In this document: positions 1-29,958 of the stretch, one piece after another
Layout of the letters: every line of letters starts with the position of its first letter
How positions within the stretch are numbered: position 1 is the first letter of the stretch
Assembly: GCA_010356995.1 (NCBI GenBank)
Contig: ML996707.1
Span: forward strand, 496,001 to 525,958
DNA length: 29,958 nucleotides
Source: Trichodelitschia bisporula
Taxonomy: Eukaryota
Reading direction: 5' to 3'
The notes under the pieces: model-generated
The model's database searches: none
What the model saw: the letters and a program-made list of their open reading frames with translations, nothing else
What the model was told of the DNA's origin: nothing
Made by a program: the position numbers and the translations under genes

Positions 1-1499
1 AGGGGAAGCTTGGAACAATACCTACTTTCACACCCACTCCTACCCAACAGAAGCGCAGATCTTCCTCGCCCCTGAAGCACGAATACCAGCCGTCCTCCCC
101 GAGTTTGACCTCAAGCTCGTCCGAGGAGTACACTGATGACGATATCTCGCAGTCTTCATCGAGTGATTCGGAAGACGATAGCATCGACAACATAGAAGAC
201 GACGATATCATCAGTCAGTTATCCTCAGCCATGGTCGCACCATCTCGTATCGCAGCTCAGGAGAGAATGTACTCGATTCCAAACGCCCCGGCCACGGTGA
301 CGCCTTCTCAGTCAGCTTCGCAGGCGCCATACAGGAAAGTCGTGAAGCAGTCCAGCGATATCATGTTCAAGACTTACGCCACCGTCTTCGCTTGGCTTGA
401 CGACCGTGGCCGCCATGATAATCTTCATACATCTGAATGCCTGATCGTTGTCTCTCCCGGTCTCATCGAAGCCTTCGATGATGGGTCTGCGGACGGTCCG
501 CCGCTCATCGCACTGGAGCTGACTCCGATTGTGAGCATCCATCGTGGGACCGTGATTGACGTCAGCATCCAGTCGCCTGTGACCGAGGGCTCCAAGCTGA
601 AGCCGAAGTCGCGGCAGTTCATGTTCCGTGTGCGCGACTCTTTGGAGGCCGAGGCTTTCTATGGTCAAGTGAACAAGGCGCGGAACAACAATCCAACATA
701 CAAGCTACTGCAAGACGCACGCCCGGCGCCGCCAGCTGACCCAGCTTGGGCATCTGGTCTGGATCGCGCAAACAGCTTCCGTGCGCAGGGTGCCGGGCCT
801 GCGCCTAGTTTCTGGAACATTGGCACTCGTCGCTCTCGTAGTTACCGCGCGTCTACTCGTGCTCCGTCTACCGCCGCAAACACCGAGAGCTCAGTCCGGA
901 CCATTCAATCTGTTCTTTCTGCGATGAAGCGTCTCGGTGCTAGCCGCTTGTTCAGCAACACCCGGGCCAATTCAAGCAACAATGAGGGTTCGTTCGAGAA
1001 CGACGGATCCGGAGGCGAGACTCCCCCGACCGAGCTTATTGGCGGTGCGCAGGGATTGATCGCCAGCGCAAAGGTCCGGCTCTACACTCGGCCCCACAGC
1101 ACCTCGCGGAATTTTCGTGACATTGGCTCAGGACGTCTCTTCATCAAGCGCCCGGAGCCGGACAATACGCCCAACGCGCCTGCCCGCTTGCACACGGGGT
1201 CGGAGAAGCGTGTCATGGTGGTCAACGAGAAGCGCGGCAATGTCATGCTTGATGTTACTCTAGGCTCGATGTGCTTTGAGCCTCTGGCTCGTGTCGGCAT
1301 TGCCGTCAGTGTGTGGGAGAATGTGGCCGAGGAAGGTGGCGTTGCTCATCAGGGCGGCGTTAGTGAGCGGCGTGTGCGCCTCTATGTTCTTCAGGTAAGT
1401 CTCTATGCTCTGGGATACAATTCAGATACTAACGTCTTGCAGTTGAAGGACGTCCAGAACACGGCGTACATTCTCTCGTTGCTGAGGGGTCGGAACTAG
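1..1499 (+). CDS. 3' portion of a conserved fungal hypothetical protein (acidic Ser/Asp-rich stretch followed by probable PH-like domains); 5' end lies outside the window
   Basis: Long open frame ending TAG at 1497-1499. In-frame 48-nt intron at 1395-1442 (GTAAGT...CTAAC...CAG). The PH-like call rests only on a 'FMFRVRDSLEAEAFY' strand-helix pattern. Confidence 0.7.
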   Translation, partial: GKLGTIPTFTPTPTQQKRRSSSPLKHEYQPSSPSLTSSSSEEYTDDDISQSSSSDSEDDSIDNIEDDDIISQLSSAMVAPSRIAAQERMYSIPNAPATVTPSQSASQAPYRKVVKQSSDIMFKTYATVFAWLDDRGRHDNLHTSECLIVVSPGLIEAFDDGSADGPPLIALELTPIVSIHRGTVIDVSIQSPVTEGSKLKPKSRQFMFRVRDSLEAEAFYGQVNKARNNNPTYKLLQDARPAPPADPAWASGLDRANSFRAQGAGPAPSFWNIGTRRSRSYRASTRAPSTAANTESSVRTIQSVLSAMKRLGASRLFSNTRANSSNNEGSFENDGSGGETPPTELIGGAQGLIASAKVRLYTRPHSTSRNFRDIGSGRLFIKRPEPDNTPNAPARLHTGSEKRVMVVNEKRGNVMLDVTLGSMCFEPLARVGIAVSVWENVAEEGGVAHQGGVSERRVRLYVLQVSLYALGYNSDTNVLQLKDVQNTAYILSLLRGRN

Positions 1500-2880
1500 G
1501 CGGCGCCGCTATCTATACACCATTGCTAGTCTTGCTATCCCACATTCTTCGTGTGATCTTTGTATCTTTGTAATTTTTTTTCTCTTATTAGCGTGGTGTT
1601 CTGGCGCTGATTTTGCGTGACACGGCAACGCGAATGGGGGATTATGGGGCACGGAGGCTACGGGATAGAGAGGGTCGGCGGACTGTTGTTCAATGTTTTT
1701 CGTTGTATGTTAGGCTGCGTCCGTCTTGGACGTGAGCAGAGTGAGAGCAGCGCCAGTAGTAATGCACGAATAGCAACGATACTACATTATCATACATCTA
1801 TTTGGCTTGTACCCGTGGTTTTCCTCGGCCCGAACACGGCATCCCGACGTTCGCATTGCGCCAAGGTAAGGACTGCGGCAGCACCGGTTGCTCCGGCGCA
1901 ACAAGGGACCGGCGGGCGTAGCGATATGCAGACTCGCTTAAGTTGCACCGGCGGTCTGGCCCTGGGCTCGCCGGCACTGTGGCGCCTGTAGTGGGCGGAG
2001 GTGGATCCGCGCTGCAATGTGCTGCAAGTGAGGAGGTGACAGAATAATAGGGCTTGCATAACAACTGACCGACGGTGAAGCCGCGGTCGTGGCTGCGGGT
2101 ATGGGTGGGGGACTACTTGTATCGGTTAGTATGCGTCCTTGCTACTTTGGTATGCGTGGTCCACTATTATATGCGTGGCTAAGTCATTACGCATCGTTAA
2201 ATGGCTACATATCGCGGTCTTCGCTGGGCGGGACTGCGGTGCGCGCTCCGCTACGCCGCACATGGATACTTCGTAGTCGAGCTCCTGCGGGAGTATGAGT
2301 ATCGATGCATATGCTGCAGCGCACGGCTAACAGTGCATTTTGAGCTGGAATAGGGAATTTGGGAGGATGGGGTTGTTCGAAGCGAGGTTCGGTGGAGGAT
2401 GAAAAGGCGGTGATTGGATAGAAGGTTGAGGATTTTTCTTCTGGGTGGTGGAGAGGAGGGGGCCGGCGACGTGGCCGCGGTTATACGCGAGATCTCGGAG
2501 GGATATTGGGATTTTGGATTGGGTTTAGTTGGTTGGGGGTGGGATTGGATGGGATGGGGATGCGATTGGGGGCGGCGCTTCCCGTTGCTCCAGATGCGGG
2601 TTCATGCGGGGTGGTCTGAGGGATCTGAGGAGGCTTGGATGGACGGGTGAAGCGAGGCGAGGGGAGGATTGAGGATGGGAACTGGTTGAGGTGGTGATGT
2701 GCTTGGGTGGAGGTGGACGATTGGTGTTGTGGGACAGAGGTGAGGTTACCGTGATGGCTGATGGAGAGACGAGAGGATGATGCGCACACCGACATAGGAG
2801 ATGAATAGACTGGGGGGAGAAAGATTGATAGATGACGACACACACATAATGATGTCCGACGTTTAGAGCGAGGATTAGCA

Positions 2881-2914
2881 TTGCATTAGGTGTTGCATTA
2901 GGTGTTGCACTAGG
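2881..2914. repeat. 12-bp tandem repeat (TTGCATTAGGTG x ~3) upstream of pyrG
   Basis: ttgcattaggtg ttgcattaggtg ttgcactagg read directly. Confidence 0.8.
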
Positions 2915-3408
2915 ACAGTGCTACAATCCGCGTTGAGAGCCGGGTTTGATATTCTGTTCCTGGCCTATGGCATGGCGTCTTTTTCCCAATTGCCTCATCT
3001 ATCCTCCCCGTTCCTCGTCCACTCTCCTCGCCTAATTTGGGTCTCTCTTCCTTTTCACCACCTCAATCTTAATTCAATTTCTCTTGCAGCCCGACGTCCC
3101 CTCCCCCCCATCCCTCTCCTCCGCGCAGACGACGCAAAGACGCGCAGTTCGCACTATCCTCCACCCCGGTCTACCCGGGACATCGCACCCGACCGACCGG
3201 GCGCCGCGGCGCGCATTGGTACAGGGAACGAGAATTGTGGTCGGAGAAGAGCGACTGCCATCTCTGTCCATCTCAGCAATTGGAAGGTGAAGAAAACACC
3301 ACCAATTCCTCATCGCCCGTCCATCCCTCGCCTTTCTTCCTCCTCATCTTCCCTCTCTCTTCTCCCAACAGCAACGCACTATCCCCTCCCACCCCGCCTA
3401 CAACCACA

Positions 3409-4541
3409 ATGGCACATCACGCAGTCTGGACCATGTCCTTCAAGGACCGCGCCGCGCTCCCAAACACTCCCCCACTAGCCGCCTACCTCCTCTACCTCAT
3501 GACAATCAAGCAATCAAACCTATGCCTCAGCGCCGACGTCACCAGCACCGCGGAGCTCCTTGCCCTAGCCACCGAAGTCGGCGACAGCATCTGTCTCCTT
3601 AAAACCCATGCCGACATAATCGACGACTTCGGCGACCGCACCGTCCGCGCATTGCGCGAAATCGCACGGCAAAAAAACTTCCTCGTCTTCGAGGATCGCA
3701 AGTTCGGCGACATCGGCAGTATACCTCCCCCACCATACCATCCCCCCCCCCCCTTCCCCTCCCAGCTAACCACCCCACCCTAGGCACGGTGCAGAAACAA
3801 TACACCGCCGGCCCCCTCGCCATCGCCAAATGGGCTGAAATAACAAACGCCCACCTCTTCCCCGGGCCCGCCATCGTCCCCGCGCTCAAATCCGCCGCCG
3901 CCTCCGCCATCGCCGCGTACAACACAACCGTGCACACCGAGATTTCCGTCGGCCCACCCGCCTCGCCCTCCCCTCCCTCGCCCTCACCTCCCTCCTCCTC
4001 CCCCCCCGCCGGCCCAGTGGGACGGAAACAATCCACCGTGTCCATCAGCACCACAATCTCCACCCGCACCGAGCCCATCTCCCCGCAGCCGACACCGGGA
4101 CTCGCCGGTGAACCAGCGGATGTGCTGGCCCGCCTGGGCGCGACGCCGTATCTGCGCGCGCTGCTGCTGCTCGCGGAAATGAGTTCCGAGGGACACATGC
4201 TCACGCCTGAATACCGCGAAGCATGCGTGAAGACCGCGCGCGAGCATCGCGATTTCGTGATCGGGTTCGTGGCGCAGCGCGCGCTGAATGCGGAGCCGGC
4301 GGATAATTTCATCACGTTTACCCCGGGGGTCAGCTTGCCGCCGCCTGGACAGGAAGGTGTGCGCGGGGATGGGTTGGGACAGCAGTATGAGACACCGCGG
4401 GATGCGGTGCTGGGCAGGGGTTGTGATGTTGTTATTGTCGGTAGGGGGATTTTGAGGGCGGAAGATAGGGCGAAGGAGGCGGAGAGGTATCGGAGGGAGG
4501 CGTGGAGGGCGTATGAGGAGCGGGTGGGCGCGGCGGCGTGA
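3409..4541 (+). CDS. pyrG: Orotidine-5'-phosphate decarboxylase, one intron (3719-3783)
   Basis: Motifs SNLCLSADV, LKTHADII, FEDRKFGDIGSTVQKQY (catalytic DxKxxDIxxT after splicing), LLLLAEMSSEG, GDGLGQQY, IVGRGI. Intron GTATAC...CTAAC...TAG. Confidence 0.97.
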
Positions 4542-5016
4542 GGGGGAAACCGTGGGGTTTTTGGTGTTGATGTTTACGATTTACGGGAGGTGGATGTGAG
4601 ATGCGAAGTTGGGAGGTAGTCGATGGGACGGCGCTACCGGGGAGACGGAATTGGACTTCCTGGTTCTAGAGGCTGGGTTTGGGTTGATGCCGAAGGGGCG
4701 GGATCTTGCGCATCTGGGGAGATGGGCGCGTCAAACGTTTGTCGTCAGGGATGCACATGAGGCCTTATTAGAGGCGGCCGGATGAGAAGGCTTGAAGGGG
4801 AGCCAATGTCCATAGCGTCATCCAAATCCGTACATGGAACCCATATCTACGACTCCATCCTATATCCCTTCAACGCCGTGGACCGCTTGAACCCGATAAA
4901 AATCATGTCGGTCCCAAGATACCAAACTCCACCATCTAACGCCTCCCTCTCGGCACCCATCTACTAGAGTCATCCGTCCGCATCTCCCTTCAACCACTCC
5001 TCGGCCCGCCCCACCC

Positions 5017-6131
5017 CTACCACTGCGTCGGCTTCGGCGGAATCGGCGGCGGCGGCCCTCCCGGCACCCCCGCCCCCGGCGCCGCCCCCGTCGCTGCCGC
5101 ACCTTCACTCTGCCCGGTCGCACCTCCCCCATATTTCGCCGCTAACCCCTGACCCCTCTGCCATCCCGCCGCAACCTGCGCCCCATGCCGCTGCTGGAAA
5201 TTCCCCGCCACACCCGCCGCACTCCGTGCATCCGCAAGACTCACGCTCCCTGGATTCGATTTCAGCGCCGATGCCGTCCGCAGCGCGGCTTGTTTCTCCG
5301 CGAATGACGTCCCCCTGCCCGGTGCCGGAGCCGCGGGAGCCGGCGCATCCCCCGTCCCGAGCCGCCCAAACCGCGCAGCCAGCCCACCCATCTGCGGTCC
5401 CGGACTAGTCGGCTGAGCCAGCGTGGGCGGCGGGATTACCCCCGTTGTCTGCCCAGCAAACGCGGGAGGGGACGCGGTTGTCCTCCGCGCCGGCACAGGC
5501 GGACTGGCCGTGCGCCCGATCCCGAGCCCCGCGACCGAGACACCCGCACGACTCAACCCGTCCAGCGCGCTGGGATTCATTATCCCACGGCTGGGATCAG
5601 CGGCGGGGGTATATGGCGGGGGCGGGGATGTGAACGTCGACGTAGGGCGGGGTGGGAGGCGAGGTGGGAGGGCCGAGGGTTTTGCGCCGACAGGAGGGGG
5701 GGCGCGCGGTGGGTTGGTTGTGCGGCGGGGAGGTGTGGGGAGGCCGGTTGTTGATGGGACTGTGGAGGCGCGGGGGGGTGGTGCGGGTTGTTCGGGCGCG
5801 GGCGCGGGCGAGGGCGCGGCGCGTGGTGCGGGAGGGGGGAGCGGGCGGCGCGGGTCGCGTTTGGGGGGTGGGCCGAAGGTGCTTGGGTCGGTTAGGGAGG
5901 ATAGAGGGGTGGATTGGTGGTCTAGGGCGGCGGCGTGCGGGTCTTTTCCTTTGCCCATGAGGCCGGCCTGGGTGAGGGGTTAGTGCTTGAGGGACATGAC
6001 GGGTGGCAGGGGAGGGGGGGGGGACGTACGACTTTGTTCACGCCCGGGAAGTCTTTGCGCCAGCTTTCGCTGCTGCCGTCTTTATTTTTTGGGTGCCAGC
6101 CGCCCTTGGCGAAGTCTTTGAGGCCGGACAT
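5017..6131 (-). CDS. Conserved proline-rich fungal protein (N-terminal GGWHP motif), possibly an SH3-ligand/actin-patch type; intron 5968-6029
   Basis: Exon 1 MSGLKDFAKGGWHPKNKDGSSESWRKDFPGVNKV splices in frame (GTACGT...CTAAC...CAG) to AGLMGKGKD...PPPIPPKPTQW. Many PxxP motifs. Confidence 0.8.
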
Positions 6132-6546
6132 GATGGATTAGTGTTTGGGAGGGTGCGGGGAGTGTCGTGATGGTGATGGTGGTGGTGAGGGGTGGTGGCT
6201 GGTGGGTGAGGTGCACAGGACTTGGGGTGACGTAACCGCTTGGCTCGAACTGGGTGGTTAGTCAGCAGGATCGCCTAGCTCGAGGCTTGGGGAAGGCTGA
6301 AGCGCTGATCGCTTCGCCGTGAGAGGAAGCTGAGAGAAGATCGAGCTTTAATGCCAGAAATGTTAGACAGAACTTGCCGTAACCGCGGTGTGCTCTGTGC
6401 ATCCGTTCAAAGCTTGAGATTGTGTGCCATGGACTAGCAAAGCTGGGTTTCACAGGCAGCACAGGGCAGGAGGACGTTTTGCCACTGAATCAATCGGAAC
6501 TGACAGCCGTAATCATGAATTCTCCATCGATGTAACCAAGGACCAG

Positions 6547-9286
6547 CTACCAGTCAGCACAACCAAAAAAATCCGGCTTACGCCCAAAGAGAGGGGTCAA
6601 GGGGTCGTTCCGTTCTTCCGACTGCATCGGCAAAGCTCTCGTTCTGGGAGCTATAGTCAACCCCTCCGTGATCCTCAACACCTTCTCAATGTCACCGTAT
6701 CGGACAGCACGACCCGTCTGACTCGCCAGGATCCGCGCCGTTTTGACCACGTTGCTGACCTTCCGTCCATCCAGAGCAGCCTGCGCCAGCCGATTGATTT
6801 CAGCATCGGAGACATCAGCCACCGGTTGCGCCCGCTTCAGGAAAGTTTTCCAGATAGTGGCACGCGACTGGAAGTCTAGCTCCGGATATTTGAGCGTTAG
6901 GTGAATGCGCGAGGTAAGAGCGCTGTCTAGCACTTCGGGCCGGTTCGTTGTCAGGAAGAGCAAGGATGGATAGTACTCCAACTTCTGTAGGAAGGCTAGG
7001 AGGGGAGTTAGTCAGAAAGCAAGATCGAAGGCTGTAGATACTAACTGGCAACAATACGGCTTTGCGGCCCTTCGCTGTTAGTTCCAGACCGTTGTTGAAG
7101 ATATGTGTCGCATTCGTCGAGGAGAAGCACCGCGCCCCACTGTGCAGCCATTTCGAAATCACGCTCAATGTTCCTTACACTGTTCGCATCGCCAGGAAGG
7201 GAGTCAGGGTGAGGGCCATGGTTACATTGGCACGACTCGTGCCCGTAATACTCGTGATGGCATCGCGGTTTCAGCCTTCGGTGACCCGAGGGGACTGTTG
7301 GCCGGGAGCGGGCGCTCATGGCTTTTTCGAGTGGCCCTTGGGCGTCTTGGAGTTCCATTTTCAAAAGGGGCTTTTGAATCTTTTCGGCAACTGACATTCC
7401 GTTAACAAAGCTGATTAGCAAGAACTTCCTAGTTGGGAACTTGCCTGATTCTGCAGTAAGTGTCTTACCCACTCCGGGCCCACCGGCAAGAAGTACAACG
7501 AGTCCTCCGCCTACCCGGTTAGAATTGGGTTAAGGAGACTTCTGATCTCGTTACCTTTCCCATTGATCACGTCTCCGAATTCCTCGCCTCTAGTGAGCTG
7601 ACTCTCGACGAAGGCAAGGACAAGCTCCTTGTACCCATCCGGCAACACCAAAGCCTCAAAAGGCTCAGCATTCCACTTGATGTCCTCGACATGTTCCACA
7701 TTGAACAACTCTAAAGAGATGGCTTAGCAATGTCACAGTGGACTTTATACATTTTCACTCACTCCAATCCCTCTCTTTGAAGCAGTAACCGTTCAGCTCG
7801 GAGCCGCAAAGAAGAAAGATGTCATCTGTGAGAGCCTGCAAGGAGACAGGAATGCTTCCTGCGACTGTTGAGCAAATCACGCCAGTAGGCAGGAAACAAA
7901 CAAACCTTGGTTTACTGCGCCGTGGGACGACGGTCCAAGTCCCGCCATTCCCCCTCCCAAAGGTGGTAGCAACACCCCTGATAGCAACCCCAATGGTGGT
8001 ACCAGCTCGTATGCGGGAGGATATACTGGAAGTTGGGGATATTGAATCGGGGGCGGCGGCGGTGGCACCGCACCCGGTGGGTGCCCGTTGGGCCACGTTT
8101 TATCAATGTGTTTTGGAGGTGGGGGCGGCTCCTGAGATATAAGCCGAGTTGATAAAGCAATCCCGCCTTCCAACGCATTCAAGTGCTGATAAGTTCTAGC
8201 ACCTGTTGGCGGCACGTCGATCATGATGCGACGGGGAATCGCCTATAGGTCAGTCCTTTTTAGTCCTTCCAAGCGAGAAATGATACTTACAACTTTGGAC
8301 GCTGTCCTTCTCGACTTGGATATTTGCGGCTCCTTGTAGGCCTTGAAGTGGGGGCCTATGAAGCTGCAGAACTTCCGACCCCTTGCCACCATCTCCTGCT
8401 TTAGTGTCGCAAAGTTCTCTAGATACGAAGCGGGGAAGACGGGCAACTTCGTGATTTTGGTTAGCCCAGTGAACGAATAGATCGGGATGTCGTGGGATGA
8501 ATAGCCAATAGTGTTGCCGTTGTTGCCTACGGACACGCATTGCAAAATGCTAAAGGGTTCCTGAATCGATGCGACGATGCCAAATCTGTGGGTGCCATCT
8601 GAATGCCAGTATATCAGATCCCCCGGTTGGAACAAAATCCATATGTAATTGTGAGTGATCACCCCGCGGTCTGCCAACTCTCGCTTGGCGGCAAGGGCTG
8701 TCGAGATGGCGGGCTTGACAATGAGACGGAGAAGGTTCAGCTGCTTGGCTAGCTCGGCATCTGTTTGCTCCTCGATGGCGGCTTGAAACTTTTCCCAGCG
8801 CCAGAAGAAAGGGCGGAATGGCTTTCGGAAAACCAGGTGCTTTGGGCCGTCTATGATGTTGTCCCATCCACGGAAAAGCTCGATGAGGGCGGTGCGAAGC
8901 TTATGGCTGTTGATCTCGATCATAACCGGTTCCCATGTGTTGCTTCCTGGAGTTTTCTCCTTCCGCCGAACAACTATCGGAGGTTCATCGTCTTTGTCGT
9001 TCTCGAGTTCATCGCCCTTCAAGGTCAATGGCGGCGTAGTGACCCAGTTGGGACAGCAAGTGCAATCTCCCGGCCCTTCATAATAGTCTAGTACGAACTG
9101 CGCGCGATCCTCCTTGAGCTGAATCTGAGACTCTTCCGAGTCTTCGAAGGCCTGTCCATCAATCACCGAAAACACTTCGCCCAAGATGGACGATCGTTCG
9201 CTTTGGTCATCGGTTGCGCTGACACCACCTTCATTATCCCCTTCATTATCCCCTTCAGTATATGCTGGTATGTGAATTCGCTCCAT
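6547..9286 (-). CDS. Fungal AAA+ ATPase (family with long N-terminal domain), multi-exon
   Basis: Walker A VLLAGGPGVGKTLTAES (~7450-7495), Walker B WGAVLLLDECD, LEYYPSLLFLTTNRPEVLDSALTSRIHLTLKYPELD, and N-terminal CTCCPNW and FRKPFRPFFWRWE motifs typical of the family. Several GT-AG introns, e.g. 8243-8290. Confidence 0.9.
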
Positions 9287-11182
9287 TGTGAGGGCCTGGA
9301 TTTGGAGTTAGGTGGGAGAGGTACAGGACGGTCGAAGGCACCGAAGATTATACGCAGTATTCGGTTCGGGGGGAAGCATTGAATCCGTTTCCAACTGGGA
9401 GGACTTCCCCGCACTTGTGGCCAGGATAAGGTTACGTTCAGATCCTCCAGCATGTGCCTGTTGCCTGAAACATATTGCTCTGGGCAGCTCGAACCAATCC
9501 GAAGCAACTGGGGCGCAGCGACAGCGATAGGACGTGCCAACCCCCCACTTCAACCAGGATACTACTGCGGTAAACTGTGCCTAACCAAGTGAGCTGCGCC
9601 ATTTAGCCGCACATTACCCAAGCCTTGCCTACCATGGCGTGCTACCCATCTCGAAGGATTCCGGAGCCCAAAATCAAACATGTCCTAATATTTTGAGATG
9701 CTTTGAACCCTTCTCAATTCATCTCACCGTCGGATCCAGCATCCATGGCCTCGAAACTTGAAAATACAGAATGCATTGCGAAAGAAGCGAATGGCTCCCT
9801 CCCGGAAAGGGATACAAAAGTCTTCCTTCGGTATCCCGGAAGGAGACTTCGCCTCTGGGTACGGCACACTAATGTCAAAGGAGTATCAGCACGACCGTCG
9901 AAAGACCGCTAGCTACCACGGCACCACCATCACCGGGCGTGGTCGCCGTTGATGAGTCTGGATACCGCCGCGGAGTATTTCAAGGGAGAGAGCGGGGTTA
10001 TCTTGTCTTGCTTCGCACGCTTTCAGGACACCGCCCCTCAACAGCTTCTCTCAACATCCATAGGCACGACAATCCACGCGGCTGTCAAGTAGTAATATTG
10101 TTGTACATCGGAGTGCGTGATCCCTCATATAGTCCAGTACACACCGAGCACCGGACAAAGCGAAGCTTATTGGCGGCCAGGCGGAGACCGGAACGAGGCT
10201 GGATGGTGAAGCGATTGGACAGGGCCGCGAGGACAAGACCGGAGAGCGTCATACTCCACGTAGGGCCTAGAAACGCGAGCGGCCCCGCAGTAGCTCCAGA
10301 CGTTCGATTCTACGCCACGTTGGAAGTCTGGCGTGGCAAGTGCAAGGTCATGGTATGGGCGGCGCTGCGTCATGCGGATCCAAGCGAAGATCTCAGTGCG
10401 CAACGTCGTGCTCGCGCCCTGGAGGTGGGGGTTTCCTGCACTGTTCGGACAGAGACAGCCTTCGAAGGCAGCGATTGCTTTGAATGAATGAAAGCATTGC
10501 AGGAAGACTTGATAGCGATCGTGAGACAAAGCTCGTGAGTACCCTTCGATGCAGGCAGCCGCGTGCCGATCGGCCGTTCTTGGGATCGGCCAACGCACTC
10601 AAGCAACGAGGCTGAGCTCTGTGAGGTTAGCGGTGACATGGGAGCCCCTGTCACGTGACTGACACGCTGTTCAACGCTCGAAATAACAGCATGTCACTAA
10701 GCAATTCATGCCGCTTCCTGCACAGGTGACATGACCTACCGGTGGACCTCTCAAGATCTTGTGCATGGGAGTGGAGCATAGAAAGATACCGGCGACCCCA
10801 GCTCGGACGCGCGGTGGAGTTTCGACCATGCAAATGTCATGTTGGAAGACGCAGTACCATTGGAAAGCGGGCTGGTACTGTAGCGACAGTCTTCATGTGC
10901 AACTCTGACGAAACCGAGAGGCCTCCAATCGAGGGAATACGTGCGCGGCTGAATCCGTCGTCAAGCATTGCCACGTCGCGATGGTCGACACACCTGCCTC
11001 AGCCACGCCCGGCCTCTGCCACGTCTGCATCAGTGAAGTCATGTACGGAAACACGATGAGAATATAAGATCAGAGGGCAAAGGGCGCAAGTTGCGACGGT
11101 TGCTGCATCGATAAGCATTAAAATGGGGGCACTCAAACCCCCGTGGGGGGGAAAGGTACTCATTTACCCAAACCATTACGAT

Positions 11183-11668
11183 ATGTCCAGTGATCAATCC
11201 GAACTGAACGACATGACTGCCTGGCAAGCCTGGTGGGACTGTGAGGCTGAGCTTGCCTTCTTTCAGGAAGAGATGCTCCGCCTTGCGCCTCCGAGTGCAT
11301 CAACGGAAGGGACGCAGAAAGGCTCAGAGGAGCCGGCTGGAGAGACTAAGGTCGACAGGTGCACATAACTTCCCCTCCCCCCTACTGATAAGCGTGACAA
11401 TACTGACGGCAACAGTGAGGAGCACTTGGGAGTGGTGCTCAAGACGGGACGACTGCAATGCAGCCACACTGAGTGCTTACAAAGGAGCTTCAGTCGACTC
11501 GCCGACCTTAGACGCCATCACCTCTCCTCACACGTTAAGGAGCCGCTCTGGTGTTCGGCCGACGGATGCCCGCGCAGCAAGGCCTCTGACCGGCCGTTTT
11601 TCAGACGAGATAAGCTCATGGAACACGAGCTTAAGATGCATGGAAAGGTGTCAAGTGTCGGGAACTAA
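11183..11668 (+). CDS. Small protein with two C2H2 zinc fingers; intron 11359-11415; alternative in-frame ATG at 11123
   Basis: CSHTECLQRSFSRLADLRRHHLSSH and CSADGCPRSKASDRPFFRRDKLMEHELKMH. Intron GTGCAC...CTGAC...CAG restores the frame. Confidence 0.75.
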
Positions 11669-11972
11669 GAAGCCGTGCGGGCCGATGATTGTTAAGCTTT
11701 GCGATTAGGAACAGAACAGACGGATTTAATTGTTGAGTGGGTTTGATAATGGAGATTGAGACTGACAAGTGCATGTCGTGTGTGCATTCCAACGCCGGCC
11801 CGAAGGCGATCCGGTGATTAGAAAGCAACCCCCAGACGGAACGGTTCCGTCCTCATCCGCTGTGCTTGACGAAGCATCTCATCGAACTCTGATCAATTGA
11901 GCAACTAGCTGCAGCGAATAAAATGGCCCTCTCAATGGCCTTGACTGCACGCCACAGCTCTTATACACCATC

Positions 11973-13010
11973 ATGCTCCCAGCCCGTCTCTGTAAACCAA
12001 CTACTCTCTTCACCTTCGCGCTTCGAACCTTTGCCCAGCACAACCCGCTCAACCTCTTCCCCGCAGCCCAATTCCACTTACCCGCCGACCAGCTGCCGTT
12101 ACCTGTCACCAACAACACCAACACCAATCCTCTCTCCACCAACATGACGCGCGCTTCTGTAATTGCTCTCTCCCACGGCGGAGGCCCTATGCCCGCCATG
12201 GGCGATCCTTCGCACAAGGACATCGTCAAGTCACTCAAGCGTCGCCTCCCCGAGATCCTGAAGCTGAATACGCCGGAGCGGCCGCAGGCCATTATCCTCA
12301 TCACAGCTCACTGGTCCGAGCGCAATCCCACTGTCTCTAACGGCGAGAAGCCCAAACTCTTCTACGACTACTACGGCTTCCCGCCCGAGGCGTATAAGCT
12401 GCAGTACGATGCGCCGGGCTCGCCGGCCATCGCCAAAGAGGTGGTCGATGCGCTCAAGAGCGCGGGCCTGAAGCCCCAGACTGACTCCCAGCGAGGTACG
12501 TACACAGTGATTGCCATGGACGAAGGCTAATTATCAGGCTGGGACCATGGCGTGTTCATTCCGATGCTGCTAATTCACCCCGCCGCCGACATTCCCATAA
12601 TCCAGCTATCGGTGCTCTCATCCGAGTCGCCCACAACGCACTACGAAATGGGGAAGGCACTTCGGCCTCTGCGCGACAGAAACGTGGCCATCATCGGCTC
12701 AGGCTTCGCATCCTTCCACAACCTCCGCCTGATGTTCTCCGGCGCGCTCAACGACCCCACCTTCCGCGCCCGTCACACCGACTGGAACAAGGCCGTCACG
12801 GAGGGCGTCTCGGAGCCAGACGCGAAGCTGCGGCAGAAGAAGCTGGAGGACTGGCGCAGCTGGCCCATGGCGAATGAGTGCCATCCCCCTTCTGCGGGTG
12901 AGCATTTCATGCCACTGCTTGTGTGTGCGGGAGCGGGTGGGGATGGGGCTGCGGGCAGCTATGTGGATGAGTTCATGGGTCTTGATATCCATAGCTATTA
13001 TTGGACTTGA
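11973..13010 (+). CDS. Extradiol ring-cleavage dioxygenase class III subunit B (LigB / DODA-like); intron 12496-12537; start may instead be the ATG at ~12143 (MTRASVIALSHGGGP)
   Basis: Motifs SHGGGPMP, LITAHW, YDYYGFPPEAY, RGWDHGVFIPM (spliced), IIGSGFASFHNL, HPPSAGEHFMPLLV. Confidence 0.92.
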
Positions 13011-13020
13011 GAGGAGTAAT

Positions 13021-13447
13021 TTACAACTTTCCCCGATCGAAACCTGCAACGCCCTTTGTCGAGATGACCTTCATCGGCTCTGTCAGCAGATCTTCCTTCT
13101 TCATTGCGCGGCCAAAGTCCTTGAATGCGGCGCTGGAGCCGTGGGCGCGCAGGGCCGCGACATCGGTGTATCTATGATGTAAGCAGTACCCGGCCAGCGC
13201 GGGGTGCAGCCTATCATACCTCTCCAGCAAGACGAAAGTCGGAGTATCGCCCTTCACCTCACGCTGGAGGTGGTAGCGGAGAGTGCCCGGCTCATTCTGC
13301 TTCACGTGGTTGGCAAAGTTGCCCATTATTTCCTCGAACTGGGAGCATCAGACAGGCTCAATTGGCAACAGACGTCGAGCTCTCACTAACCCTATCAGCC
13401 TTGCCAGGCTTGGGCTTGAAGATGACAACGATTTCGATTTCAGACAT
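13021..13447 (-). CDS. ABM/Dabb-family dimeric alpha-beta barrel protein (antibiotic biosynthesis monooxygenase-like); introns 13339-13390 and 13172-13219
   Basis: Spliced product MSEIEIVVIFKPKPGKADRFEEIMGNFANHVKQNEPGTLRYHLQRE...FVLLERYTDVAALRAHGSSAAF, with the characteristic EPGtlxY and E-x-Y...H pattern. Confidence 0.85.
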
Positions 13448-13640
13448 TGTGATTGTGGTGTTTCAATGGATGGGAAAGACTGGAATTTTATTTGCGAGTT
13501 GATGCGGCCGCTCTGGAATTAGCTAACGCGAGTGCAGGGTCGGATGTACCGAGGCCGATGACGCGGGGCTCACCCCGCACTCCCCGGCAATGCCTTGCAT
13601 CACACTAAACCGGACCGAATCTCTATCTACCAACCCTTGT

Positions 13641-14641
13641 CTATTGATCGTCCCCTTTAGGTTTGACCAGATGCTGCGCATCCTCTGTAATTGCGAAGTC
13701 TGGCCTTTCGAGTTCAAAAGCCTGCATGATCCGCCCGTAGCTAATGCCCCCAAGCCTTGAGATCGGACGAAGCACCTGTATGGTCAGAAAACACTCAACA
13801 ATTGGCAAAAAGCCTTACCGCAGGATCAATGAGATTCTTGTCCTCATTGATAGCATCATCTCTAGCCCAGAATTGCACGCCCTCGAGGATGACGAGGACA
13901 TTCGTCTTCTTCCCTGGGGTCACACGGCTTTCGAACTCGCGCGTCTCGACGAGTTTAGCTTCAATGGAGAAGACGGCTTCTTTGACGCGCGACGCCTTGA
14001 CATGCGTACACGGCGCTGCGTGCAGGCCCGATAGCGCCCACTCCGAGACGCCGTAAGGGGCGTTGATCGAGGTCGCGTTCGCTGCTTCGGCGAAGTGCTC
14101 AGAGATGATATTGATGCAGCCTAGGCGGTCAGCGAGTTGCATCTCGTGATAGAGCGCACCTACATTCGCCCGAGTCCACCAAGTTCCGCAAGCTGTCCTT
14201 TGCCTTCTCCATTCCGCCCGAGAAACTGACGATGAAGAGCGGCGGATCGTGCCCGATGACATTGAAGTACGAAAACGGCGCGAGATTTGTGCTCGTTCCT
14301 GCACCAGCCTTAGCATCGCCCAACATACATCCAAGCTCCTAACCGTCCTTGCTCCTGGTACTCAAAAACCCAATCGGCCGCGGAACAATCGCCGAAATAA
14401 GCAGCTTGTAGTTGAACGTCGCCGGCCTTCCCTCCTCATACGGGTCAATAGGCACATGCTCCTTACTCAAGCTCGCCCCGCCATCATTCCCGCCATTGCC
14501 CAACTTCCAGTCCGTCTTCCGCGTCTGCGTGAACTCGGGCGGCGCATCCTCATGCCATGCCGGCCGTCCAGCTTCGACTTTTTTGAAGTCCGGGTGCGGG
14601 TTGCGCTGGATCTTCTTTTCGGCATCGACCTTTTGCGACAT
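13641..14641 (-). CDS. Flavin reductase-like FMN-binding protein, three introns
   Basis: Motifs RNPHPDFKKVE, YKLLISAIVPRPIGFLST, NLAPFSYFNVIGHDPP, NIISEHFAEAANATSINAPYGVSEW, last exon VLRPISRLGGISYGR ending TAG at 13641-13643. Confidence 0.9.
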
Positions 14642-15595
14642 GTTGTGAGCGTGGGTGGGGGTGGGGGTGATGTGGAGGCGGGGTAGGTGACGTCTTGAGT
14701 CCCACGTTTAAGTAGAGGACGGAAGCGAATCCGCTGCGACATGCGTGGAGGCATTAAATTTATGTATCGCATTATTGCGCACCAGCAAGGTGAGATTCAC
14801 CGGAAGTGGCAGGTGGTGGTTAGACATGATTGGCCTCGGCAAGGCTAGAACTGCTGACAGATTGTTCGAAGCATATTATGCATCCATGTCTGGGGAGTGC
14901 ATCGAAACTGCTCTTCGTCACTGCTACATCATAGATCTAGACTGTAGATCGACGCTTATCGCTTCCCGCAAAGCTTAACCGGCGTACCTCGAGGCTTATC
15001 ACCTCAAACGTGAACCGATGTCATAGCCGGGAGCAAAATTACACGCTGAGGTTAGGCATCTGAGATTAGAGTCTCTTGAGAGGTAGCATACCACAGTACA
15101 CACCCTTCATGTGTGCTGTCCAAGATGATCCCAGCCTATCGCGCCCCCTGATGCCTCCTGCAAGGCACACAGTTCAGAGTGGGGGGCGTTGGTGACAGGT
15201 TGCTGTGTCAGGTGTTGTGCTCGCGCTGAGGCGGTTGAGAAGATGCCGATGCGGGAGCCATAGCCGGAGTGGCGCACTGCTTCACCGGAACTGTTAGATC
15301 AACGTGTGTCATCGAACGTGTAAGGTTGCTCACTTTCCCCGGACCTAGAGCTTACCCTCGGTCGCCCAGTGGCGGACGACGTAAGGTGCGAGCACTTGAT
15401 GGAGCTCGTGAAAGCTAGAGTTGAGCACACGCGGGAGGTCAAAGCGACCCCGTTCAGCATGAGCGCATGTACACGGTAACCAAGTTCTCGCATTCCTAGA
15501 ACAATCAAACGCCATCACCGTACAGCGCTAAGCCGACCAAGCTGCAACCTATGCTAATTATAGACGAAAACGAATGGGAATCGTACAAAAAAGCT

Positions 15596-16718
15596 TTATA
15601 CCGCGCTGTATCCACCCCTCGATCCGCCGCTTTGCACGGTTGAAACGACTCTCCTGCCCCAGTCCTTCATGAGGAACGGGATATCGCGGATCGCATCTCC
15701 GTGAGGCACCATATCTAGACCACGTGCGCCATACCTCGAAAAAGTTAGCTTGTGCGGCTTGCTCATCGCCGGTGCCTTACCTGTTGTAGTTCAACCAAGA
15801 GCCGAAGATAAGGTATGCAGCAACGACCATGAAGAGACTATGCGCGTTAGCTATGAATATAGCCCCCGGAATCTCATAACACCCACATAATGATGAACCA
15901 GGTGAAAAATCCCCAGCCTCCCGAGCTGGAAGATGGCTGACCGTTGGAATCTTCGCATGCATACTTTGTACGCCAGTCGAGCCGTAGAACGCCCCATTCA
16001 TCATCACGAATAGTCTCCGTCTTGTAGCTGATAAAGCTCAGACTCTTCGTAAGTGGCTTCTCTGCGCCCTTCTTCGGTTCGTCGCGCCTTGTGAGAGATT
16101 CGCCGTCGTCATCGATCTTATCCCGGTTGTCCGGCTCGTCGCCCTCCAGCCCAGTACGATCGCGGTCGCAGATAAACTCGATGATAGCCTTTTGCTTCAC
16201 GCCGCCTTTGTTGAGGGGGTCCTTGCCCCCCTTCATCTCCAACCGCACGCCCTCTCTTTCCGCATCCGCATGCGACCCAGATGTGCGAAGGCGCGTCGGC
16301 GTGATTTCGAGAGGCGTTCCGGTCTTGAGCGTGTAGTCACCGGCGATGGGTACAACATGCGCGATAGTGGACGTGTTGTCAACGGGATTTGAGATGCGTT
16401 GTATTCCACACACTGGCGGAATCAGCGATAGCCACCAGGTACTTCGTTCTACCAACCTCTAGTCATCCCGGGACACTCGTCCGAGGCGGGCACTCCTTTC
16501 GTCCGTCTCAACGGTCGACATATATCCAGCGTGAACGTCCAGTTCGAGATCCCAGGACTCAGCTCCCGGATGTAGTGCACCGAATGCGGTCCTCCCAGCT
16601 CTCCGAGGTTCCATTTAACTTTGTCTTGCACAATGGCCTTGCAGTCGAAGCCGAGACCGGCGATTAAACTTGGTAAGGAGGCCAGGGCAGCAGCTGTGTG
16701 CAGCGACGAGCGAACCAT
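15596..16718 (-). CDS. ATG27: Autophagy-related protein 27 (type I membrane protein with MRH-like lumenal domain), multi-exon
   Basis: Signal peptide, FDC...LGGPHSV, TLDICRPL, LRLDWRTKYACE, TM region WGFFTWFII...AAYLIFGSWLNYNRYGARG, C-terminal RGGYSAV sorting motif. Confidence 0.92.
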
Positions 16719-17124
16719 GATGGAAGCCGGAGGTCGCCGACAGCGAGGCAGGGCAGTATAGCCTCTTAGAAAAGTTAAATGAGTCTGTAAGAAGGGAAGA
16801 TGAAGAGGGTCGTGGCACAAGCGTGGTGGTTTGACGGGTCTGAGAGACTTGATGGCACGCGGCCATGTCGGCATGACGCTGTTCGCTGATCGATGGCAGG
16901 TTATGCACGTGATCATTCTCGCACAAGGGTCAAGGACCACCTTAAAAAGTCGTGGCAGTCCTGTCAGAATCTCTTTGCGGAAAGGGGCGGCCACGACATT
17001 CTCTGGTGGCCATTGGCTCGGCAGATAAACGGCTCAATTCAACCCTCAAGCTTCACGGAGCGGACAAAGAACCATCTCTTGTGTAAATTATCTCTTCATA
17101 ATTATGTTCCCGCTAACTACAAGC

Positions 17125-17139
17125 ACATACGGCCATAGG
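17125..17139 (+). rRNA. 5' end fragment of a 5S rRNA gene, disrupted by element insertion
   Basis: ACATACGGCCATAGG matches the recalled ascomycete 5S 5' end (ACATACGACCATAGG). A TCATAAT box starts 29 nt upstream (17096). The rest of the 5S gene is not seen in the window. The match is short. Confidence 0.55.
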
Positions 17140-17164
17140 TCGGAGACTGCACCTACGTTCGCGT
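17127..17164. other. Putative hybrid recombination site (attL-like): 14-bp arm / 10-bp spacer / 14-bp arm
   Basis: ATACGGCCATAGGT-cggagactgc-ACCTACGTTCGCGT, 9/14 inverted complementarity. Positionally homologous to the perfect site at 29190. Confidence 0.55.
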
Positions 17165-17467
17165 TCCCAATTTGGTAAAACTCTGAATTTAGGCTAGCGT
17201 CATATATCCTTTGTCATCAGGCTTGGCGAATATTGTCTAATTAAAGTTGCCATTATTAAGCGCGCGACTACGGAAGGGAACTGTCGATTCTGCTTTTCAA
17301 CTTTTCAAAACTCCAGGACGACGAATAAGGCGTCCTCAGATGCCTTCGGTAGGGGCGTTGTTAGATGGTCCTTAGGAGGGCTGGGAGGTAAACTGGTTAA
17401 TGCTCTGACTTAAATATCCCCGAAGACCAGTGCTGGTTCAGAAGTCAACCTTCTGCCCTCGATCTAA

Positions 17468-19029
17468 ATGTCAACGCAAAACTTCGCTCACCTTCTCTCT
17501 AGGCTGAAAAGCCGCCGAGTGGAGGCAAGATACTCGAAATCGGCAAAACACAGCCTGAGCCGAATCCACCGCCAATGGAAAGAGTTCTGTGAAGCTGCAC
17601 GAGCCTCCGATATACCTAATGGAGATGCACTTTTCAGTGACCCTGAAAAGTATATGGCGGAGGCTGACCCTGAGCTGGTTATGTTGTTCCTGAAATGGAC
17701 TTTGGACACGCGAAAGGGAATCCGAAAAGAGATAACTATTAACGCCTACTATGACCGGTGGCACACCACTCGAAGACAAATACCGCATCACCGAGCGTGG
17801 AGCCTTGAGGACAGGAAGCGTGTTAATTCAGTAAGAGACTCATCTTGATAAACTCGAAACTAATTTTGTATAGTTCATCTCTTTGGATCTAGCCTCTGAG
17901 CATGGACTCAGTAGAGAACGACAGCCGAAGCCTGTCCTAAGCTTTGCCGATATTACCATCCTTCTCAACCACCTTTGGAAATGGGACAGGCTGCAGTATA
18001 GAAACGAGAGATTACGAGTCCAAGTGGCCTTGGTTTTACTGATTTCGATGGCTATGGCAACAAGGCCAGCGGCATTGCTTGAGACGGAGTACGCCAAAGA
18101 AGATCTTGGGGAACCACCCAAAGTACTTTGTTATGAGCATGTCAGGCTCTTCTTAGTCCGCGATTCCGAACGGATGAGACAGAAGCTGGTTCTGGAAATC
18201 AACCTTGTCTTTCACAAAGGATATGAGCGAAATCCCAAACCGTAACTTCAGTTTGGCATTTGCATGCTAATAATCTTCTACAAGAACCACCCACATTCTT
18301 ACCGAGACAGAGAATCTTATCGTTGATCCCATAATACTCCTGCTGGTTCTCGCATTCCAGGATGACGCCTTTAGGGGAGGAATCAAATCATATGAAGACA
18401 TTCAAAGACTTGTTATCCCGGATCATCTTGAGAGGTTGAAACTCTCCTGGCAGCCAAATATGCACGGCATTCCAGTGTTTCGTCAAGCAAAACCACGCAG
18501 CAAAGAGATGGAAAGCAGGAAGCCTTTCGCATATACGTCATATTTGCACTACATGCAACGCCTTGGTGCGGAGGCGGGGTTCCAGACTATGCTCACGCCT
18601 TACATGATTCGGCGCGGTGTTGGAGAGGCGCTTGAAAGTCAGTATGCTTCTTTCCACGTAGTAATTTAACATCATCGTCTGTAGATCCGCAACGGAGCAA
18701 CAACTTCAACAACTTATGGGTCATCGGCTTGATCGAACGTTCCAGTCCTATATCAACCGCGTAAGTCAAGTGCATACGCAGGCAGTCTTTGCCAATGAGG
18801 AGCCGGACCACGGGGCTATGGACCTGCTGTCACACCAAGCCGTCAACCGGGACCCGCGTGCCCAGCCGTCCAATATGGTGCTACGGCACCAGCCTGGTTA
18901 CAACTCTCAGCCCGGTCTTTCCCAGCTCTTGAAGAAAAGGGATGATGCAAAATTCGCAATTCTGATGACTGGGTCAACCGTCAGAGATGCACATATGAAC
19001 TGTCCTGATCTTGCTCAGCTGTATAAAAC
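17468..19029 (+). CDS. DUF3435-like tyrosine recombinase (Starship captain), truncated at the C-terminus by LTR insertion; introns 17831-17873, 18242-18284, 18642-18684
   Basis: Spliced frame is open for ~477 codons, with MATRPAALL (R), VFHKG (K), LLLVLAFQDDAF, LTPYMIRRG (R), QLMGH (H), TFQSY (Y). Confidence 0.88.
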
Positions 19030-19296
19030 TGTCATGGGAGGATACCATCTCTCCCATGTCAAATGGCCACATGTCCTGTATGGGTCACGTGACTCGGCAA
19101 GATTGATGCCGGATGCTGCAATTCCAGCCCCGGCTAGACTTGCCGGTGAGGGCTTGGCGCTGGCCTGTGCGCTAGCACCCCCAGCTCCCCCACGCTCCAC
19201 ATTCAGACGCGAAACCTTTACATAGTTCTTCAAGCTTTCAATGAATCTTATTCCACAACCAATGCTGTGCAGCCAGTGATTTGTGCGCCCCTGACA
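19030..19296 (+). mobile_element. Probable LTR of a Ty3/Gypsy-like retrotransposon (267 bp)
   Basis: Begins TGTCA and ends TGACA. Begins where captain-like sequence stops and is followed by a gag-like sequence. No matching TSD (AAAAC vs ATATC) and no second LTR seen. Confidence 0.65.
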
Positions 19297-19419
19297 ATAT
19301 CTAAGAACCATAAGCTAGAAGAGCCCAGCGCTACGTCTAAATGACTTATACTAAATATAAGTAATCTTAGGGCAGCGCCTACTATTAAAAGCGGTACCTC
19401 GATCTTAATCGATTAATCG

Positions 19420-19906
19420 TCCTACCAATGCTTCTGTTCTCTATCCCACCGAGCATGCCAAGCTCCACTACATCCTGTTCCGCACCAAAGGAAAGATGTC
19501 CGCTCCGATCGTCGGCCGCATAGGAAAGATAGCATGAATCATTACCAGTCTGCGGAGATGATCAAGGATCTCACTCAGGCCCTTGGTGATTATGACGCCA
19601 CCCGTCGTGCGGAACGTCGCCGCGACGATCGTTCCGACTTCCCGATGAAGGAGAACGAGGATCTCGGGAGTACATCACTCGGTTCGCTAGCGTGGTCAAC
19701 GACATCCCTTGGTACCATTATAGCCCGGGTGTCGAGAGGCAGAAAACCAATCTCTTCCGCCAGAACTTAACGAAGGAGATCCTTCAGGCTGTCTGCCACA
19801 TGGACGAGGACCTCGGCTTTGAAGCTATCCGCTGTGCTGCTGCCAACTACTATCATAACGCGCACCGTGACAGGGTTAGAAGATATATTGATCAGGCAGT
19901 AAGTTA
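19420..19906 (+). pseudogene. Frameshifted retrotransposon gag-like remnant
   Basis: Across frames: YPTEHAKLHYILFRTKGK...NHYQSAEMIKDLTQALGDYDATRRAE...YITRFASVVNDIPW...KTNLFRQNLTKEILQAV, resembling fungal Gypsy capsid regions. Confidence 0.55.
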
Positions 19907-20117
19907 GGGAGGTGGGTATTTCTAGTATAAGCTCCGACTACTTATCAAGTTAAAGATACTCCGAAGGAAGAAGAACCGGTAACTCCCTTTTAGCTCCATA
20001 CCATACCCTCCACGGTTTAGCAGAATAGACCTGGGGCAAAACTATTCGAGCGTCTAAGGCGACATATCCCCTACTGCTGAGCGGCCTACCGGTACTATAG
20101 CCTATACTCCCTCCACC

Positions 20118-20563
20118 TTCTAGCGGCCTACCTCCTACTTTATTAGGCGGCATATTCCCTACCACCTAGCGGCATATCCCCCACCAATCGGCACATCCCA
20201 TACCACCTAGCTGCGTATCCCCTACCACTTAGCGGCATAGCCCCTATTAAAGGTCAGTGTGGGTCCAAGGTGCCAGGGCTACCCGTAACAAGTCCTGAGC
20301 GAGCCCCCCGGGACTGTTTACTAGAGAAGCGCTCATAACTCTTAGGTGTACCCTGGACCCACATATGCGACATTGACCTTTAATAGGCCTGATACCGTAG
20401 TACCTAGCGGCGTATCCCCTACCACCTAGCGGCATATCCCCTACAACCTAGCGGTATATTCTCCACCTAGCGGCATATCCCCTCCCACCTAGCGGCATGT
20501 CCCCTACAATTTAGCGGCACATATCCTACTACCTAGCTGCATATCCCCTACCACTTAACGGCC
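20118..20563. repeat. Two blocks of a ~22-bp minisatellite (ACCTAGCGGCATATCCCCTACC) at ~20118-20246 and ~20402-20563; TpA-rich, RIP-like
   Basis: Units counted directly (~6 and ~7.5 copies). Both blocks end in ACCTAGCTGC(G/A)TATCCCCTACCACTTA(G/A)CGGC. Confidence 0.85.
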
Positions 20564-20575
20564 TAGACCGCTTCT

Positions 20576-20674
20576 GAATGGCCCTCGAGCGTCTGCAGCG
20601 CCTTTCCCGACCTGGCGTCCCACAGCCTAGGACGCCGGGTCGGGAAAGGCGCTGCAGACGCTCAAGGGCCATTC
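20576..20674. repeat. 45-bp inverted repeat made of head-to-head WD40 repeat units
   Basis: Arms 20576-20620 and 20630-20674, 2 mismatches, 9-nt loop. Confidence 0.85.
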
Positions 20675-21381
20675 GAGTGNNNNNNNNNNNNNNNNNNNNN
20701 NNNNNNNNNNNNNNNNNNNNNNNNNNNNNNNNNNNNNNNNNNNNNNNNNNNNNNNNNNNNNNNNNNNNNNNNNNNNNNNNNNNNNNNNNNNNNNNNNNNN
20801 NNNNNNNNNNNNNNNNNNNNNNNNNNNNNNNNNNNNNNNNNNNNNNNNNNNNNNNNNNNNNNNNNNNNNNNNNNNNNNNNNNNNNNNNNNNNNNNNNNNN
20901 NNNNNNNNNNNNNNNNNNNNNNNNNNNNNNNNNNNNNNNNNNNNNNNNNNNNNNNNNNNNNNNNNNNNNNNNNNNNNNNNNNNNNNNNNNNNNNNNNNNN
21001 NNNNNNNNNNNNNNNNNNNNNNNNNNNNNNNNNNNNNNNNNNNNNNNNNNNNNNNNNNNNNNNNNNNNNNNNNNNNNNNNNNNNNNNNNNNNNNNNNNNN
21101 NNNNNNNNNNNNCCGGCTCGGGAAAGGCGCTGCAGACGCTCGAGGGCCATTCGGAAGATTTCATGGCCGTGTCCTCCTGGTTGGACGGCAAACAGTCGCT
21201 AGGTTCCGGATCGGATTCTCCACGTTTGAGAGTTATCAAGGAATGGATAACCATATGCGCGGAAAAACGTCTTTGGCTTCCAGCCGAGTATCGCAGTCCG
21301 AGGACCGTCGCCGTTCACGGGGATAAGATTGGATTGGGGTATTCGTCCGGTCGAGTGCTGTGTATGGAATTCATTTGTTGA
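20628..21381 (+). pseudogene. C-terminal fragment of a HET-E-like NACHT-WD40 (NWD) NLR; WD repeats mostly hidden in the assembly gap
   Basis: *DAGSGKALQTLKGHS before the gap. After it: GSGKALQTLEGHS...EWITICAEKRLWLPAEYRSPRTVAVHGDKIGLGYSSGRVLCMEF, the typical NWD tail. No NACHT domain visible. Confidence 0.8.
20680..21112. other. Assembly gap (N run)
   Basis: Run of N. Confidence 1.
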
Positions 21382-21956
21382 AGTGTCCCTTGACCTCCTC
21401 CCCACCCACCTCCGTTGCGGTCTGAGCCCTTTTATACCTTTTTGAGAGTGAAAGTGGCAAGGGATTACAAATGGGAATGGTACGGCTTTGAAATCAAGCA
21501 CTCCAATAGCAAATGGTAACAGTGGCATACAAAGATATCGCCAGATCAGTGAAGTAATGGCTTCAATGCAATGGGGATCTGGAAACATCTGGAATTAGCC
21601 ATTCCTTCAGTGCATAGAGAAGGTATGATGGAATGTAGTGGCCGTGTTCAATGTTTGCCACTCCCAGCCACATGCTCGGCGCTTGTCCTCCATTCCCCTA
21701 TACGCACTTCCACACGCCCTTCCACATACACGTACCTCCCATACACACGCTCCCCCCACACACGCGCTGCTCCGGGTCCGTAAACAATCTGACATACTCG
21801 GGTCTATTTACCCGGCCTGGGTGCTCGCTCAGGCCTACCCCGGCCCTGACTGTCCAATTAACCATTTTGAATCGCTCATGAAGGGAATCACACTCCAGCC
21901 TCGCCTCGATCAACAGTGTAGCGAACAGGCCACGCCTGCTGTAGCCCAGGAGCCAA

Positions 21957-23920
21957 TCATGACCACAGCGCAAATTCTGGAACAACATCCTTGAGCATGT
22001 TGTCGAGAACAACGCACGTGGAAAATCCGGGATCGAAAACCACGAATAAGAGGTTTGGACACGTCGCTAAACGAACATTAGAGATCCGGACAAACGACAG
22101 AGGGAAGGTTGAACTTACGGAAGGACTTTGCTGGCCGAGACCTTCGGAAATCGACCACGATCCAGTCCTGAAAACTGAAAGAGGTGTAACGGCCTTCCCC
22201 GACAAACCGGTCGTAATGCTCCTGCAGTTGGATCCCATCCCGCAGCAATTCAATGCCCCAATGGACCTCAGAGATCACAAAGTCGATTCGCTGCCCGCCC
22301 AATTCCTTGCTGGAAAACTCCGGGGTGGGAATGACGCGTGCTCTGGTGACCTTGTATATCGTGCGGTAGAGTTCGGCGCCATAGGCAGCTTCTGGAGTCT
22401 TGGATTCTCGTCGTAGGGCATACCCACAAAACGACTTCAGGGCAGTCAAGACACACTCCCGTACGCTCTTGAATGGGAAAGAGAGGGTGAGTTGTGGAAC
22501 AACGGTCATCGCGGCAAACCTGGCTAAGGTTAGCTATAATTCGTTCAAAACAGTATAATGGACATAACAGCGATGAACTTCGGTCGGATAAGTATAGACC
22601 ATGGAATTGCCGTCTTTCACAACGGCGTGCAGGTAGCCCTTGACATAGCACATGCGAAGTGCTTCAGGATTTACGTCCTGTAGCCGAGCGAACCCTTCTG
22701 TCGCAACCTTGATGAGAACTTTGCGGGCATCGAGGTTCTGAAACGACTCATGAGGAAATCCGCGGTATGCAGCACAGCTTTGGATGACGTTTACGAGGCC
22801 ATCCGTATTGAACAAGAAATGCTCAAGGGAAGCAGACTGAATATTCTCTCCCTTTCTGGCGATCATTTTGCAATCCTGGATCATTGAAGGCTGAAGTCAG
22901 CAAGGCGCAACCGTACAGATTGCTAGGGAAAAGAATGAGACCCACATGGGATTCCAGGAAGTTCTCAATCAGGGCAGTCGCAAGGCCAATGTGACCCTCA
23001 GAAAACTTGAATAGCATGTCTAGGGCCTCATTCGAGATTGATGCGGATTTCGCCGTAGTCTTCTTCAACCCCCAGCTCATGAACTCTTCTAGCGAGAAAA
23101 ACATGCCCACGTGGATAAAAGTTGACGGACGTAGCCCGACAATGCAATTCTCGGGAAGTGTCAATGGAGTCAATGCACTCTCGTGATTGCCAAGGTCCGC
23201 CGAACTGCCATAGCAACAGGCCAAGACAAACTTGATACTTTGTGGTCTTGTTTTGAATTTCTCCAAGACAACCTTGATAGCCTCGTTCCAAAAGGGTGCA
23301 TCAGTGTAACTCGTCTGCCCTTCATCGAAAAGAATGTAGGCTGGAGTGCGAAGGACGTCTGCGTGGGCATCCAGCAATAGTTCCTTCAGCTGATGAAACC
23401 AGAGCCTCGTTGCCCCGTTAGGGTAACGGGAAAGAAGATGGACCTGATTGCCTTGGAGACGAAGGTAGTGATAGAGGAGGTCCATGACGCTGGTCTTTCC
23501 GGACGCGGGGGTGCCTCGAAGCTGAACGACACCGGTGTGATCAAGACGCTCGACAACAGCCTTCAGGAGGTTTATTCGGGGCTCCAGGCAAAGGTATTGT
23601 GCGACTTCATCGTAGGTCGGGATATCGAGTGGAATTCGCTCGCTCGCACCTCTCGCGATTGTGGCAAAGGATTCCTCTTGGGGCACTTCATTCTGGTTAG
23701 CTAGACCGGGGAAGGATGAGTTGCTGTCCTCACCAACGTCAATCCCTGAAGAGGGCAGTGCAGCAGCTGTAGTCGGCAGACTGGGCGTGTCGTGGATTGA
23801 GAATGCATGACCGCAAACTGTGCAGGTTGGATCACCGCCTGCGCCCGCCGGCGCCGAAGCCTGCATACAAAGGCACCCCATCATTCCTTGCCTGAAGCGG
23901 CATGGTCCACGGAACACCAT
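21957..23920 (-). CDS. Crinkler-type P-loop NTPase + PD-(D/E)xK restriction-endonuclease-fold protein with N-terminal Cys/His motif; three introns, one with a non-canonical donor
   Basis: N-terminal GCLC...CTVCGHAFSIH; Walker A RGTPASGKTS; Walker B ILFDEGQTSY; C-terminal EAAYGAELYR...TPEFS...RIDFVISEVHWGIELLRDG...EHYDRF...GRY...WIVVDFR. Confidence 0.8.
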
Positions 23921-23928
23921 GATGGGTG

Positions 23929-23988
23929 GGCTGGAAGGGCGTGAAGAGAGAGGGCGCCGGCTGGAAGGGTGTGAAGAGTGAGGGCGCC
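23929..23988. repeat. 30-bp tandem duplication just 5' of the NTPase-REase start
   Basis: GGCTGGAAGGGCGTGAAGAGAGAGGGCGCC / GGCTGGAAGGGTGTGAAGAGTGAGGGCGCC. Confidence 0.85.
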
Positions 23989-26405
23989 AAAATATGTTCA
24001 TGATGGATGATAGCGTCCCTAAATCTGGAGTTCTTGATGGCGACTGACGTGGGTACAGGCAGTACTGATGGTGTGAGTTGCTAGGCCTACGTGTTAAGGC
24101 AAGGTTCGGTTGCTTGAGAGCGAGCTTCCGGCCTTTGTTTATTCACCAAGCACATGGAACATCCTTCAATCAACGACACATACGTGTTTCCTTGGACGCA
24201 CGCAAAAAAAAATACCTATATCGACGCACGGATCGGATCCAAAGCTTCCAGCCAACCGATCATCACTTTGCCTTGATTGATACCACACGGAAGCAAGGCT
24301 ATGATGGTTAGAAGGGTTTCCGGCCGACGGGTTCTCTGTACAGCAAAGTGACGATCAGCCACGTTCCGACATAGCCACGCATACGAATCAAGCCACCGAA
24401 TCCACTCACTCGGTAGGTATCGGCCCGACTTTAATCCGAGAGTCTGTGCACTCTGCAGTCATGTCTTTCTCTGTCTCCCAGATGCCTCTGCCTCCCGGCG
24501 TAACGTTCGCTGACCTCAACGTATCGAGAACGGCTTCACTCTCAACGCCAAAGCGGCCGCGGAGTATACACTCATGGAGCCCCTGCCGGCGCTGAACATC
24601 CGCAACCGCAAGCGCAGCCTGGATGTGAGATCACGGCTGTGATGGCCATAGGCACTGGCTGTCTATGATCTGCCATGGCCGCAGCACCCATGACAGCAGC
24701 ATCCGTGAGATTACCTCGTTCAGCCTCGGCGGCACAAGTTACATCACCCGCCACGCAGCCAAGTCCCACCGGATCACACCCTCAGGGTCCCCGCGGCTCA
24801 CTACTGGCCAAGAGATTCTTCGACTCGAGCTCGTCCCGAATGACTGCATCCCATAGACCCCAGTCTGCTATCGACTTGAGCGTGAATATAACACGTGACC
24901 TCTCGCTGGCCATAGTGGCGGTGGCGGTGGCGGTGCACGACCTCCGAAGATCGTGGAACCAACTCGACTCGCTCGACGGGCCGCCCCTTCCCCGGCGGCG
25001 GCGACGGCACCACAACCGGCGGCAAGGGGCGCTCCGTCGAGGCGGGCGCCGAGGTGCTCAAGCGTATCGGCCGTACGTTCAAGGAGACGCTAGGGCTGAA
25101 TGACAGCGAGCAGGTCGAGTTCTCCGGGCATACGGACGCGGCGACGAGTGGCAGCACGCGCGCGAAGGCGAAGCTGTCGGTCTAGGCTGGTGCTGGTAGA
25201 TGTGTGCTGTAGACGGTTGAATGAGTAGTGGCGCAACAGGTGGTCGACACGACATGATCCCACCGTCCGCTGCTCACTGCCGCTACACAACTCTCATCAC
25301 ATCATCGTTATCAAGGGAGATGAATTAGTCTACCTGTCCAACGCCCACAGACAAACGCGGGGAATGACAGTTCTAGCTCATAACAGCCCAACAGCCAGAC
25401 CAACTCGCAAAGCCGAACGACGTGAAAAGGACAAGCAAGCAAAACTAAGCCTTCTCGCGATTCCACGACTTGGGGAAGTCTCTCTTCTCGTTGACGTCCT
25501 CACTGTTCGTCTTCTTCTTTTCCTTCTTCTTCTCGGACAGCGGCGCCTTGCCATCTTCGCTGCTAGTCTTCTTCTTGTCCTTCTTGTCGGCTGTCTTCTC
25601 CTTCAAGTTAGGCACGCCATCACGGCCTCCACACACTCACTATCGCAGTGATTCCACCCGTTGCGTGAGGCGCATTGAGCATTTCTGTCCATAGGTGGGA
25701 GGTGTGGTGAGTGAAACCAACATCTGCTTGTGGCTATCGCGGTCGCGCCAAGCGCCCGCGCTACAGCAGGTGAATGGTCGTGCCTTCCTGTCCTTCTACA
25801 GTTCAAAGTCTACATGCTCTCCGCCGTGACAGGTGGAGATCATCCGCAGGAATCCATGGAAGATATGGACTGTCCGCCGTCGGTTCAACTAAAGTTGGAA
25901 GTCTGGTAGAGTCAGGATTGTCACTTTGCCGCGACAGTGATCTAAGATCGGTCCTTGTAACAGTAGTCATTGAGTCGTGAAACGTATTAAAAATCCAGGT
26001 TGTGATATCCGTGATTGCGCTCCCAACCCTCGCCCGGCCCAAGACGCATGAGCAAACATGAATACAGTCAAATATGGATGGGGAGGCAAAATTCCGCGGA
26101 AGAGAGGTCGAAACCGAGAACAAAAAATCTATCACGTCTTGTACATGTCCATTGCGTTTCTCGTGCCTGATTCGAAAGCATGGCTATCCGTTGAGGGATA
26201 TCCATCGGGCCACATATGCGTCGGGAACCTCATCTTCGCCGAGACGTCATGGGGCCCGCGGGAAGCCACCTCGCCCGGGCCAGCACAAAAAGCACACAAA
26301 CTGGGTCCGTCTGACATGGAGTCCCAACATGAGTCCCGGTACCAGCTGTGGGAGCCGATGAGTCCGGTATCCATCATCGGCATGGTTGCCAATCCATGGA
26401 CAAGT

Positions 26406-26506
26406 TCCACCAACATGGCACGGATGTTGAACCACGCGCTTCCGTCAGGATCCACCAACATGGGATGGAAGTTGGGTTATGCATTTCCGTCGAAGTCCAC
26501 CAACAG
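26406..26506. repeat. Degenerate 45-bp period repeat
   Basis: TCCACCAACA recurs at 26406, 26451 and 26496, and TTCCGTC recurs at the same spacing. Confidence 0.65.
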
Positions 26507-26603
26507 CATAGCTCTCCATCCAGAACATGGACAGCCCATACGGAGCACGGGAGGGACGTTGAATCACCCATTCCGCCGCGCAACTTGATGGCAAGCATAG
26601 AGG

Positions 26604-27850
26604 TCATCGCTTTGAGTTCCTCTCAAGGGCCCTGGTTTCCACATCACCATCTTCGGTCAAAAGCACGGTCTTAGCCTGGCCCTCCCTGTCCAGATTCAGA
26701 TCAGTGGCCCTCCGTGCAATGTTCATGACAATCTCCTGGTCCTGCATGGCCGTGCTTTGGCCATCTATGTCCATCTCGTCTTCGTCCTTGACCCGAAGCT
26801 GGTCCGTCCGGTCGTCGCCGTCCTGGGTCAAGACGCGGACATTGCTCTTTCCTTTGATGGCCGCACGCGACCGCTTCTCGGCAAGCGAGTCCTTAGGCAG
26901 ACGGGAGGCAACTGCGAGTCTTACTAGACAGAGTTGTTGAAACCTACATTCAAAGGGAACAATAATGTTCCAGTGCATTTGCATGACTCTCTCGAACTCA
27001 TCCCGTTCGAGCGTGCTCTTGTCGACAACAACTTTGAAAGTTTAGCGGCCTGGAAGGGAAGGGAAGGTGAAGCATACTTCGAAAGAGATATCAGTCTGCA
27101 TCGGCTCAGGCAGCGAGGCATCCGCCATGACGAGGTCGACTTCCTCATCAACACTTCCTGGTGTCATGGCACCTGCGCTAAGGCTTGGACTGGCAAAGTT
27201 TGCGACGACGTAGAACTGCTTGTTCGCCTGATCGGATCCAATGTATTGTTTGTCCTGAAGACGTTAGCCCAATGCCGGCCGAGGTGAAGTGCGGTGGTTG
27301 TTACAGCGGCCAGCCGATGCATCAGCCATAAGACGCGACCGGCTCGGATGATAGAGGTGCTTGCCCGTTCAATCAAGCATTCATCGTCGTCCACACCCAT
27401 CCCTTTACCCTCGAACCAGTCGCTGGGATAGTAGCCATCGGCAGCATAAATCTGGCCCCGCAGCTTAAAGTCCTCGGGCAGAGGTCCATTGGCCCCCCTC
27501 TGGTCGCACGAAGTCTGGCGCTTGATAACTCACATCCTCTCTTTCCGATTTGTCCAGAGCATTGGCATAATCGCAGAGCGCAGACCAAGGCTGAGCCCCT
27601 AAGATGCGGTTCGCAGATGACGTATACTTGTTGGACTGGAGAAGCTGAGAACAGATGAAACAAAGGTTTCTGTTGATTGATGTAGACTGAACTGTCGAGT
27701 GTACCATGTGGGCAACTCGTACTATATAGGAAGTATGAAACAGGAGTGGCGTCGAGCCAAAGATACGATGAAACAAGACAATGGAAGTAAGCAATCCCGA
27801 GCGCTAATGGATACCGGCTACAAAGATACCGAACGCGAAGTGATACAGGA
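26604..27850 (-). pseudogene. Est1/Ebs1/SMG5-6-7-like pseudogene with C-terminal PIN-like domain; 5' limit uncertain
   Basis: PWSALCDYANAL...DFVRPEG, then a frameshift at the C6 run 27493-27498, then PLPEDFKLRGQIY...YYPSDWF...DDDECLIERAS...RAGRVLWLMHRLAA. Intron 27255-27304. Then VVVDKSTL...WNIIVPF...TVLLTED (PIN-like). Confidence 0.7.
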
Positions 27851-29189
27851 ACTTACAATATCAGAAGGCTGTAACAAATGGGAATCCGTCTAACAGGTTA
27901 CCTATGAATTTCCCTAAGATTCTGGAGGGAGAAGAAGAATTTACCATGCTGTTGCCGCTCGATGCCCAGGTGAAACGAACTGGCGAAGGATGCCTGGTAT
28001 CGCCCCATAAGCCTCTGAAGGAATCTTGTGGGTATGGTTGCCTATCATTGCCGCTCCCGATCCTGATGAGAGCAAATGATATCCTGGTTGCGTGTCGTCC
28101 CCACTTGAGGCTCCCAAAGGAGGGCACTGACTGCAGCTTAAGGAATTACTGTCTATGGCGCGAGGTAGAATCTCTACGGGTCGGTTCATGTCTGTGACGG
28201 AGGTTATGAATCATTTGTACATCTCTTACGCGCCCAGGAGTGTGCTAAGCGCTGATAGTGTTAGCTGATGTCACTTTTAGAGCGGTAAAGCAAACCAAGC
28301 TCCTCAGCATCCCTGGAGGGTAGACACCCTGCAAGCGGAGGGCGTAGGGAGGGGCGGAAAGCATCTATGCTGCATATCAATCACCGTGGCTCCCTAAACT
28401 AGAGGCAGCTCTACACTCTAGGCTGGCGTTTGAACTGCGGGGGTGTTCAAATAATGCGGCAGCCAGGAGGGAAGGCGAGTCCACCAGATAACCAAGTCTT
28501 CCGCCGGCGGGCTTTCACTCTCTGTCCGAGCTGGGTATGTATGCCAAAGCTGAGGCGGGGGCGGATGAGGTACGCACAGTAATGGCTGTGGCCTACGCCG
28601 CACTGCACCTTTACGCCATACCTACTGAGCCATATCAAATTGCGCTTTACGTGTGACTCAGTGGTTCACCTATCATCCAGCCCCATAACACGGTTTCATC
28701 GGATATGCTACTGGATTTTTGTTAGCCCTACCCTCAGTCTCGAAAAGTCTGAGTATGAGCTGTTCGTAAAATGCAGTACTCTCGGCCTTGAGGCCAGGCG
28801 GTGAATGGAGGACACAAAAAGAAAATCCAGAAGAACTTCGCATCGGACGAGGCTGGTTGATCTACACGCTTCCGAACTTTACAGGTCGACTCGTGGCCAT
28901 AGCAGCGTGGTGAGCATATGAGGCGTGCGGTCAAGTGCATCTCCTATCGACAGGGAGTAGTTGATGCGGGAAGTGGGTTGGTGGTGATTCCAAATTAATA
29001 TTGCCCATGGATTCTTGGCGTTTAAATTCCGCTGGCGTTATTAGATGGAATTTGCGATGGGATTCAACGGTATGACCAGGGAGGCTTGTTTTCAGCGAGG
29101 GTAGCTGACATAAGTTATATAACGTAATTTACAATCTTTGAGGCTTAGACACGGAGAGGAACAACTAGGTCCGGATTGCCTATTTCGGC

Positions 29190-29227
29190 ACGCGACCATA
29201 GATCTGAGAATGTATCTATGGTCGCGT
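29190..29227. other. Perfect 14-bp inverted repeat with 10-bp spacer; putative recombinase att site at the junction of two elements
   Basis: ACGCGACCATAGAT-ctgagaatgt-ATCTATGGTCGCGT. Confidence 0.7.
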
Positions 29228-29958
29228 CCCAATTTGGTAAAACTCTGAATTTGCACTGCCGTCATGTATCCTTTGTCATTAGGCTTGGCGAATATCGTCC
29301 AATTAAAGTTGCCATTATTAAGCGCGCGACTACGTAAGGGAATTGTCGATTCTTCTTTTCAACTTCTCAAATTTCCAGGACGACGAATAAGGCGTCCTTA
29401 GATGCCTTCGGTAGGGGCGTTGTTAGATGGTCCTTAGGAGGGCTAGGAGGTAAACTAGTTAATGCTCTGACTTAAATATCCCCGAAGACCACTGCAGGTT
29501 CAGAAGTCAACCTTCTGCCCTCGATCTAAATGTCGACGCAAAACTTCGCTCACCTTCTCTCTAGGCGGAAAAGCCGCCGAGTGGAAGCAAGATACTCAAA
29601 ATCGTCAAAACACAACCTGAGCCGAACCCACCATCAATGGAAAGAGTTCTGTGAAGCTGCACGAACCTCCGATATTCCTAATGGAGATGCACTTTTCAGT
29701 GACCCTGAAAAGTGTATGGCGGAGGCTGACCCTGAGCTGGTTATGTTGTTCCTGAAATGGACTTTGGACACGCGAAAGGGAATCCGAAAAGAGATAACTA
29801 TTAACGTCTACTATGACCGGTGGCACGCCGCTCGAAGACAAATACCGCATCACCGAGTGTGGAGCCTTGAGGACAGGAGGCGTGTCAATTCAGTAAGAGA
29901 CTCATCTTGATAAACTCGAAACTAATTTTGTATAGTTCATCTCTTTGGATCTAGCCTC
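29204..29958 (+). mobile_element. Left end of a second related Starship-like element (runs off the window)
   Basis: Direct repeat of ~17141-17896, including the 5' non-coding leader and captain exon 1/intron 1. Confidence 0.8.
29530..29958 (+). CDS. Second DUF3435-like captain tyrosine recombinase, 5' part only
   Basis: Exon 1 differs from the copy at 17468 at 12 of 121 residues by manual comparison; same first intron. Confidence 0.88.

What the first reader, a model, noticed from the sequence alone, without database searches (positions are those of the whole stretch)
17096..17164. Element appears inserted into the 5' end of a 5S rRNA gene
Seen: ACATACGGCCATAGG at 17125, with a TCATAAT box 29 nt upstream, directly abuts the repeated element leader. 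No downstream 5S body follows. Known: filamentous ascomycete 5S genes are dispersed, begin ACATACGACCATA and have an upstream TATA-like box near -29, and some Starship families target 5S rDNA. Inference: the 5S 5' end supplies the left arm of a hybrid attL site.
Basis: partly seen in the sequence, partly recalled or inferred. Interest (0 to 1): 0.8.

Follow-up and report, generated by a model that had tools for sequence, protein, structure and literature searches.

The report
Mini-Starships splitting fungal 5S genes
A fungal jumping element has cut a small ribosomal RNA gene in two here; this habit is known, but in this genome unusually small relatives, many lacking their own jumping enzyme, occupy about a third of these genes and mostly carry one immune-receptor gene.

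Summary
Confirmed. Window 17125-17142 is nt 1-18 of a dispersed 5S rRNA gene, joined to the left end of a Starship-type DUF3435 tyrosine-recombinase element (17143-29205). A second element follows in tandem; their junction has 14-bp inverted arms around an 8-bp spacer. The 5S remainder is not on this contig, which ends after a gap, and no empty allele could be tested. Genome-wide, 27 of 76 5S heads are split this way; 19 pair with a downstream element-5S hybrid, and helix II re-pairing places the exchange after nt 18. 5S targeting near nt 20 is known (Voyager). The differences here: 16 of 19 paired spans are under 10 kb (a published survey discarded elements under 15 kb); five copies at separate loci share one captain deletion, implying mobilisation in trans; 18 of 21 close NACHT matches lie in or beside these elements; 9 of 24 hybrids are followed by a 455-bp module ending in an intact 5S gene; and the captain groups with a Phoenix-labelled clade rather than Voyager (weak sampling). 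Mobility is inferred from one assembly, not shown.

The parts
15874..16718 (-). ATG27 gene (host flank, divergent from the 5S gene); 3' exons not mapped, start codon inferred
   Evidence: Pfam PF09451 E 2e-29 on ORF 15874-16458; start read; single-copy depth over 16000-16937
17096..17102 (+). Upstream TATA-like box of the 5S gene (-29 to -23)
   Evidence: matches the A-27/T-26/A-24 consensus of 70 5S heads
17125..17142 (+). 5S rRNA gene nt 1-18, host-derived left part of attL
   Evidence: identical to the start of 13 of 41 intact-headed 5S genes
17143..17163 (+). Element left terminus: 7 nt of spacer that mimics 5S nt 19-25, then the recombinase-binding arm
   Evidence: nt 19-22 and 24-25 invariant in 12 of 12 family I left ends but variable in 38 intact genes; arm is an imperfect inverted repeat of the 5S arm, 8 of 14
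17143..29205 (+). Element 1, 12,063 bp including a 433-base N gap and later insertions
   Evidence: bounded by attL and the tandem junction
17468..19029 (+). DUF3435 tyrosine-recombinase 'captain', four exons (17468-17830, 17874-18241, 18285-18641, 18685-19029), 477 codons, C-terminal part missing
   Evidence: PF11917 on three exons; splice model; alignment to homologues; exons 3-4 single-copy at 88% likeness
19030..19296 (+). High-copy TG...CA insert (solo-LTR-like) that ends the captain; no target duplication
   Evidence: depth about 50-100 times single copy, loose ends at 19030 and 19296; termini
21113..21668 (+). 3' tail of the NLR cargo gene and its downstream region; the rest of the NLR is absent or in the gap
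   Evidence: DNA matches near the right ends of many sister elements; no Pfam hit on the 88-aa piece itself
21669..25604 (.). Inserted repeated segment with a STAND-type NTPase gene on the minus strand; right limit approximate
   Evidence: copies on C24, C29, C20, C4; weak PF20720/PF13191, below cut-off
29191..29226 (+). Tandem junction (attP-like): right arm of element 1, 8-bp spacer 29205-29212, left arm of element 2
   Evidence: arms 13 of 14 complementary; fold z -6.8, 0 of 200 shuffles; same structure at C3:249693 and on C31
29206..29958 (+). Left end of element 2 with captain exon 1; followed by an N gap, a copia-like sequence and the contig end
   Evidence: 94% identical to element 1

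Best explanation
The site is attL of a Starship-type element. A DUF3435 tyrosine recombinase recombines a circular element's attachment site (two 14-bp inverted arms around an 8-bp spacer) with the pseudo-palindrome formed by 5S nt 4-17 and 26-39. The exchange falls between nt 18 and 19, so the 5S head and promoter flank stay on the left, and nt 19-119 end up behind the element's right arm as a misfolded, decaying hybrid. That hybrid is still a target, so a second element integrated there and gave the tandem junction at 29191-29226. In this genome the system consists mostly of 5.5-9 kb non-autonomous derivatives that keep the ends, have lost the captain and carry one PNP_UDP-NACHT NLR gene; they were moved in trans by a captain such as the one in this window. 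Some carry a 455-bp 5S-spacer-5S module at the right end, so an intact 5S gene stands behind them. Shown: junction sequences, exchange point, pairing of heads with hybrids, shared deletion, cargo. Inferred: recombinase catalysis, the circle, order of tandem insertion, mobilisation in trans, loss of 5S function.
For: 27 of 76 heads lack a body; the 24 heads of families I and II switch to element sequence at the same place. 19 of 27 heads pair with a co-oriented hybrid within 40 kb. Rejoining head and body in 11 pairs gives the best helix II pairing after nt 18: 80 Watson-Crick and 4 mismatches, against 77 and 9 after nt 17 and 77 and 6 after nt 19. Hybrids deviate at invariant columns far more than intact genes (24 vs 38 genes, p about 1e-8) and fold worse (-25.7 to -30.9 in 4 hybrids vs -35.5 and -36.3 in 2 intact genes). 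Five family I copies (C3 twice, C9, C11, C27) lose the captain at the same base, window 18357, and continue into the same sequence. One family II element read in full (6.9 kb, with an N gap in the repeat region) has one long gene, PNP_UDP_1 + NACHT/NPHP3_N, and no DUF3435 match. Of 21 NACHT matches at 80% identity or more, 15 lie in paired elements (one is the query) and 3 beside unpaired ends. Contigs assembled separately from the source sample carry the unique flank through 17149 without differences. Circular intermediates and captain-dependent integration are shown for Hephaestus (10.64898/2026.09.21.753150); Voyager inserts 20 bp from the 5S start (10.1101/2021.12.13.472469).
Against: No empty allele: only the source sample holds this stretch. 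This array's own attR is off the contig. The window captain lacks its C-terminal part (homologues mostly 600-770 aa), so it may be dead; only one other DUF3435 copy, on C13, keeps the catalytic exons. The helix II test rests on few informative positions, includes one pair (C13:158916) whose hybrid is disrupted, and has exceptions at nt 19 (C11:730464, C3:239729, C13:158916). Left-end and right-end types are mixed among pairs, so some pairs may hide several elements. 6 of 19 paired elements have no NACHT match. The 5S gene after the module is of one helix II type in 7 of 9 cases against 3 of 15 module-less hybrids, which a simple nt 18/19 exchange does not predict. No subterminal inverted repeat was found between the ends of element 1.
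Confidence: 0.85

Rival explanations
1. The insertion site is as described, but the captain-less copies spread by homology-driven copying or recombination between 5S sequences and between sister elements, not by recombinase-catalysed excision and integration in trans.
For: 5S sequence stands at both ends; end types are shuffled among pairs; the module's helix II bias suggests exchange beyond nt 61; the two C5 loci share a downstream flank at 89%; hardly any complete captain remains.
Against: Only 18 nt of homology on the left; the junction falls at the same base in 24 family I and II heads; 39 of 68 upstream 100-bp flanks are unique, and the clusters are element ends, modules or arrays; one element sits inverted at C11:912798 with the same head.
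Confidence: 0.08
2. The 18-nt head belongs to the element itself (a 5S-derived terminus) and is not a host gene that was hit.
For: At C3:513567 and C4:83403 the head follows a shared module spacer; right arms do mimic 5S nt 1-18.
Against: The window's upstream flank is single-copy and has the 5S upstream consensus; head variants at nt 15, 17 and 18 re-pair with their own distant bodies; the three tandem left ends have no 5S head.
Confidence: 0.04
3. Mis-assembly of repeats joins a real 5S head to an unrelated repeat.
For: Short-read-type assembly with N gaps inside both elements; a hairpin beside the gap at 20576-20674.
Against: Separately assembled contigs of both runs run from unique flank to 17149 unchanged, including C at nt 23, which none of 38 intact genes has; 27 loci show the same pattern.
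Confidence: 0.02
4. Chance resemblance to a 5S start.
For: With 3 mismatches allowed, 24 of 100 shuffles give a match.
Against: The match is exact over 18 nt, expected about 1e-5, and recurs at 12 left ends.
Confidence: 0.005

Closest known systems
Voyager Starship of Macrophomina phaseolina (Voyager family, fam10)
   Same: DUF3435 captain at the 5' end; always in a dispersed 5S gene, 20 bp from its start; predicted loss of 5S function; only some 5S variants hit (10.1101/2021.12.13.472469, section 8 read).
   Different: Voyager is 74-124 kb with 10-47 genes and 0-4 copies per isolate; here spans are mostly 5.5-9.2 kb with one NLR, at 27 heads. Voyager has an 11-12 bp direct repeat; here the ends are imperfect 5S mimics. 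The captain scores 97 bits against the one fam10 protein held and 200 against a fam01 protein.
5S-targeting Starships in general (Enterprise, Arwing, Voyager families; Osiris of Aspergillus fumigatus)
   Same: 23% of 222 insertion sites lie in 5S rDNA, with at least 5 distinct target sites (PMC11162782, section 23); 5S-rich loci are Starship hotspots (10.1101/2024.06.28.601215, passages); NLRs are recognised auxiliary genes.
   Different: That survey removed elements under 15 kb and started from recombinase genes, so this size class was excluded. All published sites are described as disrupting the gene; no restoring module is mentioned in the passages read.
Phoenix family captains (fam01, clade 1)
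   Same: The captain is sister (98/94) to a clade holding the fam01-labelled Beauveria protein KGQ11636.1.
   Different: Only 29% identical, on a long branch (1.38); Phoenix elements are reported mostly at AT-rich sites.
Derelict (degraded, captain-less Starship regions)
   Same: Starship cargo without DUF3435.
   Different: Described as old copies decaying in place; here copies with one shared deletion occupy five loci with intact ends, which points to movement after captain loss.
Bacterial tRNA-targeting integrative elements and their satellites (recalled, not tested)
   Same: Tyrosine-recombinase att sites in a conserved small RNA gene, tandem accretion, target-gene restoration, non-autonomous satellites carrying defence genes.
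   Different: Eukaryotic host and multi-copy Pol III target; restoration here is through an appended module in a minority of copies.

Membership tests
Starship superfamily | DUF3435 tyrosine recombinase as first gene at the 5' end, pointing inward | tested here: met
   PF11917 over cut-off on three exons; start 325 bp inside the left end
Starship superfamily | Catalytic residues retained | tested here: inconclusive
   R185, K236, R353, H376, Y385 are conserved against 8 homologues; their catalytic role is recalled; the gene is cut after codon 477
Starship superfamily | Direct repeats at both boundaries | tested here: inconclusive
   Ends are imperfect mimics of 5S nt 1-29, not exact repeats; the array's final right end is off the contig
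Starship superfamily | Terminal inverted repeats | tested here: met
   14-bp arms, 13 of 14 complementary at the element 1/2 junction and 12 of 14 at C3:249693; no longer subterminal repeat in element 1
Starship superfamily | Empty site in another isolate | not testable with these tools
   Only the source sample holds the stretch; no relatives held
Starship superfamily | Cargo or auxiliary genes (NLR, PLP, FRE, DUF3723) | tested here: met
   NLR in 13 of 19 paired sister elements; only a tail remnant in element 1; PLP, FRE and DUF3723 not searched genome-wide
Starship superfamily | Published size range, 15 kb and up (a survey filter, not a definition) | tested here: not met
   12 kb here; 16 of 19 paired spans under 10 kb; filter stated in PMC11162782
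Voyager family (fam10) | Captain within the fam10 clade | tested here: not met
   35-row tree with six labelled proteins; the single fam10 row is long-branched and not with the captain; weak test
Voyager family (fam10) | Insertion about 20 bp from the 5S start | tested here: met
   Exchange after nt 18 vs 20 bp; orientation of Voyager relative to 5S not established from the text read
Phoenix family (fam01) | Captain within the fam01 clade | tested here: inconclusive
   Sister to, not inside, the clade with the only fam01 label; seven families (2, 4, 5, 6, 7, 9, 11) had no labelled reference
5S-derived SINE or Cassandra-type element | Internal 5S promoter carried in the element's head or terminal repeat | tested here: not met
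   No 5S body at the left end or elsewhere in the window

The most novel reading that the evidence does not exclude
A natural non-autonomous Starship system that works like an integron spread over the genome: dispersed 5S genes are the att sites, single NLR immune-receptor genes are the cassettes, a rare captain of a Phoenix-related lineage supplies recombinase in trans, hybrids allow tandem stacking, and a captured 5S-spacer module lets elements restore the gene they cut and so multiply and move 5S genes. Use of the next 5S gene downstream as an alternative right end would also be a concrete route for cargo capture.
Probability: 0.45. Interest if true: 0.82.

Novelty: new variant of a known kind. 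Interest (0 to 1): 0.64.

Why it matters
The single junction is an instance of known biology. The set around it gives a base-resolved att architecture for a 5S-targeting captain from many natural events in one genome, which makes three open questions testable: where Starship recombinases cut, whether Starships have non-autonomous miniature forms, and how fungal NLR genes multiply and move. A 5-9 kb element with a defined multi-copy target and a possible target-restoring end is also a natural template for site-specific gene delivery in filamentous fungi. The data suggest that surveys which require a captain and 15 kb miss a whole class.

Tried and rejected
Rfam on the window found no 5S, only one chance match at E 1.7: 18 nt is too short. 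Seven of eight stretches asked for downstream do not exist; the contig ends at 530,595, so the 3' remainder could not be sought in place. Five unpaired hybrids near contig edges (C25:568, C8:1263325, C18:764958, C23:9060, C17:783643) are candidates; all are compatible in helix II, so none can be picked. Sequencing runs: only the source sample; its contigs showed no joint and no listed loose end into a 5S body, with 56 loose ends not shown, which says nothing about rare empty sites. The word-index protein search found nothing; phmmer found 276 relatives; the 32 strongest are at most 44% identical. The metagenome scan gave 26 loci, mostly ordinary 5S genes; none matched the window, the NLR or the captain, and four heads without a body (two distinct sequences) are within chance. 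No further att site lies inside element 1. The tree of 10 module spacers is unresolved. No captain C-terminus was found after the insert. No RIP-like skew between the two left ends (38 differences in 730 bases). An early idea that the exchange lies at nt 20-22 was dropped because nt 19 follows the downstream partner. The idea that these elements cause the nt 18-25 variation of 5S was dropped because other fungi show the same types. Direct-repeat look-up in the survey's tables found no matching 5S site, but tables S11-S15 and Figure 5C were not available. No structure or complex was predicted.

Full report
Observation. The motif is at 17125 and the box at 17096. Rfam finds nothing in the window but 47 5S genes in the genome. 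All 30 of these that were fetched start with the same head or a one- or two-base variant. The window's 18-mer equals the start of 13 of 41 intact-headed genes, with about 1e-5 expected by chance. The upstream box and the bases at -5 to -1 fit the genome's own 5S consensus. The flank to 16937 is single-copy, and contigs assembled separately from the source sample run unchanged to 17149. No 5S body follows in the window or up to the contig end, which comes after an N gap and a copia-like sequence.

The element. A spliced DUF3435 gene starts 325 bp inside the left end. It keeps R185, K236, R353, H376 and Y385, conserved in homologues (their catalytic role is recalled). It ends at codon 477 in a 267-bp high-copy TG...CA insert, with no C-terminal remainder. 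A second left end, 94% identical, starts 12,063 bp downstream. The junction there is two 14-bp arms, 13 of 14 complementary, around 8 bp. This is the layout of a tyrosine-recombinase core site (established knowledge). The 5S gene offers a weak version of the same palindrome (8 of 14), with nt 18-25 as spacer.

Genome-wide pattern. The head pattern has 76 matches and the body pattern 79; 49 heads have a body and 27 do not. Of the 27, 12 continue into the window's left end (family I), 12 into a second left end (family II) and 3 into other sequence. I examined 24 hybrids in which an element arm replaces nt 1-18. Nineteen heads pair with a co-oriented hybrid: 1.2 kb, fifteen of 5.5-9.2 kb, and 16.5, 25 and 30 kb. 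Nt 19 is G in 12 of 12 family I and C in 11 of 12 family II ends, so it belongs to the element; nt 18 varies with the host. Rejoining head and body in the 11 pairs that the script classed as module-free gives most helix II pairs after nt 18 (80 Watson-Crick, 4 mismatches; neighbours 77 and 9, 77 and 6). One of the 11 (C13:158916) has a disrupted hybrid and is in fact followed by a module, and three loci disagree at nt 19. Hybrids have drifted at otherwise invariant columns (p about 1e-8) and fold less stably, so they are probably dead genes. Hit genes are biased to certain helix II types (12 of 15 vs 10 of 29, p 0.01; counts entered by hand into).

Non-autonomous NLR carriers. Five family I copies on four contigs lose the captain at exactly window 18357 and continue into one shared sequence; in the two copies tested this leads into the NLR's upstream region. 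One deletion at five 5S loci implies movement after loss of the enzyme. The one family II element read in full (C3:394875-388017) holds a PNP_UDP_1-NACHT gene followed by a gapped repeat region that looks WD40-like (recalled motif, no Pfam hit), and no captain. None of the 11 DUF3435 matches lies beside a family II left end. Of 37 NACHT matches, 21 are at least 80% identical to this gene: 15 in paired elements (one is the query), 3 beside unpaired ends, 3 outside my intervals, one of which lies between a family II end and a 5S-body match on C11. Thirteen of 19 paired elements hold a match; six do not. In element 1 only the 3' tail remains, followed by a later insertion. Counts from genome searches are lower bounds.

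The 5S module. A 455-bp unit (5S nt 19-119, about 335 bp spacer, 5S head) occurs at 10 places on 8 contigs, 91-94% identical to the C19 copy. Nine follow a hybrid and one an intact gene (9 of 24 vs 1 of 38, p 5e-4, hand-entered). The next att site is an intact 5S gene in nine of the ten and an attL in one. Copies on C1, C3 and C12 share arm and body mutations, so arm, dead 5S and spacer moved together and the second 5S is probably their working right end. Against a simple reading: the second gene is one helix II type in 7 of 9, the two C5 copies share a downstream flank and are not independent, and the spacer tree is unresolved.

Mechanism. Shown: the junctions, exchange point, pairs, shared deletion, cargo and module. 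Inferred: excision to a circle, integration at 5S nt 18/19, re-targeting of the hybrid to give tandems, and mobilisation in trans. Circles and captain-dependent integration are demonstrated for Hephaestus (10.64898/2026.09.21.753150; parts 1-2 of 4 read), and boundary repeats are proposed to be element-borne target mimics (PMC10104507, passages). Spacers of element and host often differ, so full spacer identity is not required. Not tested: an empty allele and this array's own right end.

Comparison. Voyager inserts 20 bp into 5S genes (10.1101/2021.12.13.472469; section 8 and passages). 23% of surveyed sites are in 5S, with at least five target positions, and elements under 15 kb were removed (PMC11162782; section 23, passages and supplement tables S1, S3, S4, S7). 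Tables S11-S15 and the figures were not available and may record this site or family. In a 35-row tree with six labelled proteins the captain is sister to the clade with the Phoenix label (98/94, long branch, bootstrap not settled) and apart from the single Voyager row. So it works like Voyager, is a Starship by its captain and ends, and is probably not a Voyager-family member. NLR cargo is known (passages of PMC13562431, PMC13449251), as are captain-less degraded regions. I found no report of natural captain-less miniature Starships moved in trans, of single-NLR elements at 5S genes, or of a 5S-restoring end in eight literature searches (listings) or in passages of 10.1101/2024.06.28.601215, PMC12134995, PMC13486527, PMC12506042 and PMC13004909. 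The library lacks most subscription papers.

Verdict. Alone it is a new member of a known kind; with its genome-wide context it is a new variant: small, largely non-autonomous, NLR-carrying, stacking, and in part target-restoring. Interest 0.64.

Noticed in passing
G000:C4:75636-, C4:83698-, C5:355954+, C19:626995+ (L025, L033, L022, L007): Further 5S-spacer units of 295-312 bp, related to the 455-bp module at their ends; the spacer start also follows the hybrid at C19:629924.
   Followed up: partly
G000:C16:142337-143271 and 655647-656779 (L004, L005): Two tandem 5S arrays with a 200-bp period that share spacer sequence and alternate helix II types.
   Followed up: no
G000:C11:912798 (L090): A 5S head joined to the reverse complement of a right end, with NLR matches on the opposite strand: an element inserted in inverted orientation.
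   Followed up: partly
G000:C13:329457-320362 (L092, L098): A 9.1-kb element with its own left end and a second DUF3435 gene that keeps the catalytic exons (single stops in two matches, possibly introns); a candidate helper captain.
   Followed up: no
G000:C5:102084- and C5:131964+ (L110, L111): Two elements in inverted arrangement share their downstream flank (89%, two copies only) but not their upstream flank; possible 5S-mediated rearrangement.
   Followed up: partly
G000:C11:433811 (L107): A family II left end without a 5S head, preceded by a short head-like motif, with an NLR match and a 5S-body match 7.3 kb downstream.
   Followed up: partly
L114:750-875, L128:1501-1625, L115: 5S genes of other organisms in metagenome contigs appear interrupted near nt 70 and nt 90 by foreign sequence: other 5S-targeting insertions.
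   Followed up: no
window 20059-20565 and 20576-20674: A 22-bp tandem repeat with an internal inverted section, then a near-perfect 45-bp hairpin of NLR repeat sequence beside the N gap; the hairpin may be an assembly artefact.
   Followed up: no
window 27629-27895: A second TG...CA repeat of 267 bp, 96-97% identical to copies that interrupt sister captains on C3 and C30.
   Followed up: partly
window 21669-25604: Repeated segment with a STAND-like NTPase gene, 92-96% identical to copies on C24 and C29; possibly another mobile element.
   Followed up: no
G000:C16:629773+ and 644736- (L094, L095): Two strongly decayed 5S pseudogenes with intact heads, facing each other 15 kb apart.
   Followed up: no
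window 3416-4541: An orotidine-5'-phosphate decarboxylase-like gene (motif recalled, not searched) with an unusual proline/serine-rich insertion.
   Followed up: no

Follow-up and report, generated by a model that had tools for sequence, protein, structure and literature searches.

A 29,958-nucleotide stretch of Trichodelitschia bisporula DNA (the window) carries two related units, each led by a captain gene, that lie head to tail behind the start of a host 5S rRNA gene, and the joint between them contains an arm that resembles this same 5S start. We consider it moderately probable that the array arose by site-specific integration of one Starship-type element beside another that was already resident. 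Starships are thought to move via tyrosine-recombinase site-specific recombination, and what is known of the sites involved is mostly limited to short direct repeats and terminal repeats. The junction between the two units sets out a likely full recombination site on 44 bases, comprising two 17-base inverted arms, a 10-base spacer and a CCATAG core common with the 5S target. The features of the locus are listed in Table 1.

Table 1. Features of the two-unit locus and its host flank (window positions)
Feature	Position	Strand	Basis or remark
ATG27, last ordinary host gene left of the insertion	15874..17033	-	Pfam ATG27 PF09451, two ORF pieces, E 2e-29 and 6e-13
First ~17 bases of host 5S rRNA gene (left half of probable split target)	17125..17141	+	Host end uncertain by ~5 bases
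Left end of element 1: 9-base spacer and degenerate inner inverted arm (17151-17168)	17142..17168	+	Comparison with copy 2
Captain gene copy 1, DUF3435 tyrosine recombinase	17468..19225	+	Pfam DUF3435, spliced frame, tblastn
Repeat-rich filler	19226..21381	.	High-copy repeats, ~22-base tandem repeat blocks, nested inverted repeats, N run
Cargo ORF, 439 codons, P-loop NTPase (STAND/NLR-like) region	22823..24142	-	Pfam below curated cut-offs
Single-copy right-terminal stretch of element 1	27866..29186	+	Unitig depth 444.9 versus 416 for host DNA; no Pfam match
Right-end terminal arm of element 1, 5S-start look-alike (GCACGCGACCATAG at 29188-29201)	29187..29204	+	Arm complementarity
Left end of element 2: 10-base spacer (29204-29213) and inner inverted arm (29214-29230)	29204..29230	+	Arm complementarity
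Captain gene copy 2, cut by window end	29530..29958	+	Exon 1 29530-29892, intron 29893-29935, 23 bases of exon 2

The two captain-led copies share the + strand and are spaced 12,062 bp apart, in agreement with the earlier note, which had described two same-orientation captains about 12.06 kb apart with ~90% identical exon-1 protein. A direct repeat (17165-17464 and 29227-29526) is 93% identical at this same spacing of 12,062, and blastn gave 93.9% identity across 767 bp (17130-17896 versus 29193-29958), with no further duplication within 17.1-30 kb, local repeats at 20.1-21.2 kb aside. When the copies were aligned, similarity began at 17125 in copy 1 and 29188 in copy 2, and the flanks upstream of this onset were unrelated. 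Within exon 1 (17468-17830 and 29530-29892), 18 of 363 bases and 12 of 121 residues differ, corresponding to 90% protein identity. These exon-1 differences fall in 12 nonsynonymous and 5 synonymous codons, a pattern that points to relaxed constraint, and judged by sequence both copies look decayed. The captain is the first gene, reading inward, in both units, with its start codon 343 bases past the 5S start and on the same strand. Unit 1 measures 12,063 bp, from the left junction at the 5S start to the right arm at 29187-29204, and CCATAG is common to both sides. The units are joined right end to left end in the same orientation, which constitutes a circle-junction-type site. Of copy 2, the window includes just 121 codons and 23 bases, so that the right end of unit 2 falls beyond it; judging from its coordinates, the public scaffold seems to extend just ~4.6 kb past the window end.

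We analyzed the captain genes and their relatives. Three exon pieces of copy 1 match Pfam PF11917 (DUF3435) with E-values of 2e-10, 4e-24 and 9e-8 and together span positions 3-316 of the 418 in the profile. Its four exons (17468-17830, 17874-18241, 18285-18641 and 18685-19225) are separated by three 43-base GT-AG introns, and the spliced frame of 542 codons has no internal stop. Captain 1 also keeps the stretches MIRRG, LMGHR and SYINR, which we take to be the sites of the catalytic Arg, His-x-x-Arg and Tyr, respectively. However, the tblastn match to a 613-residue relative (P0008) spans only residues 30-502 and similarity stops near 19033, and captain 1 is without the C-terminal 110-200 residues that its relatives have; a word-based search, restricted to longer proteins, returned no homologues of exon 4. 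The view that the first unit is defective therefore holds for the missing C-terminal part of its captain but not for the reading frame, which is open throughout. Exons 1-2 of captain 1 are identical to protein P0152 (KAF2396479.1). Exon 1 of copy 2 contains no stop and differs at 3 of 121 residues from P0153, which lies on another scaffold, compared to 12 of 121 from copy 1. Family labels were read from relatives, two of 12 identifiers carrying one: OAT11875.1 (P0003) belongs to family 3 and KGQ11636.1 (in the 90% cluster of P0008) to family 1, so the labelled relatives do not place the captain in the Voyager family (family 10). In a published survey, captain 1 is listed as unassigned ('n.d.'), and Trichodelitschia bisporula has eight captain matches, six of them 258-799 bp long and none at the position of unit 2, with 0 elements annotated.

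The left flank of unit 1 is ordinary host DNA that ends within a 5S gene. To the left of ATG27, Pfam identified OMP decarboxylase, LigB dioxygenase, flavin reductase and AAA/DUF7025 genes, GC content drops from 0.56 to 0.47 at 17 kb, and in read-derived contigs the host unitig extends from the host side to 17149. The 15-mer at 17125-17139 occurs once in the window and is identical to the first 15 positions of 12 metagenomic fungal 5S genes confirmed by Rfam. These came from a scan of metagenome contigs by exact pattern, which yielded 118 loci, 14 of them 5S-like by eye; 12 of the 14 reached the RF00001 gathering score, each from model position 1 with the 15-mer, the remaining 104 loci lying outside the Rfam run. 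By this sequence match, the bases left of copy 1 are evidently a genuine host 5S start. No locus among the 118 from metagenomes had an element-type left end behind its 5S start; in L056 and L093 the 5S gene was interrupted in other ways.

Rfam returned no 5S match at the gathering score or at E up to 10, either in the whole window or in small stretches at both junctions, a 5S fragment of 15-17 bases being too short for the model to detect. Nor did Rfam or the fungal 5S model with filters off find a 5S remainder in the window, which holds the 5' part alone; unit 1 is therefore not closed by a 5S 3' part ahead of unit 2. We rejected the idea that the first 70-100 bases of the element are a decayed 5S copy, as both the fungal 5S model and local alignment stayed at background. 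The model scored 10.1 and 9.5 bits at the two left ends (E 0.37 and 0.59), below a spurious match in the OMP decarboxylase gene, and local alignment of the 100 bases past position 17 with 11 real 5S genes did not exceed shuffles or the window background, 429 of 500 and 255 of 500 shuffles scoring as well.

At the second captain, GCACGCGACCATAG (29188-29201) takes the place of the host 5S start, as the earlier note had claimed in calling it a mimic. This look-alike matches the window's own 5S-side 17-mer (17125-17141) at 12 of 17 positions, which is insignificant alone and counts because its offset from the conserved element left end equals that of the true 5S start at copy 1. The arms at 29187-29203 and 29214-29230 are 16/17 complementary, so that the look-alike and the left end of element 2 together form a palindrome. 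For the copy 1 arm on the host side, complementarity to the inner arm is just 10/17. Furthermore, at all six positions where the look-alike departs from the copy 1 host-side arm, it matches the reverse complement of the inner arm of unit 2. Thus, the look-alike is an element-type terminal repeat and not a decayed host 5S gene. A 13-mer of the junction arm matches exactly at the junction only, once per strand; with three mismatches it also matches the copy 1 inner arm (- strand), and the other six such matches are within chance expectation. By hand alignment with one gap allowed, about 13 of 17 positions agree between the inner arm and the right arm of unit 1. The 51-base junction folds as single-stranded DNA at -15.9 kcal/mol (z -6.8), a value that none of 200 shuffles reached, whereas the left end of element 1 (17142-17168) does not fold into a hairpin (z 0.28). 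Across the spacer and inner arm, copy 1 is ~70% identical to copy 2, compared to 93-95% further in; 7 of these 23 positions differ, where ~1.4 would be expected at the 6% background.

The junction is also continuous in read-derived contigs, in which a 1,370-base unitig (27866-29235) of single-copy depth crosses it without a break or mismatch. Since this unitig ends at 29235, multi-copy sequence begins at about 29206, a pattern that puts the look-alike on the side of the target. All read contigs belong to one sample, probably the one from which the assembly was made, and are as such not independent support. They are short unitigs broken by the repeats, and none passes the right end of the window. 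They also contained joints from 17511 to 29666 and, across 24 other letters, from 19296 to 27629, besides three small ones; we set these aside as structural evidence, as their sides reach merely 23-30 bases within multi-copy sequence.

These features can be accommodated in the following model. A dispersed host 5S rRNA gene beside ATG27 would have received, ~17 bases past its 5' end, a small, 12,063-bp member of a 5S-targeting Starship-type family led by a DUF3435 captain. The right end of this element would be a terminal repeat that mirrors its own inner left arm and imitates the 5S gene start. Once the element had integrated, its right junction, made up of the look-alike and the remaining 5S gene, would again resemble the target. 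A second related element could then integrate at the right boundary of element 1; by an equivalent route, element 2 could have been resident first and element 1 have inserted between it and the 5S start. Both routes would yield 5S start, element 1, look-alike arm and element 2, and the joint between the elements (right arm, 10-base spacer, left arm) would have the layout expected at an excised-circle joint (attP-like). We infer, besides the order of events and any present-day mobility, that the captain exchanges strands close to the common CCATAG core, and the model assumes that the look-alike, in which 5 of 17 bases differ from the true 5S start, is usable as a target. Tandem accretion at a rebuilt target, as the earlier note proposed it, gains from the true 5S start, the head-to-tail units and a right arm of the target-rebuilding type. 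Its expectation of a similar right end elsewhere finds no support at ~90% identity or above: in the read-derived contigs, unit 1 is single-copy over its last 1.07-1.3 kb, and there is consequently no other right end at least ~90% alike in that read set. The right-terminal 1.3 kb of unit 1 might not be ancestral element sequence. The imperfect match between the two arms of unit 1, the relaxed constraint on exon 1 and the survey's lack of a captain entry at unit 2 also speak against the model.

Could the array instead stem from in-place duplication of one resident element, followed by divergence of the copies? Unequal exchange between left and right junctions on sister chromatids, via the captain or homologous recombination, would yield the same orientation, the exact 12,062-bp spacing and the joining of right arm to left arm, and the 36 transitions and 13 transversions between the copies are compatible with duplicates that decayed slowly or underwent mild repeat-induced mutation. 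We nevertheless regard this origin as unlikely, because exon 1 of unit 2 is nearer the copy on the other scaffold than unit 1 and because differences are concentrated in the spacer and inner arm, which are 30% diverged versus ~6%; the units thus look like distinct family members and not like fresh local duplicates. A later transposition of the lineage of unit 2 could reconcile the former observation with duplication.

Accretion at the 5S gene also has to be weighed against nesting, in which unit 2 would sit, via an internal 5S-like site, in a larger unit 1 that extends past it. Nesting of Starships is well documented, and with the far side of unit 2 beyond the window the tandem and nested arrangements are not formally separable from the window. 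However, the arm at this site is of terminal-repeat type and mirrors the inner arm at the family's left end, and 17-29 kb holds no further such arm beyond chance-level matches, which makes nesting improbable. Less probable again is an independent invasion of two adjacent host 5S genes, in which unit 1 would have lost both its right end and the 5S remainder, the look-alike being a variant or decayed second 5S start after host DNA. The 1.3 kb ahead of the look-alike is indeed single-copy with a host-like GC of 0.53, but Pfam detects no host gene within 27.9-29.2 kb, 17-29 kb is without a 5S remainder for unit 1, and six of six look-alike differences complement the element's inner arm, for which random chance is ~(1/3)^6. 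Finally, the repeat-rich region, the 433-base N run and the multi-copy family could suggest that two dispersed copies were misjoined on one scaffold, yet the N gap is distant from both junctions and the mismatch-free single-copy unitig links unique DNA to unit 2, leaving such an artefact very improbable.

Bacterial integrative elements accrete in tandem at tRNA genes, as ICEs with cis-mobilisable remnants, and in such arrays defective units lie beside a unit that may supply the recombinase. Accretion at the 5S gene shares with these systems a tyrosine recombinase, a conserved small-RNA gene as target and an element end that copies part of the target and so re-creates a site resembling it, and by analogy an ICE-like comparison and composite mobilisation seem reasonable. 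In contrast to ICEs, the host is eukaryotic, the recombinase is of the DUF3435 type, conjugation genes are absent, and what the element end copies is the 5' start of the RNA gene, with a match at just 12 of 17 bases that probably leaves the 5S gene unrestored. A broader and tentative possibility is that the right terminal repeat evolved both to mirror the left inner arm and to imitate the 5S start, with each insertion leaving a new landing site at its own right end. Through repeated use, ICE/CIME-like arrays might then grow at 5S genes from small units that carry NLR-type cargo and often lack a good recombinase. The head-to-tail joint would preserve the circle junction of a Starship-type element, which has otherwise gone unobserved, and a unit with a damaged captain might move as part of a composite or with the help of the captain next to it.

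Among Starships, the locus resembles the 5S-rDNA-targeting elements (the Voyager, Arwing and Enterprise families, and Osiris of Aspergillus fumigatus) in several respects: the captain comes first, insertion is in the 5S coding region at a fixed short distance from the 5' end (20 bp for Voyager, ~17 for the probable insertion here), and long direct repeats matching the 5S gene, reported at 6-16 bp, accompany terminal inverted repeats. It differs in that the unit of 12 kb is below the 27-393 kb range given for Starships in a 2022 abstract, and in that the captain's classified relatives belong to families 1 (Phoenix) and 3 (Tardis), both of clade 1, and not to families 6, 9 or 10. Tandem Starship insertions resolved by starfish have been reported (PMC11162782), and in the hybrid Starship Keraunos a second Starship lies in tandem at the end of another, the pair being said to move as one contiguous element (bioRxiv 10.1101/2025.02.28.640899). 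Whereas the Keraunos captains are described as of different families, the units here are ~94% identical relatives at the same 5S-type site, known from sequence alone. 5S targeting, tandem insertion and composite movement (the last for another Starship) are already published, and the locus adds little to known phenomena. A target-imitating right end could let elements stack at one 5S gene, and the locus offers a concrete candidate substrate on which captain binding and strand exchange could be assayed, together with a simple model for the growth of Starship regions.

In the interior of element 1, no significant Pfam family was found among 23 ORFs, two of them scanned twice; the 23 include a set of 19 within 19.4-28.8 kb. 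Pfam likewise gave nothing significant for the filler. An ORF at 19.4-19.9 kb that had looked gag-like, and the 21.1-21.4 kb stretch that had suggested a WD40/NLR 3' end, therefore have no Pfam support. The cargo ORF matched nSTAND3 (E 1.3e-4) and AAA_16 (E 3e-3), both under the curated cut-offs. Within the filler, the ~22-base tandem repeat forms two blocks (20142-20262 and 20380-20566) and the N run occupies 20680-21112. Read-contig depth in the filler ranged from 18x to ~220x the single-copy level, and the 22-25.8 kb stretch reached ~3-4x.

A head-to-tail pair of Starship-type elements would be the simplest account of the window, with positions 1 to about 17 of a 5S gene followed by unit 1 and then by unit 2, which is cut off by the window end. 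The underlying observation, first made in the earlier note, of related captain copies (the DUF3435 tyrosine recombinase genes of the two units) about 12.06 kb apart is real: a direct repeat of 300 bp is 93% identical at a measured spacing of 12,062 bp, and blastn aligned 17130-17896 with 29193-29958 at 93.9% identity over 767 bp. Between 17.1 and 30 kb, blastn showed no further duplication except local repeats at 20.1-21.2 kb, and alignment showed the flanks upstream of 17125 and 29188 to be unrelated to each other. Coordinates of the features are collected in the table.

Features of the window and their coordinates
Feature	Position	Strand	Remarks
Host genes, left 17 kb			EVH1-like protein, OMP decarboxylase, AAA/DUF7025 protein, LigB dioxygenase, flavin reductase, ATG27
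OMP decarboxylase match	3073-4538		Pfam profile 1-66 and 66-221
Top fungal 5S model match, judged spurious	4156-4283		12.5 bits, E 0.065
ATG27	ends 17033	minus	host gene in left 17 kb
15-mer of 5S start	17125-17139		present once in window
Unit 1, predicted extent	17142-29204		12,063 bp
Direct repeat of the two units	17165-17464 / 29227-29526
Copy 1, predicted intron 1	17831-17873		exactly 43 bases
Copy 1, predicted intron 2	18242-18284		exactly 43 bases
Copy 1, predicted intron 3	18642-18684		exactly 43 bases
Copy 1, predicted stop	19223-19225
Tandem repeat blocks	20142-20566		depth ~100x single-copy
Short inverted repeat	20243-20271 / 20350-20387
Nested inverted repeats	20558-21381
N run	20680-21112		433 bases
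High-depth segment	21126-21591		~220x
Probable small dispersed repeat	27650-27860		~55x single-copy depth
Junction arms and spacer	29187-29230

The left 17 kb of the window is filled by ordinary host DNA; at 17 kb the GC content changes from about 0.56 to 0.47, and from 17125 onward the sequence changes in character. Because Rfam detected no 5S gene in the window, the 15-mer at this boundary was instead used to scan metagenome contigs, where it had exact matches at 118 or more loci. Among the matches listed, 14 loci were judged by eye to continue in a 5S-like manner, and Rfam RF00001 was run on these 14, with the other 104 listed loci, apparently chance hits in so large a collection, excluded. 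Twelve of the 14 passed at gathering score, the 15-mer corresponding to model positions 1-15 in all 12 of them, and the remaining two are interrupted 5S genes. Judged by its sequence, the left flank of unit 1 is a true 5S start. With filters off, a fungal 5S model built from 11 full-length genes of the metagenome loci located no 5S remainder in any part of the window, and its noteworthy matches were weak ones only, at the left ends of both elements. That these ends are 5S-like past their first 17 bases was rejected, as local alignment was no better than for shuffled or background sequence. The top match of the model lies within the OMP decarboxylase coding region and was dismissed as spurious, since it rests solely on GC-rich pairing. 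The OMP decarboxylase match itself falls in two overlapping frames, presumably owing to an intron or a frame change. In the two interrupted metagenome 5S genes that share the 15-mer start, the sequence past position ~35 is displaced by some 65 foreign bases (L093) or breaks off after position ~65 (L056); neither interruption resembles the element ends of units 1 and 2. Only about 92 bases separate the start of the divergently oriented ATG27 from the split 5S start (17033-17125), so that the insertion sits in the likely ATG27 promoter region.

The junction before copy 2 comprises two 17-base arms, complementary at 16 of 17 positions, with a 10-base spacer between them. The 13-mer core of the arms occurs exactly only at this junction, once per strand; at the matching position of copy 1 it has three mismatches, and six other three-mismatch matches lie within chance expectation. 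Folded as single-stranded DNA, the junction reaches -15.9 kcal/mol (z -6.8), a value that none of 200 shuffles equalled, and its counterpart in copy 1 shows no folding (z 0.28). The left arm of the junction is the 5S look-alike of the earlier note; in a tandem array, unit 2 would be expected to end in a terminal arm of the type ...ACGCGACCATAG. The look-alike and the 5S start have CCATAG and 12 of 17 bases in common. Set against the reverse complement of unit 2's inner arm (the inverted arm inside the left end of each unit), the look-alike matches at 16 of 17 positions and the host-side arm of copy 1 at 10 of 17; where look-alike and host-side arm differ, the look-alike carries the base complementary to the inner arm at 6 of 6 positions. 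A decaying host 5S start would not account for these differences, which indicate that the look-alike is an element-type terminal repeat that also mimics the 5S start. A limit on this reading is that, in a hand alignment with one gap allowed, the two arms of unit 1 itself, inner and right, agree at about 13 of 17 positions. A single-copy unitig, or read-derived contig, spanning 27866-29235 crosses the arm; its end at 29235 implies multi-copy sequence from about 29206, which assigns the look-alike arm to unit 2's target side. A gross misjoin is excluded by the read contigs, which come from one sample of one study, possibly that behind the assembly, and so are not independent evidence.

In copy 1, which is a DUF3435 gene, three exon pieces match Pfam PF11917 (E 2e-10, 4e-24 and 9e-8) over profile positions 3-316 of 418. 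Four exons and three 43-base GT-AG introns yield a 542-codon open frame, which is not riddled with stops and retains MIRRG, LMGHR and SYINR; we take these to carry the catalytic Arg, His-x-x-Arg and Tyr of the recombinase. With exon 3 as query, a full HMMER search returned 277 proteins at E <=0.001; the best full-length relatives have 613-720 residues and an identity of about 40%. By tblastn with nine relatives, copy 1 spans residues 30-502 of the 613-residue captain-related protein P0008 and similarity stops near 19033. The C-terminal 110-200 residues of the relatives, which in several include a Cys/His-rich tail, have no counterpart in copy 1, and read-contig depth rises to about 50x from 18.8 kb; captain 1 is therefore probably truncated. 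Of copy 2 the window includes exon 1 and the intron after it, with exon 2 present for 23 bases. Between the exon 1 sequences of the two copies, 18 of 363 bases and 12 of 121 residues differ, and the codon differences, 12 nonsynonymous and 5 synonymous, suggest relaxed constraint; the first intron is identical over the 40 columns compared. A Trichodelitschia bisporula protein, KAF2396479.1, is identical to exons 1-2 of copy 1, and its gene is entered in the supplementary tables of PMC11162782 as a captain hit of family 'n.d.'. Those tables hold eight captain rows for T. bisporula, six of them of length 258-799 bp and none at unit 2's position, and a summary row of 3 captains and 0 elements.

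Family labels were obtained for 2 of 12 identifiers searched, the other ten being without a family row and one numeric string hitting just an unrelated coordinate: in the published family table P0003 (OAT11875.1), a captain-related protein, belongs to family 3, Tardis, and KGQ11636.1, from P0008's 90% cluster, to family 1, Phoenix. Both families fall in clade 1 (names from Table 1 of the publication), whereas Voyager is family 10 of clade 3; these two labelled relatives provisionally argue against membership of captain 1 in the Voyager family. Voyager insertions are described as falling always in 5S rDNA, at a distance of 20 bp from its 5' end (PMC9156397), 23% of curated insertion sites are given as lying in 5S rDNA, where distinct target sites number five or more (PMC11162782), and direct repeats of >6 bp have been tied to 5S targeting, as in Osiris (10.1101/2024.06.28.601215). 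Tandem Starships are of an already known kind. Starships nest, which the authors compare with ICE growth (PMC9156397); insertions both nested and in tandem are resolved by the starfish tool (PMC11162782); and a hybrid element that seemingly transfers as one piece arose by tandem insertion at Keraunos's 5' end (bioRxiv 10.1101/2025.02.28.640899). 'Tandem' has other meanings in PMC13486527 and PMC11623301. Our full-text literature search found 'accretion' in no Starship paper and the genus Trichodelitschia together with 'Starship' in no paper.

The mechanism proposed in the earlier note, tandem accretion through a regenerated 5S-like target, is plausible, and the anatomy of the window gives good support to its near half. 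The right terminal repeat of unit 1 would serve also as a mimic of the 5S start, and together with a 5S remainder behind it would allow the integrated element to present a target-like site anew. Strand exchange would probably occur in, or just to the right of, the common CCATAG core. The joint between the units has the layout that an excised circle is expected to show where its ends meet. The later arrival may have been unit 2, at the right junction of unit 1, or unit 1, at the left junction of unit 2. A fresh local duplication of one unit is the less favoured origin of the pair: exon 1 of unit 2 lies 3 residues from P0153, a captain-related protein on another scaffold, but 12 from unit 1, and the 23 bases of spacer and inner arm are 30% diverged as against about 6% elsewhere. 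These two comparisons favour two distinct family members. The further prediction of a second right end resembling 28.9-29.2 kb is unsupported at identities of about 90% or above, since the terminal 1.07-1.3 kb of unit 1 is single-copy in the read-derived unitigs.

The interior of unit 1 also holds repeats. A short inverted repeat lies between two blocks in which a ~22-base unit recurs in tandem (as 11 register-shifted copies of a 58-base reference), and the read-contig depth of the blocks marks them as a high-copy repeat. Nested inverted repeats surround the N run, one with 45-base arms, 96% complementary and 9 bases apart, the other with 58-base arms, 86% complementary. Pfam gave no match for the plus-strand frame that follows the N run and ends at 21381, which is reminiscent of the C-terminal end of WD40-type NLR genes in fungi. 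Between 'cargo' at 2-4x and the single-copy right-terminal 1.3 kb lies a further stretch of raised depth, probably a small dispersed repeat.

Follow-up and report, generated by a model that had tools for sequence, protein, structure and literature searches.

Among Starships, insertion into 5S rRNA genes is already documented. The available parts of PMC11162782 describe 5S targeting (at least five sites), direct repeats (DRs) of 6-16 bp and occasional terminal inverted repeats (TIRs), and ascribe to both repeat types a presumable but undemonstrated part in excision and integration. Voyager of Macrophomina phaseolina inserts 20 bp from the 5S start (10.1101/2021.12.13.472469, in part) and is given as fam10 with an exact 12-bp direct repeat in the accessible portion of PMC9156397, and 5S hotspots for Starships are described in Aspergillus fumigatus (10.1101/2024.06.28.601215, in part). 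DRs have been argued to be homology carried by the element (PMC10104507, available sections). In the accessible text on Hephaestus, the circle joins the 3′ end to the 5′ end upstream of the captain, and this junction suffices for captain-dependent integration (10.64898/2026.09.21.753150). How captains recognize Starship ends and exchange strands is an open question in the field.

The locus described here lies in a window of 29,958 nucleotides (the whole stretch of DNA analysed) on contig C21, a label of this analysis, of a 25.8-Mb assembly, which is the genome searched. [quoted passage not shown] Unlike Voyager with its exact repeat, the two end spacers of one element share 3-6 of 10 bases in 18/18 pairs and are identical in none, the ends being paired by nearest same-strand coordinates with most interiors unread. 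The elements are mostly 6-12 kb by coordinates, unlike the 5S-targeting Starships compared. The reverse complement of the Voyager DR starts like spacer bases 4-10 of some 5S variants in this genome, a resemblance suggesting that Voyager may use the same 5S neighbourhood in the opposite orientation. The Hephaestus junction belongs to a transient circle with a TTAC repeat, whereas here stacking has made a junction of this sort a fixed part of the chromosome; the available text on Hephaestus (10.64898/2026.09.21.753150) makes no mention of tandem, inverted repeat, 5S rDNA, mismatch or heteroduplex. We found no literature on Starship att geometry, inverted 5S arms, mismatched end spacers or head-to-tail stacks, although table S13 of PMC11162782 (curated DRs) and bioRxiv supplements may bear on the point. 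5S targeting, TIRs and circular intermediates are known, and it is the att anatomy and the spacer rule that look unreported.

More than 20 insertions in one target, with an internal marker of host versus element (helix II of 5S rRNA), are available in this one genome. From them come a definite consensus for the half-site and predictions both of where the cuts fall and of how well mismatched spacers are tolerated. Fungal engineering, too, has an interest in a recombinase whose target is a conserved gene present in many copies.

Sites of the loxP/FRT type have a 13-8-13 layout. Like loxP/Cre, FRT/Flp and dif/XerCD, the sites here combine two inverted arms and an asymmetric spacer with a tyrosine recombinase, but loxP, FRT and dif are identical in both partners, whereas here there are four different arms, which come from the 5S gene or from the element ends, and the spacers are unlike. 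Recombination at loxP and in lambda needs spacer homology (PMC2817482, in part). Judged by its sites, the system looks integrase-type (attP x attB) and not resolvase-type. The integrases of Tn916/Tn1549 and CTnDOT likewise act on inverted ends across a variable crossover region (5-7 nt in Tn1549) with minimal homology (PMC5871717 and PMC2817482, available parts), and the crossover region here also varies in sequence and in length: 18/18 pairs differ, and 12 left ends, family B among them, have an 11-bp spacer versus 10 bp in the target. Tn1549 is bacterial and enters loose AT-rich targets, in contrast to the specific gene target here. Both heteroduplex outcomes are expected of a Tn916-type system, and under a simple model of this kind roughly half of the left ends should carry host spacers; here a single outcome prevails, and the observed bias does not fit the model.

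The Palindrome and Its Two Arms

The earlier note had described a perfect 14-10-14 inverted repeat, and the window sequence bears it out: 29190-29227 reads ACGCGACCATAGATCTGAGAATGTATCTATGGTCGCGT, with arms at 29190-29203 and 29214-29227 that pair at 14/14 positions around a 10-bp spacer. The copy 1 site (17127-17164) has the same geometry with 9/14 pairs, just as claimed, and both sites lie about 320 bases 5′ of the captain start. Similarity between the two copies had been said to begin exactly at the motif; it does begin within it (29193/17130), 3 bases inside the left arm. The supposed covariation of the inner arm bases fails. The two left arms differ in nature (5S nt 1-16 versus an element right end), and at the position claimed to covary the 5S-flanked left ends of the copy 2 subfamily (L006, L009 and L011) are all unpaired, with G opposite T; over the 24 5S-flanked left ends, 18 pair at this position and 6 do not.

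The palindrome is very probably the right end of one element (element 1), a spacer and the left end of another (element 2), stacked in a 5S rRNA gene. All features below are on the forward strand unless stated otherwise. The left arm of the palindrome corresponds to the right terminal arm (TIR) of element 1 (29188-29203, with the perfect 14-bp part at 29190-29203), and is followed by the 10-bp spacer or crossover region (29204-29213) and by the left terminal arm (TIR) of element 2, of subfamily A2 (29214-29229). Element 1 (17143-29205, about 12 kb, with an N gap at 20680-21112) extends from attL in a 5S gene to this junction. Its attL consists of 5S nt 1-16 (17125-17140), which is the 5′ fragment of the disrupted target and the left arm of the copy 1 site and is identical to intact 5S starts (RF00001), a spacer (17141-17150) whose bases 1-2 are of host type and bases 3-10 of element type by the family rule, and the left terminal arm of element 1, of subfamily A1 (17151-17166), which makes 11/14 pairs with its own right arm. 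Element 2 starts at 29206 and occupies the rest of the window (to 29958). Its right end and the closing 5S 3′ half were not found on C21, searched to the contig end at 530595; on this contig, element 2 runs into an N stretch and then a copia-type pol frame before the contig ends.

The assignment of the arms comes from other copies in the genome. Positions 29170-29211 are 85% like the right ends L100 and L079, both of which abut 5S 3′ halves, and the left-arm motif has seven exact matches in the genome, five at right ends before a 5S 3′ half and two at right-end/left-end junctions. Likeness to right ends is limited to about 40 bases, and a BLAST-type search with 28300-29215 returned only itself. 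On the other side, L006, L009 and L011 carry the left-arm sequence of element 2 behind 5S nt 1-16 and a spacer. Among the left ends of family A, 12/15 (copy 1 included) follow 5S nt 1-16, and the palindrome, L002 and L003 follow non-5S sequence. The 50-60 bases upstream of L002 match right ends L101/L102, and those upstream of L003 match L035, all of which abut 5S nt 27 onward. Because such upstream sequences occur elsewhere as right ends before 5S, the palindrome is read as a right end, a spacer and a left end. A full stack is present on contig C3, where a family-B left end joined to a 5S 5′ half (L105), a junction (L002) and a right end with a 5S 3′ half (L100) succeed one another, and the genome has a third right-end/left-end junction besides the palindrome and the C3 stack. 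The explanation as a whole, two 5S-rDNA-targeting Starships head to tail, is probable. The element boundary, when checked against the motif, falls inside it; the view of a loxP/FRT-like, self-contained site at one element end has to be given up, since the two arms belong to two different partners, each either the 5S gene or an element end. The arms are ordinary Starship TIRs, and the structure is that expected of the junction in an excised circle (attP).

The palindrome could also be a true attP kept from a single A2 element, so that both arms belong to the same element, after entry of a circle by homologous recombination with a resident relative or after LTR-LTR joining of two elements. We consider this unlikely. 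It would suit the pairing of the junction at 14/14, as compared with 11/14 for the own ends of element 1 and 13/14 for the own-end TIRs of both paired A2 elements; in the window, the solo LTR at 27629-27896 lacks the 5-bp target duplication that the same LTR has in L002 and L006, and 27897-29205 may derive from another element. But a chimera test for homologous integration of a circle found no switch between the bases diagnostic of A1 and A2 over the initial ~550 bases of the two copies, and the upstream element on C3 has an unrelated family-B left end (L105), so homologous recombination at the captain is impossible there. Moreover, end types are mixed across elements, and a good match is therefore possible by chance pairing of related ends. 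Such an origin would alter the history of the site, not its nature. The 14/14 pairing stems from the good fit between the TIRs of subfamily A2.

The 5S rRNA Gene as Target

The family inserts into 5S rDNA at nt 17-26: in this genome 24 left ends come after 5S nt 1-16, and 22 right ends come before nt 27. There are 47 5S matches (RF00001) in the genome. A search with the 5S 3′ part gave 72 places, and the 67 examined comprise 42 intact genes, 22 right ends and 3 dropped sites (two odd intact-like genes and one N-truncated). A search with the element start gave 22 matches, which reduce to 13 distinct left ends (anchored past the arm) and, with 2 diverged ones, make up the 15 of family A; 12 of 20 unpaired 5S 5′-half candidates were read, and L020 yielded no left end. 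Paralogous intact 5S genes were used as empty sites, all within this one genome. An Rfam scan of the window gave no match, a 5S fragment of 16-18 bases being too short for it; the fragment was recognized by comparison with the 5S genes of this genome.

The variable nt 17-26 of intact 5S genes lie between two arms, nt 1-16 and nt 27-42, which in the most frequent patterns can pair at 10-11 of 16 positions. Of the 869 geometries tried within the 5S gene, those on the axis nt 21|22 score best. The half-site consensus, read toward the spacer from 41 5S left, 41 5S right, 22 right-end and 27 left-end arms, has CGG at 6-8, mostly A at 11, and GGT at 14-16 (CGG..A...GGT). The arm-spacer-arm geometry is present at every kind of site (target, left junction and right junction), and four arms with a common half-site surround one spacer axis and are reassorted in attL and attR. 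This layout appears to be that of a tyrosine-integrase att system, with the 5S gene as the putative attB, the two disrupted ends as attL and attR, and the stacked junctions as attP-like sites. Because the geometry holds at target, left and right junctions alike, the palindrome is most likely a core recombination site of the captain, a putative role to which we attach high confidence. Of the proposal that it is the core att site of this captain family, one part stands, for the motif holds the boundary and its geometry recurs at all kinds of site; the other does not, for there is no single conserved site and the spacer differs between partners.

With at least 22 right-junction 5S halves versus 42 intact genes among the examined sites, a large share of the 5S genes is disrupted. 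The 5S variants of the genome are highly diverse at nt 17-26, the crossover region. Several right junctions (L100, L101, L102, L079 and L035) score 61-72 bits in Rfam as near-whole 5S genes, owing to the likeness of the right arm to 5S nt 5-17. A count of intact 5S genes could include them by mistake, and from their sequence, transcription from the internal promoter might be conceivable.

Spacers and the Place of Crossover

In 5S rRNA, nt 17-21, which are spacer bases 1-5, pair with nt 57-61 in helix II. The 3′ strand at attR therefore records the host's original spacer bases. Helix II is well kept in the 42 intact genes, with 6 unpaired of 210 positions, and in 19/22 cases the 5S half at a right end departs from its closest intact gene at 0-5 of 74 bases. 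Spacer base 2 (partner nt 60) is unpaired in 0/42 intact genes versus 9/22 right ends, and base 4 is unpaired in 0/22 right ends (L086 counted after indel correction at bases 2 and 4); G-U wobble hides several A1 cases in this marker. Among the 18 paired elements, the host base is found in attL at base 1 in 1/1 informative cases and at base 2 in 6/6, and in attR at base 3 in 7/9 and at base 4 in 2/2. Base 5 is contrary, with the host base in attL in 2/2 informative cases and 4/22 right ends unpaired there, probably owing to decay after insertion. These results suggest that the crossover is mostly after spacer base 2 (29205|29206 in the palindrome) and further right in two elements. The latter are the two base-3 exceptions (L011/L101 and L002/L100), both of subfamily A2 like the palindrome, with the exchange point past base 3 and before base 9. 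One heteroduplex outcome is seen at base 3 in 7 pairs and the opposite one in 2, for which later mutation is an alternative.

Both outcomes are possibly explained by a staggered pair of cuts, with one strand cut after base 2 and its partner after base 8, symmetric in the 10-bp spacer and leaving a 6-bp overlap; the symmetric second position would be 29211|29212 in the palindrome and rests on two paired elements, for which decay could also account. The exact cuts 2|3 and 8|9 are accordingly offered as a tentative placement, somewhat short of an even chance. That strand exchange tolerates spacer mismatch is fairly likely. Right-end spacers at bases 3-10 are within one base of an intact 5S spacer in 21/22 cases, and left-end spacers are fixed by family, reading GAGA[ACG]TG[CT] in 15/15 ends of family A and CAGACATAT in 10/11 of family B; a host spacer in full is found at 0/11 family-B left ends. 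AGA at spacer bases 4-6 is common to both ends in 13/18 pairs, and some spacer homology may be needed.

The strong bias toward family spacers at left ends and host spacers at right ends would also follow from the exchange of a single strand pair after spacer base 2, resolved by replication and with no second cut, for which integron cassettes and CTX-phi offer a precedent of one-strand exchange with replicative resolution (PMC3458562 and PMC3442271, in part). We consider it unlikely. The opposite outcome in the two A2 pairs, L011/L101 and L002/L100, speaks against it, and the 5S half of L011/L101 has 0 differences from an intact gene. The copy 1 site and the 5S target neither need nor form a hairpin, and Hephaestus, in the available parts of PMC10104507 and 10.64898/2026.09.21.753150, excises footprint-free and integrates from a double-stranded plasmid circle.

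It is improbable that these are ordinary Starship ends, with TIRs on either side of a brief direct repeat (AGA, 5 bp at most), a homology-dependent crossover, spacer differences due to later mutations and incidental 5S arms. DRs and TIRs are the published architecture (PMC11162782, available parts). Here own right and left arms form TIRs that pair at 7-13 of 14 positions (mean 9.7, 18 paired elements); the partly alike end spacers with their AGA run, L011/L101 being alike at bases 4-8, are ambiguous as direct repeats, and right arms also resemble the 5S gene, as noted above. A crossover in bases 4-6, however, predicts the host base 3 at the left, and it is found at the right in 7/9 informative pairs. 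Random mutation is also unfit as an explanation because left-end spacers are fixed per family over 26 loci and those of family B differ in length from the target.

Hairpin Formation and Support for the Junction

As single-stranded DNA the palindrome folds with a z of -6.6, equalled by 0/200 shuffles. The copy 1 site forms no hairpin fold (z 0.46), and hairpin recognition as a general rule was rejected for this reason. A contig of 1370 bases from sequencing run X1 spans 27866-29235 with 0 differences and at single-copy depth, reaching 22 bases beyond the spacer in a sample that may be the assembly's own source; a mis-join of the assembly is unlikely because this contig crosses the site. Although element ends are multi-copy and N stretches lie near on the contig, a chance palindrome or mis-joined repeats are scarcely credible, given that 0.004 perfect inverted repeats (arm of at least 14, spacer 0-30) are expected analytically in the window, that a single-copy contig crosses the site and that two more junctions share its form. 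Among the sequencing runs, which are two runs of one sample, no second strain carrying this DNA was found, and the run contigs show no joint fitting excision or a circle, either of which such contigs cannot exclude.

A Model of Integration and Stacking

The following sequence of events would account for the arrangement. The element would excise as a circle joining right arm, spacer and left arm, as in Hephaestus, and captain monomers, by analogy with other tyrosine recombinases, would bind both arms of attP and of the 5S gene. The captain would then pair attP with the 5S pseudo-palindrome and swap strands across a mismatched spacer, like the Tn1549 integrase and IntDOT, with staggered cuts probably after bases 2 and 8 and a heteroduplex later settled by replication or repair. 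Because attL and attR each keep two usable arms, a later circle could integrate in either and leave a stack with a right-end/left-end junction. From the Hephaestus promoter result it is predicted that such a junction may raise the expression of captain 2.

A wider reading, which we hold tentatively and as a whole would not put at even odds, is that the captains of this lineage are eukaryotic mismatch-tolerant integrases that read the 5S pseudo-palindrome nt 1-16/27-42. The 10-11-bp spacer would be cut after base 2 and before the last two or three bases, no more homology than the central AGA would be needed, and attL and attR would be reused as landing pads. The result would be integron-like stacks in 5S genes, each junction recreating attP and maybe activating the downstream captain; captain-less family B would use the same enzyme, and excision from stacks would reshuffle ends between families.

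Captains, Element Content and Related Elements

The first gene of element 1 is a DUF3435 tyrosine recombinase, captain 1 (17468-19222), which starts 325 bases inside the left end and points inward; as in Starships, it is accompanied by a specific target site with defined boundaries. It comprises four exon-sized frames covering profile positions 3-316 of 418, with an uncertain 3′ end, and PF11917 is above cut-off in three frames (17874-19222). The third frame gave no match against longer proteins, and four matches, one of them close, against a representative protein library. Exon 1 of captain 2 (29530-29895) matches P0005 at 91%, and the gene leaves the window into an N stretch. Past this stretch lies a copia-type pol open frame on the minus strand (L104, C21:527400-530595), and captain 2 may be interrupted. 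P0005, the nearest named captain, is a DUF3435 protein annotated as Trichodelitschia bisporula, a dothideomycete. In the available supplement of PMC11162782 its gene is labelled fam01, the family of the Phoenix captain (a label, not a tree), and another captain of the species has its family as n.d.; fam01/Phoenix is tied mainly to AT-rich sites in that source, in contrast to the 5S target here. DR-based annotation can miss such elements: the species of the nearest named captains has 0 called in table S8 of the same source. Two metagenome scans, with captain 2 exon 1 and with P0005, found no relative.

What is read as the solo LTR is a TG...CA element of 268 bp whose ends carry short inverted repeats, present at window 27629-27896, L002 1197-1465 and L006 2053-2319. 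In L002 and L006, where the captains are interrupted by it, 5-bp target duplications flank it; their absence from the window hints that two LTRs recombined within element 1, which may be composite because of the N gap and this missing duplication. A nested transposon at 19040-27896 was considered and dropped, as no terminal repeats were found. Element 1 also contains an array of ~22-bp tandem repeats (20059-20565), and around the N gap (20558-21170) there are inverted and direct copies of a short repeat-protein-like segment with high read depth, a pattern that may have arisen from faulty assembly of a repeat gene present in many copies; the segment's perfect arms, 26 bp long, are at 20587-20663. 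Cargo-like frames at 22081-24142 on the minus strand give a weak nSTAND3 NTPase match, below cut-off.

Family-B left ends, found at 13 places (e.g., L105-L115), have an 11-bp spacer, insert at this 5S site too and have right-end types in common with family A. In searches scoring the best candidates only, no P0005-like or DUF3435 match was found beside them, and judging from their ends, family B possibly consists of non-autonomous elements moved in trans. A third end type is seen in L116/L086 (C13:320312-329456), which has the same 5S site, an 11-bp left spacer and a more distant captain (44% to P0005).
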